Below are positions 1-64,000 of a stretch of 64,000 nucleotides of DNA, in pieces (positions within the stretch are counted from its first letter, which is position 1; each line of letters starts with the position of its first letter). Both the position numbers and the translations under genes were made by a program. The notes below the pieces were generated by a model. The model was not told the origin of the DNA. It was given only the letters and a program-made list of their open reading frames with translations, and searched no databases. Source of the DNA: Chthonomonadales bacterium (GTDB lineage: Bacteria > Armatimonadota > Chthonomonadetes > Chthonomonadales > CAJBBX01); NCBI GenBank assembly GCA_037443035.1, contig JBBIPC010000003.1, positions 161,383 to 225,382 of the forward strand. The letters are read 5' to 3'.

Positions 1-1
1 A

Positions 2-2242
2 GACCTGCTCCCGTACGTAGCCCGCGTGCGCGACGGTCAACCCACCGCCTGGCTCTTCGACGCCTTCCTATTCCTTCGCTTCAACATGCCCGACGGTCGG
101 CGCACGGACGAGAACCCCACAACCTGGAAGGACTGGCTCCGCCATCTCGATGACTGGTTCGCCTCAGGAAGAGACCTGCACGCTCTCGACGAAGCTATCG
201 AGCGTGCGGCGCAGCGCTTGGGTCCCCCGCCCAGTCCGCGCCTGGTGGTGCTCTCCGTGGCTTACCCCATCAGGTCTGTGGAGGACTTCGACTTGATAGA
301 GGAGGGCAGGCCGGTCAGCCTTGCCACCGACCAGGGTGTGGGATCGGCAGTTGGGGCCTACGTCGCGGAAGCCATCCGGCGATTCACGCACAGCCGGTTC
401 CGACACCTGCAGCTCTGGGGATTCTACTGGATGCGCGAGGAGATCTCGCCACAGGACGAGCCCCGGGTGCGCGCGGCCGCGCAAGCCATCCACCGGGCTG
501 GCTGCAAGTTGCTGTGGATACCATGGTGGAGGGCGCCCGGCTTCGACCGGTGGCGCGACTGCGGTATCGATGCCGCCATCCTCCAGCCGAACTACGCTTT
601 CGTTACTCTCACCCACGGCGGTGCAGTACGACGGAACCGCCTTGCGGCGGCGGCCGAGCTTGCACGGAAGAACGGAATGGGAGTGGAGATCGAAGCAGGA
701 GACGTCGTGCAGAGCCTCGCAGACCGTCAGGCATTCCTCCACTATCTGGCCGATGGCGGACCCGATAGACTGGGGTACCGGGAAGGTGCCTGCGCTTACT
801 ATCTGGGCGTGGACACTGTGGAGCGTGCAGCGGCAGCACCGAGACCTGAGGTGCGCTACACATACCAGGCGCTGTCCAACTTCGTTACCGGCAGGTCTGT
901 ACCAGACCCCGACCCTCCCCAGACGTGGCGTCGGACGGCAACGGGTTTCACTGCGCGTCTGGCCCGCCCTGCGCGCGTGCGTGCCCTTGATATCCTCTTC
1001 GACGAACCAAGTGCAACTCTGGTCTGGAAGGGACGGGCGGATGTCTATTTCCGGCGGCGACAAGGAGATGGATGGAGACCTGCGGGTTGGGCCGTTCGGA
1101 CACGCCATGACGAGGACGCCGGTCGGTACCAGGTTATGAGCGTACCCGTCTTCGAGGACGTTGCGGCCCTCGATATCAGGCTCCATCCCCTCTACAGGCG
1201 CATGAGGCTGTCCCGCGCTCGTCTAGTGGCAAACTCCGTTGGTCCCGAGGGGCTGCATCGGCATACTGCCCTCGGAGCCTCGTATACGACGGACCTTACC
1301 GCCCGGCGGAAGTACGACGACGATGGCACGAAGCTGACGGACGGCGTCGTACCCGCGGGCGGCTTCGGCGAGGGTAAGTCGGTCGGGTGGATCGCTCCGC
1401 AGGTAGCGGTCTGCTTCGATCTGGCCGCCGTGCACCAGGTGACGCGCGTCGAAGTAGTCTGCCAGGGAGGATCGGGGGCGTGGGTGAACTGGCCCACCGA
1501 CGCAGTGGTATTCCTCTCGGAACACGCACTGCCACCGACCACCATGAGCGCAACGGGATCATGGGCCAAGGATATCCGATGGGAAGCTGCCAGTCCTGTG
1601 GAGATCATCCGACGCAGGTCGGCAGTGGACATGGACGGGATACTGCGGTTCTCAGTGTTGCCTACGGCGCGAGCCCGATACGTCAACGTCCTTCTACGCG
1701 GACATGGATGGATCATGCTCTCCGAGGTGCGGATCTTCGACGGCAAAACGAATCTGGCACAAGCTCCGGGCGTCCACTATACGCTTCGCCCGCTGCCGAC
1801 AGACGCCCAGACCGAAGGCATCCACTACCCCGATGACGGACTGCGGTTGACCGACGGCATCGTGGCTGCGACCTTCACCCGGCAACACGTGGTGGGTTGG
1901 GACGACGGCCAGCCCAAGACGATCACTGTGGACCTCGGCGTCGCGAAGCTGATCCGCGGCGTCACCGTGTGGAGTCTGCGCGGCGGCCAGTACGGGATCT
2001 TCGCACCCGAGCAGGTCAATGTGGAGGTGTCCACGGATGGGCATAACTGGACCGGCGTAGGCTCGGCTGAGCGGGCCGATGGTGGTGAAGATGGTAACGA
2101 GTGCGTCCCCGCCCCCTATAGAGTAGTCACCACCGCAGATAGACTTCTCAGAGCGCGTTACGTGCGCGTGCGTATCCGACCGGCCCGCGGCTGGAGTATG
2201 GTCAGCGAGGTGGAGGTTGACGGCAGCTCGCTGGCACGTTAG
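2..2242 (+). CDS. DUF4855-type glycoside-hydrolase-like protein with C-terminal discoidin (F5/8 type C)-like domains; 5'-truncated by the window edge
   Basis: The frame is open from position 2 (DLLPYVARVRDG...). Motifs FDAFLFL, WGFYWMREE, WIPWW...LQPNYAF and GVEIE resemble DUF4855. Two repeats of Y.DDG..LTDG.V...F....VGW....V..DL...ARYV.V...W.M.SEV are discoidin-like. Confidence 0.7.
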   Translation, partial: DLLPYVARVRDGQPTAWLFDAFLFLRFNMPDGRRTDENPTTWKDWLRHLDDWFASGRDLHALDEAIERAAQRLGPPPSPRLVVLSVAYPIRSVEDFDLIEEGRPVSLATDQGVGSAVGAYVAEAIRRFTHSRFRHLQLWGFYWMREEISPQDEPRVRAAAQAIHRAGCKLLWIPWWRAPGFDRWRDCGIDAAILQPNYAFVTLTHGGAVRRNRLAAAAELARKNGMGVEIEAGDVVQSLADRQAFLHYLADGGPDRLGYREGACAYYLGVDTVERAAAAPRPEVRYTYQALSNFVTGRSVPDPDPPQTWRRTATGFTARLARPARVRALDILFDEPSATLVWKGRADVYFRRRQGDGWRPAGWAVRTRHDEDAGRYQVMSVPVFEDVAALDIRLHPLYRRMRLSRARLVANSVGPEGLHRHTALGASYTTDLTARRKYDDDGTKLTDGVVPAGGFGEGKSVGWIAPQVAVCFDLAAVHQVTRVEVVCQGGSGAWVNWPTDAVVFLSEHALPPTTMSATGSWAKDIRWEAASPVEIIRRRSAVDMDGILRFSVLPTARARYVNVLLRGHGWIMLSEVRIFDGKTNLAQAPGVHYTLRPLPTDAQTEGIHYPDDGLRLTDGIVAATFTRQHVVGWDDGQPKTITVDLGVAKLIRGVTVWSLRGGQYGIFAPEQVNVEVSTDGHNWTGVGSAERADGGEDGNECVPAPYRVVTTADRLLRARYVRVRIRPARGWSMVSEVEVDGSSLAR

Positions 2243-2323
2243 CGTAGGACCGCAGAACCGGAATGCTCGCAGGTGCGGCTGGTGTTACTTTCGGTGCCCG
2301 GATGGAACGATGCTGCGACGTCG

Positions 2324-2353
2324 TTGAACTCTCCTAGATCCGCAGCGTCTATA
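2324..2353 (+). promoter_or_regulatory. Putative ECF-sigma promoter (TTGAAC-N16-CGTCTATA)
   Basis: Intergenic, oriented toward the 2422-7663 operon; AAC/CGT core typical of ECF promoters. Confidence 0.4.
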
Positions 2354-2421
2354 GGGTTGCGCCGCAGCCCGACCAAGGGCTTGCGCGGCGCGGATAAGCG
2401 GGGCCAGGGAGGGCCAGTACC

Positions 2422-4041
2422 TTGCGCGACATGCAACGATCCACGGATCGGACACAGCGCAATCGCAGCGGGTTGCCGTCGAATCCGGCACAAGCGCAGA
2501 GCGAACGCCGCGCACCGAGCAAAGCGTCTACGTCGAGCATGCCGGAACTGATTCAGCCGTTCGAGTTGTCCGAGGAATCGGCGCCACGGAGCAAACTCGA
2601 CGAGCTTACCTTCGCGCATTGGCGACGTGCTGGCGTTACCCCTGCGCGACCTTGCTCCGATGCCGTTTTCCTCCGACGCGCGTACCTCGATCTCACCGGT
2701 ACTCTCCCGAGCACCGAGGAAGCACGTGCTTTCCTCCTCGATACCACGCCTGACAAGCGCGCGAGGCTTCTGGACGCCCTGCTAGCACGACCCGAATACG
2801 CTTCCTACTGGTCTCTTCGATGGGGCGATGTCCTCCGCATCAAGTCCGAGTTCCCCATCAATCTTTGGCCGAACGCGGTCCAAGCCTATCATCGGTGGGT
2901 CTACGCGGCCATGCAGAGCAACATGCCGTACGACCGGTTCGTGCGGGCCATGCTCACGGCGACGGGCAGCAACTTCCGCGTACCGGAGGTGAACTTCTGG
3001 CGCGCCGTGCAGAGCCGCGATCCCGAGTCCCTGGCCAGGGCTGTTGCCCTGACGTTCATGGGAGTCCGCGCGGAACGCTGGCCTCGCCAGCGGCTGCAGG
3101 GCATGGCGGCGTTCTTCGCCAAAGTAGCCTACAAGAAGACGCTGGAGTGGAAAGAGGAGATCGTTTACTTCGACCCGCGCTTGGAGGCGCCATCTCTGAG
3201 GGGCGTGGCACCCACGTTTCCAGACGGTAAGCCCGCCCGCATACCGCCTGGGACGGACCCGCGGGCGGTCTTCGCCGATTGGTTGCTAGCGTCCGGCAAC
3301 CCGTGGTTCGCCAAGAGTGCTGTGAACCGGTATTGGTATTGGCTGTTCGGTCGGGGCATCATTCACGAGGCGGATGACATTCGACCGGACAATCCGCCCT
3401 GTAACCCTGCTCTCATCCCATATCTGGAGAAAGAGTTCATCGCAAGCGGCTACGATGTGCGGAAGCTCCTTAGGCTGATAACCGCTTCGGCCACCTATCA
3501 GCTCTCTCCTGTTCCTAGAGGCAAGAGAACTGCTGGCGACACCTGCTTCGCTTCCTACCCACTGCGGCGTCTCGAAGCAGAGGTACTCATAGACGCCATA
3601 GATCAGGTGACGGGTTCGATGGAGTCCTATTCCAGTCCCATACCCGAGCCGTTCACCTTCGTCCCCGAAAGCGAAAGGACCATCGCCTTGGCCGACGGCA
3701 GCATCACAAGCTCCTTCCTCGATCTGTTCGGACGACCCGCCCGGGATAACGGCTATCTCTCCGAGCGTAACATAGCACCATCGGCTGCCCAAAGATTGCA
3801 TATGATCAACTCCAGCCACATCCAGCGGAAGCTCGAGCAGAGTGTTGTGCTGCGAGGTATTCTCCGCTCTCGGCTGCCACGGCAGGTAGTCACGCAGCTT
3901 TACCTGACCATCCTGTCGCGCTATCCCACCAGCGGAGAGATGGCAACGGCCTTGGAGTACTTGCGAACGGGCGGGTTGAACGGCGGTTTGGACCTTGCCT
4001 GGGCACTCCTCAACAGCGCCGAGTTCACCTACCGGCACTGA
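2422..4041 (+). CDS. DUF1549/DUF1553 (PSD1-type) domain protein
   Basis: FLRRAYLDLTGTLP, WGDVLR, MPYDRFVRAML, NPWFAKSAVNRYWYWLFGRGI, RRLEAEVLIDAI, FLDLFGRPAR, LYLTILSRYPT, DLAWALLNSAEF. Start uncertain (TTG 2422, ATG 2431 or ATG 2539). Confidence 0.85.
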   Translation: MRDMQRSTDRTQRNRSGLPSNPAQAQSERRAPSKASTSSMPELIQPFELSEESAPRSKLDELTFAHWRRAGVTPARPCSDAVFLRRAYLDLTGTLPSTEEARAFLLDTTPDKRARLLDALLARPEYASYWSLRWGDVLRIKSEFPINLWPNAVQAYHRWVYAAMQSNMPYDRFVRAMLTATGSNFRVPEVNFWRAVQSRDPESLARAVALTFMGVRAERWPRQRLQGMAAFFAKVAYKKTLEWKEEIVYFDPRLEAPSLRGVAPTFPDGKPARIPPGTDPRAVFADWLLASGNPWFAKSAVNRYWYWLFGRGIIHEADDIRPDNPPCNPALIPYLEKEFIASGYDVRKLLRLITASATYQLSPVPRGKRTAGDTCFASYPLRRLEAEVLIDAIDQVTGSMESYSSPIPEPFTFVPESERTIALADGSITSSFLDLFGRPARDNGYLSERNIAPSAAQRLHMINSSHIQRKLEQSVVLRGILRSRLPRQVVTQLYLTILSRYPTSGEMATALEYLRTGGLNGGLDLAWALLNSAEFTYRH

Positions 4042-4061
4042 GACCCCGCGGCCAGAAAGGA

Positions 4062-5405
4062 ATGCCAACCATGACAAACGGCATACGCGTTACACGTAGG
4101 GAAGCTCTGACCGGCGGCCTTGTTGCCGCGGCCACAGGAGTGATCGTGCCGGATGCGTTGGCCTATGCCGTCGAGCGGAGCCAATCGCAGCGCAAGGCGC
4201 CAGCCAGGTCGGTCATCCAGGTCTGGCTGTGGGGCGGACCGGCACACATGGACACCTTCGATCCGAAGCCCAACTCCGGCTCGGATTACACGGGTCCCTT
4301 CACGAAGCCCATCGCCACGAATGTGGACGGCATTCAGATCAACGAACTGCTCACAGAACTGGCAAAGGTGGCGGACAAGTACTCCATTATCCGCAGCATG
4401 ACACACGGCAACAACGCACACGAAACGGCCGCCTACATTACCCAGACTGGCCGGATGCCAGGCGGGAGGATCGTCTTCCCAGGCGTTGGCGCTGTCGTAA
4501 CCCTGTTCAAGGGCTACGACGCTGGCTACAAGGGGTTGATACCGCCTTACATCGTTCTCACACAGCTCCAGGGACGCTTTTCCGAAGTGGGATTCCTGGG
4601 CACGAAAGTGAAGCCTTTCGCCACTGGAGGGGATCCAGCCCAGCAGCGATTCGTCGTGGAAGGCATCGTCTCGCAGAGCATCAGCGATGCACGTCAGCAG
4701 CAGCGGCGCGAACTCCTTCACCGGCTGGACACGCTCGCTCTGGCCCTGAAGGACGATCCGAATATCGTCGCCTACGGCCAATGCGAGGCGCAAGCGTATG
4801 ACATGATCCTTGGCGAGGGTCGCAAGATCTTCGATCTCTCGCAGGAGAAGGACGACTTGCGTGCTCAGTACGGGAGGACAACGTTCGGCCAGTCTTGCCT
4901 CATGGCCCGGCGACTTGTCGAGCAGGGCGTGCCCTTCGTGACGATCAACTCCCAAGGATGGGATACGCACAAGGAGCACTTCCAGACAATGCGGCGGAAG
5001 CTGCCCGAGCTGGACAAAGGACTGGCGGCCTTGCTCAAGGACTTGTCGGACCGGGGGTTGCTGGACAGCACCATCGTCTGGGTAAGCGGCGAGTTCGGTC
5101 GCACACCCAAAGTTCAGTGGGAACCTCCGTGGAACGGTGGTCGAGGCCACTGGGGGCCGGTATTCTCTGCACTCGTGGCGGGTGGTGGTTTCAAAGGAGG
5201 TCATGTGGTCGGAGCCTCGGACGCAGTGGCTGCGGAGGTGAAGGACCGTCCCGTCTACCCGTGGGACCTGTTACAGAGCATGTACATGCTCCTCGGTATC
5301 GATCCGGCCGCCAAACTGCCCCATCCCCAGGGCCTGGATGTGCGAGTCAGCCCGACAAAGGAGGAAGGGTTGAAGTCGGGAGGACCTCTTATGGAGATCA
5401 TGTGA
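4062..5405 (+). CDS. DUF1501 family protein with Tat-like signal
   Basis: TRREAL twin-arginine leader; WLWGGPAHMDTFDPKP, SIIRSM, YGRTTFGQSCLMARRLVEQGVPFV, GWDTH, GEFGRTP, GRGHW. ATG 4071 is an alternative start. Confidence 0.9.
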   Translation: MPTMTNGIRVTRREALTGGLVAAATGVIVPDALAYAVERSQSQRKAPARSVIQVWLWGGPAHMDTFDPKPNSGSDYTGPFTKPIATNVDGIQINELLTELAKVADKYSIIRSMTHGNNAHETAAYITQTGRMPGGRIVFPGVGAVVTLFKGYDAGYKGLIPPYIVLTQLQGRFSEVGFLGTKVKPFATGGDPAQQRFVVEGIVSQSISDARQQQRRELLHRLDTLALALKDDPNIVAYGQCEAQAYDMILGEGRKIFDLSQEKDDLRAQYGRTTFGQSCLMARRLVEQGVPFVTINSQGWDTHKEHFQTMRRKLPELDKGLAALLKDLSDRGLLDSTIVWVSGEFGRTPKVQWEPPWNGGRGHWGPVFSALVAGGGFKGGHVVGASDAVAAEVKDRPVYPWDLLQSMYMLLGIDPAAKLPHPQGLDVRVSPTKEEGLKSGGPLMEIM

Positions 5406-7663
5406 TGAGACGACGGGCATGGATCAGGGGCACGGTGGCTTTCTGGCTGCTCTGGGCATTCGCTCCATACGCGACCGCTCAGCAGGCGAGCCGCAAGCCG
5501 CAGATCGGCTATGTCTTTCCTGCGGGCGGCCAGCGCGGAACGACAGTGGAGGCGGTCGTCGGCGGGCAGATACTGGGCGGAGCGAACGGTGTCCTTGTTT
5601 CTGGCACTGGCATCCGGGCGAGCGTAGTCGGTTACAAGCGCCCCCTCACCATCGGCGAAGTCAACCGGCTGCGAGAGCGGCTGGAGGAAGCACGGAAGAA
5701 GATTGACCCTACTGCTACGGGTCCTTTGCGCCCACGGGACTTCCTCAACCTACGTGAGATCGCTCGCGAGGCTGGTATAACCGACGAGCAACTGCGAGCG
5801 CTGGAGGAGTTCCGCCGGCGACGTACCGACCCCAAGCGGCAGCCGAATCCACAGATCGAAGAAGAGGTGCGGGTCAGCATCGAGATCGGTGCCGATGCGG
5901 AGCCGGGTATCCACGAACTGCGCATCGTAACGCCCATCGGAATGACGAACCCCCTGCGATTCGTGGTCGGTACGCTGCCGGAGATTACCGAGGTGGAGCC
6001 CAACGACCGGGTGGCAGACAGTTCCCTCGGTGAGAGACTGCCAGCGGTGATCAATGGACAGATCATGCCGGGCGACGTGGACCGATTCAGTTTCCGTGCA
6101 CGCAAGGGGACGAAGCTTGTGGCAGCCGTGCAGGCGCGGGAACTCATACCCTACCTTGCCGATGCCGTGCCGGGTTGGTTCCAGGCCGTGCTGGCCATCT
6201 ACGACGCCAAGGGACGGGAATTGGCGTACGAAGACGACTTCCAGTTCCGACCCGATCCCCTCTGCCGCGTCGTGATTCCGGAAGACGGTGAGTTCACCCT
6301 CGTTATCCGGGATTCCATCTATCGAGGGCGCGAGGACTTCGTCTATCGGATCACTCTCGGCGAAGTGCCCTGCATCACCGGCATGTTCCCGCTCGGTGTA
6401 GCGAAGGGTAGTCGCATCCCCGCTAAGCTCCTGGGGTGGAACCTGCCATCTTCGACAGTGATGTTGGATGGCAACCAGGATGGCGTGCGCTCGCTCCGGG
6501 TCGAAGCTGCTGGCGCGTACTCCAACGAGGTTACCTATCGCGTCGACAGCCTCCCGGAAGTCTCGGAGAAGGAACCGAACGACACCATCGCCACTGCGCA
6601 GAAGGTCAAGCAACCGCTCATTGTGAATGGCCAGATCAGCAAGCCAGGTGACCGCGACGTGTTCCGTATTGCAGGTCACAAGGGAGATCGTCTGGTGGCG
6701 GACGTCATGGCTCGACGCTTGGGATCTCCAGCGGATGCACAGCTCGTGCTCACCGATAGCAAAGGACGGCAGGTGGCGTTCAACGACGATACGGAGGACA
6801 AGGGCGCCGGCCTGATTACGCACCATGCGGACCCCTATATCTCCGTGACGCTACCAGCAGACGGTGTCTATTTCCTGCGCATCACTGACACAGAGGGCAA
6901 GGGTGGCCCTGAGTACTCCTATCGTCTCCGCATCAGCGCGCCCCAGCCCGATTTCGAGCTTCGCGTCGTGCCGTCCGGTCTCTGGGCTAGAGCGGGCATG
7001 ACGGTGCCGGTAAGCGTCTGGGCTATCCGGCGCGATGGATTCGACGGTCCCATAGACGTGTCGCTCGAAGGAGCACCGCCCGGGTTCGTCCTCAGTGGCA
7101 ATCGCATACCTGCTGGGCTGGACCGCGTCACGATGACACTGAGCTGCGCTCCCAGTGCCCAGGTGGGTCCGCTGACGCTCCGGATGGTGGGAACCGCCAC
7201 CGTCGGTGGCCGGCAGATCCAGCACTACGCAGTACCAGCGGAGGAGATGATGCAGGCATTCGCCTACACTCACCTCGTACCAACAGATTCATGGCTGGTG
7301 CGCGTCGTCGGACGGGCCTTTGCTCGTCCGCCTCGACCCTTCAGTCCCGACGAGCCTGTGCGCATACCATTGGGCGGCTCCGTTGCCGTGCGTGTACCCA
7401 TCCCGACGGGGCCGTTCAACCGACAGATGACGCTGGAACTGGAGGAGGCACCGGCCGGTGTGACGCTGGAGAAGACCGACGCGGCCACGTCAACGATCAC
7501 CATCCGCTGCGATCCCAAGACGGCCAAAGTTGGCACTCGGGGCAACTTGATCCTTGCGGGCTACATGGCACGCCAGGCTGTGGCACGCGCCGCGCGTCAG
7601 GCGCCACAGCGCTTTCTCGCAGGGTACGTGCCGGCGATACCCTTCGAGATCGTCCGGCCGTAG
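5405..7663 (+). CDS. Secreted protein with repeated pre-peptidase C-terminal (PPC)-type domains
   Basis: ATG 5405 overlaps the upstream stop (TGATG); signal peptide; YVFPAGGQRGTTVE; two EVEPND/EKEPND...INGQI..PGD.D.F repeats; YRLRI. The 4895 start in the ORF track is an over-extension. Confidence 0.8.
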   Translation: MRRRAWIRGTVAFWLLWAFAPYATAQQASRKPQIGYVFPAGGQRGTTVEAVVGGQILGGANGVLVSGTGIRASVVGYKRPLTIGEVNRLRERLEEARKKIDPTATGPLRPRDFLNLREIAREAGITDEQLRALEEFRRRRTDPKRQPNPQIEEEVRVSIEIGADAEPGIHELRIVTPIGMTNPLRFVVGTLPEITEVEPNDRVADSSLGERLPAVINGQIMPGDVDRFSFRARKGTKLVAAVQARELIPYLADAVPGWFQAVLAIYDAKGRELAYEDDFQFRPDPLCRVVIPEDGEFTLVIRDSIYRGREDFVYRITLGEVPCITGMFPLGVAKGSRIPAKLLGWNLPSSTVMLDGNQDGVRSLRVEAAGAYSNEVTYRVDSLPEVSEKEPNDTIATAQKVKQPLIVNGQISKPGDRDVFRIAGHKGDRLVADVMARRLGSPADAQLVLTDSKGRQVAFNDDTEDKGAGLITHHADPYISVTLPADGVYFLRITDTEGKGGPEYSYRLRISAPQPDFELRVVPSGLWARAGMTVPVSVWAIRRDGFDGPIDVSLEGAPPGFVLSGNRIPAGLDRVTMTLSCAPSAQVGPLTLRMVGTATVGGRQIQHYAVPAEEMMQAFAYTHLVPTDSWLVRVVGRAFARPPRPFSPDEPVRIPLGGSVAVRVPIPTGPFNRQMTLELEEAPAGVTLEKTDAATSTITIRCDPKTAKVGTRGNLILAGYMARQAVARAARQAPQRFLAGYVPAIPFEIVRP

Positions 7664-7683
7664 TTCCGCGATGGGACCTGGGC

Positions 7684-8892
7684 TCAGGGGACGAGACGGA
7701 TCTTGAAGCAGTCCTTGACGCTCTTGCTGGGCGACAGCGCATAGACCCGCCATCGGATGGTTATCGAAGAACCCACCGACATCTCCAGAGGCTTGGCACC
7801 TGGCCGGTATTCGGCGCCAGCCACACGATAGTCCGCGCCGTCGGGAGTGGGCTGCTGCGTCTGCAACCAATCACCGAATGGAGGCCGCGCGGGCCATATT
7901 ACCCCGGTGGTGATGTCACCCCAGCGCACTGCCTGGTGGATTCCCAAGCCCATGGCCGATGGTTCGAGAACCTCGCTGGCCGCCGCACCGAAACTGCCTT
8001 CGCCGATGAGAAAACGTGTGGTTCGCAAGCCGTGCAAGAGCATGCGGCGGCGCGGGGCCAAGGTGACGCGGATATCCATTACCGAGGACCCTGCATGGAT
8101 GGTGCAGTCGGCCGTAGCTCGCCACCGAACGCCAATCTGACCGGCGATCTGCAGCGATGCCTCCTTCGAATCTGCTCTCGCGCTACAACGTTTGACCTTG
8201 AGGGCCTCCCACCACGGTTCCTGATACGGCTCTCCCGATAGGACCTCGATCATCGGAAGTGCAACTCCTACCTGCCGCCAGCCGCCTGGCGTCTTTCTCC
8301 AAACGAAAGCTGCGGCCATCTCGCTCAGGGTGGGCACTACTTTCAGGCGCACGAAGCCGTTCTCGATCCAACCGGTGTCCGTAGTAGCTCGAGCTGCAGG
8401 TAGGGGCTTCGCCGGACCTGGACTGCCGAAGGCCCCTGGACTATCGGCGAAGTGCTGGATGGCCAGCAGCCGTATCTGGGGCATGCAATCCTGTCGTTCT
8501 AGAACGAGCGCTGCCACGAGCGGTGCGTCTGGTGATGTCGGCTGCACCTTCCACCTGTATGTGGCTGTCGCGTCAGGTTCCAGAGTAGGCAGACGGACAA
8601 TCGTGGCACCCTCCAAGTAGTCAAGGCCAGCGATGGCGTACATGCGCAGCGTCACCGTCTCCGCCGGCAATGCCGCTGTGCCCTCGTTGCGAACAGTGCC
8701 GACCAGAGTGATGGTCTGAACGCCGACTGCGTAGGCCCGGGTTGCGCCGAAGCTGGTCAGCTCTAGTTTGAAGCCGGCGGATCCCTCCCCGGCGAGAGGC
8801 TGCCGAGGCGCTGTTCGCTGGGCGGATACGGTGGCTCCCCCAAGAAGGCAGACTACGGAGAGGGGCAGCAACGAGCGTCTGAGAAAGGTCAT
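7684..8892 (-). CDS. Hypothetical exported protein with an N-terminal CARDB/Ig-like domain
   Basis: Signal peptide; TLVGTVRNEGTA...LPTLEPDATATYRWKV is CARDB-like; 4-nt overlap with tgt. Confidence 0.6.
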   Translation of the reverse strand: MTFLRRSLLPLSVVCLLGGATVSAQRTAPRQPLAGEGSAGFKLELTSFGATRAYAVGVQTITLVGTVRNEGTAALPAETVTLRMYAIAGLDYLEGATIVRLPTLEPDATATYRWKVQPTSPDAPLVAALVLERQDCMPQIRLLAIQHFADSPGAFGSPGPAKPLPAARATTDTGWIENGFVRLKVVPTLSEMAAAFVWRKTPGGWRQVGVALPMIEVLSGEPYQEPWWEALKVKRCSARADSKEASLQIAGQIGVRWRATADCTIHAGSSVMDIRVTLAPRRRMLLHGLRTTRFLIGEGSFGAAASEVLEPSAMGLGIHQAVRWGDITTGVIWPARPPFGDWLQTQQPTPDGADYRVAGAEYRPGAKPLEMSVGSSITIRWRVYALSPSKSVKDCFKIRLVP

Positions 8893-10028
8893 CGTGGGCT
8901 TCCTTGAGGGTAGCCCGCGTGTATCTCGCCAGCGAGGGATTCCAGTGTGTCCGTCGCGATGGCCTCTCGAATGCGTTCCATGAGGTGGGCGTAGAAAGCC
9001 AGGTTATGGTGCGTGGCCAAAATCGGGCCCAGCATCTCCCGCGTGAGGAAGAGATGACGCAGGTAGGCGCGCGAGTGGCTCGTGCACACGTAGCAGCCGC
9101 AGCGTGGATCCACTGGCGTATCGTCCTCCGCGTATCGAGCGTTGCGCAGATTCAGAACGCCCTGGCTGGTAAATACTTGTCCAGTCCGTCCATTGCGAGT
9201 AGGCAGCACACAGTCGAACATGTCCACACCGCGCATGGCAGCATCGAGAATGTCGGCTGGCGTCCCCACACCCATGAGGTACCGCGGCTTCTCCTTGGGG
9301 AGGATGGCCGTGCACCAGGCTACGCATGCGTTTCGGGTTTCCCTGTCTTCGCCGACCGCTAGACCGCCGATGGCATAACCGGGTAGGTCTAGCTCTACCA
9401 TGAACCGTGCGCTGGCCTCCCGTAGGTGTCTGTAGGTGGCTCCTTGTACGATACCGAACAGGGCCTGCGGCCACCCCCCTGCCGCACGTCCACCGCTGCT
9501 CTCATGAGCGGTGTGGCAGCGCACCGCCCACCGATGGGTCCGCTCCATCGCCTGCGTCGCATATTCAAGATCGCAGGGATAGGGCACACACTCATCGAAC
9601 GCCATGATGATGTCGGCACCAAGGTTCCGCTGGATCTCCATGACGGATTCCGGGCTGAAGTAGATGGGGGAGCCGTCCACATGCGATCGGAAACGGATGC
9701 CATCCTCCTCGACACGACGTAGTTCGGCCAGGCTGAAGACCTGGTATCCGCCGCTGTCCGTGAGCAGTGCGCCGCTCCATCCCGTGAACCGATGCAAGCC
9801 ACCCATGCGAGCGATAAGCTGATCGCCTGGGCGAAGATGAAGATGATAGGTATTCGCTAGGACGAGGCCGTATCCCAGCGCCTGGAGGTCCCCGGCGCAG
9901 GCGCCTTTCACCGTTCCCTGAGTACCCACTGGCATGAAACAAGGTGTCCGAACGGTGGCGTGGGGTAGACGAAGAATGCCCGCGCGAGCCTCGCATGCGG
10001 TACTCCGTGCGGCCAGGGAGAACTCCAT
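8889..10028 (-). CDS. tgt: Queuine tRNA-ribosyltransferase (tRNA-guanine transglycosylase)
   Basis: TPCFMPVGTQGTVK, LANTYHLHLRPG, LTDSGGYQVFSL, MAFDEC, FGIVQG, GYAIGGLAVGE, PRYLMGVG, DMFDCVLPTRNGR, CGCYVC zinc site, HNL. Start moved to ATG 10028 because the longer ORF runs through the tRNA. Confidence 0.97.
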   Translation of the reverse strand: MEFSLAARSTACEARAGILRLPHATVRTPCFMPVGTQGTVKGACAGDLQALGYGLVLANTYHLHLRPGDQLIARMGGLHRFTGWSGALLTDSGGYQVFSLAELRRVEEDGIRFRSHVDGSPIYFSPESVMEIQRNLGADIIMAFDECVPYPCDLEYATQAMERTHRWAVRCHTAHESSGGRAAGGWPQALFGIVQGATYRHLREASARFMVELDLPGYAIGGLAVGEDRETRNACVAWCTAILPKEKPRYLMGVGTPADILDAAMRGVDMFDCVLPTRNGRTGQVFTSQGVLNLRNARYAEDDTPVDPRCGCYVCTSHSRAYLRHLFLTREMLGPILATHHNLAFYAHLMERIREAIATDTLESLAGEIHAGYPQGSPR

Positions 10029-10118
10029 AGTGCGGTGAATGCTCGAGGGCTGCATGAACAGGTTAGTGCGTGGATAAGGCCGCCGCCAGATACACTGGCA
10101 TGCGGCCCCCTGCACCAG

Positions 10119-10190
<72 letters not shown>

Positions 10191-10205
10191 CGGTAGACAT
10201 GGCGC

Positions 10206-10235
10206 TTTATACCCGCGGGGACTCCTCCGAGTCAA
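10206..10235 (-). promoter_or_regulatory. Sigma70-type promoter for tRNA-Arg/tgt
   Basis: TTGACT-N18-TATAAA, ending 15 nt upstream of the tRNA 5' end. Confidence 0.65.
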
Positions 10236-10261
10236 CGCGCCACTGGTACGCGCAAGTACTG

Positions 10262-10270
10262 TGCTATAAT
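10262..10270 (+). promoter_or_regulatory. Extended -10 promoter for the rpmH operon
   Basis: TGcTATAAT about 30 nt upstream of the rpmH start; divergent from the tRNA promoter. Confidence 0.6.
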
Positions 10271-10302
10271 GTCTGCGCACTGAAGGTGGAGGATCGGAGA
10301 GA

Positions 10303-10437
10303 GTGAAGCGGACCTACCAACCCAAGAACCGACGCCACAAGAGGGTTCACGGGTTCCTGAAACGAATGGCCACGAAGGATGGCCGCAATGTGCTCAAGGC
10401 GCGTCGCCTCAAGGGACGACACCGCCTCACCGTGTGA
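10303..10437 (+). CDS. rpmH: 50S ribosomal protein L34
   Basis: Translated by hand (absent from the ORF track): [47 protein letters not shown] start after GGAG; directly upstream of rnpA. Confidence 0.97.
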
Positions 10438-10516
10438 CGGCTGACTAGCTCCGGAGGGACCGTCTCTGCGGAAGCCTGGAGGAGACGGCGTCCCTATGAC
10501 CCTCGTGAGATGAGCA

Positions 10517-10891
10517 GTGCTACCCCGGGAGAATCGTCTACGACAGCGAAGAGACTTCAGCGCGACGTACTCCCGTGGACGCCGGTTCGATCTGCCTTGT
10601 CTCGCGCTTTACGTGAGGCGAACGGACGCGGAGCGAGTTCGACTGGGCTTCACCGTCGGCCGTAAGGTGGGTTCCGCCGTCGTACGGAATCGGGTGAAAC
10701 GTCTCTTGCGCGAGTCCTGTAGACTCATGCTGGATGCACTACGCCCGGGCTTCGATGGAGTGTTTGTGGCCCGGGCATGTCTGCGTGGCAAGTCCTACAA
10801 CGAAGTACGAGCAATGGTGGCGGAGCTAGTCCAGCGTGCGGGTCTGATTGGCGGCAACAAGCGTAACGATGGCATGGAGCACGAGAGGTGA
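10517..10891 (+). CDS. rnpA: Ribonuclease P protein component
   Basis: RLRQRRDF, RLGFTVGRKVGSAVVRNRVKRLLRE (RNR motif); canonical position after rpmH. Confidence 0.95.
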   Translation: MLPRENRLRQRRDFSATYSRGRRFDLPCLALYVRRTDAERVRLGFTVGRKVGSAVVRNRVKRLLRESCRLMLDALRPGFDGVFVARACLRGKSYNEVRAMVAELVQRAGLIGGNKRNDGMEHER

Positions 10892-10897
10892 CAATAG

Positions 10898-11104
10898 GTG
10901 CGGAGGCTGTGCATCGGACTGATCCGTCTATATCAGCGCACGTCGCGGTTTCGACCGGCCACTTGCCGTTTCACACCGACGTGTTCCGAGTACACGGCAC
11001 AAGCGATCGAGAAGTATGGAGTGCTGCGAGGCATCATGATGGGTATCTGGCGCATTCTCCGCTGCAATCCATGGAGCGGGGGCGGCAATGATCCGGTGCC
11101 ATAG
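10898..11104 (+). CDS. yidD: Membrane protein insertion efficiency factor YidD
   Basis: [10 protein letters not shown]...AIEKYG...[17 protein letters not shown]. Confidence 0.95.
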
Positions 11105-11161
11105 AGCGAGAGGGCCATACGGGGAAGTATCGTCCATGGATCCGGCTAAGGAGCCACAGAC

Positions 11162-12514
11162 TTGACGGAGAACAAGCACTGGCTGCAGGTGGCCCTGCGG
11201 CTATTCGCGCTGCTGGCGCTGCTGATCATGGGCGGCTTCGCGGTGACGCAGACGCCTGGACGAGACGACGGCGGCCCGTTCGCCAAAGCTGCAGCACTGG
11301 AGAAAGCCGGTAAGCTGGACGACGCCGTCGTAGAGTATGACCGCGTCATCAAGGAGCTAGGCAGCAGTAATCTGCGGGTCACGACCGAAGCGCGATTCCG
11401 CAAGGCGGCGGTCCTTGCCAAGCTCAAGAGCCCCGATGACGTCCTCAACGAGTACGCGCAGATCGTCAAGGAGAACCGGGGTCGCGATGCCGAGCGAGCG
11501 GCAGAGGCACTCTATCTGGCCGGCAAGTATGCCTCGGACCCGGACTATCCGGGCACGGAGACCAAGCGGTCGCATGCGTTGGACCAGGCCTATCAGCTGT
11601 GGCGGCAGTTACGCGACGATTTCCCTGACACGGATGCTGCGCACCGCATAGTTGGCGAGAACGGTCCCATGGCACGGCTCATGGACCGCATTGACAAACG
11701 CAACTCTGCCGACTGGAAGTACCAGGTCATTGACGCTCTCGTTCGCCTCAGCGGCAGGAATCCGTCCTACAGCTACGCGTTGGCTCTCATCCTCTTGGCG
11801 GTAGCGGTGAAAGTGATTCTCCTACCGTTGACTCGGAAGCAATACGCTTCCATGCGCGAGATGCAACGCATGCAACCGCTGGTGAAGGAGCTTCAGAAGA
11901 AGTACAAGGGTGCTGAGCTGAACCAAAAGACCATGGAGCTCTACAAGGAGCACAAGGTCAACCCGTTCGCAGGGTGCTTCACAGGCCTGCTCCAGATTCC
12001 CTTCCTCATCCTGATCTTCAACGCCATCCGCGAGTACGAGATTGCGTTCGCCAGAGGCAAGTTCCTCTGGATCGGGAGTCCGCTGGCGGGTCATGGCCCG
12101 CAAATCATGGGTCAGCCTATCATCGGAGCGAATCTCGCCTCGCCCGACATCCTCTTGCTGGCCATCTACGTCATCACGAACTATGTGACCATGCGCATGA
12201 CGCCAGCCACGGATCCCCAGCAACAACAGCAACAGAATACGATGGCGCTCATGACGTCGGTCCTCTTCTTCTGGATGTTCCTGAGCTATAAGTGGTCATC
12301 GGCATTCGTGCTGTACTGGCTCGCTCTGAACCTGTTGTCTATCTGGCAGCAGTACGAGATGATCTACAAGCCCCATAGAGAGGCCGCGGCAGCAGCGGCT
12401 GCGAATGGAGCGGCGCCAGGGCTGCCGGCCAGCGCTCAGCCAGCTCCTGCTCCAGTGGATGCCACACCCAGTTCACCCCCTCAGCGGGTGCGCCCGCGCC
12501 GTAAGAAGAGGTAG
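11162..12514 (+). CDS. yidC: Membrane protein insertase YidC with a TPR-like extracytoplasmic domain
   Basis: KVILLPLT...SMREMQRMQPLVKELQKKY...MELYKEHKVNPFAGC...LLQIP, FLWI, LYWLALN...WQQ. TTG start after AAGGAG; helical repeats between TM1 and the core. Confidence 0.92.
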   Translation: MTENKHWLQVALRLFALLALLIMGGFAVTQTPGRDDGGPFAKAAALEKAGKLDDAVVEYDRVIKELGSSNLRVTTEARFRKAAVLAKLKSPDDVLNEYAQIVKENRGRDAERAAEALYLAGKYASDPDYPGTETKRSHALDQAYQLWRQLRDDFPDTDAAHRIVGENGPMARLMDRIDKRNSADWKYQVIDALVRLSGRNPSYSYALALILLAVAVKVILLPLTRKQYASMREMQRMQPLVKELQKKYKGAELNQKTMELYKEHKVNPFAGCFTGLLQIPFLILIFNAIREYEIAFARGKFLWIGSPLAGHGPQIMGQPIIGANLASPDILLLAIYVITNYVTMRMTPATDPQQQQQQNTMALMTSVLFFWMFLSYKWSSAFVLYWLALNLLSIWQQYEMIYKPHREAAAAAAANGAAPGLPASAQPAPAPVDATPSSPPQRVRPRRKKR

Positions 12515-12517
12515 GTC

Positions 12518-13057
12518 ATGTCCGAAGAGGAAAGCCGGACTGATTCGTCCGCAGACATTGACACCGACACCGTCGGTGTACATGCCCAGCCCAATCAGCG
12601 GGACCTCCAAGCGGTCGAGATCGTTCGATCCGTCTGCAAGGCCGGCGACTTCGAGGTGGTGCCGGAGATTCGGTCCATCGAGGGAAGCTACCTTCAGGTG
12701 GAGCTTGTTGGGCCTGATGCCGAGAGGATTTTCAGCCGCAACGGCAAGATGCTGGATGCCCTGCAGTACGTGATCAACCTCATGGTTGCGCGTCAACTCG
12801 GACCGGGGGTGCGCCTCCTTCTCGACGCCGGTGGGTATCGAGAGCGCCGCCGGGAGCTGTTGGAGAGCCTTGCGAGGAAGTATGCAGCGCTAGTGAAGGA
12901 GAAGCAACAGGAGTGCGAGTTCGATCCCTTGCCTCCCCACGAACGGCGGATCATTCACCAGCTCTTCATAGATGACCCAGACGTCACGTCCTACAGCGAA
13001 GGCGAAGAGCCCGAGAGGAAGGTCATCCTCTCGCCACGTACAGCACCCGACGCATAG
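12518..13057 (+). CDS. jag: Jag/EloR/KhpB-type RNA-binding protein (KH + R3H)
   Basis: NGKMLDALQY KH-like segment, LDAGGYRERR, LPPHERRIIH (R3H), SYSEGEEPERKV; located after yidC. Confidence 0.88.
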   Translation: MSEEESRTDSSADIDTDTVGVHAQPNQRDLQAVEIVRSVCKAGDFEVVPEIRSIEGSYLQVELVGPDAERIFSRNGKMLDALQYVINLMVARQLGPGVRLLLDAGGYRERRRELLESLARKYAALVKEKQQECEFDPLPPHERRIIHQLFIDDPDVTSYSEGEEPERKVILSPRTAPDA

Positions 13058-13061
13058 CCCC

Positions 13062-13100
13062 AGAAAACAAAGCGCCCGCACCGTACTCTCGATGCGGGCG
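13062..13100 (-). terminator. Rho-independent terminator (minus-strand polarity; may also stop jag read-through)
   Basis: CGCCCGCAtCG-agagta-CGgTGCGGGCG is fully paired (via G-U) only on the minus strand, and the U-tract is on the minus strand. Confidence 0.7.
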
Positions 13101-13143
13101 TCCATCTATGGAGATGGGAGTCCTTGAAAAGGAGGACATGCGC
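13062..13143 (-). ncRNA. Candidate small regulatory RNA with two C/U-rich hairpin loops and an intrinsic terminator
   Basis: Minus-strand promoter-like motif at 13153-13179; hairpins GUCCU-CCUUUUCA-AGGAC and CCAUCU-CCAU-AGAUGG; then an 11-bp stem followed by CUUUGUUUUCU. Ends are approximate. Confidence 0.55.
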
Positions 13144-13152
13144 ACCAGGTTA

Positions 13153-13179
13153 TACGGCTCCCGACGCAGCCCCGTTCCC
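13153..13179 (-). promoter_or_regulatory. Putative ECF-sigma promoter (GGGAAC-N17-CGTA)
   Basis: Preceded by an A/T tract; points into the candidate sRNA. Confidence 0.5.
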
Positions 13180-13306
13180 GTTTTTGTAGTGAATCAAAAT
13201 AATCTTTCGCTAGCGTGCTTTCTCTCCAGCCGCGCAGCTCCGCCGACGTCTCGGTCCGTGCGGTACAATAGCTGCGGAGCAGGAAGTGTGAAGGGGACGG
13301 TGCTGA

Positions 13307-14257
13307 GTGGGGCATGACCACCACGATGTGGACCTGACGGACCGGCGCATGAAGCTGGCCATTGTCCTCACCGTGGGATTTGTGGCAGCAGAAGCATTGG
13401 CGGGATGGAAAGCCGGTAGTCTGGCTCTCCTCTCGGATGCCGGACACAACCTTACCGATGCCATGGCGCTAGGTCTGTCGGCTTTCGCCGTCTGGATCGC
13501 CCACCGTCCAGCGACAGAGCGTCGCACGTTCGGCTATCATCGAGTCGGCATTCTTACCGCACTGGTCAATGCGGTGACGCTCGTGCTCATGTGCGGCCTT
13601 ATCGTCGTGGAAGCCGTCCATCGCCTCCGGCAGCCTGAGCCCGTGGCGAGCGCATGGATGATCGGTGTGGCGCTGATAGCTCTCGTCCTGAATGGGACGA
13701 TCACACTGATGTTCAGGAAGGCTGCTCACGGCGACATCAACGTGCGCAGTGCGTATCTCCATATGCTATGGGATGCCGTTGCCTCGCTAGGCGTCATCCT
13801 CGCAGGCGTCATTGTTTCTCTGACAGGCAACGTCATCGCCGACCCCCTCGTCTCCCTGCTCATCGCCGCTCTCATCCTCTGGAGCACTTGGGGCATTCTC
13901 AGGGAATCGCTGGACATTCTCTTGGAAGCGACCCCTACGGGCGTGGAGTTGGCTACTCTGGAGAGCACAATCCGAGGCGTTGCCGGCGTGTGCGATGTGC
14001 ACGACCTACACGTGTGGACCATTTCCTCCGGAATACTGGCTGCGAGTTGCCATGTAACGGTGGCCGAAGGCACATCGGCCCGCACGGGACAGGCGCTGGC
14101 CGAGGAGGTCGGCCGGTCTCTGGAGACGCGATTCGGCATCACGCACACCACTGTGCAGGTGGAAGTGGACGGCTGCGAGAGGTCCGATCGCCTCTGTACG
14201 CTGCGAAGAAACGGAGTCCAGCCGAATGGTGAGCAGGTGGCGCCAACGAAGCCATGA
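13307..14257 (+). CDS. Cation diffusion facilitator (CzcD/ZitB-like Zn/Co/Cd exporter)
   Basis: His-rich N-terminus; SLALLSDAGHNLTD (HxxxD in TM2), TFGYHR, NVRSAYLHMLWD (HxxxD in TM5), VHDLHVW, HTTVQVE. Confidence 0.92.
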   Translation: MGHDHHDVDLTDRRMKLAIVLTVGFVAAEALAGWKAGSLALLSDAGHNLTDAMALGLSAFAVWIAHRPATERRTFGYHRVGILTALVNAVTLVLMCGLIVVEAVHRLRQPEPVASAWMIGVALIALVLNGTITLMFRKAAHGDINVRSAYLHMLWDAVASLGVILAGVIVSLTGNVIADPLVSLLIAALILWSTWGILRESLDILLEATPTGVELATLESTIRGVAGVCDVHDLHVWTISSGILAASCHVTVAEGTSARTGQALAEEVGRSLETRFGITHTTVQVEVDGCERSDRLCTLRRNGVQPNGEQVAPTKP

Positions 14258-14858
14258 GGGAGACGCGCGTAGCACTCTCTGGCGTGGAGACGGCCGCCGT
14301 GGCAACGGATGCGCCGAGGGTCGGTCTAGCGGAGCTGGCGTGGACATTCTTCATTATTGGTATCACAGGCTTCGGAGGCGGCATGGCCATCGTCGCACTC
14401 ATCCAGCAGATCTGTGTTGAAAAGAAGCGCTGGCTGACGTCCGATGAGTTCGCCCATGGTGTCGCGCTGAGCCAGTTCCTCGGGGCCTTCACGGTCAACA
14501 CGACAACGTTTGTCGGCTATCGCCTTCGCGGCCTGGCCGGAGCCATTGTGGCCGTGTCGGCGTTCTTGCTCCCGGGAGTCGCAGCCATCACCGTGCTGGC
14601 TGCGCTCTATTTCCGCTATCAACAGCTGCCGGCACTCCAGAGCATGCTGCACGGCATCGGTCCTGTTGTTGTGGCCGTGATACTCGCTGCCGCCTTCCGC
14701 ATGGGGAAAGGGCGCATGGGCGATATCGAGTCCATACTCCTTGCCGCGATGGCGTTTGTCGCGCTGTATGTGCTGTCGGTACCCGTGCTGGCTATCGTGC
14801 TGGGGCTTGTGGTCTACGGGTTCGGACGGAACGCCCTTGTTGGAGGCAGGGAGCCATC

Positions 14859-14862
<4 letters not shown>
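14254..14862 (+). CDS. Short-chain chromate ion transporter (CHR family), first subunit
   Basis: FFIIGITGFGGG, KKRWLTSDEF..GVALSQ, GYRLRGLAGA; ATGA overlaps on both sides. Confidence 0.85.
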
Positions 14863-16821
<1,959 letters not shown>

Positions 16822-16847
16822 TAGGGCTTGCCCTCGTTCACACAAGG

Positions 16848-16883
16848 GAGAGGGAGGCTACCCGCGTGGGTCAGCCTCCCCTC
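16848..16883. terminator. Stem-loop between convergent genes
   Basis: GGGAGGCT...AGCCTCCC inverted repeat between gdhA and the convergent 16911-17918 gene. Confidence 0.6.
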
Positions 16884-16910
16884 GTCTAGCATGGAACCCT
16901 GACGTGTGCG

Positions 16911-17918
16911 TTACCAGGGTTCGTTGTGGCGAAGGACCTGGGCAAGGTCCACGGTGGCCTTGATCGCCATGCTGCCGGCTCCCCCGATATCGCCGCTCGC
17001 CTCGAATTCCACTGTGCCCTTCATGTCTGCATACACGACGCGGTTCTTCGCAGGATCGTAGTAGGCTTTGCCGGTCATTGTCATGGTCATGGAGCCGATT
17101 TTCAGCTCGATCTGCATGCCGCCCTGTTCCGTGGTCGCGATCATATCGGAGCCTTTCGCGGAACCTCGCACTTCCAGTTCTACGCAGGGCGCTCCGTCTA
17201 CGAGCGCGCCACCCAGCACTTTGTAGCTGTTCTTGATCTTCATGGGCTTCTTCAGCTCGATCTGCTGCATGGTGGCGAGCTCAGTCTCGATGTCCCATGT
17301 GTCTCCAACCTTCAGGCCGCTTTGGCCGCTCCAGATGACAGGGAAGATGCCTTGGCTCACGGCATCCCGGAGAGCCTTCACCGCTTCGGCGTCGCCCTCG
17401 ACCTTCGGACCCGCCTTGCCATTCTCATCTACGGTAATGACGACTTTCTTGCCAATGTGCTTGGTCGCTTGGGTGAACTGGGACGCCATGGGGTTGTCAG
17501 CGCCGCTTTCCGAGTCGTAGACGACTTGCCCGCCGGAAGTAACCTTGACCTTCGTGTCATCGGCGGTAACCTCGGCAACCATCATGGGTGTATCTACGGT
17601 CTGCTTCATCTTGATGTGGTCGGTGACCATCTCCACTTTGGCAGGAACGCCAGCGTCAAGGACTTTGTACGTAGCTCGAGCCCGTGTCGTACCACTCGTG
17701 GTGATGGTCATGTCCTGGCCGGCTACCTGCACTCCCACCACCGACTTCGTAGTCGTATACGTGGTGTACGACTCTGTCTGGTCCTTGCTGAACTTGTACG
17801 CCACCGGCCCAGGGTCTTTGAAATCGGCAGGCTCGATCTTCGCCTTCTTCGCTTCCTGGGCCAGGCCGGCTGTTACAAGCAAGGTAAGCACAGGAATGAC
17901 TGCAAACCGTCTCATCAT
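16911..17918 (-). CDS. Hypothetical exported beta-rich protein
   Basis: Signal peptide (LAQ), strong AAAGGAG RBS, LKVGDTW-type motif; no family recognised with confidence. Confidence 0.7.
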   Translation of the reverse strand: MMRRFAVIPVLTLLVTAGLAQEAKKAKIEPADFKDPGPVAYKFSKDQTESYTTYTTTKSVVGVQVAGQDMTITTSGTTRARATYKVLDAGVPAKVEMVTDHIKMKQTVDTPMMVAEVTADDTKVKVTSGGQVVYDSESGADNPMASQFTQATKHIGKKVVITVDENGKAGPKVEGDAEAVKALRDAVSQGIFPVIWSGQSGLKVGDTWDIETELATMQQIELKKPMKIKNSYKVLGGALVDGAPCVELEVRGSAKGSDMIATTEQGGMQIELKIGSMTMTMTGKAYYDPAKNRVVYADMKGTVEFEASGDIGGAGSMAIKATVDLAQVLRHNEPW

Positions 17919-17999
17919 GGTGATGCCCTACTCCTTTCGTGCATCCGGGACGCGTTTGGATGCCGCCACGCGTCGGTTACGGATAGTGTTCCGGTGTCT

Positions 18000-18026
18000 T
18001 ACGTCCTTCGGACGTCATGGGTTTCA
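18000..18026 (-). promoter_or_regulatory. Putative ECF-sigma promoter (TGAAAC-N17-CGTA)
   Basis: Matches the Bacillus SigW-type consensus elements; intergenic, about 80 nt upstream of the 17918 start. Confidence 0.6.
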
Positions 18027-18067
18027 TGGCAGATTCCGGTGGGTCAGCCAGCAAGACTTCGTGTCGT

Positions 18068-19951
18068 TCACAGTTCGATGGCGCCGATATCTGCGGCGGA
18101 GCCGACTGGCCGCCATGTGCGGCGTTGATCCGGACCAGCGACTCCAACACGACGGCTCTCATGTTGCACCGTGACTCGTACTGCGGGGCTGAGGCTCCCG
18201 GAGCTGAAACTGCCCCAGAACTCGTCGTTCAGACCAGCGGGGCCCAGCCTACCGGCGATCTCCGTATCTACATTGCGCCAGAATGCGATCCAGTCGGCGT
18301 TGCTCGGTTCCGAAGGCCATGTGACGCGCGGACCGTACCAGGTCGTGCCCGTCAGGTCGCCCCACTGTGAGCCGAACGACGGCCCTAGCACACTGCTATA
18401 CAGCGAGCGAATGCGCTCCACCGCATGGTTCAGAAAGTCGTCGGTGCTCTGTCCGAAGCCCGTGTATCCCGCCCTGACATATCGAACCGTGTAGTTGCCG
18501 GGGACCCGGTCCGTTGCGAAGCCGATGGGAGGGTACCACAGGATCGCCGGCTGGCCAGCGTCTGTGCCGGCCGAGAGCAAAGATGCATGACGCTGTGCTC
18601 CCGCGACATCTACGGCCTGCGACACGGCCACGTTATCGCGGTCACCCTCCATCGGGTAATGTTTGCGGTTCAAGTCCATCCAGTCGGGCACTGGGACCAG
18701 AATCTGGGAGAAATCCAGCACGCCGAAGAGGTTGTAGCCCTGGCTGTAGAAACCGAGTAGCGAACCCACGAACCAGTCTTCGGCGGTCCCGTTCAGGAGG
18801 TTGCCCGTCACAATGCTCTGGCGGACGATGACATTCTCGACCGTGTGGGCATTGCCGATTGTAGCAGCCACGCCGCCACCACCGACGTTGGGTTTGCCGC
18901 CGAATACCGCTGCGTGGCCTCGCACCTCGTTTTCGACTACCGTGCAGCCCACCATCGTGAGCGAGCCCCCACCCATGTAGACACCGCCGCCACGATAGTA
19001 GTGAGGTCCCGCCTCTGGCAGACCCGGGTGGTCCTCGACCAGGTTGCGGGCAACGGTGCAGCTCTCTATCGTCATCGTTGCCAGGTTGTTCGGGCCACCG
19101 GAGAGGGTGAACACGCCGCCACCATAGGCGTGTTGGGCTGTAACCCGATTCCCGGAGATTGCGCACCGCACGATGCGGGTATCGTTACCCAGACTTCCGG
19201 CGTTATCTGCACCGCCCACGGAGTAGATACCTCCGCCGGCGGCGCCGTATCCTTCCGCCGTGTTGCCCACAATGGTGCAATCCTCTAGGTCCAGCCCATT
19301 GGCGTAGATCCCGCCGCCGTAGGTGCCTCTATCGCGGCTGCCCTGGGTGTCGCCCTGGCAGCGATTGTCCGCGACGGTGCAATGGCGCATGACCAGGCGT
19401 CCCCAGACCGCGAGCCCTGCACCCCTCGCCAGCGTGAACGGTTGTGCGCCGCCAGTTATCGCCTCGGCCACCGACCGTCCTCCGAGAATGGTGACATTGT
19501 GCAAGGTGAGGTCACCATACATGGCCAGCACCCTAGCGGGTGTGCCAGAGTCTCCGCTCCATCGCAGAGTGATGCCGTTGGGCAGGCTGCCGGCGTCAAT
19601 GGTCAAGGACTTGCGTCCATACAGGGCAGAACGGCCGTAGTCGCGGTCCTCGTAGCCACTGAAGGTGTTGCCCGCGTAGACTTCGCCTTTCAGGGACGTG
19701 TGCTCGTCAGCGATCAGCTTGAGTTCGATGATCGCGCCATCGAGCGACGGAGCGAAGGTAATGGTGTCACCCGAACCGGCCTGGTCCATGGCCATTCTCA
19801 ACGTCACGGCACCTGCAGGAGGAGTGGTCGTGTCTTCTGCACTCGTCACGACGATGGTCTTGCCGCTGCCACCCGAGCCGCAGCCCACGGTCCCTGCTAT
19901 GGTCAGGATTCCCACGACGAGGCCGCCCAGCATTCCGAGTCTTGCCACCAT
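18068..19951 (-). CDS. Lipoprotein with a right-handed beta-helix (GGG-I/V repeats) and a choice-of-anchor-Q-like C-terminus
   Basis: Lipobox TVGC; VVTSAED...LRMA; repeated N.....GGG(I/V)(Y/F) coils; C-terminal DQRR..R....ADIGAIE. Confidence 0.75.
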   Translation of the reverse strand: MVARLGMLGGLVVGILTIAGTVGCGSGGSGKTIVVTSAEDTTTPPAGAVTLRMAMDQAGSGDTITFAPSLDGAIIELKLIADEHTSLKGEVYAGNTFSGYEDRDYGRSALYGRKSLTIDAGSLPNGITLRWSGDSGTPARVLAMYGDLTLHNVTILGGRSVAEAITGGAQPFTLARGAGLAVWGRLVMRHCTVADNRCQGDTQGSRDRGTYGGGIYANGLDLEDCTIVGNTAEGYGAAGGGIYSVGGADNAGSLGNDTRIVRCAISGNRVTAQHAYGGGVFTLSGGPNNLATMTIESCTVARNLVEDHPGLPEAGPHYYRGGGVYMGGGSLTMVGCTVVENEVRGHAAVFGGKPNVGGGGVAATIGNAHTVENVIVRQSIVTGNLLNGTAEDWFVGSLLGFYSQGYNLFGVLDFSQILVPVPDWMDLNRKHYPMEGDRDNVAVSQAVDVAGAQRHASLLSAGTDAGQPAILWYPPIGFATDRVPGNYTVRYVRAGYTGFGQSTDDFLNHAVERIRSLYSSVLGPSFGSQWGDLTGTTWYGPRVTWPSEPSNADWIAFWRNVDTEIAGRLGPAGLNDEFWGSFSSGSLSPAVRVTVQHESRRVGVAGPDQRRTWRPVGSAADIGAIEL

Positions 19952-19990
19952 ATCAATCTCCTCTCCCTGGTGAGTTCGGTGCTTCGTCTC

Positions 19991-21157
19991 TCAGCCACCG
20001 AGTTCCACGCATCGTTTGCGGTAGTGCAGGTAGTTCTCCAGCGGCACTTCCTCTGGCACACCATGATCGCACGTGGGAATGTAACCACCTCGTTCCCGCA
20101 TGGCAGGCAGGATGCGCTCCACCATCCGGTCTATATCGCCCTTCGTCTTCGCGAGAACACGCTTGTCAATGCCACCGAACAGGACTAGCTCGGGGTACTG
20201 CCTGCCGATCTCCACAACGTCGCATCCCGCTGCCACCTCGAAGGGCGACATGACGTTCATGCCGATCTCCTGATAGACCGGTATGGCAGGACGGGCGTCC
20301 CCGTCGGTGTCAATGTGGATGTATAGCTTCCGCTTCCGGTCTACCTGGCGCGCCCGAACGTTGGAGATAAGCTGCTGGTAGTACGGGAAGAGGAACTCGC
20401 GCATCATGGCAGGAGAGATGAGGAGGCCGTGGTTGTAACAGATATCCTCGGCGAAGAAGATCTCGTCGAGCGTGACATATTCCTGGTGTCGGGCAATGAC
20501 GGCATCCGCCAGCTCGAACCATGCCTGCATGCACGCGTGAATCAGCTCAGGTTGGTCCATGAATGCATAGAGGAGGTCCGCCGGTCCGATGAGGCTGCGC
20601 AGGTACATGTAGCCTCCGATGAGCCCCTGGCTGATCATCATGCCCTTGGCGCCCTCCTGCCTGGCCCATGCCATGCGCTGCTCCAGGTCTGCGTAGCGCT
20701 CGGGTGAAGCAGGATCCAGGCGCCATCGGACATTCGTCTCCCAGCTCCGCATGTCCTTGACGGGATGATCCAGGTACTCTGGCATGAAGCCGTCACGCCG
20801 GCCCTTGAAATACAGCACATGGCGACCGGCGTAGTCCTGGACGACTTCGTAGTCGCCCCGATCTTCCACGACCTTGACCTCGAAGGCAGGCACGAAGGCC
20901 GCCTCGCACCAGCCCAACTGACCGAGGCCGATACTGCCAGGCGGGTCGTACTGAAACACCTCCGCCAGATTGGCGTCGCGTGGAAGACCTTGCTCGTACC
21001 AGCGCTCTAGGCAGTAGTAACCGAACTCCCGCCGAACAAGCCGAGCGCCCGGCACACGGGCATAGGTATCCCGCAGACGCCTAGCCGGTTCGCACATGGC
21101 CTCACGCGGCGGCAATGCACAGACCCCGCTGCTTGCGTCCGTTGCGCTGTCCATCAT
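19991..21157 (-). CDS. Uroporphyrinogen decarboxylase/methyltransferase-fold family protein (not canonical HemE)
   Basis: FAEDICYNHGLLISPAMMREFLFPYY, HIDTDGD, PFEVAAGCD, LFGGIDKR, GGYIPTCDHGVP. Start approximate. Confidence 0.8.
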   Translation of the reverse strand: MMDSATDASSGVCALPPREAMCEPARRLRDTYARVPGARLVRREFGYYCLERWYEQGLPRDANLAEVFQYDPPGSIGLGQLGWCEAAFVPAFEVKVVEDRGDYEVVQDYAGRHVLYFKGRRDGFMPEYLDHPVKDMRSWETNVRWRLDPASPERYADLEQRMAWARQEGAKGMMISQGLIGGYMYLRSLIGPADLLYAFMDQPELIHACMQAWFELADAVIARHQEYVTLDEIFFAEDICYNHGLLISPAMMREFLFPYYQQLISNVRARQVDRKRKLYIHIDTDGDARPAIPVYQEIGMNVMSPFEVAAGCDVVEIGRQYPELVLFGGIDKRVLAKTKGDIDRMVERILPAMRERGGYIPTCDHGVPEEVPLENYLHYRKRCVELGG

Positions 21158-21412
21158 CTCTCCCTGGCCCATATCCCTGCTCGTCTCCGTGCTGCAGCCC
21201 TTCCCTCCGGCGCTGTGCGAACGTACAACGGCCGACGTTGCGCGAGCGCTGCCGCACGTCCTACCCGCTTCGCTGGCCAATCGCTCCCACGTAGGTGTTT
21301 TGTAGGACTTCGCTTCCAACGGTGCGAATTCCTGTATTGGCATGCACAAACCAGAGACGCGCATGCGGATCGACGCGAATGGGAGGCTGATGATACCGGA
21401 ACCGTGAAAGCG

Positions 21413-22348
21413 ATGGGCGACCATCCCGACGTGCGGCAGGTGGCACGGCCAGTTGTCATCGCCGAGTCCATGGCACTGGACCGGCAGCTCGGCTGTCACG
21501 TTCTACTGGCTCTGGAAACGTTTCAGTGGACGGGAAGTTTCAAGTTCCGCGCTGCCTACAACGTGGCCAGATCCGTAGCGCAGGATCGGATCCTGGCAGC
21601 GTCCTCGGGCAACTTCGGTCAGGCGCTTGCGTACGCGTGCATGCTCACAGGCAAAGCCTGCACCATCGTCATGCCAGCGACTTCCGCGCAAGTGAAGGTA
21701 GCGGCCGTCCGCAGCTACGGCGGCCTGGTAGATCTGATCGACACAGAACGGATCTCGCGAGCGGACCGAGTGAAGGAGCTGGCAGCCACGATGCCCGATG
21801 CGTATGTCGCCAGCGCCTACGACGATCCGCTGGTGATCGAGGGAAATGCCACCCTGGGCGAGGAGATTGCCTCGGCATGCGCATGCGATGCTGTCGTCGT
21901 GCCTGTCGGAGGGGGAGGACTGGCGTCCGGTGTCATCACGGGGCTGCGGCGTCGTTGTTCCACCGCCGACGTCATCGGTGCCGAACCCCTTCTGGCCAAC
22001 GATGCTGCGTGCTCGCTTCGGGAAGGCCGTATCGTAGCCAATCCTGTGGAGCCGCAGACGATTGCCGACGGAGCACGCACCGTCAGCCTGGGTAAGCATA
22101 ACTGGGAACTCCTCCGCGGTGGTCTTGCAGGGATTGTCGAGGTGCCCGAGGACGCCATCGCCCACGCCGTGCGCATACTCTTCTCGCTGGCCAACGTCAA
22201 GGCCGAACCCACCGGCGCCCTCTCCGTGGCAGCGGTATGGACAAGCCCAGAGCGCTTCGCCCGCAAGACCGTATGCTGTGTCATCAGCGGCGGCAACGTG
22301 GATCCTGCGGTCTACATGGAGATCATTGCGCATGGATCTGTCGAGTAG
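21413..22348 (+). CDS. PLP-dependent threonine/serine dehydratase or racemase family protein
   Basis: ETFQWTGSFKFRAA (PLP lysine), SSGNFGQA, VPVGGGGL, TIADG, AEPTGA, ISGGNVD. Start approximate (GTG 21404 or ATG 21413). Confidence 0.9.
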   Translation: MGDHPDVRQVARPVVIAESMALDRQLGCHVLLALETFQWTGSFKFRAAYNVARSVAQDRILAASSGNFGQALAYACMLTGKACTIVMPATSAQVKVAAVRSYGGLVDLIDTERISRADRVKELAATMPDAYVASAYDDPLVIEGNATLGEEIASACACDAVVVPVGGGGLASGVITGLRRRCSTADVIGAEPLLANDAACSLREGRIVANPVEPQTIADGARTVSLGKHNWELLRGGLAGIVEVPEDAIAHAVRILFSLANVKAEPTGALSVAAVWTSPERFARKTVCCVISGGNVDPAVYMEIIAHGSVE

Positions 22349-22415
22349 GTAAGGTAACGATCGGTTACTCGACAACTGCGCCCATTGTCGGGAGTGAAAT
22401 GCGTCGCTATTTCGA

Positions 22416-22455
22416 GTGCGGCCCGACGTTCTCGACGATGGGCGTCGGGCCGCAC
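22416..22455. terminator. Stem-loop between convergent genes
   Basis: 13-bp inverted repeat GTGCGGCCCGACG / CGTCGGGCCGCAC. Confidence 0.6.
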
Positions 22456-22515
22456 AGCATGTGCTGGTTTGGACAACGAGTTACGGCGAGGAAGCGTCAG
22501 CGTATCATCCTCCAG

Positions 22516-25500
22516 CTACGAGGTTCCCCGTGTCTCCTCCTCCACGAGGACGGGCCTCCAGCGCCATTCGCGCCCCAGGTAGGTTCGGTTCACCCAGCGC
22601 ACGAAGTCGTCCACGTACGTGTGCATGATGGGAATATCGAAGAGGCTGAGGATCGTGCCCATCGTTAGACCCCCGAGGACGGCCACCGCAAGGGGTTGAT
22701 AGGCGTCCAGACCAGTCTTGGGGAACGCTGCAACCGGAAACATGACGATGATGGTGATGCAGGAGGTCATGAGAATGGGCCGCAGCCGCTGTGGGCACGC
22801 ATTCGCCACCGCCTCGTCTCGTTCCACGCCGGCGTCGCGATAGCGCATGATCATATCGATCAGCAACACAGCGGTCGTGATATCCATACCTGTCAGCACG
22901 ATGATGCCCAGAATGGACACCGTGGAGAAGGCCTGCCCTGAGGCCCAGAGCGCGATGAACACGCCCGAGAGTTCCAAGGGCAGCGAAGCGACCATCTGCA
23001 GTGGTTGGAGGAAGCCCCGGAACTGGACGACGAGCACGAAGTACATGAGGATCAACGCCAGCGCCAGCCCGATCAGTAGCCTGCGGAAGCTGTCCATCAT
23101 CTGGGTCATGTCGCCCCGCATCTCCATACCATACCCGGGTGGGAAGTTCACCGGCGCGACACCAAGCTGCTCGTTCCCGCCATAGGCGTTGGCCACAAGG
23201 TTCATGACCACGTCCATGGACGGGAGGTTCCCAGGGCGGTAGTAGCCAGTAATGCCCATCACCCGACGGAGCCCATCGTGTTCGATGGCAGTGGGTGCTA
23301 CCGTCCTTTCTACTCGCGCCAAGCTCTCCAATGGTACCGCGCGGCCGTCCGAAGTGCTGATATACAGGTCGGCTAGATCCTCGGCAGTACGTCTTTGGCG
23401 CTCGTCGTAACGGATGGAGATCGTGTCCTGCCTGAGGTTGTCCAGTCGGAAGAACTCGTCGGCTAGACCGCCGCGCAGGGCATAGTAGGCTTGATCGGCA
23501 ATGTCCCGTGGCGTCAGACCCAGGCTCTGTGCACGGTCTCGGTCCACCTGTATCTTGTACGATGGGACGCCCATCGCCCACGTGGTGGCCGGTTGAAACA
23601 GCTCGGGCATCTTTTGCGCAGTCGTTAGCACCTGTCGGCCGATCCGGTCCAACTCCTGCAGATCAGGGCCGTAGATGTTCACATGTATGGGTGCCGCCGC
23701 CGTTGCCATGACGTCGGAGCCCATCTCCTTGATCTGGAGCCGCCGTATGCCCGGTATGGTCGCTAGGGCCTCTCGCTGCACCCCGTCTATCACCTGGAAG
23801 ATCGTACGGCGGCGCTTGTCTTTATCGCTCAGGGTCAGCATGAACGCAGCGGCGTTGGCGGCGGGCATTTGGTAGCCAGTAAAGTACGGGCTCCAGGTCT
23901 CGAACATGGACTCCGCTCCAACTTCGATACTGGCCTTCTCGATCTCTGGGTAGCGGAGCATGATCTCCTCGAGCTTGTGCACCGCCTTTGCCGTAGCGTC
24001 GAACGATGTGCCCGGCTGCATCTCTAGGACTCCGCTCGCCTGTCCGACGTCGGCTAGGGGCATCATCTCGGAGCCGATGAAGTAATAGAACGTAGACCCC
24101 ACGATCACTGTGGCAGCGATGCGGGAGAGGTTGGCGAAGCGATGCCGGAGCATCCACCGGACGGAACGGGCGTAGCCCGCCTCCATTCTATCGAGAACGC
24201 GCTGCACCGGGTCGAGGACCATGTACAGATGCCGTAGAACGGGCTTCTGACGATCCGCTCGCCGCTCCTCGTCATGCCGCAGCAGGTTCGCTGCCAGCAG
24301 CGCCGTGAGCGTGAACGAGACCAACATGGAGGCGACAAGCGCGAAGATCAATGGCCAGACCAGCTCGCGGAACATGGCCTCCGTGATACCGCCCGAGAAA
24401 AGAAGCGGCGAAAGCGCGATGACGACCATGGTCGTGGAGGCGATGACCGCCAACCGCACCTCAGCGATGCCGTCTATGGTGGCGGTCTTGGGATCTTTGC
24501 CCATTCGCAAGTGCCGCTCCACGGCGTGAATGTCGATGATGCTGTCGTCCACGAGCCGGCCAATGGAGAGCAACAGGCCCACGAGCGTGCCGCTGTTGAA
24601 CGTCATGCCGAAGGGGAGCATGAACAACACCGCCAGCGCCAGCGAAGTCGGGATGGTGATCAGGGAAATGAGCGTGCCGCGCCATTCGCCTAGGAAAAGG
24701 AGCACCGCGATCGCCGTCAGCAGAATGGCCAGACCAAGCTCGTGCCAGACGTTGTCGAAGAGAATGCCCACGAAATGTGCGTTGTCGTAGGCCACCTCGA
24801 AGCGAACGCCAGGGTTCTCGCGCTCCAACTCACGGATGATCTCCATGACTTTCGGCACCACGCGCGCCGAGCTAGCTCCGGGGTCCTGGATGACCGACAC
24901 GCCGATGGACGGCAGTACCTCCCCCTTGCCGCCCGGAGGATGGTTGAGGAATCTGTAGGCCGAGCGGCGCTCCCAGTGGCCATCGAACACGCGCGCCACG
25001 TCGCCCACGCGGATGATCTGCGGAGGCCCACTGCTATCGCTCGGGCTGCCTCCACCCGGTCGCGGTTCGGACTCCGCCGGCGCACCTGCCGTGCCCATGC
25101 CACCCATGGCTCCGGACCCCCCATCGGGTGCTGTGGCGCTGACAGAGGGGCGGGCCGTGCGGATCGGGTAGCGCCGCACGTCCTCGGGAGTTCGCGCTCG
25201 CGTATCCACGCGGACAATGCCCTCAGCCTCTCCGGTCGTGAGGTTGCCGGCTGGACGATTGATGCTCTGCCGATCTATGGCGGCCTTCACGTCTAGGATG
25301 GACAGTCCCCGTGCGGCCAGCTTGTCCCGGTCCACCACCACCTGGAGCTGACGGCGATAGCCGCCGAACGGTACGACCGAATACACGTTGTCCACGCGCT
25401 TGAGACGGTTCACGACCGCGTTATCGGCGAACTCGCGCAACCGCCTCAGATCCCATCCACTACCTGGATCTGCCCGAAGGCTGAAGGTGATGACTGGTAG

Positions 25501-25983
25501 GTTCAGTGGGTCAATGGGAACGACCCACGACGGCTTCAGATTAGCGCCTGTGGCTGGAAGGTTCGCCTGGACCACGTTCATGAGCGCCTGGACGTCGAAG
25601 ACCGCCTGCTTCATGTCGTACCCATAGTTGAACTCCAACGCGACGATGGAGAAGCCTTCTTGGGACGTTGACCTAATGTAGCGGACGCCACGGATGTGCA
25701 CAAGCTGCTCTTCGATGGGCTTGGTGATATTCAGCTCCATCTCCTCTGGTGATAGCCCCGGCATCATCGTCACGACGCCCACCATGGGGCTTTCCACATA
25801 CGGAGCGAACCGTCGCGGGATGACACGGGTGATGGCGAGGCCCGCCATGGCGATCACGACGATGTAGAAAGCAATGATCGCGTACGGGTGCTCGATGGAC
25901 CAGCGATGGATCATGTGCAGCGCCGTCAGACCACGTCCATGGGCGGCGCTGACTGAACGGCGGAGCGGTTCTGGGACTGTCAT
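22516..25983 (-). CDS. RND efflux transporter permease subunit (AcrB/CusA superfamily)
   Basis: PGLSPEEME..ITKPIEE, STSQEGFSIV, TLISLITIPTSL, GRLVDDSI, SFTLT, RLRPILMTS, PLAVAVLGGL; ATGA overlap with the MFP gene. Confidence 0.93.
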   Translation of the reverse strand: MTVPEPLRRSVSAAHGRGLTALHMIHRWSIEHPYAIIAFYIVVIAMAGLAITRVIPRRFAPYVESPMVGVVTMMPGLSPEEMELNITKPIEEQLVHIRGVRYIRSTSQEGFSIVALEFNYGYDMKQAVFDVQALMNVVQANLPATGANLKPSWVVPIDPLNLPVITFSLRADPGSGWDLRRLREFADNAVVNRLKRVDNVYSVVPFGGYRRQLQVVVDRDKLAARGLSILDVKAAIDRQSINRPAGNLTTGEAEGIVRVDTRARTPEDVRRYPIRTARPSVSATAPDGGSGAMGGMGTAGAPAESEPRPGGGSPSDSSGPPQIIRVGDVARVFDGHWERRSAYRFLNHPPGGKGEVLPSIGVSVIQDPGASSARVVPKVMEIIRELERENPGVRFEVAYDNAHFVGILFDNVWHELGLAILLTAIAVLLFLGEWRGTLISLITIPTSLALAVLFMLPFGMTFNSGTLVGLLLSIGRLVDDSIIDIHAVERHLRMGKDPKTATIDGIAEVRLAVIASTTMVVIALSPLLFSGGITEAMFRELVWPLIFALVASMLVSFTLTALLAANLLRHDEERRADRQKPVLRHLYMVLDPVQRVLDRMEAGYARSVRWMLRHRFANLSRIAATVIVGSTFYYFIGSEMMPLADVGQASGVLEMQPGTSFDATAKAVHKLEEIMLRYPEIEKASIEVGAESMFETWSPYFTGYQMPAANAAAFMLTLSDKDKRRRTIFQVIDGVQREALATIPGIRRLQIKEMGSDVMATAAAPIHVNIYGPDLQELDRIGRQVLTTAQKMPELFQPATTWAMGVPSYKIQVDRDRAQSLGLTPRDIADQAYYALRGGLADEFFRLDNLRQDTISIRYDERQRRTAEDLADLYISTSDGRAVPLESLARVERTVAPTAIEHDGLRRVMGITGYYRPGNLPSMDVVMNLVANAYGGNEQLGVAPVNFPPGYGMEMRGDMTQMMDSFRRLLIGLALALILMYFVLVVQFRGFLQPLQMVASLPLELSGVFIALWASGQAFSTVSILGIIVLTGMDITTAVLLIDMIMRYRDAGVERDEAVANACPQRLRPILMTSCITIIVMFPVAAFPKTGLDAYQPLAVAVLGGLTMGTILSLFDIPIMHTYVDDFVRWVNRTYLGREWRWRPVLVEEETRGTS

Positions 25984-28250
25984 CGAACCGTGTCCTTTCT
26001 CACCAGAGCCATCCCGCACTTAGGGCAACGACCCGGTGCGTCTGCCACAACCTCGGGATGCATAGGACACGTGTAGCGGGGTGCCGTAGTGTGTTGGTGG
26101 GTCGTCGCGGCTCCCGAGCGAGCACTCCCCGCCGGCATGGATCCCGCCGCAGGGCCAGTGGTGTCCACGACCTCGTCGCCATCGTGGAGCCCGGCCCAGC
26201 CTTTCACCACAACGCGGTCGCCTGCTTGGAGCCCTTCGATCACCTCGTAGAAGCGCTCATCATGGGCCCCCGTCCTTATCGGGACGCGCTCGACGGTGGC
26301 CGTCGGCCCCTGCTGCACGCGCCAGACGGTATGCTGCACCGAGCGACCCTCGACACCCGAAGCGGCGAGTGCCTCCTCCCGCACGGCCTCGGCAGGAATG
26401 CGGAGCGCACGCTGCCGCGACGCGACGACGATGCTCATGCGGATGGCTTCCCCCACTCTGAAGCGTCCGTCCGCATTGGGCCAGACCGCCTCCACCAGGG
26501 CCGTGCGTGTCGAACCGTCCACGTAGGGAGCGACGCTGGTGATGCGCGTCAGGACAGTCCGGTCCGGTTTCTCCGGCCTCCAGACGCGCACAGCGGCTCC
26601 TACGCGGACCAGAGGGAGATCTGCCTCGGAGACCCTTGCCTGAAGACGCACAGGCGTTAAGGGGACCATGCGAAGCACCGTTTGGCCAGCCGTCACGTAG
26701 ACACCGGGCGATATGCGGCGCTCGGTGATCACGCCGTCTGCCGTGGCTCGAATGATCGTGTAGCGCTCGGTCGTCTCGGCTCCCAGAAGCATAGCCCGCG
26801 CCTGCCGAACGCTCGCTTGCCTTGCTGCGGCTTGCCGGCGCGCCGTGTCGAGACCTGCTTCTGTCATCCGTAGGCTCTGAGCGGCTGAATCGTTGTCGGC
26901 TCGGGCTTGTTGCAGCCGGCTCGAGGCGGATTGCACGGCTGCCACGGCGCTACTCTGTGCCGCCTTCATCCTCCGTACCTCGGCTTCGGCCTCCTTGATG
27001 CCGGCTTCTGCGGCGGTAAGCGCAGCTCGTGCTCGGGCGGTCTCCGTCTGGGTCCGTTGGAGTTCTTCCAGCGAAACGACACCACGCGCTTTGAGGCGCT
27101 CCATCCGCGCGAGTTCCGCGTCCCAGTACGCAACGTCCGATGCAGCCGCCTGCTGGCTGGCTTTGGCGGCGGAGAGCTTTTCCGTAGCTGCAACCACAGC
27201 TTCCTGCGCTTCCGATGCTTCTGCACGCGCTTGCTCCAGCTCAGATCTTGCCGCGGCCAGAGCCGACTGTTTCGCCGCTGCATCGGCCCGAGCGCGCTCT
27301 ACGTCGGCCTGCACTCGGCGCACCTCCGAAGTAGCCGCTTGCGCTTCGAGCGTGGCCTGCTCCACCATGCCGGCACGTTCCGCGACGACCGGTTCCGTGG
27401 ACGAGCGGTCGAGCCGCAGCAGCACGTCGCCGCGTCTAACCCGGGTGCCGACATAGACCGGCATCTCGACGATCCAACCGCCTACCCGAGGAATAATGTC
27501 CTGCTCCACCCAGCCCGTGACCTGTCCAAGGTAGCTGACCGTCTGCTCGACCGGCCCGTACCCCGCCACGGCCGTCTCGACCGAGGCAACGCCCGGTGGA
27601 GGCGGCGTCTCCATCTCCATGGCCTGCGCTTCAATGGGCGTCATGGCGCCGGGGCGTCGCCAGTTCCGTACCGCGTACATCGCGATGGCGATGGCAAGGC
27701 CGAGCAAGAGGATACTGCCCCAGACGCCCGGCTTGGCCAGTTGCGACCACGGAATACGCTGGCCACTTCGCCGCATACCAATCCACGTGAGGATCGCAAG
27801 CGCGGCTCCTGCGAGGGCCACCAGGAGACCCAAGGTCAGGCCATGTCCTACGCCCTCGGCGGTGTTCATCCCCGTGGCGAGCTTCACCTGAGCGCGTCGC
27901 TGGCGGTCACCGGTGATGACGGTGATATCCGCGACGTAGTCTCCAGCCATGGCAAAGACCGCCGGTGCTTCGTAGACACCAGGCGCATCGGGAAGCGGTC
28001 GGGCCGTCTGTTCCTTCTCGCCCATGTCCATAGCCGGCATGCGTACGAACACGCGGACAGTGGCACCCGTGACCGGCTGTCCGTTCTCCTTCAGCTCCAC
28101 CCGGACCTTGGCCTTGCCAACTGCGATGATTGGCGGATCGGTGCGCACGATGACTGTAAGCCCGTCTGCGGTGGTGCGCACCGGGTCTGCTGCGGCCAGC
28201 AGAGGCACGAACGTCAACAGAGCGCTGAGATATGCTGCCACGCGGTTCAT
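25980..28250 (-). CDS. RND membrane-fusion protein with an N-terminal YtkA/FixH-like domain and a C-terminal heavy-metal-binding domain
   Basis: Signal peptide; PVTGATV..RMPAMDMG...GVYEA..VFAMAGDY; two TM helices; lipoyl halves PRVGGWI...GDVL and IRATADGVI; long coiled coil; GLQAGDRVV; YTCPMHPEVVADAPGRCPKCGMALV. Confidence 0.9.
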   Translation of the reverse strand: MNRVAAYLSALLTFVPLLAAADPVRTTADGLTVIVRTDPPIIAVGKAKVRVELKENGQPVTGATVRVFVRMPAMDMGEKEQTARPLPDAPGVYEAPAVFAMAGDYVADITVITGDRQRRAQVKLATGMNTAEGVGHGLTLGLLVALAGAALAILTWIGMRRSGQRIPWSQLAKPGVWGSILLLGLAIAIAMYAVRNWRRPGAMTPIEAQAMEMETPPPPGVASVETAVAGYGPVEQTVSYLGQVTGWVEQDIIPRVGGWIVEMPVYVGTRVRRGDVLLRLDRSSTEPVVAERAGMVEQATLEAQAATSEVRRVQADVERARADAAAKQSALAAARSELEQARAEASEAQEAVVAATEKLSAAKASQQAAASDVAYWDAELARMERLKARGVVSLEELQRTQTETARARAALTAAEAGIKEAEAEVRRMKAAQSSAVAAVQSASSRLQQARADNDSAAQSLRMTEAGLDTARRQAAARQASVRQARAMLLGAETTERYTIIRATADGVITERRISPGVYVTAGQTVLRMVPLTPVRLQARVSEADLPLVRVGAAVRVWRPEKPDRTVLTRITSVAPYVDGSTRTALVEAVWPNADGRFRVGEAIRMSIVVASRQRALRIPAEAVREEALAASGVEGRSVQHTVWRVQQGPTATVERVPIRTGAHDERFYEVIEGLQAGDRVVVKGWAGLHDGDEVVDTTGPAAGSMPAGSARSGAATTHQHTTAPRYTCPMHPEVVADAPGRCPKCGMALVRKDTVR

Positions 28251-29599
28251 GGCTTCTCTCCTTCTCTTGTCGCGGATGTTGCCCCACCGGAGGCGCCGTC
28301 CGGGCTGGCGCCCAGGACGCGCTCCAGCCGCACCAGCGCCATCTCGTGGTCGAACATGGATCGAGCCAAGGCCAGTTCGGCCTCGCGGACTGCCGCGAGA
28401 GCATCGAGCTCCTCCACGAGAATGCTCTTCTGGTTCTGCACGCGTTCGCTGTAAACAGTGTAGGACGCGCGCGCCGCGTTCACTCCTGCCTGCGCCGCCT
28501 CGACAGCACTCTGCGCAGCGACCATGTCGAACCACGCCTTTCGGATACCCTCTTCGACACTCAGCGATGTTGCGGTTGTTCGCTCGCGAGATGCTTGCTC
28601 CTCTGCATCCGCCATCTTACGCATGCTCCGCCTGCGGCCCCCGTCGTAGAGCGGCCATGAGGCCGCGAGGCCGACGGCCGACATACCTGTGCCGCGCATG
28701 CCCCGCGAGCCACGCACGTCTCCCATGGCCATGGCATACACCTGGACCGACTGCTCCCCGCGTGCTATGGCCGCCTGCGCAGCAGCAGACTCGCTGGAAG
28801 CCCGGGCGATCCGAAGCGCCGGAGCATCCTTGCGGCCGGCGGCAAGAGCTGCTTCGAGGGTCCAAGCTGGCTTCGTGAGGGATAGCTCCTCCGTAAGCTC
28901 CAGGCGAGTGCCCGGGGACAGACCCATAACCGCAGCAAGCTCCACCAGACTTTTCGCTCGCTCGGCCTCGGCCAACGCGATATCCCTGCTGGCAGCCATG
29001 GCTTCCGAACGAGCCCGAAGATACTGAGCCTCGATGCCCTTGCCTTCTTGCCAGAGCGCCCGGGCGTTCTCGGCCATTGCCGATGCCGCGTCGTACTGCG
29101 CCTTGGCCACGCGCAGCGTCGCTTCAGCCAACAGCACCTTCAGGTAGGCTTCTTTCGTGGCGGCGCTGACATCCGCCCGGACACGTGCCAGGTCAGCCTC
29201 GGCCTCGACAAGCATGGCACGGGCCCGGCGGATGGACGCCTGTACGATGCCTCCTGTGTACACAGGCACCATGGCGACTGCCTGCAGCGTCCCGCCACCG
29301 TCGGCTCCCACCCTCCCCCTGGTGGCAGGTTCCGCCGCAGGAGGCGATTCCATCACCGCTTCGTCGCTCGCTGCTGCTCCGTACGCCGATAGCGTCGCTT
29401 GGAGCCCCGCCGCCGCGCGAGCTGCCGCCAGCCCCGAACGAGCGGCTTCGACGCGTGCCCGCGCCGCCGCGACACTGGGGCTGCGTGCATAAGCTTGTGC
29501 CACCGCCTGCGCCATGGTCAAGCGCTGTGGCGTTTGCGCGTCTGTCCGGATCGCCAGCAAAGCAACCCAGACCCATACGATGTGAGTTGTACGAACCAT
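28247..29599 (-). CDS. TolC-family outer membrane efflux protein
   Basis: Signal peptide; LTMAQAVAQAYARSP, PVYTGG and PLYDGG repeats, long Ala-rich helices; first gene of a TolC-MFP-RND operon. Confidence 0.88.
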   Translation of the reverse strand: MVRTTHIVWVWVALLAIRTDAQTPQRLTMAQAVAQAYARSPSVAAARARVEAARSGLAAARAAAGLQATLSAYGAAASDEAVMESPPAAEPATRGRVGADGGGTLQAVAMVPVYTGGIVQASIRRARAMLVEAEADLARVRADVSAATKEAYLKVLLAEATLRVAKAQYDAASAMAENARALWQEGKGIEAQYLRARSEAMAASRDIALAEAERAKSLVELAAVMGLSPGTRLELTEELSLTKPAWTLEAALAAGRKDAPALRIARASSESAAAQAAIARGEQSVQVYAMAMGDVRGSRGMRGTGMSAVGLAASWPLYDGGRRRSMRKMADAEEQASRERTTATSLSVEEGIRKAWFDMVAAQSAVEAAQAGVNAARASYTVYSERVQNQKSILVEELDALAAVREAELALARSMFDHEMALVRLERVLGASPDGASGGATSATREGEKP

Positions 29600-29717
29600 T
29601 CCCTTCTCCTACTTGCGCTCATGCATCCTGGCGATGCGCCTGGTATGGGATGTAACGGAGCTTACGCCTCGGCCTCAGCTTCTCGGCAACGAGAGTTAGC
29701 GAGAAAGCCGGGATCGG

Positions 29718-30152
29718 TTACGAGAAGAAGGGCGGTGCGCGCGGACGGCGATGAAGAGGTGGAGGGCAGTTCGGCGGATGGACGTCGGCGGGATCGGCGC
29801 AGGTTGCCGAGGGCGGCGTCACGATCCATTCCGTTCCGGTTAGGGGCGCTACCGGTGTCGGATGGAACGTTATCGAGTTTGGCAGGGGCGAGTCCGGCAC
29901 GGTGACCCGCGCCTGGCACGACATGCCGCTGGACACTGTGGGCTGCGACCGGTCCGGTTGCACACTGCCTGGGCAGCATGCCGAGGCCGGCTCGACCACT
30001 ACCGTCCGTCGGGCGCCGTGCGAGCAGTAGAAGTCGCACGGCATTCCATCCGTGCAGAACCAACCGACGTGCGGAAACGCCGCGGCCAGTGCCATGAGTG
30101 CTACGCCCCGCGCGAAGATCCGCCTAAGCCGGTTGTGGACGATGGCTGCCAT
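29718..30152 (-). CDS. Cys-rich leader protein ending in RAPP (DUF2946/CruR-like candidate ribosome-arrest peptide)
   Basis: N-terminal basic plus hydrophobic segment, C-X5-C-X3-C and CC clusters, Pro-rich tail ending RPRAPPFFS; 118 nt upstream of tolC on the same strand. Confidence 0.7.
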   Translation of the reverse strand: MAAIVHNRLRRIFARGVALMALAAAFPHVGWFCTDGMPCDFYCSHGARRTVVVEPASACCPGSVQPDRSQPTVSSGMSCQARVTVPDSPLPNSITFHPTPVAPLTGTEWIVTPPSATCADPADVHPPNCPPPLHRRPRAPPFFS

Positions 30153-30162
30153 TGTTACGAAC

Positions 30163-30189
30163 TACGGCAGCGGTCTGCGAATCGTTTCC
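30163..30189 (-). promoter_or_regulatory. Putative ECF-sigma promoter (GGAAAC-N17-CGTA) for the leader/RND operon
   Basis: Fills the 37-nt gap between the ABC gene stop and the leader ATG; CGTA ends 10 nt before the ATG; no SD, so a near-leaderless transcript. Confidence 0.55.
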
Positions 30190-31128
30190 TCATCGGTTCG
30201 CGCCGCTGCTCGCCCGAGCGACGAGCGCTCGGAACGCCGTCCACAGATCTCCGCGGGCGGCATAAATCACCCGGACACCGCCCGCAGGATGCCGGAGAAG
30301 ATGTGCCGCTACCGCTGTCGAATCTGCACCAGCGATGCGGAGTCCCTGTGGCGTCTCCACGACCTCGACATCGAAGATTCCACGCAGAGTCCGCTGGACC
30401 GTCGAGGGGTCGGCTGCCTCCACCGTGATGCTGTCGGGAGCGTAATCGCGGACGAGACCTGCCGTATCCTCCAAGGCCAGCACGTGTCCCCGGTGGAGGA
30501 TGAGCACGCGGTCCGAACGCTCCGCCTGCCTACTGCTAGCGGTAGCGTGCAGCACTGCCATACCGTCCGCAGCACGCCGACCGTCGAGGAAGCTCCGGAA
30601 CCGTTCCGCCGCGGGCTCAGGCACAGACCCGAGCACATCATCGAGAAGCAACACTGGCGGCTCGGCGGCAATCGCGAACACAAGCTCCAGCATGATCCGT
30701 TGTACTGGTGTCGTGTCCCGTTCAGGCATCTCGCGGAGGTCCTGCAAGCCCATGATCTCGAGGGCTGCTTCGGCACGTCCTTCCCTCCGCGTCTTTGGCG
30801 TGCCATAGGCGGCAAGACGCTGAGTCAGGCGCTGAAGCACGGTGAGACGGCCAGGGGGAGCGAGCAACTGCCGAATGAAGAGCGGGCACACTGCACGTAC
30901 GTCACCAGCTTCGGGACGCAAGTCGCCAGCTACGAGGCGGAGCAGGACAGACTTGCCGGCCCCGGGAGGTCCGAATGCCGTCACCCACTGCCCCTCCTCC
31001 ACGCGGAGCGAGAGGTCCTGGAACCCGCCCTCGCCAGCGAATCGGAGCGTTGCCCCACGGACTTCTACAGGCGGTTTCCCGTATGCGCCGGCCGACTCGT
31101 GGGAGGTGTGCTCGATGTTACCAGCCAA
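30190..31128 (-). CDS. ABC-type ATP-binding protein with degenerate catalytic motifs
   Basis: Walker A GPPGAGKS; signature position reads TTPVQ; Walker B LLLDD; no His at the switch (HATAS); DrrA-like C-terminal extension. Confidence 0.75.
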   Translation of the reverse strand: MAGNIEHTSHESAGAYGKPPVEVRGATLRFAGEGGFQDLSLRVEEGQWVTAFGPPGAGKSVLLRLVAGDLRPEAGDVRAVCPLFIRQLLAPPGRLTVLQRLTQRLAAYGTPKTRREGRAEAALEIMGLQDLREMPERDTTPVQRIMLELVFAIAAEPPVLLLDDVLGSVPEPAAERFRSFLDGRRAADGMAVLHATASSRQAERSDRVLILHRGHVLALEDTAGLVRDYAPDSITVEAADPSTVQRTLRGIFDVEVVETPQGLRIAGADSTAVAAHLLRHPAGGVRVIYAARGDLWTAFRALVARASSGANR

Positions 31129-31134
31129 GCGTTG

Positions 31135-33243
31135 CTACCTTCGCTCGATTACCAACTTGGCCGCCGCGATGTCAACTCGCCAGAGCTCACCGGTAGCTGA
31201 GTCTATGAAGAAGCGGTTCTTGATCGGCTCCACATCGCAGACGATGCACAATCGGTCTTCTCCCAGCACCCGGATGGTCTGCAGCTCCGGCTGGCTTTTG
31301 AACGTCAGTTCGACTCGTTGCATGGTCGCAGCCGCGAAGAACGGCACGACCCGAGTATCGCCGGGCCTGATGCGCATGGAGCGGCAGTCGAGAGAGAACA
31401 GACTGATCAGATTGTTCATTTGCAGCAGCACACCGCGCTGTACCGGAAGCGACCGAACCACGGGCATTTCACCGATCTTCAGGTCCGCAGCGACCTTGCC
31501 AGCCGTGAATGTGTACGTGCCGGTCTGCCGCGTGCCTGACACTCCTGCGTCGAAGGTCAGCTTGCGAGGTGAACCATCCTCGAAGAGCGAGTAACCTCCG
31601 AGCATGCTCACCTTCTGTGGTGGCGTGCCGACCTCTATCGTGAAGCTATAGGTCCAATCGCTGTAGGCGCGATCTCCCTCGACTCCAACTTGTACGCAAC
31701 GCGCCGTCTGCTCGCCGATCTCCTTGCCGTCAGCAAGGAAGACCCAGCGCTCCGAATCGCCCACCTTGGGACGGTACGTCTCGCCGCGGGGTGCTTCTGC
31801 CGCAGGTTCCAGTTTGGGGGCGTAGTCGAGCACCTCGATGTTGACAGACTTCAGCCCGGCCAAGTTCCATAGAGTGAGGTGGGCAGGGCTCAGCGTGCCC
31901 ACTTCTCCGGTGGTCGTGTCTATGGGCACCCAGCCGTCCTGGCCCATCCACACGCGCGTCCAGTAGTGCTGGCCGAACGACCCACCCAGTGCCTCCGAGT
32001 AAAGCACGCCGCCTGTGATGCGGGCAGGTATCCCGGCGGCACGGCAGAGAGCGATGGTCAGCCACGTATGGGGTCCGCAGTCTCCCTTCTTGGTGCGCAG
32101 GCACTCCAACGCACCCGAACCCGTGATGGCGTACCGGATGTTCTTGTGCACCCAGTCGCCTATGCGTTTCACGGCATCCCAGGATGTCGTCGCGCCCCCC
32201 ACAAGCTTCTTGGCTAGCGCCCGTATCTCAGGGTCGTCGCATTCGATGTTCGGCTCAGGACGCAAGTATCGGGCAAGGGCTGGGTCCTTGGGGCGCATAG
32301 CGCCGAGTGGCGGAGCATGGGAGGGTGTGTAGGTATACCGATCGATCTCGAACACGCCATCTACGACGCCATCCGCGGCCGTGCCAGTGAACTTCTGCGT
32401 GGGGGTCTGGAGGGAGGCGGGCGTTGGTTTCTCGCCTGATACCCCGATGCGAGCATGCACCTTCAGAAAGGACAGCTTGTCCGCCGATGGGAGCGGATCA
32501 TTGACAATCGCGAACAGTCGGGCGCCGACATCGTAAGTACCTAGACCCTTGAGAGCGGCTAGGCCGGCCAGTCTGAACACGGCTTTCTGGTCGGGCACCC
32601 GCATCTCGATGAGATCTCGCTTGCCACGCGCCACGAGCAGTTCGATACCTACGCCGTCGCCCTGCACGCCGATGCGATCGCAAATGCGAGTCCCTTGCGG
32701 TGTGTCGGCTCTCGCCGTCTCGAGGCGCTTGAGCCGCAGAGTACGAATCGCCCCACCCAGCGGCGCCAAGACACGCAGCGACGCTGGTACCTTATCACCC
32801 CAGCGCGCTACGGCCATGGCCCACGTATCCATGCTGTTTCCCTCGATGACGCATGTATCGGGGGTCCACGGTAATACCTTGGTGGTCGGCTTTCCTGCTA
32901 TCGTGCCAGTTACGCGGACCGTCTTGGCGCTTACGACGCAGTCCACCTTTACCTTCTCATTTCCACGCTGGAAATCGAGGGTGTAGCGCTTGAGCCGTCC
33001 GCTGGTCGTGTAGAAGCCGGTGGCCCGGTAGGTCATGTCGAATGGCGATCCCAGGAGCTTCACTTTGATGGCTGTCTCGCTATTGACTGAAACGCCATTG
33101 GCACCCTTGGTCCTCGTGTAGCGGCTGTAGCCGATGCGTCTTCCCTCCATGGTCAGTTCGTAGACGGTGGGAGCCTGGGCCAGGGCACCGACCATGCAAC
33201 CTATGGCCAGCAGCAGAGTACAGACTAGGCTGCGGATTCTCAC
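31135..33243 (-). CDS. Exported transglutaminase-like domain protein
   Basis: Signal peptide; KKGDCGPH (Cys), ALCRAAGIPAR, GQHYWTRV (His), WVPIDTT (Asp); beta-rich flanking domains. Confidence 0.85.
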   Translation of the reverse strand: MRIRSLVCTLLLAIGCMVGALAQAPTVYELTMEGRRIGYSRYTRTKGANGVSVNSETAIKVKLLGSPFDMTYRATGFYTTSGRLKRYTLDFQRGNEKVKVDCVVSAKTVRVTGTIAGKPTTKVLPWTPDTCVIEGNSMDTWAMAVARWGDKVPASLRVLAPLGGAIRTLRLKRLETARADTPQGTRICDRIGVQGDGVGIELLVARGKRDLIEMRVPDQKAVFRLAGLAALKGLGTYDVGARLFAIVNDPLPSADKLSFLKVHARIGVSGEKPTPASLQTPTQKFTGTAADGVVDGVFEIDRYTYTPSHAPPLGAMRPKDPALARYLRPEPNIECDDPEIRALAKKLVGGATTSWDAVKRIGDWVHKNIRYAITGSGALECLRTKKGDCGPHTWLTIALCRAAGIPARITGGVLYSEALGGSFGQHYWTRVWMGQDGWVPIDTTTGEVGTLSPAHLTLWNLAGLKSVNIEVLDYAPKLEPAAEAPRGETYRPKVGDSERWVFLADGKEIGEQTARCVQVGVEGDRAYSDWTYSFTIEVGTPPQKVSMLGGYSLFEDGSPRKLTFDAGVSGTRQTGTYTFTAGKVAADLKIGEMPVVRSLPVQRGVLLQMNNLISLFSLDCRSMRIRPGDTRVVPFFAAATMQRVELTFKSQPELQTIRVLGEDRLCIVCDVEPIKNRFFIDSATGELWRVDIAAAKLVIERR

Positions 33244-33363
33244 TTCCTACCTCCCCGCCATGACGCGTCTGCGGCACGGACTTCCAGGCTATCGTACCGC
33301 AACGGAGGCGAACGCAGGTATTGTAGGATGCGATAAGGTCTTGTCATCAGGAGGGATGCGTAC

Positions 33364-35124
33364 ATGGGTCTTGACCACTTGCTTTGCATGGCGGTTGCAG
33401 CGCTCGCCACTACGCGGACCGGTGCGCCGACAGAAATGCTGCCACAGGGTCCCTGGGGCACCATCGTACAGAAGCCAGGGCAGCTCCAGGTCGAGGATGT
33501 CCCAATGCAGCGGATGCTCGGAGGGGCCAGCAAGGCGCTTCGAGTAACGGTGAAGGAGAAGTCCGACCCTTTCTATGCCGTGCAGATCTTCAAGGACATT
33601 CCCGTCGCAATCCAGTCGGGAACCCGGGTTCGTCTCGAGTTCTATGCTAGGTCGCGTTCCGACAATCCGCTCCGGGCTGTAGTGGAGAAGGTCGGCCCTC
33701 CGTACACGGGCGTCGCAGAGCTGAACCTGGCGCTGACGCCCACATGGACCCGGTATAGTGCCTCGGGTACTGCTCCCCAGTTTCCAGCCGGCGGCATGGG
33801 TGTACGCTTCCAGGTGGGTCACCAGGAAGGAGAGATCGAGTTGGCAGACATTCATGTGTGGAACGAAGGACTCGACCCTGCGGTGTCTGCGGCGGACGAA
33901 GCCATTCGTCCCGAGGCGGTGGAGGCACGCATTCGCCAATATCGCACAGGCAGCCTCAGGATCGAAGTCGTGGATCGGTCCGGCAAGCCGGTTCGTGGAG
34001 CCTCGGTGCAGATCCAGCAGACACAGCACGCCTTCCTGTTCGGTTCCAACATATTCCAACTCAACCCTACGGACACGAGTCCGCTGCAGACGGAATACCA
34101 GCGGCGCTTCGCGGCTCTCCTCAATTACGCTACGCTCCCGTTCTACTGGGGATCCTTCGAACCTGAGGAGGGTCGGAAAGCCTATGAGCGGTTGGAGGCT
34201 ATGGCTAGGTGGTGCCGCGAGCACGGAATCGTCACGAAGGGCCACCCCCTTGTCTGGCACGAAGTGTATCCCCGTTGGGCGCCCACCGATCCTGACAAAG
34301 CGGTGCGGTTACTCGAGGCACGCGTGAAGGAGATCATCCCTCGTTACGCCGGTCTTATCCGTTACTGGGACGTATTCAATGAAGCGAACAACGCGGCGAT
34401 GTTCGTGCGCACTGGCACCGGCGCATGGGTCAAGCGCGACGGCCCTGTCGCAGCGGTCGCCGCTGCACTCCGGTGGGCAAGGGAGGCCAGCAAGGGCACG
34501 GACACGGTCTTGCTCTACAATGACTTCAACACGACCGAAGCCAACGTCCGGCTGTTGCAGGGTCTCAAGGAGCGTAGGAGCCTGCCTGACGCCATCGGTA
34601 TTCAGAGTCATATGCACGGCGGCGTCTGGCCTCTGACCAAAGTGTGGATGGTCACAGAGCAGTTCGCACGGTTCGGCCGACCGATCCACTACACCGAAGT
34701 CACGGTGCTGAGCGGTGACAGGCCATCCACGCCGGCCGCTCCGTGGGTAACTACGCCCGAGGGAGAGCAGAAGCAGGCCGACTACGTCGAGCGCTTCTAC
34801 AGCCTCCTGTTCAGCCATCCATCTGTGGAAGCGATTACGTGGTGGGACTTCAGCGACCTGAATGCGTGGCAGGCCGCACCGGCGGGATTCCTGCGCAAGG
34901 ACATGAGCCCGAAGCCTGCCTACGAGCGATTGATGGGTCTGATCAAGGGGAAGTGGTGGACGCACGCATCAGGAGCAACCGATGCACGCGGAGTATATAC
35001 GGTCACGGCATTCCAGGGCACCCACGAGGTCACGGTTTCGGATGGAAGGGGCAGGACCAAGACCGTGAGCGTCACCCTACCTATTCGGAAGAAACGTGCA
35101 GCGGTGCGGGTGGTCCTGGAGTAA
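33364..35124 (+). CDS. GH10 endo-1,4-beta-xylanase-like hydrolase with an N-terminal carbohydrate-binding-like domain
   Basis: KGHPLVWH, WDVFNEA (acid/base), LYNDFN, IGIQSH, IHYTEV (nucleophile), ITWWDF, PKPAY. Confidence 0.88.
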   Translation: MGLDHLLCMAVAALATTRTGAPTEMLPQGPWGTIVQKPGQLQVEDVPMQRMLGGASKALRVTVKEKSDPFYAVQIFKDIPVAIQSGTRVRLEFYARSRSDNPLRAVVEKVGPPYTGVAELNLALTPTWTRYSASGTAPQFPAGGMGVRFQVGHQEGEIELADIHVWNEGLDPAVSAADEAIRPEAVEARIRQYRTGSLRIEVVDRSGKPVRGASVQIQQTQHAFLFGSNIFQLNPTDTSPLQTEYQRRFAALLNYATLPFYWGSFEPEEGRKAYERLEAMARWCREHGIVTKGHPLVWHEVYPRWAPTDPDKAVRLLEARVKEIIPRYAGLIRYWDVFNEANNAAMFVRTGTGAWVKRDGPVAAVAAALRWAREASKGTDTVLLYNDFNTTEANVRLLQGLKERRSLPDAIGIQSHMHGGVWPLTKVWMVTEQFARFGRPIHYTEVTVLSGDRPSTPAAPWVTTPEGEQKQADYVERFYSLLFSHPSVEAITWWDFSDLNAWQAAPAGFLRKDMSPKPAYERLMGLIKGKWWTHASGATDARGVYTVTAFQGTHEVTVSDGRGRTKTVSVTLPIRKKRAAVRVVLE

Positions 35125-35190
35125 GCGCCCGGCACGAGCCGATCCCGGCAAGTGAGGCGGCTGGCGGGACGCGAGACGCATGACACAGAA

Positions 35191-35223
35191 GAGGAGAGGG
35201 ATCCTTTGGGAAACCCTCTCCTC
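35191..35223 (-). terminator. Intrinsic terminator between convergent genes
   Basis: GAGGAGAGGG / CCCTCTCCTC 10-bp inverted repeat; short U-rich tail on the minus strand. Confidence 0.6.
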
Positions 35224-35322
35224 GCTGAGTTGCACGCTTGCGGCTAGGTGCTAGCCAGTTGGCGATCAGGACAACGTGCCTATCCTCTGTTCCGGCTACC
35301 GCTGCCTGACCGGTCGAACAGA

Positions 35323-35880
35323 CTAGAACTTGTAGCCGATGTAGGTGCGGAAGCCGTCCACATTCCAGGACGTATCGTGCTTGTCAACCCACTCGTAGCG
35401 GGTCTCGAGCGAGAGCTTGTCCGAGAGCTTGAGACCGGCGATCAGGCCGCCGCCCCAGCGTGTGACCGTCGGGACGCCGAAGCCGTTGGTCACTCCCATG
35501 GTGGCTGCAGTGACGCAGAAGCCCACGTAGGGCACCTTGCCATTCTGCTCCTCAAAGGAGTAGACCTGGTTGATGGAGACTGGTACATACCGCATGATCC
35601 CCACTTTCCTCTGGGAATAGTGGAAATCCACGGAGATGCTGGTGCTCCAGGACTCGCCGTTCAGCACCTTGGGGACGAAGGGCAGATCGTACTCGAGGCC
35701 CAGGCTCCAGGCACCGAAGTCCACCACGTTGCGCGATTCGCTCGTCGCTGGGGTCCAGAGACCAGCTCGAAGGCTCAGACCCTTCACGAAGTCGGCGCGT
35801 GCGGCGGAGCCCAGAACGAGGCATACGGACACCAGAACAGCCACGCTGCCGAGCTTGGCAACATGCTTCGTCAGGTTCAT
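35323..35880 (-). CDS. Small outer-membrane beta-barrel protein (OmpA/OmpW-like)
   Basis: ATG 35880 after GGAG; signal peptide ARA; amphipathic strands, PYVG, C-terminal YIGYKF. Confidence 0.8.
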   Translation of the reverse strand: MNLTKHVAKLGSVAVLVSVCLVLGSAARADFVKGLSLRAGLWTPATSESRNVVDFGAWSLGLEYDLPFVPKVLNGESWSTSISVDFHYSQRKVGIMRYVPVSINQVYSFEEQNGKVPYVGFCVTAATMGVTNGFGVPTVTRWGGGLIAGLKLSDKLSLETRYEWVDKHDTSWNVDGFRTYIGYKF

Positions 35881-36086
35881 GCTGACGCTCCTCCGATTGC
35901 AGTCGCTCGCGAGATGCATGGCTGCGTATCGCCGAACAGGGACAGCGATCTCAGACACGATCCCACGGGGGCACGCCGCGTCATGACGCAGCATCCCCAT
36001 TCGCTATTCTAACACAACGCCTTGCATTCCTGCATCATCACAATCCTCTCCTGTATAATGCGTGTGAACCTTCAGGAGGGTTGGTC

Positions 36087-36941
36087 ATGAAGTTCCGCCA
36101 CGTCACCGTGTTCGCCAACAGCTCTCGGCCGGGAGTGCCCGAGACAGCCCATGCCGTAGAGCAGCGCCTACGGACCGCTGGTATTCAGGTCGCACACGTG
36201 GAGGCTATGAGCACCGACGTGGGGGATCCTGGTGGTGTCCTGCCCGATACGGACCTCGTCATCACGCTGGGTGGCGATGGGACCATTTTGGGCGCCAGCC
36301 GCCTGGCTGCTCCTCTGGGCGTTCCCATCCTGGGGGTCCACATGGGCCGATTCGGTTTCATAACCGAAGTGCATCCCGACTGTTTGGAAGAACGGCTCGA
36401 TGATGTCATTGCAGGCCGCTACGTCCTCGAAGAACGGGTCATGGTTCTCGGCGAGGTTCAGCGGCAAGGGGAGACCATTCACACGGCGTTCGGTCTCAAC
36501 GATGTGGTGATCAACCGCGGCGCGATGACACGCATGCTCCAGCTCAGCACACGCATCGGTGACGGTCCAGCCATGGAGTATGTAGCGGACGGCGTCATCG
36601 TGGCGACGCCGACAGGTTCGACGGCCTATGCGCTGTCGGCTGGCGGCCCGCTCATGGATCCCACGGTCCATGCTCTTCTCGTCGCCCCCATCTGCCCACA
36701 CACGCTTGCTGCGCGCCCCATCGTCGTACCGGACACCCAGACCATCTCCTTCCTCGTGGAGACCGATGGCGGTGAGGTCCGGTTCACGGCCGATAGCACA
36801 TCCGTTTTCTCCCTGCTGGCGGGCGACACGGTGCTTGTCCGCCGATCCTTCCACACGACTCGCCTGATCGTGTTTCGGTCGGCCTCGTTCTACGACAAGG
36901 TACACGAGCGCCTCCTCTGGGGCGAACGGGTCAACGAGTAG
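36087..36941 (+). CDS. nadK: NAD(+) kinase
   Basis: LGGDGTIL, PILGVHMGRFGFIT, LNDVV, DGVIVATPTGSTAYALSAGGP, PICPH. Confidence 0.96.
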   Translation: MKFRHVTVFANSSRPGVPETAHAVEQRLRTAGIQVAHVEAMSTDVGDPGGVLPDTDLVITLGGDGTILGASRLAAPLGVPILGVHMGRFGFITEVHPDCLEERLDDVIAGRYVLEERVMVLGEVQRQGETIHTAFGLNDVVINRGAMTRMLQLSTRIGDGPAMEYVADGVIVATPTGSTAYALSAGGPLMDPTVHALLVAPICPHTLAARPIVVPDTQTISFLVETDGGEVRFTADSTSVFSLLAGDTVLVRRSFHTTRLIVFRSASFYDKVHERLLWGERVNE

Positions 36942-36997
36942 AGATCATCCGGCACTCTGCTGTCGTAGAGGTACTGGCGTCGGTGGCATCGCAACAA

Positions 36998-37033
36998 GAG
37001 ACCGCCCTGTCTCGGACAAGACAGGGCGGTCTC
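36998..37033. terminator. Probable bidirectional terminator
   Basis: Perfect 15-bp inverted repeat GAGACCGCCCTGTCT / AGACAGGGCGGTCTC between convergent genes. Confidence 0.75.
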
Positions 37034-37055
37034 ATGAGGCGCGAGCTATGCAGCT

Positions 37056-38669
37056 CTACTTCGTGCGAAGCAGGACGCGACCCGTGGCCTCATCGTAGCG
37101 GGCATCCACGGAGAGGGCATCGCGGATGAACGTCAGCGGCACGAGTGTACGACCACTGTCAATGAACGGCGCACGCTCGAGTGTGAGCTGGCGATTGTTG
37201 ACAAGAGCCGTGTTCTTGCCGATCTTGAGCTCGATCTCGCGCGTGTCGTTCACGGCACGGACCGTTTTCGCCGATCCGTACCAGTAGAGCTTGCCACCTG
37301 TGTGCTCGAAGATCTGCCGAATGGGCGCCAGGCCGATGCCGGCCTCCACCCGTGGCAGAACGTCGAATGCCAGTACGACGCCGTCGAACGCCACGTCGAA
37401 GGCGCCGACCTGTGGCACGACGAGCTTCTGCCCGGGCCGCAGGGTGTCATGAGCTTCCGCCTTGACGTTGTTCAGTCGAGCGATCTCTGCTGCGCTGACA
37501 CCGGTCTTGCGGCTGACATCTGCCAGTGTTTCCCCCGGCTTCACTGCAACAGTCGTCGGGGCGACACTCCGCTTTGCGGGCTGCGCTGCCACCGAAGCCG
37601 CTGCCCTCGCTGCTCCTCTCGGCCGTGAAGACGGCTCCACGGGTACGGGACCAACCATGCTTGTCCCTACCCTGGGCATGCGGTCGGGGGCTGCGCTGAT
37701 ACGGGGCGCAGGCACGGTCGGAAGGGCACGAGCCGCACCGGCACGTGTGGATGGTTCCGCGGGGCGTGCGCCGCCTACTGGGGATGGCGCCACCGTCGTG
37801 CGCGAAGGAGAAGCGGGACCCACCGGCATCCTATCGGTAGGTTCTGGGGTAAGAACGATCGAACGCTTCGGTTCACCGGCAGGCTTCGTGGTGACAGGAG
37901 CACTCGTCTTGGCAGCCGCCTGCGGGGTAGATGGCTGAGTCGAAGGCTTCTCGGTTCGCAGATCTTCCACCACCGGTTGGCGCTGGGTAAAGCCGCCCGA
38001 GTTGTTCACATTGACGTGCACGGGTCTGGACTTGTACGGAGCAGCCATGTCCGGCGACTGGGTCCACGCCTCTAGAGTGTGCCAGCCATTCGGATAGGTG
38101 GTCGTGTCCCAGTTGTACTCGTAAGGCGGATAGTTCCTGAGGACCTTCAGCTCCTTGTTAATGAAGAAGGTCACGTACGGGCGCTGCCGCTGCAGTTCTT
38201 CGTCCAGTTTGACGCGGACCGGTACCGTGCCGCTGACCTGAACGCCGTTCAGCGGATACGCTATGCGCACCGGCGCTGAGAGGTCGGGACCAGGGATACG
38301 GAGTCGGGCAGGCGCCGTCACGGAGCGACCGTCGGGACCGAACGCCTTGATAATCAGGTCATGGTCTCCTTCGGTCAGCAGCATGGTCTCGAGGACGAAT
38401 GTCATGACACCGTGTGTCTGTGTGCTGGCGAGCTGCCGCTTGGCAACCAGCGCGCCATCCAGATACACCTCGACAGCCTCGATGGCGCCGCCACGGTAGC
38501 TCACGTCGAGCGATAGACGGTCGCCGATGCTGGTCGGGTCCGGAGCAATGACGTTGAGTTGCAATCCGCCACGCGTCTGCCTCACCGCGCCCTGACCGAC
38601 CTGGCCTACAGTTAGCACAAGCACAGCAACACACGCTGCGCGCAGCACACCGCTGAGCCTTAGTGCCAT
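37056..38669 (-). CDS. Exported cell-envelope protein: two Ig-like domains, Pro/Ala-rich linker, LysM, copper-amine-oxidase N-terminal (stalk) domain
   Basis: VEVYLDG and PPYEYNWDTTTYPNGWHTLEA Ig-like motifs; VKPGETLADVS...EIARLN...LRPGQKLVVP (LysM); APFIDSGRTLVPLTFI. Confidence 0.85.
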   Translation of the reverse strand: MALRLSGVLRAACVAVLVLTVGQVGQGAVRQTRGGLQLNVIAPDPTSIGDRLSLDVSYRGGAIEAVEVYLDGALVAKRQLASTQTHGVMTFVLETMLLTEGDHDLIIKAFGPDGRSVTAPARLRIPGPDLSAPVRIAYPLNGVQVSGTVPVRVKLDEELQRQRPYVTFFINKELKVLRNYPPYEYNWDTTTYPNGWHTLEAWTQSPDMAAPYKSRPVHVNVNNSGGFTQRQPVVEDLRTEKPSTQPSTPQAAAKTSAPVTTKPAGEPKRSIVLTPEPTDRMPVGPASPSRTTVAPSPVGGARPAEPSTRAGAARALPTVPAPRISAAPDRMPRVGTSMVGPVPVEPSSRPRGAARAAASVAAQPAKRSVAPTTVAVKPGETLADVSRKTGVSAAEIARLNNVKAEAHDTLRPGQKLVVPQVGAFDVAFDGVVLAFDVLPRVEAGIGLAPIRQIFEHTGGKLYWYGSAKTVRAVNDTREIELKIGKNTALVNNRQLTLERAPFIDSGRTLVPLTFIRDALSVDARYDEATGRVLLRTK

Positions 38670-38772
38670 GGTGGCCTCCCGTTGATCCGATGCGCCACCT
38701 CACAGTAGCACTCGGACCGAACTGTGATTGCCCCCAACGCACGTCTAGCGTGCCGTGCGTTCGAGGGACAAC

Positions 38773-38801
38773 ACTTTAGCATATCGCATGCATGCTGTCA
38801 A
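38773..38801 (-). promoter_or_regulatory. Sigma70-type promoter for the LysM gene
   Basis: TTGACA-N17-TAAAGT with an extended TG. Confidence 0.7.
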
Positions 38802-38951
38802 GCACGGGGCTTCTCTCACGGTCGCCCAGGCGTACGTTGCAGGTAGACCGCCTATCCGCTTCGTCGGGATGCCTTTCGTGGTGTACACTCGTATCCGTAG
38901 AGACAGCGTCTAACGGTCCGTGAGCCGGACTCGTTTGGAGGAGGAACCCGT

Positions 38952-40916
38952 ATGCCGATGCGAGCCTTGTTCTTGCTGGTGGTCGCAACCGGTGTAGCTT
39001 TGTCTTCACTGGCCGGGGCTCAGGACCAACCCCGACAGGTGACCATCACCGTAGATCCTGCCAAGCCCGGCCCTACCATCTCACCGTACCTTTACGGCCA
39101 GTTCATCGAGCATCTCGGTCGCTGCATTCGTCAGGGGATCTGGGCCGAGATGCTGCGCGACAGGAAGTTCCTACAAGAACCAGGCAAGTCATGGAAGGTT
39201 CAGAAGGCGGAAGGGGCTGACTTCGAAGTCTATCTGGATCCTGCTGCGGCCTACGCGGGTGAACATGGCATGGCCCTGAGGCTGAAAGGTACGGCATCTG
39301 GTCCTTGCGGTGTTCAGCAGACAGGGCTCGGTGTCGTGGCAGGCAAGGAATATGCGGGCTATGCAGTGCTCGCCTGGCAGGGTTCCAAGGCGCCCGTCTC
39401 TGTCACCCTGCGATGGGGCGATGGTCCTGGAGACGCGCAGACTGTCCAGTTGGAGCCTGGCCCCGTCTACCGCAAGCTCCCCTTCCGTTTCAAAGCCGCC
39501 CGGACGAGCGATGACGCGACCCTGAGCATCGCTCTAACCTCGCCAGGATGCCTCTGGATCGGCTGTGTGTCACTCATGCCTGCGGACAACATCCGCGGCA
39601 TGCGCGCCGATACGCTGGAGCTCGTCAAACAGATCGCGCCTCCCATCACCCGTTGGCCAGGAGGCAACTTTGTCTCCGGTTACAACTGGCGCGACGGCAT
39701 CGGCGATCGCGACCGGCGACCACCACGATGGGAACGCGCATGGAACGACATAGAGGACAATGACTTCGGGCTGGATGAGTTCCTGGACTTCTGCGGAGAG
39801 GTCAAGACCGAGCCATACATCTGCGTGAACGCTGGCCTGGGAAGTGCTCGGGACGCTGCCGACGAGGTCGAGTATGCGAACGGCTCCGCGAGAACGCCCA
39901 TGGGCGCCCTGCGTACGGCCAACGGGCATCCCCGACCTTACGGGGTGGTCTGGTGGGGAGTGGGTAACGAGATGTATGGCGACTGGCAGCTCGGTCACAT
40001 ACCCGTCGAGAGATACGCCGAGCGCCACAACGCGTTCGTGGCCGCCATGCGCGAGCGTGATCCCAGCATCAAGATCGTTGCGGTAGGAGCCCCCGGTCCG
40101 TGGAATGACACGCTGCTTGCGAGGTGCGCTGGCCATCTGGACCTGCTGAGCGGCCATCACTACTCCCAGCGCGGCCTCCGCATGCCCCTCTCCGAACAGG
40201 ATATGACCAAGTACGCTCAGCAGTGGCCTGGGTATTCCGCCAGCGTCGCCGCCGGTATCCGCACGATTGTCCAGGACTTCCGCAACCGAATGGACAAGGG
40301 AGACCGTCCCCTGGGACAGCTACGGCTGGCTGTGGACGAATGGGGCATCGTTCGCGACTGGAACCCTGCACCGGATGGACCGGGCATCGGCTCCTTCGAA
40401 CACTACTACTGTCTTGGCGATGCCATCGCTGCAGCTCGCGGCCTGCACGAAATCCTGCGGAATGCGGACGTCATCGGCATGGCCAACTGGGCCCAGCTCG
40501 TCAACGTCATTGCCACGATCAAGACCAGCCGCACCGAAGTCTCCATGGACCCCGTCGGTTATGTTCTTGCTGTCTATGGCGGCAATCTACGAGGCACCTT
40601 CATTCCTGTCGAAGCGCCCAAGGACGTTCCGCTGGACGTCGTCGCCGCGCGTGATACTGCCACGAACGAACTGGCTGTGGCCATCGTGAACTACTCGCTA
40701 ACGGAGGACGTCAATGTCGAACTGGCGATCCCAGGAGGCGTCGAACGGTCCTCGCTTGTCTGGCGCATTCAGGGGCGGTCTTACGCTGACACCAACGTGC
40801 CCGGACAACCAGAGAAGGTCACCCTGAGACCGTCGCGAGGTGTCATGTTGCCCGGCGAGCTGGAAGTGCCGCGCCATTCCATCGTTGTGGTCCGTTACAG
40901 CACAGGTAAGCGATAG
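38952..40916 (+). CDS. GH51 alpha-L-arabinofuranosidase
   Basis: YGQFIEHLGRCI..GIWAE, RWPGGNF, FGLDEF, WGVGNE, LAVDEW, ANWAQLVNVI; signal peptide. Confidence 0.92.
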   Translation: MPMRALFLLVVATGVALSSLAGAQDQPRQVTITVDPAKPGPTISPYLYGQFIEHLGRCIRQGIWAEMLRDRKFLQEPGKSWKVQKAEGADFEVYLDPAAAYAGEHGMALRLKGTASGPCGVQQTGLGVVAGKEYAGYAVLAWQGSKAPVSVTLRWGDGPGDAQTVQLEPGPVYRKLPFRFKAARTSDDATLSIALTSPGCLWIGCVSLMPADNIRGMRADTLELVKQIAPPITRWPGGNFVSGYNWRDGIGDRDRRPPRWERAWNDIEDNDFGLDEFLDFCGEVKTEPYICVNAGLGSARDAADEVEYANGSARTPMGALRTANGHPRPYGVVWWGVGNEMYGDWQLGHIPVERYAERHNAFVAAMRERDPSIKIVAVGAPGPWNDTLLARCAGHLDLLSGHHYSQRGLRMPLSEQDMTKYAQQWPGYSASVAAGIRTIVQDFRNRMDKGDRPLGQLRLAVDEWGIVRDWNPAPDGPGIGSFEHYYCLGDAIAAARGLHEILRNADVIGMANWAQLVNVIATIKTSRTEVSMDPVGYVLAVYGGNLRGTFIPVEAPKDVPLDVVAARDTATNELAVAIVNYSLTEDVNVELAIPGGVERSSLVWRIQGRSYADTNVPGQPEKVTLRPSRGVMLPGELEVPRHSIVVVRYSTGKR

Positions 40917-41035
40917 CCTGATTAGCGCTGCTCCGTACGAATCGGGCAGGATAGCCTGAGGGAAAAGCGCTCCTTCCATCGTCAGTAGTGTTAGGACAAG
41001 TATCGCCGGCCAGACCGGAACAGGAGGCGAACGAC

Positions 41036-42526
41036 ATGCTTACACGTCTAGGGGCAGTTGCTGCGCTGGTGGTGGCAACTGTGGCGGCATTGGCGCAACA
41101 GGAAGGCAAGGTCAGCAAGCCCACCAGCGTATCCCTGACAATCTACAACCAGAACTTCGGCGTGGTGAAGGATCGCCGTACCGTCGAGCTTGCCAAGGGT
41201 AGGACGCTCTTGATCGTGGAAGACGTGGCGCAGCTCATCGATCCCACAACTGTTCACTTCAAGTCCCTCACGGCGCCCAACGCCGTCGCGGTGCGGGAGC
41301 AGAACTATCAGTACGACCTCATCAACCCGACAACGATGCTGAATAAGTCCGTAGGCAAGCGGGTTACCATCCGTCAGAACCTCGGCAACGGTCAGCAGAA
41401 GGAGATCACGGGCGTCATACTGGCGCCGGTCACGGCAGCGGTGGCACAGACCGGCGGCGAAGGTGGCGGAAGCCAGACCACCTACAATGGGCTCGTCATC
41501 AAGACAGACGATGGACAACTTGTGCTCAATCCCTCCGGCGAGGTGAGTCTTCACGAGATGCCGGCGGGTCTTGTGCCCATTCCGCGCCTTGTATGGCTTG
41601 TGGACAGCGAACAGGCCGGTACGCACGACGCTGAGGTGTCGTACATGACCCAGGGACTCACGTGGCGCGCAGACTACGTCGTAGTACTCTCCTCGGATGA
41701 CAAGCTCGTGGACGTTACAGGCTGGGTCACACTGGACAACAAGAGTGGCGCCACTTACGAGAACGCTAACCTGCAGCTCGTCGCGGGCGATGTGCGCCGC
41801 ATTCAGCCGCCGCGACGTGGTGGGTTTGGCGGCGATGCGGTCGCCATGCAGGCGGCGAAAGCCGCTCCTCAGTTCCAGGAGGAACAACTCTTCGAATACC
41901 ACCTCTATACGCTCGACGGTACGACCACTGTCCGGAACAACGAGCAGAAACAGATGACGCTCCTGGCAGCCAACAAGGCACCTTGCACGAAGAAGTTCGT
42001 CTACGATGGCCGTCACGGCTTCTGGGGCATCTACAACCCCGACTACCGACCGGGCGAACAATGGGATACCAGCGACTACAAGAAGGTGAACGTGATCGTG
42101 GAAGTGAAGAACAGCAAGCCGAACCTGGGCATCCCACTTCCCAAGGGGCGTATGAGGCTTTACAAAGCCGATAGCAGAGGCAGCCTCCAGTTCATCGGCG
42201 AAGACGAGATAGACCACACTCCCAAGGACGAGACAATCCGACTGACGGTGGGCGACGCCTTCGACATTGTGGGCGAGCATAAGCGGACCAGCTTCCGAAG
42301 GATCGGCGAGAAGGAAGTCGAGGAGAGCTTCGAGATCACGATCCGCAACCATAAGGATGAGGAAGTGACGGTCTCTGTGATCGAGCACCTCTGGGCCGAC
42401 TGGCGCATTACCCAGAAGAGCACCGACTTCATCAAGCGGGACGCTCGCACCGTGGAATTCCCCGTGAAGGTGGCACCGAACGGTACGGCTACGGTAACCT
42501 ATACCGCGAGGACGCGCTGGCTATAA
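41036..42526 (+). CDS. DUF4139 domain-containing exported protein
   Basis: SLTIYNQNFGVVKDRR, EQNYQYDL, SYMTQGLTWRADY, GWVTLDNKSG, FEYHLYTL, LGIPLPKG, GEDEIDHTPKDE; ATG after AGGAGG. Confidence 0.85.
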   Translation: MLTRLGAVAALVVATVAALAQQEGKVSKPTSVSLTIYNQNFGVVKDRRTVELAKGRTLLIVEDVAQLIDPTTVHFKSLTAPNAVAVREQNYQYDLINPTTMLNKSVGKRVTIRQNLGNGQQKEITGVILAPVTAAVAQTGGEGGGSQTTYNGLVIKTDDGQLVLNPSGEVSLHEMPAGLVPIPRLVWLVDSEQAGTHDAEVSYMTQGLTWRADYVVVLSSDDKLVDVTGWVTLDNKSGATYENANLQLVAGDVRRIQPPRRGGFGGDAVAMQAAKAAPQFQEEQLFEYHLYTLDGTTTVRNNEQKQMTLLAANKAPCTKKFVYDGRHGFWGIYNPDYRPGEQWDTSDYKKVNVIVEVKNSKPNLGIPLPKGRMRLYKADSRGSLQFIGEDEIDHTPKDETIRLTVGDAFDIVGEHKRTSFRRIGEKEVEESFEITIRNHKDEEVTVSVIEHLWADWRITQKSTDFIKRDARTVEFPVKVAPNGTATVTYTARTRWL

Positions 42527-42547
42527 GCGACGTGTGCGCCGTAACCT

Positions 42548-42581
42548 AGCAGCCGCGTTTCCGCTGGGAGGCGCGGCTGCT
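42548..42581 (+). terminator. Stem-loop after the DUF4139 gene
   Basis: AGCAGCCGCG / CGCGGCTGCT inverted repeat, extendable by G-U pairs. Confidence 0.55.
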
Positions 42582-42628
42582 GCCATTCAGGAAGGTAGCG
42601 TCGGTGGAGGCGAGGTCCGGCTGGCTGG

Positions 42629-42658
42629 CGTAACCCTGCGGAGACGAGAGGCGTCTAA
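42629..42658 (+). promoter_or_regulatory. Putative autoregulatory ECF promoter (CGTAAC-N17-CGTCTAA)
   Basis: Directly upstream of an ECF sigma gene; ECF genes are commonly autoregulated. Confidence 0.6.
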
Positions 42659-42693
42659 AGCGTGCCGAAAGGTGGGACGGCAATCGGAGCACG

Positions 42694-43329
42694 ATGCACG
42701 CAAGCGACAAGGTCCTATATCCGACGCCGTGGAGCGGAAACGTGACCGGCGAGAAGACGGCGCCTCCTCTCGATCCAGACGAGGCCGCGATCGCACGCTT
42801 TCTTGCCGGTGACCGGAGCGGCTTCGACGAGCTTTTCGATCGGTACGCCGGATATGTGCACAGTATCGTCTATGGTGTGCTCGGCGACGAAGAGGCGGCC
42901 GCCGACGTCACGCAGGAGGTCTTTCTGCAGGTCTATCGTTCGCTCCATGTCTTCAGAAGGGGCGCCCGCTTTCCGACATGGCTCTACCGTGTGGCGCTGA
43001 ACAAGGCCCTGGATGCTGCGCGGAGTGCCAGGCGACGAAAGTTGGTTCCGCTCTCACCTTCGCTGGAGCAGACACGAGATACGGAAGGGGACCCTGCCGA
43101 GCATGACGAAGCGCGGGATCTGCGCCGGAGGGTCGAGAGCGTGCTTCAGAGCCTGCCGGTACACGATCGAGAGATCCTTGCCCTCCGGTATTTCCGCGAG
43201 CTATCCGTTAGCGAGATAGCGGAGGTCCTGCGATGCTCTCCCACGGCAGCGAAGGTCCGTCTCTTTCGTGCGCGCACCAGATTCAAGGAGGCGTACCACA
43301 AGATGTACCCGGAGGAGCGCGATGACTGA
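42694..43329 (+). CDS. ECF RNA polymerase sigma factor
   Basis: Region 2 AADVTQEVFLQVY...FPTWLYRVALNKALD; region 4 LPVHDREILALRY...SVSEIAEVL...AKVRLFRAR. GTG 42742 is an alternative start. Confidence 0.95.
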   Translation: MHASDKVLYPTPWSGNVTGEKTAPPLDPDEAAIARFLAGDRSGFDELFDRYAGYVHSIVYGVLGDEEAAADVTQEVFLQVYRSLHVFRRGARFPTWLYRVALNKALDAARSARRRKLVPLSPSLEQTRDTEGDPAEHDEARDLRRRVESVLQSLPVHDREILALRYFRELSVSEIAEVLRCSPTAAKVRLFRARTRFKEAYHKMYPEERDD

Positions 43330-44224
43330 ACTCCGGTGCCGCCAGGTACAGGCGGTCCTCGATGCCTATGTCGAGGGAGAGCTGGCAGCCTGCGAGGCGC
43401 TGGCGGTGCGGGCACACCTCGAAGGTTGCGGCGCATGCCGAGCCGAGCACAAGCGAATGTCGCGTGCATTGGCCGTGCTTTCCGCAGCGACGCCCCCTGC
43501 TGTTCCCGAACGAGTACGCAGGGGGGTGTACGCTCGCATTGTCCAACAAGACGCTAGACGCCCATGGCACTTGCGCCTGCGACCGGCGTTGGCGAGTGCC
43601 GCTGTCGTTGGGCTGGTTGTTGTTGGCTTCGCAATGGTGCGCCGAACCTCGGACAGGGTTGTGGTGGCTGCAAACACGCCGCCCACCCCAGCGGCACGTT
43701 CGCATCCTTCGCCGGTCGAAGTCCTGGAGCAGCCTGCCAGCGGCCGTGTCGCAGGAGATTCAAGAAGGCAACCGGCTTCCCTACGGCGGAGCCCTCCGCC
43801 CGTGACGCAAGCCCTGCGGACCACATCGAAGCCAGTGGTTCACGGCCGGCGCAACGTCGGGCAGGTATCGCCTATGCCGGAGAGTTTCCTCGACGTCGCA
43901 GACAGCCGTGGTATTACGGCGCGTGACCTCATAGAGGCCCGTTCGGGTCTGCCGGCCATCTTGCAGTCCCCACGTCCGGATGCCGCGAATCCGCGCGTGT
44001 CTAGTAGCCCCGCCACGCTCGGTGCGACACCGGTACCGTCTCTTCGGACAGAGGAGATGCTAAACGAACGAGTTCGTGTTGGAGATAGTGTCACAGAGCT
44101 TCACGGGGTGGCGCTATGGGACGCGAATGGTCGCTTGCGCGCCATGCGGGTTCGCGCCGAAACGGTCGAGGAAGACCATGAGCCGGAGACCGAGACCCGT
44201 GGGGAGTTAGGTGGATCGCCATGA
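43322..44224 (+). CDS. Zinc-binding anti-sigma factor (zf-HC2/ZAS) with one TM helix
   Basis: CRQVQAVLDAYVEGEL...HLEGCGAC (HxxxCxxC), TM segment, Pro-rich extracytoplasmic tail; overlaps the sigma gene. Confidence 0.88.
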   Translation: MTELRCRQVQAVLDAYVEGELAACEALAVRAHLEGCGACRAEHKRMSRALAVLSAATPPAVPERVRRGVYARIVQQDARRPWHLRLRPALASAAVVGLVVVGFAMVRRTSDRVVVAANTPPTPAARSHPSPVEVLEQPASGRVAGDSRRQPASLRRSPPPVTQALRTTSKPVVHGRRNVGQVSPMPESFLDVADSRGITARDLIEARSGLPAILQSPRPDAANPRVSSSPATLGATPVPSLRTEEMLNERVRVGDSVTELHGVALWDANGRLRAMRVRAETVEEDHEPETETRGELGGSP

Positions 44225-45105
44225 GTCCGAAGATAGTCATGACACTTCTAGCAGCCGCGAGTCTGGGGCTGACCGCCCCATCGTGGGCCCAGAACAGCGC
44301 ACGATCGGCTGCCCTGACGATCATCGAGGCTGGCTTTGCTGCGGATGGTACGACCCCTCGTTACACGCTGGAGGCGAACGGAGCCGATCTCCGAGACGTG
44401 CTATCCGCCCTCCTGCGCAAGACAGGCAAGGAGTTCGTCATCCATCAAGACGTGACAGGCCCCATCAGCCTCGTCCTCAAAGATAAGACGCTGCCCGATA
44501 TACTGAGCACGATCACGAAGATCACCAGACCGCAGGTAGAAATCCGGTTTGGGGACGTCATCACCGTCGCTGTTGCACCGCCTGTCATGGAATCGGGCAA
44601 CGCGCCCGTTGCGGCACAGTCCGCGCCCACAGTCAGCAGCAGAGTCGCCGCCATCCGGACATCTCAGATGCAGAGTGCAGCTACGCAGGTTCCACTGCTC
44701 GCCCAGCCGGTAACCCTATCTATCCCGGATGATCGCCCCGTGGCTCTACGGTCGGTGCTCCTGCAAGTCGAGGGCCAGACGCGGATCCCCATTCGCTTGG
44801 ATCCGCGCGTACCGGCGGACGTCGGTGTGGCCGCCAGGTTCACCGAGACGCCTCTCAGTCTCGTTCTCGACTCGATGGCGAGGACCGGAGCTCTCAAGTG
44901 GCAGCTCAGGCCGGACGGTACCATACTCATCGCACCCTCCGACTGGCTACTCGTGACGGTCCGTGGCGTTCCGGTTCTCGGGAACCCGTCCGGGGCGTGT
45001 CCGACGTGCGGGAAGCCGGTACTGCCCTCCTGGCGGTTCTGTCCTCATGATGGAACTCCGCTGGGCCAGCGTGGTCAGCGACAAGGAGCCCCTAGGGGCA
45101 GGTGA
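44221..45105 (+). CDS. Exported protein with two STN/secretin-N0-like domains and a C-terminal zinc-ribbon-like motif
   Basis: Signal peptide SWA; TLEANGADLRDVLSALLRKTGKEFVI..DVTGPISL; second repeat ALRSVL...TPLSLVLDSM...WQL; CPTCG...RFCPHDG. Confidence 0.7.
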   Translation: MSPKIVMTLLAAASLGLTAPSWAQNSARSAALTIIEAGFAADGTTPRYTLEANGADLRDVLSALLRKTGKEFVIHQDVTGPISLVLKDKTLPDILSTITKITRPQVEIRFGDVITVAVAPPVMESGNAPVAAQSAPTVSSRVAAIRTSQMQSAATQVPLLAQPVTLSIPDDRPVALRSVLLQVEGQTRIPIRLDPRVPADVGVAARFTETPLSLVLDSMARTGALKWQLRPDGTILIAPSDWLLVTVRGVPVLGNPSGACPTCGKPVLPSWRFCPHDGTPLGQRGQRQGAPRGR

Positions 45106-45857
45106 GAATCGCTCGCCGCGTCGCAGGAGCCCTTGCGATTGTCGCGGTGCTGGTCTGGGCACTGCGGGGGAGCGAGTTTCAGCCCGCCAAACTTGGCGAA
45201 GGCTTGGTCCGCGCCAGAGACTATGTGTCCCAGATGGTGCCACCCGACCTGTCCGAGCTGTCTCGAGCCTGGAGGGCGCTCATCGTCACGGTACAGATGG
45301 CGATCGTCGGAACGTTCCTGGGTAGCCTCTCTGCTCTCCCCGTAAGCTTCCTGGCAGCCCGTACTGCTGCGCTTCCACGGTGGTTCACCACAGCCGTCAA
45401 GACTTCTCTCAACGTTCTGCGTGCCATCCCTCCGCTGATCTACGCCGTCCTGTTCGTCTATATGGTCGGACTCGGCCCGTTCCCAGGTGCTCTCGGCATT
45501 GCGGTGGGCAGTTTCGTCATGCTGGCCAAGCTGTTTGCCGAGACTTTGGAAGGAGTACATCCGGCACCCATCGAGGCGGTGAAGGCGGTCGGGGGTAGCC
45601 CTGCCCAGGTCTTCGCCTATGGGATGCTGCCTCAGGCTCTCCCGAACTTTCTTTCGCACACTCTGTACGCATGGGAGCTGAACATCGGCGCAGCCACCAT
45701 TCTGGGCATCGTTGGAGCAGGGGGAATCGGCTTCGAGCTTGTTGCACAGATCAACTACTTCCAGTGGCAGAAGGTCGCAACGTACGTACTCATGCTCATT
45801 GCGATGGTCCTAGCGGCGGACGCATTGAGCTTCCAGATTCGCAAGCGGTTCATTTAG
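45102..45857 (+). CDS. phnE: Phosphonate/phosphite ABC transporter permease, PhnE-like
   Basis: PPDLS, TVQMAIVGT, SFLAAR, LNVLRAIP, GLGPFPGALGI, AKLFAETLE, PIEAVKAVG, WELNIGAATILGIVGAGGIG. Confidence 0.85.
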   Translation: MRIARRVAGALAIVAVLVWALRGSEFQPAKLGEGLVRARDYVSQMVPPDLSELSRAWRALIVTVQMAIVGTFLGSLSALPVSFLAARTAALPRWFTTAVKTSLNVLRAIPPLIYAVLFVYMVGLGPFPGALGIAVGSFVMLAKLFAETLEGVHPAPIEAVKAVGGSPAQVFAYGMLPQALPNFLSHTLYAWELNIGAATILGIVGAGGIGFELVAQINYFQWQKVATYVLMLIAMVLAADALSFQIRKRFI

Positions 45858-45918
45858 GGCCCGCCCTGCACCGGCTGCCATGCCAGGGCGGCACCCTCGG
45901 GATGAACGGAAGCGAACC

Positions 45919-46959
45919 ATGGCTGTAGGGAGAGCACGTCTTCTGCTTCTTTCTCTGGCGGCTACGCCCTTCGTCGTATGCGTCACCCATGCGCCGCGCC
46001 AGACAATCCCCCTTGTCCGGAGGACTTTTCTCACCGGCACGACACCAACCGTGGATCGAAGCCACAACCCAGCAGCGGCACTCCTGCTGAGTAAGGAGGT
46101 GGGTCGTGTCACGATGCTGTGGATGGAGCCGAATGGCGTCGGTCTCTACAATGGCCTTGCCCGAGCAGATCCATCCGCGAAGGTGACTCGTTTCGAGACG
46201 ATGGTTGCACTGGGTTTCATCCCGATTGTGACACTGAATCCGTGGACGGTCGCACCTGGCAGAGGTATTGTCCGCAACGACGGGTCGGGATCTGCCGACT
46301 TTCGGGATACCGGCTTTCGCCAGCGTATGTGCGATGAGGCATCTCGGATCGCGCGCCGCTTCCGACCACGCTACTTTTCCATTGGCAATGAGGTGAACAG
46401 CGTGTACGAGCAGCTCGGTGCCGAGCGGTTTGCCGAGCTGGCTGCGCTGGAGAAGGATCTTCACCGCGTCGTGAAGAAGGAATCGCCGGCTACGAAGGTA
46501 GTGGTCGTTCTGTCCTACTCGCAACTCGTAGACGTCCAGGGAGAGCCCCGTTTCAGGCTTGTTTCCGCCCTCCGGGGCAGTTACGACGTTCTGGGTTTGA
46601 CCACGTATCCGTGGAAGCGCTACGCCAGGCCAGCGGAGATGCCGCAGAACTACTACTCTCGTGTGACCGCCTTCACGGATGCACCGATCGGTTTCACGGA
46701 GATCGGGTGGAGCAGTGACGAGAGGCAAGGCGGCAGCGACGAGGAGCAGGTCGAATTCCTGGTAAGGTTCCTGGAACTGACGCGCGGCATGAAACTGGAA
46801 TTCGTGAACTGGGCGTTTCTCCACGACCTTCCGGAATCTGCGGTCACAGGGTTTGTCGTGCAGAGGAGCCATCTGGGACTCGGCCTCCGGCGCTACGACG
46901 GCACGCCCAAGCCGGTCTGGAGTCTGTTCAGGTCGCTGGCAGCCATGCCCGGGCCGTGA
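45919..46959 (+). CDS. Clan GH-A-like glycoside hydrolase (TIM barrel), family unresolved
   Basis: SIGNEVN, GLTTYPW, PIGFTEIGW, GLRRYDGTPKP; signal/anchor at the N-terminus. Start approximate. Confidence 0.7.
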   Translation: MAVGRARLLLLSLAATPFVVCVTHAPRQTIPLVRRTFLTGTTPTVDRSHNPAAALLLSKEVGRVTMLWMEPNGVGLYNGLARADPSAKVTRFETMVALGFIPIVTLNPWTVAPGRGIVRNDGSGSADFRDTGFRQRMCDEASRIARRFRPRYFSIGNEVNSVYEQLGAERFAELAALEKDLHRVVKKESPATKVVVVLSYSQLVDVQGEPRFRLVSALRGSYDVLGLTTYPWKRYARPAEMPQNYYSRVTAFTDAPIGFTEIGWSSDERQGGSDEEQVEFLVRFLELTRGMKLEFVNWAFLHDLPESAVTGFVVQRSHLGLGLRRYDGTPKPVWSLFRSLAAMPGP

Positions 46960-46994
46960 CCGCCGTGGCTAACACGACAAGGAGACCGCGCACT

Positions 46995-47999
46995 ATGGAT
47001 GCAGGCGCTCTCATCACCACTTCTGATCAGGAATTCGGTCTGCTCCCGGTCGTCTTGCCTGACCCCGGGCCGGACGACGTGCTAGTCCGCACGTTGTGGT
47101 CGGGGGTCAGCATCGGCACCGAGTTCGCGCTGATACGCGGGAAGCTGACCTGGGGGCCCTATCCCCTCTGCACTGGTTACCAGGCCGTTGGCGTTGTGGA
47201 GCGCGTCGGTGCGAACGTCGAAGCGTTTCAGGTCGGTGACCGGGTCTACTACCGCGACAACCGACGGATGACGCTGACCGATGGCACGCCGGTTTCGTCG
47301 GTGTCCGGTACCCATTGCAGCTACGCAGTCATTGACCCGCGCACGAGCCACGGCATAGCTCACCTGCCCGCTGGAGCACCCGAGGATGCCGCGTCACTTT
47401 TCGTCATGCCCGCAGTGGGACTCCACGGTGTGGACCTCTCGCAGGTGAGGCTGGGCTCGAGGGTGGTGGTGTATGGCGTGGGGCTGATCGGCCTTGGAGT
47501 AGTCGCTGCATGCGCCGCGCGTGGTTGCGAAGTTATCGCCGTGGATCTCGACGATTACCGTCTCCAGGTTGCCCGGCGACTCGGCGCCGACCATCTCATC
47601 AACGCCGCGACAAATGACGTGCGTGTCGCGGTTCTGCGGATCGCACCCGAGGGAGCCGATGCTGTTTTCGAGACGACGGGATTGCCTTCGCTCATCCAAC
47701 CCGCCATCGAACTCTGTCGAGAGCGTGGGGTGTTCGTCTGGCAGGGCAATTACGGCAAAGACCCATTTCCTTTCAGCTTCCTGCCTGCCCACGGAAGAAG
47801 ACTGACCATGGTGTTTCCGTGCGACGACGGTCATGTGCCAAGCCGTCGCTCGGTGGTGAAGGCCATGACCCTTGGTACGCTTCCCTGGGGCGAGACCATC
47901 ACTCACCGGGCGGAGGCATCGGAGGCACCTGCACTCTACCGAGGCATCCTAGCGGGCACGCTGAACGTCCTAGGCGCCGTGATCCACTGGTCAGACTGA
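46995..47999 (+). CDS. Medium-chain dehydrogenase/reductase (zinc-binding alcohol dehydrogenase superfamily)
   Basis: VLVRTLWSGVSIGTE, GYQAVGVV, VGDRV, GVGLIG Rossmann motif, FETTG; ATG after AAGGAG. Confidence 0.88.
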   Translation: MDAGALITTSDQEFGLLPVVLPDPGPDDVLVRTLWSGVSIGTEFALIRGKLTWGPYPLCTGYQAVGVVERVGANVEAFQVGDRVYYRDNRRMTLTDGTPVSSVSGTHCSYAVIDPRTSHGIAHLPAGAPEDAASLFVMPAVGLHGVDLSQVRLGSRVVVYGVGLIGLGVVAACAARGCEVIAVDLDDYRLQVARRLGADHLINAATNDVRVAVLRIAPEGADAVFETTGLPSLIQPAIELCRERGVFVWQGNYGKDPFPFSFLPAHGRRLTMVFPCDDGHVPSRRSVVKAMTLGTLPWGETITHRAEASEAPALYRGILAGTLNVLGAVIHWSD

Positions 48000-48109
48000 G
48001 CGGGGGAATACCGCCTCGCGGGGGCGCTTCGTCTCAGCTGTCCTATCTGGCTCTCTGTTGAGTCAGTCCGCCGCGCGGGCGTTGGAGACGGATAATAATA
48101 TCCTCATAT

Positions 48110-48136
48110 CGGAACTCCCGAGCCTATTGTTACGTA
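48110..48136 (+). promoter_or_regulatory. Putative ECF-sigma promoter (CGGAAC-N17-CGTA)
   Basis: Intergenic, preceded by an AT-rich palindrome, about 90 nt upstream of the prepilin-like gene. Confidence 0.55.
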
Positions 48137-48227
48137 TTGCACAGATTGAGGCGTCTCGCCGTGCGTTCCTGCCATCGCCCGCCGATGCTGCTCCGAGTCG
48201 CCGCAACACCCAGACGGAGGACCGTCC

Positions 48228-49004
48228 GTGCACACACGTAGCATCCATCGCGTCCAGGCCTTCACCCTCATCGAGCTTCTCGTGGTGATCGCCATCATCG
48301 CCATCCTGGCGGCCATCCTCTTCCCAGTTTTCGCACAAGCCCGGGAGAGCGCCAGGAAGACCCAGTGTCTCTCCAATATCCGGGAGATCGGCATCGGTGC
48401 GCAGATGTACAGCCAGGATTACGACGACATGGTGATGCCTGTAGCCACCGTTTCCGGCATGACTGTCTACTACTGGTGGGCCTCGTATGACGGCATCACT
48501 AACACGCGGAACGATGCTGGCGGACTCCTCTACCCCTACATGCGGAACAGCCAGATCAACGCCTGTCCGTCCTTCCGCAACGATCTGAGGCCGACCATCG
48601 GCCTCACAGGGTACGCCTACAACTACCGGTACCTGTCGCCGTACGTCCAGACGGGTCCGTTCACCTTCGACATACAGCCCGTGTCCATGGCCGCTATCCA
48701 GAAGTCATCCGAGACAGTGTTCCTTGCTGACTCCGCCCGTCTCAACTACAGATTCACGCCTCCGCGTTTGGAGTCTCAAACGTTCCTGGACCCACCATCG
48801 GCCAACAATCCCGGATTCCAGGGGCGCCACCTCGGCACCGGTATGGTCGCGTGGTGCGATGGACACGCCAAGTCCTTCGTACCGGCATATCGGAACGGCG
48901 TGTTCGGCCCTGGCTACGATGCGGCTCTCTTCCGCTCGTATGTACTAGGCGACATTGACACCGACGGGGATATGACCACCGACGAGTTCTTCGACTTGCA
49001 GTAG
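48228..49004 (+). CDS. Prepilin-type N-terminal cleavage/methylation domain protein (DUF1559 / H-X9-DG family)
   Basis: [68 protein letters not shown]. Confidence 0.92.
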
Positions 49005-49107
49005 AGCTCCGCACAATCAGATGGTCCGCGTGGGCGTCCCGAGCGCCCGGTGAGAGGTACAATGCCGTCGTAAGTCAGGCAAAGTCCGCCTGGCTTGCGA
49101 ACGGCAC

Positions 49108-49878
49108 ATGACTCTGCGGGATATACAAGAGAAGCACAGACGCGGTGAAAAGCTCGTCATGGTGACGTGCTACGACTACGCGTCTGCCCTTCTTCTCGAC
49201 GCCACGGACGTGGACATGCTTCTTGTCGGCGACTCCTTGGCCAACACGATGCTGGGTTATGATACGACCCTGCCAGTCACCCTCGAGGAGATGATCCACC
49301 ATGCGTCGGCGGTGAAGAGGGGTGTTCATCGAGCATTGACCGTCGTGGACATGCCGTTCCTCTCCTACCAGGTCAGCCCCGAGGAGGCACTCCGGAACGC
49401 CGGTCGTATGATGAAGGAGACAGGATGCGAGGCTGTGAAACTGGAGGGCGGCCAGTGGGTGGCTCCTACCATCGAGCGACTGGTGCGGTCGGGCATACCT
49501 GTCATGGGGCATATCGGCCTCACGCCCCAGTCGGTCCATGCACTAGGAGGATACCGCCTGCAGGGACGGGATGAAGAGACAGCTCGCAGGCTGATGGTGG
49601 ACGCTGAAGCGCTGGCCGATGCGGGTGCATTCTCTATTGTCCTGGAACTGGTTACGCCAGACCTGGCGTCCGAGATAACGGCTGCGGTGAAAGTGCCAAC
49701 GATAGGCATCGGCTCGGGTCCGGGCTGCTCGGGACAGGTCCAAGTGTTTCATGACCTTCTAGGTCTCTTTCCCGAGCGGCGATACCGCCACGCCAAACGC
49801 TATGCCGAGGTCGGGTCGTGCATCCGCGAAGCTGTCAATGCCTACGTGCGGGAAGTCCGCTCTGGCGAGTTCCCCTGA
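49108..49878 (+). CDS. panB: 3-methyl-2-oxobutanoate hydroxymethyltransferase
   Basis: MVTCYDY, LLVGDSL, VVDMPFLSY, AVKLEGG, VMGHIGLTPQS, PTIGIGSG, GQVQVFHDLLG. Confidence 0.97.
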   Translation: MTLRDIQEKHRRGEKLVMVTCYDYASALLLDATDVDMLLVGDSLANTMLGYDTTLPVTLEEMIHHASAVKRGVHRALTVVDMPFLSYQVSPEEALRNAGRMMKETGCEAVKLEGGQWVAPTIERLVRSGIPVMGHIGLTPQSVHALGGYRLQGRDEETARRLMVDAEALADAGAFSIVLELVTPDLASEITAAVKVPTIGIGSGPGCSGQVQVFHDLLGLFPERRYRHAKRYAEVGSCIREAVNAYVREVRSGEFP

Positions 49879-49957
49879 GATACTCGGGGCCAGCCTGCAG
49901 ACGGCAACAGCCCTGCGCAAGCCGACACCTCGAACTTGCCACACTGAGGTACTGCAA

Positions 49958-50866
49958 GTGAGAACGTTCCACCATATCGCCGAACTCCGAGCCCACCTGC
50001 GAGCAGCTCGCGAGGAAGGATTGACCATCGGTCTCGTGCCGACCATGGGAGCCCTGCATGAAGGGCATCTGGCACTGGTGCGACGAGCAGAGAACGAGTG
50101 CGATCGTACGGTAGTGTCCATTTTCGTCAATCCCACGCAGTTCGGACCCAACGAGGACTACGATCGCTATCCCAGGGACCTGGCACGCGACTCGCGCCTG
50201 TGCGAGGAGGAGGGTGTCGAGGCCCTTTTCGCACCTTCTGTGGAAGAGATGTACCCATGCGTGGATGGAGTGGCATCCCCTAGATGCCTGACCACCGTCC
50301 ATGTATCCGAACTGACGGATCGCTTCGAAGGGCAGATACGCCCTGGTCATTTCGATGGTGTGGCGACCGTGTGCGCCAAGCTATTCCAGATCGTTCAGCC
50401 ACACCGCGCCTACTTCGGCCAAAAAGACTACCAGCAACTGCTGGTCATTCAGCGCATGGTGGCCGACCTCAACATGCCGCTCATCGTTGTGCCAGTTGCC
50501 ACCGTCCGCGATTCGGATGGACTGGCCATGTCGTCCAGGAACGCCTACCTGAGTGCCGAGGAGCGCATGAAGGCGACGGTGCTGCCCCGCGCCCTGCAGA
50601 CGGCGGTGAGCCTCTACGAGGCTGGAGAGAGGTATCCTGAGAAGATCGAACGAGCCATGCAGGATGTGCTGGCCGAGGAAACGGGGGCTAGGGTGGACTA
50701 TGCGGCCGTTGTGGACCCTCTGACGCTTGCACCCCTGGAAACGGTCGAACATGGGGCCGTGGCTCTTGCGGCGATCCGCATAGGTAGCACGCGGCTCATT
50801 GACAACATGTTGCTCGGCTACTCACTGAACCAGCACCTGCGGCGTTCGGCTGGGGTGAAGGGATGA
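49958..50866 (+). CDS. panC: Pantoate--beta-alanine ligase
   Basis: VPTMGALHEGH, SIFVNPTQF, RPGHFDGV, FGQKDYQQ, DGLAMSSRN, RLIDN; GTG 49958 after GAGG. Confidence 0.97.
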   Translation: MRTFHHIAELRAHLRAAREEGLTIGLVPTMGALHEGHLALVRRAENECDRTVVSIFVNPTQFGPNEDYDRYPRDLARDSRLCEEEGVEALFAPSVEEMYPCVDGVASPRCLTTVHVSELTDRFEGQIRPGHFDGVATVCAKLFQIVQPHRAYFGQKDYQQLLVIQRMVADLNMPLIVVPVATVRDSDGLAMSSRNAYLSAEERMKATVLPRALQTAVSLYEAGERYPEKIERAMQDVLAEETGARVDYAAVVDPLTLAPLETVEHGAVALAAIRIGSTRLIDNMLLGYSLNQHLRRSAGVKG

Positions 50867-51210
50867 TCCTGCGATCGTTACTACGGAGCAAGATCCATGG
50901 AGCCCGTGTGACGGCGGCAGAGGTGGATTACGTGGGCAGCATCGCTATAGATAAGGATCTCATGGAGCGCGTTGACATTGTCGCGGGCGAACGCGTGCAT
51001 GTATGGGACGTGGACAACGGGCAGCGATTCGAGACGTATGCCATCCCGGCCGATCCTGGCAGCGGAGTCGTTTGCGTCAATGGCGCCGCAGCTCACAGGG
51101 TGCGTGTGGGTGATAGGCTCATCATCGCAGCGTTCGCTCTGGCGGACGAACCGGTCGCCCCTCGCATCATTCTGGTAGACGATCAGAACCGCTTCCTCCG
51201 TACGCTGTAG
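50863..51210 (+). CDS. panD: Aspartate 1-decarboxylase
   Basis: SKIH, YVGSIAID (G-S autocleavage site), NGQRFETYAI, NGAAA, GDRLII. Confidence 0.96.
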   Translation: MILRSLLRSKIHGARVTAAEVDYVGSIAIDKDLMERVDIVAGERVHVWDVDNGQRFETYAIPADPGSGVVCVNGAAAHRVRVGDRLIIAAFALADEPVAPRIILVDDQNRFLRTL

Positions 51211-51241
51211 TGTCGGCGCAATCGATCTGGCAGAGACACAC

Positions 51242-51266
51242 GGAGGGCGCCAGAATGGCGCCCTCC
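51242..51266. terminator. Stem-loop between convergent operons
   Basis: GGAGGGCGCCA-gaa-TGGCGCCCTCC perfect 11-bp stem. Confidence 0.65.
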
Positions 51267-51294
51267 TCACTAGTCCGGTTGCCTTCCTAAAAAC

Positions 51295-52542
51295 CTAGTC
51301 GGCCTTGCGGACCGCCTTCTCTATGTTGAGCAGGCCAGCGCCCAGGAGGCCGGCGTAGTCCGGATTCACCTCGTCTACCGAAGTGGCGGTGGTCTTGAGG
51401 AGCTTGGCGATCTTGTTGCTGGAGCCGTTCGGCTCCAATTCGCGCGCCAGCGCTGCTGCGCCGGTCACGAACGCAGCCGCGAGGGACGTTCCGCCCCAGG
51501 TAGCATAGCCCCCATCCCAGAACGTGCTGCGTATGCCGTTGCCTGGGCACACCAGGTCAATCGTCGGCCCGAACGTCGCCCAGAGCGACTTGGTGTTGTC
51601 CGCCTCGACTGAGGTCACGGATAGGACGCCTTTGAGACTAGCAGGGCAGTAGGGCATGTCGGTAGCGTCGTTCCCTGCCGACGCGACGAGCACGATACCC
51701 GCGGTCCTTGCCGCTTTGATGGCCCGGTCTATGGCCGGAGACGATGACGGAGCGCTGAAGCTCATGTTGATCACATCGGCGCCATGTCGGATCGCCCAGT
51801 AGATGCCCTCGACGACGTCGGATTCCTTCCCAACACCATCCGGGCCCAGGACCTTCACGGGCAGAATCCGCGCTTGCGGAGCGATGACCGCGATGATACC
51901 GGCGATCATCGTCCCGTGCCCGGCGCCGCTACTGGACTGGGCGAAGACACCCGTGCTGCTGCCGCTGTCCGGGGCGGGGATGTCGTCTGGCGGAAGGGAT
52001 GGGTCAATGGCGTTGTAACCCGGCAGGCAATGTCCCACCAGGTCCGGGTGATTGACGTTGACCCCGGTGTCCAGAATCGCAACTCGTATGCCTCGGCCAG
52101 TCGCCCACCGGTGAGCCTCGCCTAAGTTCACCTGGTAGAAGGCCCCCTGGTTCGTATAGCCCATGGGATCCGGGCCGATGTCGAAGGCAAACGCCAACTG
52201 GTCGAAGGCGAACGCCAACTGGCTGGATGGATCTTCAGGAACGGCGACATCGCCATCGCCTTGCGCCTCGAACACAAGTGGATCCGCAGTGAGGGCAACT
52301 AGCGTCGCCTCCGCATCTGCGGTCTGCTTCTGCAGGACATAGGCATCATCGTCTGGGATGTGCTTGATAACCTGAGCCCCGTGAGCTGCCGCTACGGCCA
52401 GGATATCGCAGCCGGGACGTGGCTTTACTATGAACCTGTGACGCTGATTCCCGTCCGCACGGGCGGGTACCAGCGCAGCAGTGCCCATGGCCGCACAGAG
52501 CGCTAAGAGAACCATCAGCCGAGGATAGGGTCTTCGCTCCAT
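51295..52542 (-). CDS. S8 family (subtilisin-like) serine peptidase with signal peptide and prodomain
   Basis: VAILDTG (Asp), GHGTMIAG (His), ASAGN, GTSLAAAFVTG (Ser); ATG 52542 after AAAGGA. Confidence 0.93.
   Translation of the reverse strand: MERRPYPRLMVLLALCAAMGTAALVPARADGNQRHRFIVKPRPGCDILAVAAAHGAQVIKHIPDDDAYVLQKQTADAEATLVALTADPLVFEAQGDGDVAVPEDPSSQLAFAFDQLAFAFDIGPDPMGYTNQGAFYQVNLGEAHRWATGRGIRVAILDTGVNVNHPDLVGHCLPGYNAIDPSLPPDDIPAPDSGSSTGVFAQSSSGAGHGTMIAGIIAVIAPQARILPVKVLGPDGVGKESDVVEGIYWAIRHGADVINMSFSAPSSSPAIDRAIKAARTAGIVLVASAGNDATDMPYCPASLKGVLSVTSVEADNTKSLWATFGPTIDLVCPGNGIRSTFWDGGYATWGGTSLAAAFVTGAAALARELEPNGSSNKIAKLLKTTATSVDEVNPDYAGLLGAGLLNIEKAVRKAD
52180..52221. repeat. 21-bp tandem duplication encoding QLAFAFD twice
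   Basis: gtcgaaggc(a/g)aacgccaactg repeated head to tail with one synonymous difference. Confidence 0.9.
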
Positions 52543-52566
52543 TGTCCGTTCCTTTCGCTTCACCTG

Positions 52567-55434
52567 CTAACGCGCTCCCACGAGCGCGAAAGCTGCCCAG
52601 TAATAGGGATGCTCATATTCATTCCGCACGGCCCGTTGGGCCTCACGGAGCGCAGCACCCCGGGTCATACCCGAGGCAAGGTTGTGATAGAACTCCACCA
52701 TTACCGACATGGTCGCGGCATCCGCGGCGGGCCACAGGCTTACCGCCAGCGATTGCGCACCGGCCGCCAGGAAACCTCGCATGAGACCGAACAGCTCGTC
52801 CCCTGGTTCTACCAGGGCAGCGCCCGTGCGGCATGCCGAAAGTGTGGCTAGATGGCAATTCATAGAGTACTCATACAAGTCATGGGCGAAAAGCCAACCG
52901 TCAGCTAGCTGCAGACCCGAGAACAGCGGATTGTCGGCTCGGAACAGAGCATGCGTGGCCAGGTGGATGATCCCGCTTTCCGGCGCATGGGCCGCGAACG
53001 CCTCGAGCGTTGCGGCCTCCTCCGTGAACACCACAGCATTCTCGAACACCTCGGATAGCCGCAGGACCTCCTCGGTCACGAGCTCGATGCCTGGTACAGG
53101 ATAGGCCATGAGCAGCGCTTTTTCCTTGACGAGATTAACGCCGTTCGATGTTCCTCGACGCCGCCCGCGATGCACGCCTGCGTGCCATAGGGCAGCCCCG
53201 GGCGAGTAGATCATCTCCCACCGGTCCAGCGCATACTCGGAGCCGTCCCTGGCCGCATGTAGTGGCAGGCCGTGCACGATGCTATGCGGAACGATCACCA
53301 GCTTGTCGCCGTGGATGAGATTCTCCAGAGGCTGTAGCAGGTAGGCGTAAAGTTCCTCCAAGACTTGGCGAATGGCTGCATGCAACTGGCTCGCATGCCG
53401 CTCCACATACGAACTCTGACTCTCGACGCGCTGCAGATGATAGCGCAGGCGTCGAGCGGCATGTTCGACTGCCTCGACGGATGCCACGTTCAGTCGCACG
53501 AAGACATCCTTTGGCGTCACGACAAACGCAGCCACCTGATCGCGGAAGACGGCGTACTCTACTAGCGTCTCGCCCGTGTCCAGTGCCGCCTGAAGCTCCT
53601 CCACTGGTACGACTTCACCAAGAGACCTGCGGCGCGAGGCAATCTCTGGTGCCGCTAGCTCGGCCTCCAGAAGGGCGTCTCGGTATTCCTCCTCTACCTT
53701 GAGCACGCGCTCGAGATCTCCGACAGGGATGCTCAGGCGCTTTCGGAGCTGCTCTCCGCCGTCGAGGAACTGAAGTCCGTGATAGTGCGAGCACAGCTCT
53801 GTACGGAGCTGCCCTAGGCGCTGGGCGAGTTCTGGGTCGAGACGGCCGGCCCTGCGCAATGCTGCGTCATGGGCGCTCTGCACTCGCTCCAGGAGAAGCC
53901 GGGACTTAGACCGCTCAACGTACTCCAGTGCTTCACGGATATCCTGTGCGCGGCCGCGCCCGAGCAGCGTCGCGACGAGGTCTTCGTAGATGGAGAGCTT
54001 GTCCCGCAGGAAAGCGACATGGAATTCCTCGATGGAGACCAGCGTACGAGCGTGCTCCAGCGCCTGGACGCCGGCTCGGAAGTGCGCAAGCGCCTCTTCC
54101 GTCTGGCCCTTGTTGGCGTAGTACCGGCCGAGCGACTGGTGAGCCCTCCCTTCGAGGGAACTGCGCAAATGGTCTCGTGCCTGTGCCACGACGCGTTGCA
54201 TGCCGGCTGTGGCGTCCCGACCTGCTTCGAGGCTCACGTCATGCTGGATGAACGCGGCTTCTGCAGCCCAACCATGGAGACCAGCGGCGGCGAGATCACG
54301 GGCAGCGATGGCCGCCTGATCCGCTGCCTCGGACCCCTTTCCCGCAGACCGGAGGACATGGGCTCGGATCAGGGCCACGTGGGCGGTCTGAAGGTGGTTC
54401 TCCTCCTTCCTGAAGATCCTCTCCGCTTCGTCCAGGGCCTCCATGGCCTCGTCGAACCGTTCGAAGCTCGAGAGAGCAACGGCCCTCCCGATCTGCGCGC
54501 GGCCGGTCTCATACATCATGCCCTGGGCGCGGAACACGTCGAGGGCACGCTCGTAACATTCCAAGGCCTCGGGAAGCAGGTTCAAGGCACGGTAGACGTC
54601 GGCGGCGTCGCCATCTACCTTCGCCGCCTCGACAATCCTGCCCGCGGCTTCGAAAGCTCGTCGCGAGCGTGTGAAGGTCGCCATGGCGGCGGTATGTTCG
54701 CCAGCGATGTAGTGGAGGAAACCGAGGTTCAGGTCCACAACGGCCATGGAATACTGGTCGTTGGCACTTTCGAATACCCTGCGGGCCCGGTCGTACAGCG
54801 CGATCGCCTCTTGCACGCGATTCTTGTGCGTGAAGATGTTCGCCAGATTCGTCTCCACGCGTGCAATGACATCGGCCGGGACGCGTCCACGGAGCAGATC
54901 CAGACCGCGCTGGTACGCGGTTTCGGCGGCGTCGTACTCGTCCCGACGGTGGTATAAGTTCCCTTCGTTGATGAGCACCTTGCCAGCTTCGACGAGGTCG
55001 CCCTGAAGCATGAGCTTGGCACCTAGCTCGCGGGCCAATTCGATTGCTTCGTCGAAGCGCTCGAGCCAGCTAAGAGAGTCCACTATCCCGATGCGGCTCT
55101 GTAGCGCGAGACGTTCATCGCCCGACGCCATGGCATGCTGGGCAGACGCCTCGAGTGCGTCGATAGCCTCGCTATGGCGATGAAGCGCCCGGAGCGTCTG
55201 TCCGCGCACTCGCTCGGCTGCCGATTTCAGCTTGGGAGAACCCACATACCTTGCCATAGCGCAGGCGAGTTCTGCGAAGGTCAGGGCGTCGGGTGGTGCC
55301 TGGGCCACATGAGCACGCGCCTCTGCGAGTGCTTCCTCGACGGAAGCGCTGCTACTCGTCGCGGCTAGGATGCGCTCCCTCTCGGCCGCGTCAGAGACAC
55401 GTATGGCATCGCGCCACGTCACTGCGGCAGACAC
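52567..55434 (-). CDS. TPR-repeat protein with a C-terminal CHAT (caspase-like) protease domain
   Basis: Long TPR array; ALEYVERSKSRLL; LVIVPH..VHGLP; IIHLATHA (His); ATLSACRTG (Cys); GFLAAGA...SLW; ALREAQ; HPYYWAAF. Confidence 0.93.
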   Translation of the reverse strand: MSAAVTWRDAIRVSDAAERERILAATSSSASVEEALAEARAHVAQAPPDALTFAELACAMARYVGSPKLKSAAERVRGQTLRALHRHSEAIDALEASAQHAMASGDERLALQSRIGIVDSLSWLERFDEAIELARELGAKLMLQGDLVEAGKVLINEGNLYHRRDEYDAAETAYQRGLDLLRGRVPADVIARVETNLANIFTHKNRVQEAIALYDRARRVFESANDQYSMAVVDLNLGFLHYIAGEHTAAMATFTRSRRAFEAAGRIVEAAKVDGDAADVYRALNLLPEALECYERALDVFRAQGMMYETGRAQIGRAVALSSFERFDEAMEALDEAERIFRKEENHLQTAHVALIRAHVLRSAGKGSEAADQAAIAARDLAAAGLHGWAAEAAFIQHDVSLEAGRDATAGMQRVVAQARDHLRSSLEGRAHQSLGRYYANKGQTEEALAHFRAGVQALEHARTLVSIEEFHVAFLRDKLSIYEDLVATLLGRGRAQDIREALEYVERSKSRLLLERVQSAHDAALRRAGRLDPELAQRLGQLRTELCSHYHGLQFLDGGEQLRKRLSIPVGDLERVLKVEEEYRDALLEAELAAPEIASRRRSLGEVVPVEELQAALDTGETLVEYAVFRDQVAAFVVTPKDVFVRLNVASVEAVEHAARRLRYHLQRVESQSSYVERHASQLHAAIRQVLEELYAYLLQPLENLIHGDKLVIVPHSIVHGLPLHAARDGSEYALDRWEMIYSPGAALWHAGVHRGRRRGTSNGVNLVKEKALLMAYPVPGIELVTEEVLRLSEVFENAVVFTEEAATLEAFAAHAPESGIIHLATHALFRADNPLFSGLQLADGWLFAHDLYEYSMNCHLATLSACRTGAALVEPGDELFGLMRGFLAAGAQSLAVSLWPAADAATMSVMVEFYHNLASGMTRGAALREAQRAVRNEYEHPYYWAAFALVGAR

Positions 55435-55443
55435 GGTGATCCC

Positions 55444-56013
55444 TCAGATTCCTACACGCACGTTCGGGATAAGGACCTCTGCGCGCTCCAAACGCAAGCG
55501 GAGGTCATACAGGCCAGCACGAACCGACGGAATGTGGAACTCGCCGTCTTCCGGGACGCCCGTCGCCACTGTCTTGTCCGACGAACTCAGGACTGCCTGG
55601 AGCGGCTTGATCGCGGCCCCCTCTTCGCGGGGCAGGATCTGGCCGATCAGGTACCAGAGTTCGCCGCTCTGGCGCTCGCCCCAGAGGTCCACGTCGTGCC
55701 ATGCTGTGCTATAGATCTGGTGTCTAGTCTCAGCAGTTCCGTATGCGCGGCAGATCTCGCGCGTACCCACCATGCGCAGCGCAGGTGCCGGCATGTGTGT
55801 CCAACTGTCGAACAACAAGCGGGCAACATGGATGGTCCGGTCGGGGTTGCGTTGCCTCTCCAGGAAGGCCGCCCTTGCCGTGTTGAAGACCGTCTCAGGG
55901 AACGGCTGCACCCGTGGAGACTTGATGGCCCTTCTTACGCGGTCCAGCCAGCCCTCGCCTGCTCTTTCCGCACCGTCCATTGTCTCGGTGGTGTACTCAT
56001 CTTCCATGGACAT
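55444..56013 (-). CDS. Hypothetical cytoplasmic protein with a C-terminal carboxypeptidase-regulatory-like beta-sandwich
   Basis: GAGGAG RBS; ARLLFDSW...ALR; LIGQIL...DGEFHIPSVRAGLYDLRL; 9 nt from the CHAT gene. Confidence 0.75.
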   Translation of the reverse strand: MSMEDEYTTETMDGAERAGEGWLDRVRRAIKSPRVQPFPETVFNTARAAFLERQRNPDRTIHVARLLFDSWTHMPAPALRMVGTREICRAYGTAETRHQIYSTAWHDVDLWGERQSGELWYLIGQILPREEGAAIKPLQAVLSSSDKTVATGVPEDGEFHIPSVRAGLYDLRLRLERAEVLIPNVRVGI

Positions 56014-56259
56014 GCGTGTCTCTCCTCGTGAGAAAGTGCCCCATCCTCAGTACCTTAGGAACCTACCATATAGAGGCGCCCGCCCACGCGTTTGATACAC
56101 CATTGATCGCGCCCTGCACATCGATTATCCCGCGTCGCGACGAGTCGCGGTGTCAGACGTACGCGGTCTTGTGCGTAGGACGTGCCGAGAACCCAGCGTC
56201 GTTCGTCTGCCGGAAGTCCTACAAAGCCGTGGACCTAGGTCCCACGGAGGGAACAGAGC

Positions 56260-57234
56260 CTAGCACGATGTCGTTAGGAGGTCCATTGCCAGGATACGAT
56301 CCGCCAACTCCATCGTCTTCACGGCATCGCCGAAGTGCGAGCCAGGCAGTGTGCCAGCCTTGACGCAGTCGATGAATTCACGGTTCTTGTCCCGAAAGCC
56401 AGCGTAGCCCCATAGCTCGTTGCTGCCAGCCACATCTCGCGTGTCGTACCAAACGCCTCGGGTATCGCCGTCAGCATAGAGAACACCTTTGCCCTCATGC
56501 TCAGCTTCCACGCAAATACGCGGTGCATGCATTTGGACACGGAATACCCGCCGTCCACTGGACCAACTGCATAGGACCGCACCTGTGGACCCGTTGTCGA
56601 ACTCGATCAGAACTGCTAGGAAGTTGACGTCCGGCACGCAGACCCGCCGGGTGATGGGGCGCACGTGTGTCACCTCTCCCCCGCACATCCAGCGAACCGT
56701 ATCCAAAGCGTGGATGCCGTCGTCCATGATACGTCCCCGCGGGCTGATGTCAGGGATCGGATCGCACTTGTAGAACTCGCAGACCGCGTGTGTGATCGGT
56801 CCGCGCTTCAGGCACTCCTGGCGGAGCATCACCACCATGGGACAGGTGCGTCTTTGAAAGCTTACCTGGGTGATGCATCCGTGTTCCGCTGCCAAGCGAG
56901 CCAGCGTCCTGGCCTGATGCGCCGTGAAGCCCATGGGCTTTTCGATGTAGAGGTTCAGGCCGTGCTGGAGACACCAGACCCAGATCGGATACATGACGTC
57001 AGGATGGCCTATGGCGTAGACCGCATCGGGAGCTGTCTCCTCGATCATGCGGCGATAGTCCGTGTAACGTTTCCCGATACCGTAGCGGTCAGCCGTGGAA
57101 TGGAGCCGGGCTTCATCGAGATCGCAGATGCCGGCGAACTCCACGTCCTCGAAAGACGCCAGCGAAGGATAGTGGACGGCGTTGGCCATGCTGCCAGCGC
57201 CGATCATGGCAACCCGGACGCGTTCCATGAACAT
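56260..57234 (-). CDS. Gfo/Idh/MocA family oxidoreductase
   Basis: VAMIGAGSMA, YTDYRRMI, LYIEKP, QVSFQRR, DDGIHALD. Confidence 0.92.
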   Translation of the reverse strand: MFMERVRVAMIGAGSMANAVHYPSLASFEDVEFAGICDLDEARLHSTADRYGIGKRYTDYRRMIEETAPDAVYAIGHPDVMYPIWVWCLQHGLNLYIEKPMGFTAHQARTLARLAAEHGCITQVSFQRRTCPMVVMLRQECLKRGPITHAVCEFYKCDPIPDISPRGRIMDDGIHALDTVRWMCGGEVTHVRPITRRVCVPDVNFLAVLIEFDNGSTGAVLCSWSSGRRVFRVQMHAPRICVEAEHEGKGVLYADGDTRGVWYDTRDVAGSNELWGYAGFRDKNREFIDCVKAGTLPGSHFGDAVKTMELADRILAMDLLTTSC

Positions 57235-57244
57235 CAAGCCTCCC

Positions 57245-59377
57245 TCAAGGCGATCGGTCCAGCCCTACCTCGTGGAACAGGAAAGCGAGAACGTGACTAC
57301 GGCGCTCCACCTGTTTCGAGACTGGCTCGCCTCCCGAATGACCAACCTCCGTGTTGTAGTAGAGGAGCACCGGTCTCTTCTGCAGCGGCAAGCTCTGCAT
57401 CAGTGCGGTCATCTTCCTTGCATGGAGCGGCGCCACTCTCGTGTCGGCATCACCGGTTACGAAGAGCACGGCGGGATAGGCACGGTCGGCCCGAACGTGG
57501 TGATATGGCGAATAAGCGTAGAGAACCTTGAACTGCGCAGGATTCTCTGCGCTGCCGTATTCGGGCACCCACTGAGGTCCCTGCAGGAAGAGGTGGTAGC
57601 GGAGCATGTCCAGCAACGGCACCTCGCACAGCACTGCCCCGAAGAGGTCTGGCGCTTGGGTCATCGCCGCTCCCACAAGCAAGCCACCGTTGCTCCCGCC
57701 CGATATCGCAAGGCGCCCTGGCCGGGTGTACTTGTTCTCGACAAGCCAGTGCGCAGCGGCGACGAAGTCGTCGAACACGTTCTGCTTCTTGTCGAGCATG
57801 CCTGCGTGGTGCCACTCCTCGCCGAATTCACCACCGCCTCGCAACGCAGGTACAGCGTAGACGCCTCCCTGCTCAACCCAGACCGCCGCCTCCGGGTCGA
57901 AGCCGGGTGTCATGCTGACCCCGAAACCCCCGTAGCCCGTAAGGTGTACGGCCTTGTTGCCGTCAAGCTTCATCCCTTTGCGGTGCACAAGGAACATGGG
58001 AATCCGTGTACCGTCTCTGGAGGTGTACCAGACTTGCTTCGTCACGTAGTCCGACGCACGTATGGGAACCCGGACCCGGCTCCATACAGTCTGCCGTCCG
58101 GAGGCAACATCGAGCCTCCGGACCTGTCCAGGTACCACGAAGGACTCGAAATGGTAGAAGGCCTCACGGCTGTCCCACGGCCCCTCGGGCACAGTCGCGG
58201 ATCCGATGCCCGGCAGCTTCACGTCCCGCAATCGCGTCCCGTCTGGTTCGTACATCTCCACCCGGCTGGAGACATTCTGGAGCCGCACGATGAACAGTCG
58301 CCCTGCGGATGCCGAGAATCCTTCGATAGGATCCTGGCCCTCCGGCACGATCTCACGCCAGCGATCGAGCGGGAGCTTGCCGGCAGGATCGGCTTCCATC
58401 ACGCGGCGCCTGGGTGCTCTGTAGTCGGTCAAGACGTACAGCCTATCCCCCGCGAACTCCGGACTGAAAGTTGCATCCACACCAGTGACGATGGGACGAA
58501 TAGGTCCACCTTCCTGGAGATCCTGCACGAACAGGTCGTTCTGAGTCCATCCGCGATAGACGATGAGCACCAACCATCGCCCGTTTTCGGAGACGAACTG
58601 ACCGACCATGGTGTCCGGACCGTATTCCGCCCCGAAGATCACAGGATCCAAAGAAGGGTCCGTGCCCATTCGGTGGAAGTGCACTCGGCGTCCCTGCAGA
58701 GGCGTAAGAAGGGTGTAGTAGAACCCCGTAGCATCCGCTGTTAAGGAGAGATCTTCGACATGGGCCCGCGGCAATCGGTCCGGTAGCTCTCTCCCGGAGT
58801 CAACGTCCAGGATCCGGACCTCGCATTCGTCCTCGCCTCCCTTTCGCACACCGATCGCCACACGCCGGCCGTCGTGGCTGACGTCCATGAAGAACGCGGA
58901 GGCGGTGTGATCCGGGCTGAGAGGATGCGGATCGAACAGGACCCCGTCTTTCCCGCGCAGACCACGGCGCCAGTACAGAATAGCCTGTTCGTCCCCGACC
59001 CTCTTGCGGCCGAAGAAGTATCTTCCTCCGCGCAGCGTTGGCATGCCGGCGCGCTCGACCCTGAGGAACTGTTCCAGGCGACGCGCCAATCGCTCGCGAA
59101 CGGGCAATTCGCCCAGTACTGCCTTGGTATAGGCGTTCTGCGCCTTGATCCACGCCCTTGTTTCAGGGCTGTTCTGGTCCTCCAGCCACCGGTAGGGGTC
59201 CGAGATGGTGACTCCGTGGAGCTCTTCCCTGACTTCGAGCCTCCGAGTGACTGGGAGATCACCCTGCATTCCCGATGCAGCGGCTATGGCCACTAGACAG
59301 GCTGCGCCGAACACTAACAGGTACAGCGTCATCAATGCGGTTACCCTTCCTGAAACCTTGGTGTACGCCGATGGCAC
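57245..59377 (-). CDS. Prolyl oligopeptidase (S9A), probably exported
   Basis: DPYRWLED, SRDGTRIPM, GYGGF, LRGGGEFGEEWH, KQNVFDDF, GGSNGG (Ser), DTRV (Asp), VGHSG (His). Start approximate. Confidence 0.95.
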   Translation of the reverse strand: MPSAYTKVSGRVTALMTLYLLVFGAACLVAIAAASGMQGDLPVTRRLEVREELHGVTISDPYRWLEDQNSPETRAWIKAQNAYTKAVLGELPVRERLARRLEQFLRVERAGMPTLRGGRYFFGRKRVGDEQAILYWRRGLRGKDGVLFDPHPLSPDHTASAFFMDVSHDGRRVAIGVRKGGEDECEVRILDVDSGRELPDRLPRAHVEDLSLTADATGFYYTLLTPLQGRRVHFHRMGTDPSLDPVIFGAEYGPDTMVGQFVSENGRWLVLIVYRGWTQNDLFVQDLQEGGPIRPIVTGVDATFSPEFAGDRLYVLTDYRAPRRRVMEADPAGKLPLDRWREIVPEGQDPIEGFSASAGRLFIVRLQNVSSRVEMYEPDGTRLRDVKLPGIGSATVPEGPWDSREAFYHFESFVVPGQVRRLDVASGRQTVWSRVRVPIRASDYVTKQVWYTSRDGTRIPMFLVHRKGMKLDGNKAVHLTGYGGFGVSMTPGFDPEAAVWVEQGGVYAVPALRGGGEFGEEWHHAGMLDKKQNVFDDFVAAAHWLVENKYTRPGRLAISGGSNGGLLVGAAMTQAPDLFGAVLCEVPLLDMLRYHLFLQGPQWVPEYGSAENPAQFKVLYAYSPYHHVRADRAYPAVLFVTGDADTRVAPLHARKMTALMQSLPLQKRPVLLYYNTEVGHSGGEPVSKQVERRSHVLAFLFHEVGLDRSP

Positions 59378-59438
59378 GATACCTGTATCCTCGTCGCCGG
59401 GATTCGCCGTTCCGAAAGACTGTTCCTGCCCAACTGGA

Positions 59439-59480
59439 ACAAGGAAACGGCGCCCTGCCGTTGAAGGTACAGGGCGCCGT
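59439..59480 (-). terminator. Intrinsic terminator of the cytochrome operon
   Basis: ACGGCGCCCTG / CAGGGCGCCGT stem followed on the minus strand by TTCCTTGTT. Confidence 0.65.
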
Positions 59481-59505
59481 CGCGGCTCGACTATGGCCGC
59501 CTACG

Positions 59506-60963
59506 TCAATCGGTCTGCCGCAAGGTGTACTCGCGCAGCTTCCGCAGCTCGTTGGCTAGAATCGCCTTGATCTTAGCCGGTGTCATGTGTTCCGTCGCCG
59601 CTCTACCGACACCGAGTGCGTTCAGGTTGCTATCGGCGAGGTCGAGCAGGTAGCGGGTGTACGTCGAGTTATGGACGCCGAAGCTCTTATCGTAGAGCAC
59701 GAAGTAGTAGTTGTGCCGCGCCCTTTTCACCTCGATGGGCACCAGCGACTGGCTCGGCGCAGTCTTACCAGTCGGTATGTACGAGGTGTAGTTCCACAGG
59801 TCCGGATCACCGAAGGTAGCGTTGGACCAGTTCTGAAGCCTGGTGAGCAGGGCTACCAAGCGTGCCTCGATGGCCCCCCGAATGGCGTAGCGGGCGGCAG
59901 CATCGCCAGGCGAGTGGCACGGGGCGCAGCTCTTGTCGAAGTTCACCACCATAGTATGCTTGGCGTTCGGCATGTGGCAGTGGACGCACTGCCCCGGCGC
60001 GTTGGCATGGGCGGTCGTCCGCACTGCGGGTGGCGCACCGCCCTCTTCACAGCCGCCGGTACCCATGAGCATGGGAAACTGAGGACCGTGGTGGAACGAT
60101 GGCCGTGTAGTGCCACTCGTCAGCGCTGCATCATCGCTTCCACCGCCGCGATTATTGTGGCATGTACCGCAGGCGTGGTTGATGGTGGTGTAGGTCTTCA
60201 CCGGCGTACCCGGAGCAAGGGCGGATGTGTCCGTATTCGTTTCCTCGTACCGGATGTTGTACTTCTTGCCGCTCTCCCAGCTAGGAATGTCGGTATTCAC
60301 CATGGCTGTGTGACAGTTCACGCAGGATGCGCTCTCTTTGGTACCGGCTGCCATGGCCGCCACTCGGTCCGCTGGCTTGGCGAGGATGTTGGCGTCGATC
60401 TCGTCGGCCGTCTTGCCCTCCGTGAGCTTGGCATCTATCCAATCGGCTCGGAACGGAGCGCTGTGGCAGCGCAGGCAGGTCTTGCTGGGACTCGCAGAAC
60501 CCACAACGTCTTCCACCGCGTCGGCATGAGGAGAAGTATGGTAGTCCGCTGCCATAGGACCGTGGCACTGAGCGCAGACCTCGGACCTTGCGAGATTGGG
60601 GAACGCGAGGATATTCTCGCCGCTGGGAGCAGCGACGTGGGCGCCTCCGGGCCCGTGGCACTGCTCGCATCCGACCCCGATCTGGGCGTGGCGCGTCTGC
60701 TCGTACTTCGCGTACTCCACTACGGGTGCGCCGTTCGCTCCTGTCTCATGGCAAGTGCGGCACGCGTCCGAACCAACGTAGGAGGCCGCCTGCTGTTCTG
60801 GTGAGAGCAGGGCGCGGAAGGCCGCCGTGGTGCTGGTGCCGCCTCCGCCCGTGTCCGGCGGCTTGAGCGGACCACCTGACCCCCCGCAGCCCGCGACGAC
60901 AAGGGTTGCGGCGAAGGGGATGACTCCGCCGAGCAGACCCCACAACAAGAGGGATTTCTTCAT
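59506..60963 (-). CDS. Octaheme c-type cytochrome lipoprotein with an NrfA/c552-like C-terminal helical region
   Basis: Lipobox VVAGC; eight CxxCH motifs (CRTCH, CEQCH, CAQCH, CLRCH, CVNCH, CGTCH, CVHCH, CAPCH); ARHNY.FV..DKSFGVHN.TY...LL tail. Confidence 0.9.
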   Translation of the reverse strand: MKKSLLLWGLLGGVIPFAATLVVAGCGGSGGPLKPPDTGGGGTSTTAAFRALLSPEQQAASYVGSDACRTCHETGANGAPVVEYAKYEQTRHAQIGVGCEQCHGPGGAHVAAPSGENILAFPNLARSEVCAQCHGPMAADYHTSPHADAVEDVVGSASPSKTCLRCHSAPFRADWIDAKLTEGKTADEIDANILAKPADRVAAMAAGTKESASCVNCHTAMVNTDIPSWESGKKYNIRYEETNTDTSALAPGTPVKTYTTINHACGTCHNNRGGGSDDAALTSGTTRPSFHHGPQFPMLMGTGGCEEGGAPPAVRTTAHANAPGQCVHCHMPNAKHTMVVNFDKSCAPCHSPGDAAARYAIRGAIEARLVALLTRLQNWSNATFGDPDLWNYTSYIPTGKTAPSQSLVPIEVKRARHNYYFVLYDKSFGVHNSTYTRYLLDLADSNLNALGVGRAATEHMTPAKIKAILANELRKLREYTLRQTD

Positions 60964-60982
60964 CTTGCGTGTCTCCTTAGTG

Positions 60983-62650
60983 TTAGAACCTTCCACGGCC
61001 TGACAGGACGATGGTCGTGGCTGTCATATTCATGTTCTGGTCCACTTTGTCCCGATATGTCCACGGTGCTACGGACAGCGCGACTTCCTCGCCGCCTGCG
61101 AACCGGTGGCGTAGGGTAAGGGTAAGGTAGTTGCTTCGCGTGTTGCCATCACGCAGGAGCAGGGGGTTGTCGTTGTTCGTGGTTGTGTCTACATAACCGC
61201 CCCAGAGGAACGTTCGGGGTCCAAGGAGGTAGCTCAGCCCCAAGGACGTCGTGCGGCTGTCCGGCATGAACGTTCCCAGGGTCGGGAAGACCGCTTCGGG
61301 GTTACGTCCGCGCCAGGTTTCGTACGATATCTCCCCGTAGAGTTCCAAGCGCGGCATGGGGTTCCATGTCGCGCCAGCCGCCGCTATGCCGCCTGTAACG
61401 TTCGTTCCTCTTAGGCTGTTACCACGGCGTTGGAACGACCACGAAGCGTAGCCGCTGAAGACATCGCCCGAGGTATCCAGCTTCACGGAAAATGCATCCC
61501 GGCCGTCCCAAGCGGCGGAGCGGGTATCCACGGTGACCATCTCGGGTCGTTGCCACATTCGCTCGCTGCTGCCTCGGATGGTCAGCCGAATACTGCGCGT
61601 CAGCCGTCCTGACAGACGGCCACTGACGGTGGTCCACTTCGGTACGTCGAGATAGCTGCCATCGCCGCGAACGCGTTCCGCCTCGCGGTACTGCCAGCGT
61701 AGTCGCACGCCCATCGTGCCCAAGCGCGTCGCGAAGCCCGTCTCCACGATCCTCCGCGCCTGGACGTAGGGACCTTCCATCTCGGGCCATCGATACCGCT
61801 CGGAAGTGCCGGTCACCGTCAAGTCTCCCCACCGCCCTAGCTCCGAGCGTCCGCTCAACGACACCTGGCTGGACCTTCCAACGCCGCTCCCTGACCGTTC
61901 GAAAGTCGTACCGGCTAAACTCCCGCTGATGTCGCTAGTCGGACTAGCAGCCCAGAGGCCATTCAAGCGCCAGGTCTGGATGCTGGTGTCCGGCAAGGCC
62001 AACATACGGTCATAGAACCGCGTATCGGAGATAGTGAATCCGAGGGATCCATCCCCCACCTTGCCCGCTGCGGTAAGGCTCCAGGCTCTACCGCGCCACC
62101 GTTCCGGTTCTCGTGGCGCCTCCATGTAGCGGTTGATGTTCTGAGTTGCGTAATGCCACGTGATCCCGAAATCTGGCGCCACCCGACGCCGGAGTGTGAA
62201 CTCCTCCCACCGGCGGCTGCTGTCGGGCACCTCCAGGGGAGTGTTTTCGACGAACCTCGTGCGAGCTGCTGACCACGCCAACTCTGTCGCATCGCCGTTG
62301 AAACCCAAGGCCAAGTCTGTGCGGATATCGTCGGTGCCATAGCCGCGGAGGATCAGCCGACCGTGACCGTCGTAAGGCATCGAGGCAGGTTGCAGGGTCA
62401 GCTCCCTCAGATACAGGCCCATGGGAGGAGAGCTGTACTGATACAGCTTTTGTGAGTGCCCAGACTGCGCGCGGCTGGCAAAGCCGATGTCTATGGCCAG
62501 GATCTTCGGCGCGGCCGGCTTCTCCTCAGCTGCCTCCCGGGACTGGTTCTCACTGCTCTCTTGTGCAGCGGCCACACTCCCCATGGCAAGGAGCAGGATG
62601 ATGGCGAAGCCAAGCCGGAGCGACCAGTTGCCAGTGTGCAATCGCGTCAT
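60983..62650 (-). CDS. Outer-membrane beta-barrel, MtrB/PioB-like porin
   Basis: Signal peptide AAA-Q; amphipathic beta strands throughout; C-terminal GRF; lies between two multiheme cytochrome genes; ATG after GAGGTG. Confidence 0.78.
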   Translation of the reverse strand: MTRLHTGNWSLRLGFAIILLLAMGSVAAAQESSENQSREAAEEKPAAPKILAIDIGFASRAQSGHSQKLYQYSSPPMGLYLRELTLQPASMPYDGHGRLILRGYGTDDIRTDLALGFNGDATELAWSAARTRFVENTPLEVPDSSRRWEEFTLRRRVAPDFGITWHYATQNINRYMEAPREPERWRGRAWSLTAAGKVGDGSLGFTISDTRFYDRMLALPDTSIQTWRLNGLWAASPTSDISGSLAGTTFERSGSGVGRSSQVSLSGRSELGRWGDLTVTGTSERYRWPEMEGPYVQARRIVETGFATRLGTMGVRLRWQYREAERVRGDGSYLDVPKWTTVSGRLSGRLTRSIRLTIRGSSERMWQRPEMVTVDTRSAAWDGRDAFSVKLDTSGDVFSGYASWSFQRRGNSLRGTNVTGGIAAAGATWNPMPRLELYGEISYETWRGRNPEAVFPTLGTFMPDSRTTSLGLSYLLGPRTFLWGGYVDTTTNNDNPLLLRDGNTRSNYLTLTLRHRFAGGEEVALSVAPWTYRDKVDQNMNMTATTIVLSGRGRF

Positions 62651-62655
62651 ATCAT

Positions 62656-63687
62656 TCACCTCGTCCGCAGATACCGGTCGCCGTTGGAGCCGTGGAGCGC
62701 TTCGTGGCATCCCGACGCCCAGCACGTCTGACCCGGGTAATGCGCCGTTGTCATCTCGGAATGGCACTGGGCGCACAGGCCCCTGGAGAAGGAGTTGAGG
62801 AGGCGCGGGTTCGCCGAGCCATGGGGCCGGTGGCATTCCGTGCATCCCTCGCCAGTCCAACCGGCAACGGGATCGTGCTCGAACTTGAAGGGGCCAGCCT
62901 TCTCGAGGTGACAGCGAACGCAAGTGCTCTTGACCGGAGCTATCCGGGATGGCGACTGCTTCGTCGGATGGAGTTCGTGGCAGTCGCTGCATGTCATGCG
63001 CCCCTCTGTAACGGGGTGATGAAAGTTGCGCCGAAACTCGGAGACCTCTTTCCGGTGGCACTTGGCACATAGGACCGGCTGCTCGGCCTTCAGATGCGGC
63101 AGGGGTCTGGTAGCCGTGACATCGGTCGGTGACAGCCCGGCGCGTAGGTCATTGGCAGGCGGCATGGCGTCCGTCACGAGCTTCGAGTCTCTCCCGTGGT
63201 GTACCGTATGGCAGTCCACGCATCCGACATCGGAACGCGCGTGCTCGGTGCGCCGCCACTGGGCATCATGCATGGTGGCGCCGTGGCAGCGAAGACAGGC
63301 AGCGCTGGCCTCTGTGGACTTGATACGCCCATAGCGGATGATGCTCTGGCCGATCTTCTCCGGATCCGAAATGCTGTCCAGGTGCTTCTGTCCTGGCCCG
63401 TGGCAAGCCTGACACCCTCTCCGTTCGACCGGAAGCTTCGGGTCCTTGACATGGGCTGCATGATAGGACCGACCGAATTCGGCGGCTACGTCCGGATGAC
63501 AGCCGCCGCACACCTGATCATCCACATAGTCTTCGGCCTTGGCTTCTGCGAACAGTGTCAGGGGGAAACGCGGGGGCGGCTTTCGGTTCGTCTGGCCCAA
63601 CACGGTTGCGCCCAGCAAGCAACCCGCCGAGGCGAGAACTACTAGAGCTGGCACGAAGGCACGTGCTTTGGAACCGCGCAATGTCAT
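62656..63687 (-). CDS. MtrA/DmsE-family periplasmic decaheme cytochrome c
   Basis: Nine CxxCH plus terminal CWASGCH; family motifs GCQACHGPG..H, HHPVTEGRMTCSDCH, EKAGPFKFEHDPV, CTECHRPHGS, LCAQCH, HGSN; ATG after GGGAGG. Confidence 0.92.
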   Translation of the reverse strand: MTLRGSKARAFVPALVVLASAGCLLGATVLGQTNRKPPPRFPLTLFAEAKAEDYVDDQVCGGCHPDVAAEFGRSYHAAHVKDPKLPVERRGCQACHGPGQKHLDSISDPEKIGQSIIRYGRIKSTEASAACLRCHGATMHDAQWRRTEHARSDVGCVDCHTVHHGRDSKLVTDAMPPANDLRAGLSPTDVTATRPLPHLKAEQPVLCAKCHRKEVSEFRRNFHHPVTEGRMTCSDCHELHPTKQSPSRIAPVKSTCVRCHLEKAGPFKFEHDPVAGWTGEGCTECHRPHGSANPRLLNSFSRGLCAQCHSEMTTAHYPGQTCWASGCHEALHGSNGDRYLRTR

Positions 63688-63782
63688 GGACGCCTCCCGT
63701 CTACGGGGTCTCTTCCAGCCCACCCCCTCTGCAGACAGCATGTGAAAGCTAGAACGAATGACAGGTGGCTGGTTCTGCACGC

Positions 63783-63791
63783 ATTATAACA
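63783..63791 (-). promoter_or_regulatory. Extended -10 promoter for the cytochrome operon
   Basis: TGtTATAAT about 95 nt upstream of the mtrA-like start, in an AT-rich intergenic patch. Confidence 0.6.
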
Positions 63792-64000
63792 CATCTCGAC
63801 CGAAATATGACGATAAAGCCGCAGATTTATCTCTTTTCTTCACAGAAGGAGCATGCCAGCGCCGATCCCCGTACGCACGGGACCGTGCCGAAGGATGCAA
63901 TCGTGACCCCGCCGATGTAAGCCAATCCCGACGACGCCGACCCAGACGATGCCGCGCCCCGCGCACCCGACGATGAATCGTCGGGCTGGTGACACAAATC

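Follow-up and report, generated by a model that had tools for sequence, protein, structure and literature searches.

What does the gap of 249 nt that separates jag from the cation-efflux gene contain in this genome of the Chthonomonadales? In the window analysed here (the whole stretch of 64,000 nucleotides), the genes around this gap all lie on the plus strand: rnpA (10517-10891), yidD, yidC (11162-12514), jag (12518-13057), whose product carries R3H and KH domains, and the cation-efflux gene (13307-14257). An earlier note had proposed that the opposite strand of the gap holds an unannotated small RNA (sRNA) of about 80 nt with anti-Shine-Dalgarno loops, an ECF-type promoter and a terminator of its own. 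The analysis presented here indicates that the minus strand at about 13145-13063 is indeed a free-standing gene for a predicted sRNA of about 80 nt. The features of this locus, in the direction of the proposed transcription, are the following.

13180..13203 (approximate), minus strand: A/T-rich tract, a possible UP-like element (sequence reading)
13174..13178, minus strand: -35 element GGAAC, ECF-type (sequence reading; promoter consensus)
13153..13156, minus strand: -10 element CGTA (sequence reading; spacing to GCGC)
13063..13145, minus strand: whole predicted sRNA, about 80 nt (covariance model match, conservation, one copy in the genome)
13125..13143, minus strand: 5' seed GCGCAUGUCCUCCUUUUCA, invariant and mostly unpaired (alignment of 38 members, consensus fold)
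13120..13137, minus strand: hairpin 1, GUCCU/AGGAC, whose loop contains CCUUUUCA, at genus level only (fold of the source genome and its closest relatives)
13102..13117, minus strand: hairpin 2, CCAUCU/AGAUGG, loop sequence not conserved (helix 1 of model R1)
13073..13100, minus strand: terminator stem-loop, 11 bp with one U-G pair (terminator scan; helix 2 of model R1)
13062..13072, minus strand: U-tract CUUUGUUUUCU (sequence reading and terminator scan)

Reading of the minus strand recovered every element of the proposed unit, i.e. the A/T tract, the promoter, the hairpins, the 11-bp stem and the U-tract. GGGAAC at 13179-13174 is followed by a 17-nt spacer and then by CGTATAA from 13156, and the 5' end of the RNA reads GCGCAUG from 13143. 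This 5' end is inferred with a precision of about 2 nt (13145-13143), and the 3' end would fall inside the U-tract. The seed GCGCAUGUCCUCCUUUUCA is complementary to UGAAAAGGAGGACAUGCGC, that is, to a Shine-Dalgarno sequence together with an AUG. A terminator scan detected the terminator at 13100-13073 on the minus strand only, with 2 terminator-like sites in the 1.6-kb region compared to 0.9 expected from shuffles. The folding energy of the 93-nt RNA was -41.1 kcal/mol against a shuffle mean of -28.2 kcal/mol (sd 2.9; z = -4.4), and none of 200 shuffles folded as well.

Conservation of the gap was assayed by searching the DNA of 40 relatives with a 281-nt query that covered the whole of it. 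Only query positions 176-258 aligned, corresponding to 13145-13063 in the window. The sequence outside the RNA is not conserved, and the conservation of the RNA places the feature far beyond chance. The exact 18-mer GCGCATGTCCTCCTTTTC was found at 107 loci in a collection of species-representative genomes. Titles were examined for 80 of these loci, the lineage names given here being those of the record titles only; 63 were members and 17 were scattered coding-sequence matches in other phyla, the chance expectation for an 18-mer in 596 Gb being about 17 matches. The titles of the members read Chthonomonadales, Chthonomonadaceae, Chthonomonas, Armatimonadales, Armatimonadaceae, Capsulimonadaceae, Armatimonadota or "bacterium", with the exception of one contig titled Janthinobacterium MAG. 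By record title, a copy with the same architecture belongs to Chthonomonas calidirosea (L004/L039), a species with a type strain in culture. Pooling the 18-mer loci with those from the search of the 40 relatives gave 125 occurrences (94 with an ECF-type promoter and a T-tract; 79 distinct sequences).

Alignment of 38 members revealed 19 consecutive invariant positions, GCGCAUGUCCUCCUUUUCA, in 38/38 sequences. In the consensus fold of this alignment the first 28 nt are unpaired and are followed by a short hairpin and then by the 11-bp terminator; compensatory changes were found in 11 of the 15 pairs. The covariance model R1, built from the same alignment, matched the source genome at 13066-13145 (G000:C3:174448-174527) with 70.7 bits and an E-value of 2.2e-17, and the source genome contains a single copy of the gene. 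When scored with R1, 81 loci ranged from 47 to 86 bits and 19 other sources did not exceed 32 bits. In eighteen of these low-scoring sources the 18-mer is present by chance; the remaining one, L123, scores 31.7 bits, has both a promoter and a terminator, and is apparently a divergent member.

Both helices covary. In the alignment of the 81 sequences, which was fitted to R1 and consequently favours the structure somewhat, 96.2% of cells form standard pairs, compared to 75.0% in shuffles and 30-41% with slid partners, and 13 of the 15 pairs have changed on both sides. For helix 1 (CCAUCU...AGAUGG) two-sided changes were found in all four pairs, with 99.4% of cells pairing; for helix 2, the terminator, the corresponding values are 9 of 11 pairs and 95%. 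A T-rich tail follows the terminator stem on its 3' side in all members displayed. Thus the homologue alignment and covariation check called for by the earlier note bear out the unit of about 80 nt and its own minus-strand terminator, exactly this unit being conserved in 81 loci. The anti-Shine-Dalgarno element had been placed in loops; the element itself stands, as the invariant seed, but in most members it lies in an unpaired 5' end. Hairpin 1 is absent from the consensus structure and occurs in the closest genera only, so it is not a general feature of the family. The same restriction applies to the CUCCAU loop of hairpin 2, which had been put forward as a second motif and is not conserved beyond these genera.

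The seed has diverged in seven low-scoring members (G025, G032, G124, G112, G135, G051 and G034). Its core, CAUGUCCUCCU, is kept in all eight of the weakest-scoring members inspected, including G089 with its standard seed, and seven of these eight possess GGAAC-N17/18-CGT(A/T). The putative seed is thus marked by 19 invariant nucleotides, by their lack of pairing in the consensus fold and by the persistence of the core in divergent members.

A full-length R1 match (E <= 6.7e-7) was detected in 34 of the 40 genomes of the order, with one strong full-length copy per genome. Three of the genomes without such a match are incomplete, namely G004 (78% complete, with a partial weak match only), G006 (76%) and G026 (64%); three others gave no R1 match despite their completeness (G017, 99%; G018, 94%; G039, 95%). 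When 151 genomes drawn evenly from the phylum, assigned to Armatimonadota by record titles, were searched, 40 gave a match at E <= 1e-3 and 36 a full-length match at E <= 1e-5. The matches cluster in families f1-f3, f14 (6/6), f16 (9/13) and f29 (7/7). Three of the four weak matches (G068, G083 and G170), together with a second match in G031, were discarded as false positives without the seed. Judged from these model matches, the sRNA family is conserved across several orders of Armatimonadota.

The genes flanking the sRNA differ between lineages, and no universal neighbour was found among 17 family loci. jag-yidC adjoins it in 7 of the 17, downstream and convergent, so that the link to the RNA-binding protein Jag/KhpB suggested earlier did not hold up; the cation-efflux gene is found next to it in the source genome only. 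Because the neighbours vary across lineages, the predicted sRNA is best described as a free-standing gene and not as a leader or a 3' UTR. Moreover, its intrinsic terminator covaries without a conserved gene downstream on the same strand, as befits an independent unit.

The promoter of the sRNA has a well-defined consensus, consisting of an A/T-rich stretch, GGAAC-w-t-t, and then CGTA with a further A/T-rich stretch. The mean A+T content of the 28 nt preceding GGAAC, calculated over 73 aligned sRNA promoters, is 56%, compared to 41% for the whole loci. Among 78 distinct matched promoters, the spacer from GGAAC to CGT is 17 nt long in 73 and 18 nt long in 3; an 18-nt spacer was also seen in the divergent members G032 and G124. 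CGTA is separated from the invariant GCGC by 9 nt in 47 promoters and by 10 nt in 27, together 74 of the 78. This distance being fixed, the inferred 5' end is therefore within one or two nucleotides of the seed. The ECF-type promoter claimed for this RNA is thus substantiated by a fixed geometry, both between the -35 and -10 elements and between the promoter and the predicted 5' end of the RNA.

The source genome contains 24 sigma-70-family genes. GGAAC-N16-18-CGTA occurs at 79 sites in 3.76 Mb, both strands counted, and one of these sites immediately precedes an ECF sigma gene of contig C12 (G000:C12:57643-58266). The C12 operon encodes the ECF sigma factor (Sigma70_r2 and r4_2 domains), an anti-sigma factor with zf-HC2 and a protein whose N-terminal domain is MucB/RseB (MucB_RseB); by its domain content it is an rpoE-rseA-rseB-like arrangement. 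Orthologues of the C12 sigma are clearly separable from paralogues. GGAAC-N17/18-CGTA was found about 50-200 nt upstream of the operon in 30 of 30 orthologues within the order and in 24 of 24 from other families (54/54). The spacer of the operon promoter is 18 nt in 46 of the 54, and 17 nt in 4 of the 24 from other families; spacers of both lengths therefore occur in the sRNA set as well as in the operon set. In the source genome the C12 sigma is the only one of the 24 with GGAAC...CGTA upstream, and six other ECF genes are preceded by related motifs, e.g. GGAAC...CGTC, GAAAC...CGTA and GTAAC...CGTC. The presence of this sigma gene and the motif that it shares with the sRNA point to it as the candidate cognate factor.

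Co-occurrence of the sRNA, the sigma factor and Hfq in the phylum sample was cross-tabulated by hand. Every one of the 36 sRNA-positive genomes has the C12-type sigma at E <= 1e-40 (34 of them at E <= 1e-64). This sigma occurs in 81 of the 151 genomes overall, i.e. it is more widespread than the sRNA. Hfq was likewise found in 36 of 36 sRNA-positive genomes, and in 95 of the 151. Because the two proteins occur in many more genomes than the sRNA does and the genomes are related, this co-occurrence is weak evidence, and the counts overstate the support that it gives. In the source genome Hfq was detected with 96 bits and ProQ was not found. An hfq gene, together with a terminator hairpin followed by a U-tail, is consistent with an Hfq-dependent sRNA.

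Possible targets were searched through the complement of the seed. Exact 11-mers of this complement occur at 22 sites in the source genome; none of the 8 sites inspected corresponded to a convincing gene start, and the best of them, C14:68037, lies inside an open frame. Allowing up to 3 mismatches, the 19-mer complement gave about 52 sites outside sRNA genes in 41 genomes, compared to 42 for a reversed control, and these sites did not recur across genera within the 41 genomes. A degenerate 19-mer tolerating G-U pairs was found, with at most 1 mismatch, at 57 sites, and its control at 49. Sites of near-full-length complementarity are thus not clearly above the reversed-pattern control. In the exact complement of the seed, GGAGG is only 2 nt from the AUG. 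A normal start would need a greater distance, and natural targets must therefore bulge or use part of the seed.

Duplex energies were also calculated for 2337 candidate starts in 1703 open reading frames of the source genome, the frames being those retained by a crude custom filter. The mean was -14.9 kcal/mol (sd 3.5), with two outliers at -30.7 and -29.6 kcal/mol. Judged by eye, both of these top candidates are secreted glycoside-hydrolase-like proteins; the top-ranked predicted target is an accessory gene present in 6 of 41 relatives. Signal-peptide-like proteins made up 38 of the top 100 candidates, compared to 358 of the remaining 1603, and 23 prepilin-like genes were shifted toward stronger duplex energies. 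A seed-specific enrichment of exported or prepilin-like targets was rejected, as shuffled, mutated and 16S-like control seeds gave both effects. Finally, the start region of the C12-type sigma itself, parsed at 50 of the 54 loci, had a mean of -15.6 kcal/mol (sd 3.6), which is background.

Taken together, these features are probably best explained by an envelope-stress-induced, RpoE-like and Hfq-type trans-acting sRNA that blocks ribosome-binding sites. With a seed complementary to both a Shine-Dalgarno sequence and an AUG, occlusion of the ribosome-binding site under an active RpoE-like pathway is the most economical mechanism. The sRNA would be transcribed from the ECF-sigma promoter GGAAC-N17-CGTA and ended by the intrinsic terminator. 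Its promoter would most likely be read by the conserved RpoE-like ECF sigma of the C12 operon, so that the RNA would be made once an RpoE-like, envelope-stress-type pathway is on. The unpaired 5' end, with the core CAUGUCCUCCU within GCGCAUGUCCUCCUUUUCA, would then base-pair with target mRNAs around their Shine-Dalgarno sequence and start codon, and this pairing would block ribosome binding and lower the synthesis of the target proteins. Hfq would probably be bound at the terminator and U-tail. We infer all four of these components, namely transcription, the identity of the sigma factor, dependence on Hfq and repression by pairing at ribosome-binding sites, from sequence features.

The same gene could be controlled by a different factor. 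If its promoter were read by a paralogous ECF sigma, the inducing signal would be other than that of the RpoE/RseA/RseB-like pathway. We consider this rather unlikely, although the source genome offers many candidates among its 24 sigma-70-family genes, six further ECF genes have related motifs, and the usual sRNA spacer (17 nt in 73/78) differs from that of the C12 operon (18 nt in 46/54). The difference in spacer is not strict, as 18-nt sRNA promoters (3/78, and also G032 and G124) and 17-nt operon promoters (4/24) both exist. The exact GGAAC...CGTA is moreover restricted to the C12 operon among the sigma genes and is kept in 54/54 orthologues, and a C12-type sigma accompanies the sRNA in 36/36 genomes. 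A more radical alternative concerns the seed, whose 5' end might mimic the 3' tail of 16S rRNA and serve as a general Shine-Dalgarno competitor, or lure away, as a decoy, some protein or nuclease with specificity for the anti-Shine-Dalgarno tail. The 16S 3' end of the source genome is GGAUCACCUCCUUUCUA; aligned by eye, it agrees with GCAUGUCCUCCUUUUCA at 12 of 17 positions, among them all of CCUCCUUU. A seed shaped by a few mRNAs would not ordinarily stay invariant over 19 nt across orders, and the complementarity and duplex searches found no specific conserved target; mimicry would explain both at once. Under envelope stress the AU-NN-CCUCCUUU 5' end would then act as a free "16S tail", a global throttle on translation initiation. 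A single-copy sRNA gene would, however, probably not suffice to titrate the Shine-Dalgarno sequences of all mRNAs in the cell, and at the positions flanking CCUCCUUU the RNA departs from 16S and yet is invariant (CAUG), which argues for a partner other than a generic Shine-Dalgarno sequence. Mimicry of 16S rRNA therefore appears improbable to us.

Two further accounts would remove the trans-acting RNA altogether, and we give very little credence to either. The transcript could be a short-leader mRNA for a small peptide starting at the conserved AUG (AUG UCC UCC UUU UCA = MSSFS...), as every member has this AUG 4-6 nt away from its inferred 5' end, and most share the four codons that follow. 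The invariant stretch, however, shows zero synonymous variation. The length of the frame, measured by eye, varies from 3 codons (G124: AUG UCC UCC UAA) to 5 (G025), about 10 (L030) and more than 25 (G112). Downstream of the seed, indels are not multiples of three, and base pairs rather than codons are conserved. No more credible is a function on the plus strand, be it a bidirectional jag terminator, a ribosome-binding site with an open frame at 13138 or a leader of the cation-efflux gene, the minus-strand signals being due to chance. That strand does read GAAAAGGAGGACAUG with an open frame at 13108/13138-13317, the terminator stem is located 5 nt from the end of jag at 13057 (stop codon included), and the cation-efflux gene begins at 13307. 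Nevertheless, this frame would cross the unconserved promoter region, and its GGAGG is only 2 nt from its AUG. The cation-efflux neighbour is peculiar to the source genome and jag to 7/17 family loci, while in 81 loci, whose neighbours differ, T-tract, promoter geometry and covariation all point to the minus strand; nor did any riboswitch or leader family of Rfam match.

The favoured reading, an RpoE-like sRNA acting at ribosome-binding sites, was compared with known RNAs. An Rfam search had been called for as well; with Rfam 15 (4227 models), no family reached its gathering threshold over the sRNA in the region 12000-14500, both strands included, so the RNA is unassigned to any Rfam 15 family. 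The same search on eight other members gave as sole match over an sRNA RF02837 on L097 (19.8 bits versus 49.5, E 0.44). The best match to an sRNA family over the RNA itself was RF02278, a toxic small RNA of Betaproteobacteria (15.5 bits versus a gathering threshold of 50, E 8.5). It resembles the present RNA in its architecture of a hairpin and a terminator with CCUCC-type motifs, but the match spans hairpin 2 and the terminator only and leaves the seed outside, and the Armatimonadota RNA is not a member of this family.

RybB, MicA and MicL are sigma-E-dependent, Hfq-binding sRNAs of Enterobacteria. Like the Armatimonadota RNA, they are about 80 nt long and have their own ECF (RpoE-type) promoter and a Rho-independent terminator; RybB also carries a conserved single-stranded seed at its very 5' end. 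The genomic context is comparable too, with Hfq and an rpoE-rseA-rseB-like operon whose promoter has the motif of the sRNA. However, the Armatimonadota RNA belongs to a distant phylum and has no sequence or model similarity to these RNAs. Its seed combines an anti-Shine-Dalgarno with an anti-AUG sequence and is not OMP-specific, and the C12 operon has a zf-HC2 anti-sigma factor, unlike the enterobacterial RpoE system. NfeR1/alpha-r14 and MmgR of alpha-proteobacteria and RsaE/RoxS of Firmicutes are trans-acting RNAs in which an unpaired pyrimidine-rich motif pairs with the ribosome-binding sites of several mRNAs. The kind of seed, a conserved unpaired anti-Shine-Dalgarno motif, is common to these RNAs and the one studied here. 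They differ from it in having two or three repeated loop motifs (CCUCCUCCC or CCCC) where the Armatimonadota RNA has a single 5'-terminal motif plus CAUG. Promoters, regulators and phyla are also different, and the Rfam models of these RNAs match no Armatimonadota RNA. Among the papers retrieved on Armatimonadota, Armatimonadetes and Chthonomonas, no title or opening part of an abstract described an sRNA. We therefore class the predicted RNA as a new sRNA family of a functional kind that is already known.

Altogether, the little-studied Armatimonadota would gain a well-defined and widely conserved sRNA family, for which a promoter motif and a candidate sigma factor are available alongside the covariance model R1. 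The association of an RpoE/RseA/RseB-type envelope-stress pathway with an sRNA repressor arm would suggest that this combination has arisen outside the Proteobacteria too, by convergent design. The long invariant anti-RBS seed may also serve as a handle for finding regulated genes in a group with almost no genetics.

A single strong copy of the sRNA was found in nearly all genomes other than one Chthonomonadales MAG, in which two contigs of the same assembly (L029 and L071) each carry a copy. These two copies differ from each other, and both retain the promoter and the terminator. Searching with the covariance model gave no sRNA match in G017, G018 and G039, three genomes of the same order that are 94-99% complete; a match was present in sister genomes of the same genera (g17 and g5). 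The missing matches in these three genomes may result from loss or from an assembly gap.

One clade has a terminator hairpin extended by about 20 nt; it comprises loci L028, L033, L048, L052, L056, L060, L089, L103, L116 and L126. The gene that follows on that strand in this clade appears to be MgtC-like, judging by visual inspection of its ORF translation.

The exact 18-mer search also recovered two contigs of Rhodobacteraceae (alpha-proteobacteria) MAGs, L067 (399-475, + strand) and L131. Here the 18-mer of the Armatimonadota sRNA forms the beginning of an unrelated sRNA-like element, which also displays a terminator and a second CCUCCC motif. This element matched known families only weakly: 26.9 bits against 46.6 for SorX, and 24.7 bits against 41 for mmgR/suhB.

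Motif scanning, ORF reading and a Sigma70_r2 match added the following features to the window:

14254-15407, + strand: a pair of neighbouring ORFs (about 200 aa and 180 aa) that overlap each other, after the cation-efflux gene (ORF reading).
42832-43038 (G000:C3:204214-204420), + strand: additional ECF sigma gene (Sigma70_r2 match).
About 48111-48136 (G000:C3:209493-209518), + strand: second GGAAC-N17-CGTA motif (motif scan).

By eye, the two ORFs resemble small membrane transporters of the split-pair type. The Sigma70_r2 match is preceded, at a distance of about 200 nt, by a GTAAC-N-CGTC motif. About 90 nt downstream of the second GGAAC-N17-CGTA motif, a gene starting at about 48228 (+ strand) encodes a protein with a prepilin-type N-terminus (FTLIELLVV). 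This prepilin-type gene may be a further member of the putative ECF regulon proposed for the sRNA.

Follow-up and report, generated by a model that had tools for sequence, protein, structure and literature searches.

The window analysed here, the whole 64,000-nucleotide stretch of a Chthonomonadales genome (assembly GCA_037443035.1, contig JBBIPC010000003.1, positions 161,383 to 225,382 of the forward strand), carries on its minus strand an efflux operon preceded by a small leader ORF. The features are collected in Table 1, with positions counted from the first letter of the window. The operon begins with an outer-membrane efflux protein (OEP) of the TolC family, separated from the leader by a spacer of 118 nt. 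Its start agrees with those of two homologues (L003 and L032), in which a signal peptide is likewise followed by (R/D)LTL(A/S)xAV. The ATG of the membrane-fusion protein (MFP) gene overlaps the OEP stop in an ATGA (28250-28247), and the RND permease gene overlaps the MFP stop in the same manner, so control exerted where OEP translation begins could extend to all three genes. The MFP is a CusB-type adaptor with metal-binding domains, the mark of a heavy-metal RND system, and the CzcB/NccB and CusB models match it below their cut-offs. The permease scores 553 bits with the multidrug-type RND_permease_2 model of NCBIfam versus 328.7 bits with CusA/CzcA (TIGR00914), all below curated cut-offs, and by these model scores it does not fall into the CusA/CzcA subfamily. 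A related-loci search with the OEP protein returned no relatives. A promoter and terminator scan detected neither a promoter-like site nor an intrinsic terminator in the spacer, and no Rfam family matches the spacer at E ≤ 1.

Table 1. Features of the leader and efflux operon, in window coordinates, listed in the direction of transcription
Feature	Position	Strand	Remarks
Leader ORF, 144 aa	29718..30152	minus	Stop 29720-29718; C-terminal end ...HRRPRAPPFFS*
W31-C43 codons WFCTDGMPCDFYC	30024..30062	minus	Conserved WxCxDGxPCxxxC motif, directly after the signal-like segment
Upstream anti-SD-like stretch CCCUCCACCUCUUC	29753..29766	minus	Pro-rich codons; outside the modelled footprint
Modelled footprint of a ribosome at RAPP	29720..29747	minus	Predicted; hard constraint in folds
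RAPP codons CGC GCA CCG CCC	29730..29741	minus	Followed by UUC UUC UCG UAA
Anti-SD CCCUUCUUCU	29723..29732	minus	Second Pro, Phe, Phe, first base of Ser; +3..+12 from first P-site nucleotide
Intergenic hairpin GCUUUCUCG (29708-29700) / CGAGAAGC (29685-29678)	29678..29708	minus	1-nt bulge; in MFE
OEP Shine-Dalgarno region AGGAGAAGGG	29601..29610	minus	Core AGGAG, 6-nt spacer to AUG
OEP/TolC-family outer-membrane efflux protein, 450 aa	28247..29599	minus	Pfam OEP, E 4.8e-45; signal peptide
Membrane-fusion protein	25980..28250	minus	YtkA-like, HlyD_D23 (CusB-type) and C-terminal heavy-metal-binding (HMBD) domains
RND permease	22516..25983	minus	In-frame ATG overlaps MFP stop: ATGA, 25983-25980

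The leader product consists of an N-terminal signal-like helix, six conserved cysteines and a C-terminal RAPPFFS*. RAPP occupies residues 138-141 of 144, which makes the ORF a candidate for the arrest-peptide uORFs with RAPP or RGPP near the C terminus in the sense of Fujiwara 2025. A single-sequence search of 5.8 billion proteins, confined to near lengths, returned nothing at E ≤ 0.1, and the leader has no Pfam hit at E ≤ 0.01 and no NCBIfam hit. Six members of its family likewise have no Pfam hit at E ≤ 10. When the DUF2946 model (PF11162) was run against the whole genome at E ≤ 10, it matched two other places and not the leader. The family thus escapes current domain models and is possibly a new sequence family.

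Homologues of the leader were recovered by six-frame searches of relatives. A profile built from six sequences matched 47 places in 40 of the 68 genomes of the class. With nine candidates per genome scored, the profile matched 32 genomes in a 401-genome sample of the phylum, one of them outside the order. A related-loci search with a relative's leader gave four loci, two of which are weak actinobacterial matches. R[A/G/S]PP plus one to six further residues ends 43 of the 46 family ORFs recovered (37 RAPP, 4 RGPP and 2 RSPP), so that the motif always lies within the last 10 residues of these 43; the other three ORFs (L049, L069 and L074) are without it. Across an alignment of 42 leaders, C33, G36, C39, C59, C60, C79, R138, P140 and P141 are invariant, and W31, C43 and P127 nearly so. 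Apart from R[A/G/S]PP the C-terminal half is variable, and PQRFLRPxxGRAPP is retained in one subfamily. All 42 aligned leaders have the basic n-region and hydrophobic core of a localisation signal at their N terminus, and many have an A-x-A-like site ahead of the WxC. An AF2 model computed from this alignment reached a mean pLDDT of 68.8 and a pTM of 0.34; its confident parts are a helix of residues 2-24 and a short strand pair. The WxCxDGxPCxxxC motif contains a CxxxC spacing that resembles the Cu-binding motif described for CutF in PMC9973294. By its pattern, the cysteine motif of the leader may bind metal.

An earlier note on this DNA had proposed that the codons right after RAPP act as an anti-Shine-Dalgarno (anti-SD) for the OEP gene. 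Checked on the sequence, its coordinates are right: CCCUUCUUCU (29732-29723) and AGGAGAAGGG (29610-29601) form a 10-bp helix with one G-U pair. A single A (29600) separates AGGAGAAGGG from the AUG at 29599-29597, and RNAduplex lengthens the pairing to 29735-29719 with the region 29619-29595. The loop closed by the helix is 112 nt here and 68-313 nt in relatives. The 3' ends of the 16S rRNAs of two relatives from the same order read ...CACCUCCUUUCU; the window's own assembly contains no 16S gene. In folds of 442, 692 and 1012 nt the helix belongs to the low-energy ensemble (P=0.97), with all 10 bp in the minimum free energy (MFE) structure, and it is part of both the MFE and the centroid structure in a 181-nt fold. 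The SD is thus predicted to be sequestered, being paired in the low-energy ensemble with a partner strand that lies under the predicted stalled ribosome. The inverted repeat that the same note had pointed out in the spacer is also present, as a bulged hairpin in the MFE structure.

Other segments of the mRNA compete for the same site. The probability that the SD decamer pairs with the anti-SD decamer ranges from 0.18 to 0.98 in short contexts, because the upstream Pro-codon stretch CCCUCCACCUCUUC competes for it; among the relatives, an anti-SD-like stretch of this upstream type has no conserved position. In constrained folds, the anti-SD can also be replaced by the 5' arm of the intergenic hairpin, which has an anti-SD-like sequence. 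As isolated duplexes, two other C-rich stretches of the mRNA pair with the SD about equally well. The whole-fold z-score at this locus is -0.30 (181-nt fold), and shuffling matches the duplex energy in 894 of 5000 cases for the zone and in 1742 of 5000 for the initiation region. A gapless helix of at least 10 bp is rarer, occurring in 95 of 5000 shuffled zones and in 26 of 756 non-cognate pairs of family loci. The post-RAPP window ranks first of 112 leader-mRNA windows against the OEP initiation region, with none better outside ±12 nt. By itself, this locus is weakly above chance and suggestive; it is the family-level comparison that makes the helix more than a chance pairing.

For that comparison, the first ATG, GTG or TTG that opened an ORF of at least 60 aa and had an SD duplex at or below -5.5 kcal/mol was taken as the downstream start. 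Starts were picked automatically in 39 of 43 loci. A hydrophobicity filter retained 29 with a signal- or TM-like N terminus and rejected 10. The start of one locus (L034) was moved by hand to match a near-identical relative, and L034 was then removed as a duplicate, leaving 28 non-identical loci, no two of which share 80% identity or more in both arms. We paired a zone of 24 nt beginning at the predicted P-site codon (P site to +23) with the initiation region from -22 to +4. Cognate pairs average -15.2 kcal/mol versus -10.7 kcal/mol for permuted pairs, and none of 100,000 permutations reached the cognate mean (z -9.4; permutation z-scores overstate significance because the relatives are not independent). 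The unfiltered 39 loci gave z -9.8, with the cognate mean reached in 0 of 20,000 permutations. Among ten window offsets from -120 to +36, strong cognate specificity appeared at offset 0 only; the overlapping +12 window had z -3.8, the -36 window was marginal at z -2.5, and all others had |z| of 2.0 or less. The zone is the best window of the whole leader mRNA in 14 of the 28 loci, out of roughly 100-180 windows each, and in 17 it is bettered by two windows at most.

The helix sequences themselves vary among relatives, as in CGCCUCCUGA:UCAGGAGGUG, CCUGUAGUC:GACUACAGG and UCUCCUAGAU:AUCUAGGAGA, and most helix positions show several pair types across loci. Covariation extends to the flanks beyond the SD core and takes in the stop codon, which is fully paired in 17 of 28 loci (UGA:UCA in 9, UAA:UUA in 4, UAG:CUA in 2, and two with G-U). 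The stop codon stands at +15 from the first P-site nucleotide, three codons past RAPP, in 22 of 28 loci, and the helix in relatives typically spans about +5 to +20. Conservation of the helix in homologous loci, which the earlier note had named as a check, is thus borne out: the sequences differ, the pairing is cognate-specific, and stop codons covary with their partners.

Pairing is weak or non-specific in 6 to 11 of the 28 loci. Four of these (L037, L042, L063 and L072) pair at only -6.7 to -10.2 kcal/mol with 63-138 better windows, and three more (L038, L047 and L045) also have many windows better than the zone. With spacers of 122-313 nt, the weakly pairing loci may have wrongly called downstream starts, or their leaders may have another mode of action. 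A scan free of gene calls, in which the best RNAduplex partner of each zone within 425 nt downstream was examined for a following start codon, did not discriminate (24 of 42 own zones versus 177 of 336 foreign zones) and was rejected as a test. The result is accounted for by GC-rich coding sequence, in which G-rich partners and frames opened by GTG or TTG are plentiful; at the present locus the best partner in the scan lies inside the OEP coding region. Downstream of the 28 leaders lie six OEP genes (this window included) and eight genes for CusB-type adaptors, with one gene each for a YtkA-like protein, a redoxin, an LTXXQ protein and a MetA-like barrel. The remaining ten genes encode secreted proteins that are short or truncated and match no Pfam family.

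We then modelled the effect of a ribosome halted at RAPP. A stalled ribosome covers the mRNA from -12 to +15 relative to the first P-site nucleotide. With P- and A-site positions assigned as reported for RAPP arrest in PMC10951233 and PMC12992588, a ribosome arrested here is predicted to hold CCG (29735-29733) in its P site and CCC (29732-29730) in its A site. The anti-SD at +3 to +12 then falls entirely within this footprint, and in relatives the helix is mostly covered. Across the 28 loci, blocking the footprint lowered the median cost of opening the region from -15 to +5 from 14.0 to 7.0 kcal/mol when pairs spanning the ribosome were allowed and from 14.0 to 6.6 kcal/mol when only the 3' part was folded, in an equilibrium model that ignores trailing ribosomes and kinetics. 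The drop was at least 3 kcal in 20 and 22 of the 28 loci, respectively.

The effect is blunted at this locus. The earlier note had suggested folding with and without the footprint constrained; the family median is halved in this comparison, but here the cost fell only from 13.1 to 11.8 kcal/mol with spanning pairs allowed. When such pairs were disallowed, it fell from 13.1 to 6.0 kcal/mol. The upstream Pro-codon stretch or the intergenic segment can replace the anti-SD, which explains the blunted opening: in stalled-state folds with at least 40 nt of upstream context, CCCUCCACCUCUUC captures the SD with P 0.71-0.77, and with the upstream sequence absent or covered the SD pairs with the intergenic region with P 0.25-0.65. 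The mean P(unpaired) of the SD at this locus is 0.23-0.47 with the footprint blocked. Because weak alternative partners re-capture the SD, this quantity is a poor read-out, and we dropped it in favour of opening free energies. The central claim of the earlier note, that the anti-SD lies beneath a ribosome stalled at RAPP and that stalling would unmask the SD, is supported computationally by the footprint geometry, the position-specific covarying pairing and the ATGA coupling.

We propose, with a probability of roughly 0.75, that the leader heads the translationally coupled OEP-MFP-RND operon as a stall-dependent, SD-unmasking switch of the CutF/SecM type. The leader would be a secreted, Cys-rich arrest peptide exported co-translationally, and its ribosome would pause at RAPP when the first Pro codon occupies the P site. 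In this position it would cover the following ~15 nt. These make up the 5' strand of a long-range helix, and the SD/AUG region of the first pump gene, 112 nt downstream, supplies the 3' strand. During the pause the pump initiation site would be freed or much more weakly held, allowing 30S subunits to load, and the ATGA-coupled MFP and RND genes would be translated after the OEP gene. Once the arrest is released, three more codons would be read before the ribosome terminates and leaves; the helix would then re-form and block initiation. Presumably the arrest would be relieved by force acting on the nascent chain during export, to a degree that depends on what its six-Cys part encounters in the periplasm, whether metal or thiol-redox state. 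We infer that RAPP arrests the ribosome of this organism and that the length of the arrest is regulated. The conserved signal peptide and six cysteines argue that pause length reads something in the periplasm. The adaptor domains and the downstream genes suggest metal as the signal, and thiol-redox state is also a candidate given the redoxin and LTXXQ neighbours. A CutF-like sign, in which stress prolongs the stall, would make physiological sense for an efflux pump.

Could the same pairing work without a signal? Under plain translational coupling, any ribosome translating or terminating at the leader end would open the helix, and RAPP would only slow it or serve otherwise. The helix brings the SD beside the leader stop codon, and with a typical extent of +5 to +20 it includes that codon in 17 of 28 loci; a terminating ribosome would therefore also open it, and the RNA data alone do not require arrest. 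We nevertheless regard coupling alone as unlikely. R[A/G/S]PP is kept in 43 of 46 ORFs despite the variable C-terminal half, and the stop is fixed three codons past RAPP in 22 of 28 loci. The retained signal peptide and six invariant cysteines would be superfluous in a pure coupling device, and RAPP arrest is experimentally established for other peptides (PMC12992588, PMC10951233). A second possibility keeps the arrest and changes its output: as in CruR, the stalled ribosome would shield the transcript from Rho, release would lead to Rho-dependent termination in the 118-nt spacer, and SD pairing would be secondary. CruR acts in this way (PMC9426467); it too is a RAPP uORF, has a conserved Cys motif and is followed by a spacer of 162 nt. 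The leader coding sequence here contains more C than G (C/G 1.28). The spacer, however, has a C/G of 1.00 and is predicted to be highly structured, which is atypical of a rut site, and this mechanism does not predict position-specific, covarying pairing of the post-RAPP codons with the downstream SD. We consider it improbable as the main output, and note that Rho action and SD unmasking could both operate, since leaving the OEP gene untranslated would in itself make RNA accessible to Rho.

The helix at this locus might also be a functionless product of composition, with C/U-rich codons after Pro-rich motifs meeting G/A-rich initiation regions. The frequency with which shuffled zones reach the duplex energy here (894 of 5000), the -10.7 kcal/mol that non-cognate pairs still average, and the two further C-rich stretches that pair with the SD about equally well all fit such an origin. 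Set against them, cognate pairing beats non-cognate pairing with 0 of 100,000 permutations, the effect is limited to the post-RAPP window, and the flanks outside the SD core covary, stop codon included. Chance is disfavoured at the level of the family, and we see very little room for it. Our preferred reading is a switch in which the ribosome at RAPP unmasks the SD.

A broader reading is possible, and we offer it tentatively. The Chthonomonadales six-Cys leaders, which are not detectably DUF2946 proteins, may form a portable sensor-switch cassette. Its anti-SD would be hard-wired in the three codons and the stop after RAPP, and would have evolved in concert with initiation sites belonging to at least six kinds of envelope gene. 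The six kinds are OEPs, CusB-like adaptors, YtkA-like proteins, redoxins, LTXXQ proteins and small secreted proteins. If this reading is true, it would be the first covariation-level demonstration that RAPP uORFs of the metal type act on translation initiation and not through Rho, and the conserved Cys pattern would suggest that the leaders sense the thiol or copper status of the periplasm.

Sensing of the periplasm by nascent chains, as in CutF and CruR, has been shown in few proteobacterial cases, and bioinformatics suggests thousands of such uORFs. The outer-membrane component of RND pumps is their commonest neighbour. The roughly 28 natural "compensatory mutation experiments" assembled here point to SD unmasking by a ribosome at RAPP as the output. 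The geometry fixed by the family, with the stop three codons past RAPP and the helix centred on the stop, provides a design rule for finding or engineering such switches. The leaders extend this switch type to a little-studied diderm phylum and to a family missed by domain models.

The earlier note had treated SD unmasking as established for several arrest peptides. PMC10987492 states this for SecM and demonstrates it for one secDF2 leader, but PMC10951233 says of ApdA/ApdP only that they are "thought to regulate". It had also omitted the closest precedents, CutF and CruR. A full-text literature search, covering main texts, returned no paper on this leader family or on an anti-SD in post-RAPP codons. 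PMC12992588 gives a survey of small RAPP/RGPP proteins encoded upstream of metal genes, and its text does not mention efflux, RND, stem-loops or Armatimonads.

CutF has an SD-masking structure that is opened in response to periplasmic copper (PMC9973294). Like the Rhodobacter capsulatus CutF-cutO pair, the present locus has a uORF whose small, predicted Sec-exported product has a CxxxC-type motif and a C-terminal Pro-rich stalling motif and would act in cis (PMC9973294; 10.1101/2025.02.05.636593), and here too an mRNA structure would shield the downstream SD until opened on stalling (PMC9973294). By a rule-based survey, 5,334 proteins count as CutF-like. The gene most often found downstream of theirs encodes an RND-associated OEP (CusC/CzcC/SilC), and genes for CusB, CusA and CusF also follow them (PMC9973294). 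The leader satisfies the rule-based definition of that survey, with its 144 aa, PP at 140-141, signal-like N terminus and OEP gene 118 nt downstream, and many of its relatives, at 146-173 aa, lie outside the length rule. Unlike CutF, which belongs to DUF2946, the leader is unmatched by the DUF2946 HMM. The CutF element is described as a stem-loop between cutF and cutO, whereas here the 5' arm is formed by the three codons after RAPP, inside the footprint. The target of CutF is a multicopper oxidase, and here it is an efflux operon. Armatimonadota are not mentioned in the CutF texts examined (PMC9973294; 10.1101/2025.02.05.636593).

The leader shares with CruR (Bordetella pertussis bp2923) a signal peptide, a conserved Cys motif, a C-terminal RAPP, a metal-related operon and a long structured spacer (PMC9426467). 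CruR is a RAPP uORF that acts through Rho (PMC9426467), and its RAPP arrest has been demonstrated in vitro (PMC12992588). Its output is Rho-dependent termination: Cu relieves the arrest, and the uptake system is switched off (PMC9426467). CruR is a DUF2946 member with a CXXC motif (PMC9426467), whereas the present leader has conserved SD pairing and an efflux target, for which a sign opposite to that of CruR would make sense. The arrest peptides ApdA/ApdP (PMC7897499; PMC10951233), whose RAPP stall sets the footprint used here, lie upstream of secDF and have no detectable similarity to the leader outside RAPP. In SecM-secA and the secDF2 leader uDF_RQH, an exported arrest peptide stalls its ribosome and thereby disrupts an SD-sequestering stem; for uDF_RQH, the stem and its dependence on the stall were tested with disruptive mutations (PMC10987492). 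SecM and uDF_RQH monitor the Sec/YidC machinery that they regulate, whereas here the target is an efflux pump and the six-Cys domain suggests a chemical signal. The principle of SD unmasking is already published, and this family, on the strength of its covarying helices, appears to be a new, well-supported example of a known stall-controlled switch.

The three pump genes that follow the leader, encoding the OEP, MFP and RND permease, look translationally coupled, because the stop codon of each gene overlaps the start of the next as ATGA at both junctions (see the table). The MFP has a CusB-type core flanked by a YtkA-like domain at its N-terminus and an HMBD heavy-metal-binding domain at its C-terminus. 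In the RND permease, the best stretch of the Pfam ACR_tran match covers mainly residues 334-1136 of 1167, and multidrug-type NCBIfam models score higher than those for CusA/CzcA. Despite the metal-type adaptor, the substrate of the pump is thus ambiguous, since the N-terminal third of the permease is divergent.

Features of the pump operon and its intergenic region (window positions)
Feature	Position	Strand	Remark
Second small intergenic hairpin, CCAGGCG...CGCCAGG	29627-29643	(-)	in MFE of the 181-nt fold
ATGA stop/start overlap, OEP-MFP	28247-28250	(-)	
MFP gene	25980-28250	(-)	~756 aa, unusually long
ATGA stop/start overlap, MFP-RND permease	25980-25983	(-)	
RND permease gene	22516-25983	(-)	1167-aa reading

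Between leader and OEP gene, the second small hairpin sits between the first intergenic hairpin and the SD. The two hairpins together would reduce the effective size of the loop enclosed by the predicted helix that pairs the codons after RAPP with the OEP initiation region.

The leader ATG lies 38 nt past the stop codon of an ABC-ATPase-like gene (30190-31128), and no SD is recognizable upstream of it (30153-30192, minus strand). Several leader homologues likewise lack an SD, and in one of them the ATG is immediately preceded by TATACT. The leader may be initiated leaderless or independently of an SD.

Six of the genomes searched with the leader profile (G005, G018, G044, G048, G063 and G064) contain two matches at separate loci, implying that within a single genome the leader cassette has undergone duplication or been taken up by separate operons. 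The second match in G017 is a weak one (E 7.6e-4) with a stop inside it. At one locus each in G005 (L035) and G018 (L036), both left out of the locus set by the N-terminal filter, a signal-peptide-like frame lies downstream of the leader with GTG-TGA just before it. This frame seems to shift into an ORF of ~190 aa whose sequence resembles an outer-membrane barrel; either an error in the assembly or another arrangement may lie behind the apparent shift. Separately, one relative's leader gave weak tblastn matches in two actinobacterial genomes (L079 and L080; 33-37% identity over 57 residues), which are possibly distant relatives sharing the Cys motif, or else chance.

Within the alignment of leader homologues, one subfamily (L040, L041, L042, L045, L046, L048, L052, L058 and L063) keeps a longer motif, PQRFLRPxxGR[A/S]PP, reminiscent of the extended arrest sequences with which SecM-type peptides contact the tunnel.

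Follow-up and report, generated by a model that had tools for sequence, protein, structure and literature searches.

Small proteins encoded upstream of envelope genes provide the closest described parallels to the locus analysed here. In CutF of Rhodobacter capsulatus, copper-prolonged stalling is reported to unmask cutO's ribosome-binding site (PMC9973294; bioRxiv 10.1101/2025.02.05.636593), and RND outer-membrane efflux proteins were found downstream of CutF-like proteins more often than any other neighbour (Ozturk et al., 2023, PMC9973294). CruR (Bp2923) of Bordetella pertussis, the prototype of DUF2946/PF11162, shows a conserved spacing of 45 ± 2 residues between its CxxC and RAPP motifs (Roy et al., 2022, PMC9426467), and arrest at RAPP has been reported for it in vitro (PMC12992588). 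ApdA, ApdP and their relatives are small proteins, secreted or targeted to the membrane, that carry a C-terminal RAPP or RGPP arrest motif and are encoded upstream of the gene they regulate (PMC7897499, PMC10951233, PMC10987492). Finally, CzcI of Cupriavidus metallidurans is described as a small exported protein whose gene precedes an RND operon of the czcCBA type, and a role as a metal-sensing regulator has been suggested for it (PMC9973294).

Here, a stretch of 64,000 nt from a Chthonomonadales bacterium (the window) was analysed, in which an ORF of 144 codons plus stop, starting with ATG (29718..30152, minus strand), precedes the genes of a TolC-MFP-RND system. By its sequence, this leader is a member of a conserved family, as yet unnamed, with the build of the copper-sensing leader peptides CutF and CruR. 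We favour, with a probability of roughly 0.7, the reading that it is a cis-acting nascent-chain sensor of the CutF/CruR type, in which arrest at RAPP turns on the tolC-MFP-RND genes. All features described below with start and end positions lie on the minus strand.

The elements listed in the original prediction are all present in the translation of this minus-strand frame: 144 residues, eight cysteines (C33, C39, C43, C59, C60, C79, C118 and C129), the stretch CTDGMPCDFYCSH, a CC pair, a Pro-rich second half and a terminal RPRAPPFFS. The export-like N-terminus corresponds to residues 1-27 (30072..30152), which comprise a basic start followed by a predicted hydrophobic helix, a putative signal peptide or signal anchor. 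An AlphaFold2 model places a helix at residues 2-25 (pLDDT 89-98), and a small-x-small (A/S) pattern occurs just ahead of W31 in the family consensus. A lipoprotein was considered and rejected because C33 is preceded in the family by F, Q, V or R instead of G, A or S. The helix is followed by a putative Cys sensor domain delimited by conservation (residues 31-79, 29916..30062), with the arrangement W31-x-C33-x-D-G36-x-P-C39, C43, C59-C60 and C79, in which the C59-C60 position is CC in the window and CxxC in most relatives. The model is mostly coil, with predicted pairing of strands 28-33 and 79-84. A Pro-rich linker (residues 80-137, 29742..29915), which is poorly conserved in sequence, conserved in length and includes P126, leads to the candidate arrest motif R138-A-P-P141 (CGC GCA CCG CCC, 29730..29741), assigned from sequence and family conservation. 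A three-codon tail, FFS, and UAA (29718..29729) close the frame.

A survey of related ORFs for conserved Cys and R(A/G)PP had been suggested, and both were found to be conserved. Indeed, an exhaustive profile search of 1.84 billion proteins yielded 123 cluster representatives at E<=1e-3, 115 of them short (<=260 aa), and R(A/S/G)PP occurs in the last 25 residues of 110 of these 115 (RAPP in 87, RSPP in 14, RGPP in 9, none in 5). The RAPP and RGPP members (87 + 9 of 115) carry the conserved C-terminal R-A/G-P-P of RAPP-type arrest peptides, and only 3-4 residues follow the motif in 90 of the 110 members that have it. Positions W31, C33, G36, C39, C59, C60, C79, P126, R138, P140 and P141 are invariant or at least 90% conserved among homologues; the alignment, A2, contains 110 sequences and omits six short representatives, four of them without the motif, so that the invariance of P140 and P141 in it is partly due to selection. 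Other family traits are an N-terminal signal-like helix, WxCxDGxPC, CC/CxxC and one further Cys. Spacing is tightly held: C33 and C39 are 6 apart in 109 of 109 sequences, the distance from C79 to R138 has a median of 62 (IQR 60-63, range 59-68, 108 sequences; 59 in the window) and that from C60 to R138 a median of 82 in the family alignment, while P126, conserved in 101 of 110 sequences, lies approximately 10-12 residues N-terminal to R138. Thus, linker length is maintained although family sequences are approximately 14% identical per column.

In genome searches, a match was found in 31 of 301 genomes of the phylum, concentrated in the order of the window, two families of which had matches in 10 of 14 and 11 of 18 genomes; R[AGS]PP was present in 26 of the 30 matched loci. 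The leader family had no match in Pfam, NCBIfam or PDB sequences. In the ESM Atlas, the nearest clusters were hypothetical proteins without a name and DUF6769, the latter at 0.95 with no more than 121 features shared; DUF6769 was absent among the Pfam families listed for the 110 members (25 of 41, one member each).

A DUF2946 search had also been suggested, and it placed the leader outside that family. No Pfam family, PF11162 included, matched the window ORF at E<=1, PF11162 was not found at E<=1 among the families listed for the 110 members (25 of 41), and a PF11162 search of the genome of the window gave nothing at E<=0.01. When A2 (110 sequences) was compared by hhalign with four DUF2946 sequences from the same order, only 11 columns round RAPP were aligned, with a probability of 1%; true DUF2946 genes with RAPP or RGPP are present elsewhere in genomes of this order. 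Like CruR, the leader would be a uORF that acts in cis on an envelope metal system, and its fixed distance from the last Cys to Arg parallels the CxxC-RAPP spacing reported for CruR (PMC9426467). In the leader family, however, the spacing is approximately 62 (from the last Cys) or 80 (from CC/CxxC) instead of 45, and the window has CC, not CxxC. Moreover, CruR precedes a TonB-dependent importer whereas the leader precedes an efflux system, and the expected logic is therefore inverted with respect to CruR.

Upstream of the leader, an ABC ATPase gene ends 37 nt short of its ATG. Downstream lie genes for an outer-membrane efflux protein of 450 aa (TolC/OEP, 28247..29599; PF02321, E 4.8e-45), a periplasmic adaptor (25980..28250) and an RND permease (ACR_tran, 22516..25983; PF00873, E 1.2e-194). 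The adaptor ATG (28250) overlaps the tolC stop codon as ATGA, and the probable permease ATG (25983) overlaps the adaptor stop codon in the same way. Copper-type domains had been claimed for this three-gene operon, and the claim holds for the adaptor, which combines an N-terminal YtkA domain, a CusB-type HlyD_D23 domain and a C-terminal HMBD domain (Pfam matches at 4.7e-14, 1.9e-19 and 8.2e-15, respectively), the CusB-type arrangement with metal-binding domains expected of an HME system. It does not hold for the permease, which scored 328.7 bits against TIGR00914 (cut-off 701) versus 553 bits against the generic multidrug RND_permease_2, and whose best PDB relative was MdtB (307.6 bits; ZneA, 187). 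Multidrug types thus rank above CusA/CzcA and ZneA, and because the permease is not clearly of the heavy-metal type the link to metal rests on the adaptor domains. The statement that no regulator lies nearby was confirmed for the 18 ORFs scanned (13.3-40.9 kb), several of which are without any Pfam match. Among homologous loci, OEP, adaptor or RND genes follow the leader in 24 of 33, and in 6 of the 33 the examined stretch contains no RND gene. Adaptors encoded at related loci carry YtkA, HMBD or Cupredoxin_1 domains, and all the downstream functions that could be identified across the family are of the efflux or stress type. Given this pump-gene context and the conservation of RAPP in the leader and its relatives, an arrest leader is the best reading of the gene.

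Transcription signals were searched around the leader. A promoter-like motif, GGAAAC (30184-30189)-N16-CCGTAG (30162-30167), ECF-type in shape (30162..30189), ends 10 nt ahead of the leader ATG, a distance that implies a leaderless transcript or a very short 5' UTR with no Shine-Dalgarno. The claimed ECF-like promoter found partial support, from alignments judged by eye and from a count in which 13 of 30 homologous loci have GGAAC between -50 and -25, versus 2.9% of random control segments, so that a GGAAC-type -35 element is recurrent, but the motif is a candidate and not a mapped promoter. A strict regular expression, whose spacing was too narrow, matched 1 of 30 loci, and the loose pattern G[GA]AAC-N16-17-[CG]GTA was uninformative for a regulon search because its 219 genome-wide matches compare with approximately 179 expected. 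A scan of 29500-30450 returned no sigma-70 consensus site and, in the intergenic region, no terminator-like site, with two weak ones inside or upstream of the leader. The sequencing runs listed as containing the locus were DNA runs only (share <=0.26), with no RNA run among them.

The leader is separated from tolC by 118 nt (29600..29717), in which GGCUUUCUCG (29700-29709) and CCGAGAAGC (29678-29686) form a predicted hairpin; an Rfam search gave no match. The tolC Shine-Dalgarno (SD) sequence, GGAGAAGGG (29601-29609), is complementary to CCGCCCUUCUUCUCG (29721-29735), which covers the tail and Pro codons of the leader. The anti-SD:SD duplex of the window was predicted at -17.1 kcal/mol versus -11.2 ± 2.5 for other 24-nt leader segments, 1.3% of 387 being as good. 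Pairing ranked at or below 3.1% of segments in 7 of 14 loci and was not special in the other 7; in a same-genus relative (G001), 65.9% of segments were as good. Own-locus pairing exceeded cross-locus pairing (-13.65 versus -10.30; permutation p ~1e-4, 13 loci), with start codons that were picked by eye and, in the case of locus G025, after the duplex had been seen. Masking the stall footprint changed the modelled unpaired probability of the window SD from 0.14-0.26 to 0.28-0.31, or from 0.36 to 0.45 with a slightly different SD segment, which is no clear effect; SD accessibility was not raised in 6 of 11 modelled loci, and the whole region folded no better than shuffled sequences (z 0.47). In these models, unmasking of the SD in the window is weakly predicted and the anti-SD pairing is modest. 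A C>G bubble starts near 29900, has the intergenic region as its 3' edge and peaks at 50% C and 18% G near 29745, and C exceeded G over the last 200 nt of the leader and the intergenic region in all 12 loci checked. The Pro codons themselves account for part of this C-richness, and control by Rho would also fit the bubble.

According to the preferred reading, the signal sequence would bring the nascent chain to the Sec translocon, so that the six-Cys domain (31-79) would be periplasmic during translation. The ribosome would arrest at R138-A-P-P141 while Pro140 occupies the P site and Pro141 the A site. The linker of about 60 residues would then span the exit tunnel and translocon, and would therefore place the last conserved Cys at the periplasmic mouth. 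The state of the Cys domain could set the duration of the arrest, the likeliest input being a thiophilic metal, for example Cu(I) or Ag(I), that binds to it. An arrested ribosome would keep tolC, adaptor and RND genes on by covering the anti-SD and thus freeing the tolC ribosome-binding site, by obstructing Rho along the C-rich stretch, or by both means, and the ATGA overlaps would hand translation on to the adaptor and then the permease. Metal is expected to prolong the arrest, as in the CutF direction, and we infer that the pump would be made at high periplasmic metal.

The resemblance to CutF extends to several features. The leader likewise immediately precedes a copper-related envelope gene that is encoded on the same strand; the stalled ribosome is in both cases proposed to free the ribosome-binding site of the next gene; and the downstream RND outer-membrane gene is the commonest neighbour in the published survey of CutF-like proteins (PMC9973294). 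With 144 aa, PP at positions 140-141 of 144 and tolC 118 nt downstream, the leader also agrees with one of the rules given there for CutF-like proteins (PMC9973294). In contrast, a sequence relationship could not be shown from the comparison, which covered motifs and gene context; the leader carries six Cys as WxCxDGxPC, CC/CxxC and C, whereas CxxxC is reported for CutF; it ends in R-A-P-P and CutF in a Pro repeat; it belongs to another phylum, its named relatives being Chthonomonadales; and SD sequestration is only modestly predicted in the window. Approximately 8 kB of supplement text of PMC9973294, without its protein lists, contains no Armatimonad, Chthonomonas or Fimbriimonas. ApdA and ApdP differ in that they are described as monitoring the Sec/YidC machinery, whereas the leader has a conserved Cys domain and is found ahead of efflux pump genes, and CzcI is reported to be without a C-terminal Pro motif (PMC9973294). 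The original prediction regarded the pairing of such a leader with an RND system as one not known to have been characterised, and the locus as the best candidate for a new system. However, because leaders ahead of RND genes have already been published in the case of CutF-like proteins (PMC9973294), the family is a sequence variant of a known leader type and not a new system.

The same arrest leader might operate in the CruR direction, with metal binding or folding pulling the chain and relieving the arrest, after which Rho would terminate or the SD would re-close. The pump would in that case be made under metal limitation, pointing to metallophore export or metal delivery and not to detoxification. 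The C>G bubble, which covers the last third of the leader and extends into the beginning of the intergenic region, resembles the cruR rut region, the intergenic distance is long (118 nt, compared with 162 nt for cruR; PMC9426467), the conserved Cys-to-RAPP spacing also suits a pulling-force model, and the permease is nearer to multidrug or organic-substrate types than to CusA/CzcA. Nevertheless, the downstream genes of the family encode efflux systems with HMBD, YtkA or cupredoxin adaptors, plus redoxins, no uptake-type gene or TonB receptor follows the leader in the 33 loci, and CutF is reported to work in the opposite direction at a detoxification gene (PMC9973294), all of which makes this direction rather unlikely. 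A fairly improbable variant is an independently evolved sensor, in which a six-Cys module unrelated to DUF2946 became joined to RAPP via a spacer of approximately 62 residues and responds in the CruR direction or to a thiol redox signal. The spacer would then set the module exactly at the translocon exit, an organic-substrate-like RND pump would be made under metal limitation, for instance for metallophore export, and control by the conserved ECF-type promoter would come on top as a second level.

It is very unlikely that the leader senses thiol redox state, disulfide formation or envelope export capacity instead of metal, with oxidative folding or Sec activity releasing the arrest. The six conserved Cys lie within approximately 47 residues and could form disulfides rather than a metal site, and the modelled strands with C33 and C79 pair. 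Moreover, redoxin/thioredoxin-fold genes occur downstream in two loci (G030 and one Chthonomonadales MAG), and RAPP uORFs have been reported ahead of DsbA and thioredoxin genes (PMC12992588). However, no Dsb gene was seen beside the leader, and RND systems with metal-binding adaptor domains dominate (24 of 33 loci).

The protein could also serve the pump as a mature accessory that binds metal in the periplasm, similar to the chaperone CusF, with no regulatory role for RAPP. Metal RND operons commonly encode small periplasmic metal-binding proteins, and conservation of the leader is highest in its Cys domain. This would leave unexplained both an R-x-P-P fixed 3-4 residues from the stop (90 of 110) and a linker conserved in length, not in sequence, and RAPP/RGPP are reported to be depleted from proteomes generally (PMC12992588), so that we give such a role hardly any weight. 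Finally, an untranslated chance frame in GC-rich DNA, to which long spurious ORFs overlapping the leader on both strands, a word-indexed protein search with the single ORF that gave nothing at E<=0.01 and the absence of the exact sequence from a 15-billion-protein collection might point, is refuted by conservation at the protein level, with homologues in many genera (25-41% identity) sharing invariant Cys, Trp and RAPP, and is also at odds with a GC3 of 0.76 restricted to the leader frame (neighbouring genes, 0.69-0.78; overlapping frames, 0.59-0.65).

Only two cases of nascent-chain metal sensing have been worked out, both in proteobacteria, and they act in opposite directions. The family described here shares their architecture and combines it with another sensor module, a spacer whose length differs and is tightly conserved, and an efflux output in a little-studied phylum. 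It would thus offer a natural test of how an event in the periplasm reaches the peptidyl-transferase centre by way of translocon and exit tunnel, and of what fixes the sign of the response. In the window, a small gene probably switches the pump; since it is unannotated in the source genome, and its named relatives appear only as 'hypothetical protein', such pump operons could look unregulated when they may not be.

The minus-strand ORF at 29718..30152 (ATG start, 144 aa), hereafter the leader, carries in translation every feature of the original prediction: an export-like N-terminus in which a basic stretch precedes a hydrophobic one, eight Cys residues in total including CTDGMPCDFYCSH followed by CC, a Pro-rich second half, and the C-terminal end RPRAPPFFS. 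The observation is therefore confirmed, and its interpretation as a metal-sensing arrest leader of a TolC-MFP-RND system is partly supported. GC3 of the leader frame is 0.76, with 0.69-0.78 in neighbouring genes and 0.59-0.65 in the three long ORFs overlapping it in other frames. A word-indexed protein search with the single leader sequence gave no match and no exact copy was present in a collection of 15 billion proteins, so that gene calling has apparently always missed it.

Related genomes, when searched in six frames, yielded a homologue in the same genus (41% identity, E 8e-14), others in two genomes of another genus (E about 1e-12), and further full-length but weaker matches. Nine aligned sequences, 24-33% identical, share invariant W31, C33, G36, P38, C39, C59, C60, P126, R138, P140, and P141 (window leader numbering). 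Their profile matched 31 of the 301 sampled genomes of the phylum, concentrated in the window's order (10/14 and 11/18 genomes in two families), with a single copy in the window's genome. The expected conservation of Cys and R(A/G)PP in homologous loci was borne out, with C33, C39, C59, and C60 kept in the nine sequences, and with R[AGS]PP near the frame end in 26 of the 30 loci returned by the profile; of the other four, one has LSPP and three are only weakly and partially matched. An exhaustive profile search of 1.84 billion representatives yielded 123 proteins at E<=1e-3, from which eight multi-repeat proteins (835-3644 aa) were excluded. W.C..G..C was found in 110 of the 115 short proteins counted, and R-x-P-P within the last 25 residues likewise in 110 (RAPP 87, RSPP 14, RGPP 9), 90 of which have a tail of 3-4 residues behind it. 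Four of the five motif-less proteins (111-122 aa) appear C-terminally truncated, and the fifth (155 aa) has LPPP in place of R-x-PP. Four relatives sit in Chthonomonadaceae/Chthonomonadales MAGs (lineage Armatimonadota), and relatives, where annotated at all, are labelled "hypothetical protein".

The alignment of the window leader with 109 representatives (A2) retained this LPPP protein; six short ones had been removed beforehand (four motif-less, one N-terminally truncated, one without W.C..G..C), so that its invariance figures are slightly flattered. C33, P140, and P141 are invariant, and W31, G36, C39, C59, C60, C79, P126, and R138 are conserved in at least 90%. The C33-to-C39 spacing is constant at 6. 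From the last conserved Cys to the Arg the distance is 59-68 residues (59 in the window leader; family median 62, IQR 60-63), across a linker whose length is kept while its sequence is barely conserved. An AlphaFold2 model of the leader (mean pLDDT 73) shows a confident helix (2-25) and a strand pair (28-33/79-84), the remainder being coil. Eleven family proteins (P0014, P0016, P0020, P0024, P0035, P0038, P0046, P0048, P0067, P0089, P0112) carry two RAPP motifs near the C-terminus, roughly 10-15 residues apart (e.g., ...SPRAPP...SPRAPPILL), which may be a tandem arrest site. Many sister-family members (e.g., proteins P0012, P0021, P0050, P0099; loci L031, L058) show F(F/Y)PQRFLRPxxGRAPP, in which the conserved segment abutting the arrest motif is a putative second tunnel segment; in the window's subfamily it is replaced by (G)PP 10-12 residues upstream of the Arg. 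At locus L012 (genome G019, 9653-10348, minus strand), an in-frame insertion of about 40 residues splits the signal sequence, compared with the close relative in genome G014; it may stem from misassembly or from a mobile insertion, or the copy may have decayed.

Membership of DUF2946 (PF11162), the family of CruR, was not supported: none of the 110 A2 members matched it at E<=1. No consistent Pfam family was found for these 110, none of nine members matched NCBIfam, and a PDB sequence search gave no match. When the family profile was compared with one built from four DUF2946 proteins of the same order, 11 columns around RAPP alone aligned, with 1% probability. As judged by sequence, the leader is outside DUF2946 and every named family tested. 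DUF2946 genes exceed the Pfam cut-off in 3 of 41 genomes, the window's having none, and those of the order also end in RAPP/RGPP. Small proteins of this type (HxH, CxxC-x-W) ending in SSRAPP/SSRGPP occur at L046 (G311), L047 (G038), L051 (G309), and L054 (G028). They lie at loci separate from those of the Cys6 family, and these genomes thus carry two unrelated RAPP leader families.

Downstream of the leader, on the minus strand, lie genes for OEP/TolC (28247-29599), an adaptor with YtkA, HlyD_D23, and HMBD domains (25980-28250), and an RND permease (22516-25983); ATGA overlaps at both junctions indicate that the three are probably translationally coupled. The copper-type domains attributed to this operon are present in the adaptor, but the permease reaches 553 bits with generic multidrug RND models and only 329 bits with CusA/CzcA, all scores being below cut-off, and among solved structures it is best matched by MdtB; it is thus the adaptor domains that carry the copper link. 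About 45 residues rich in Gly, Ser, and Pro (about 290-335) are inserted in the first periplasmic half of the permease, whose Pfam alignment falls into two stretches, the best starting at residue 334. About 7 kb past the pump end, a second metal-related cluster (13307-15407, plus strand) comprises a cation-diffusion-facilitator gene (Cation_efflux + ZT_dimer) and, behind it, a split chromate-transporter pair. On the upstream side, 37 nt separate the leader ATG from the end of an ABC ATPase gene. The gene directly before that one (31135-33243), on the minus strand like the leader operon, encodes 702 aa with DUF6134 and a transglutaminase-like core; read-through transcription into the leader may occur.

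In the 33 loci surveyed for context, RND-system genes follow on the same strand in 24: the window, G017, G021, G032, G009, G037, G035, G025, G164, G098, G038, G309, second copies in G005 and G018, four named MAGs, G014, G011, G040, G243, G036 (YtkA domain alone, the contig ending there), and G019, counted by its G014-like ORF layout. The order is OEP-adaptor-RND or adaptor-RND(-OEP), and adaptors carry YtkA, HMBD (two in G005/G018), or Cupredoxin_1. Six loci have no RND gene within the stretch examined (first copies of G005 and G018, G030, G028, G033, G085), and three stop at a contig edge (G001, whose next ORF start resembles the window's TolC, G254, G073). At L013 (G005) and L015 (G018), one of the two copies precedes adaptor(2xHMBD)-RND-OEP. 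Behind the other, an orphan, no long ORF appears for about 0.9-1.1 kb, after which come genes for SpoU methylase or dihydroxy-acid dehydratase. In G009, G037, and two MAGs, leader and OEP are separated by small ORFs (137-213 aa) with no assigned function. At L068 (G025), a 115-aa secreted Cys/Met-containing ORF precedes the adaptor gene, starting about 98 nt past the leader stop. Between its SD (GAGGAAAA) and the final leader codons a strong duplex is predicted (-19.5 kcal/mol; 0/420 control windows as good), the start of this ORF having been picked after the duplex was seen.

The proposed ECF-like promoter stands as a conserved motif. GGAAAC-N16-CCGTAG ends 10 nt before the leader ATG on the minus strand, and related loci show GGAAC at the equivalent position with a (C/G)GTA-type element about 17 nt on; GGAAC occurs at -50..-25 in 13/30 loci vs 2.9% of random segments, a significance overstated by the mutual relatedness of the loci. 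This motif suggests a transcriptional control layer. The leader ATG has no SD, and a leaderless or near-leaderless mRNA is suggested. On contig C6 of the same genome (about 28.5-29.5 kb, minus strand), a promoter of the leader's type (GAAAC-N16-CCGTA), one among 219 loose genome-wide matches, lies 11 nt ahead of the start of a 208-aa ECF sigma-factor gene; the ORF behind this gene (104 aa) has a zinc-anti-sigma-like motif, HxxxCxxC. The sigma factor is a candidate transcriptional regulator of the leader-pump operon, and only a lead.

At RAPP/RGPP the ribosome arrests with one Pro codon in the P site and the other in the A site, as shown in vitro for CruR (PMC12992588). Copper relieves CruR arrest, and Rho then terminates ahead of the importer gene (PMC9426467); with CutF, a C-terminal stall lasts longer under periplasmic copper, so that the stem-loop covering the ribosome-binding site of the following gene melts (PMC9973294; bioRxiv 10.1101/2025.02.05.636593). 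The family is alike in architecture, and by analogy the leader would be a CutF/CruR-type regulator in function. Its linker of about 62 residues would be long enough for exit tunnel and translocon, placing the whole Cys domain in the periplasm at arrest.

Arrest would turn the downstream genes on by either of two routes. In the first, which has some support from folding predictions, the leader's last codons pair with the tolC SD and a stalled ribosome would free the SD. The PPFFS codons (CCGCCCUUCUUCUCG, 29721-29735) pair with this SD (GGAGAAGGG, 29601-29609) in the minimum-energy fold, the duplex reaching -17.1 kcal/mol vs -11.2 +/- 2.5 elsewhere in the leader (1.3% of 387 windows as good). 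Own-locus pairs are stronger than cross-locus pairs (-13.65 vs -10.30; permutation p about 1e-4), and 7/14 loci fall at <=3.1% of windows, with start codons chosen by eye and one post hoc; the other seven, including the same-genus relative, lack special pairing. Masking the stall footprint clearly raises predicted SD accessibility in only 3/11 loci, and modestly in the window (0.36 to 0.45; by another estimate, 0.14-0.26 to 0.28-0.31). Rho control, the second route, finds some support in base composition: a marked C>G bubble extends from about 29900 to 29670 (peak C 50%/G 18%), and C exceeds G across the last 200 nt of the leader plus the intergenic region in 12/12 loci checked. Such a region is likewise described for cruR, although here Pro codons contribute to the C excess.

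As to direction, metal-prolonged arrest, as in CutF, is favoured by analogy because every identified downstream function is of efflux or stress type. Metal relieving arrest and switching the next gene off, as in CruR, appears unlikely; no uptake-type gene was seen downstream of the leader in the 33 loci.

Full-text literature searches found no paper linking arrest peptides with Armatimonadota or Chthonomonas, nor any other work that treats CutF, DUF2946, or CzcI together with RND pumps. A survey of small ORFs with RAPP/RGPP that precede metal genes (PMC12992588) does not mention "efflux", "RND", or "TolC". The leader-before-RND pairing, considered uncharacterised in the original prediction, is so experimentally, but it has been described bioinformatically for CutF-like proteins: PMC9973294 names RND outer-membrane proteins as their most frequent neighbours and discusses CzcI upstream of czcCBA. 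The novelty of the leader thus lies in its sequence, the kind of regulator, CutF/CruR type, being already known.
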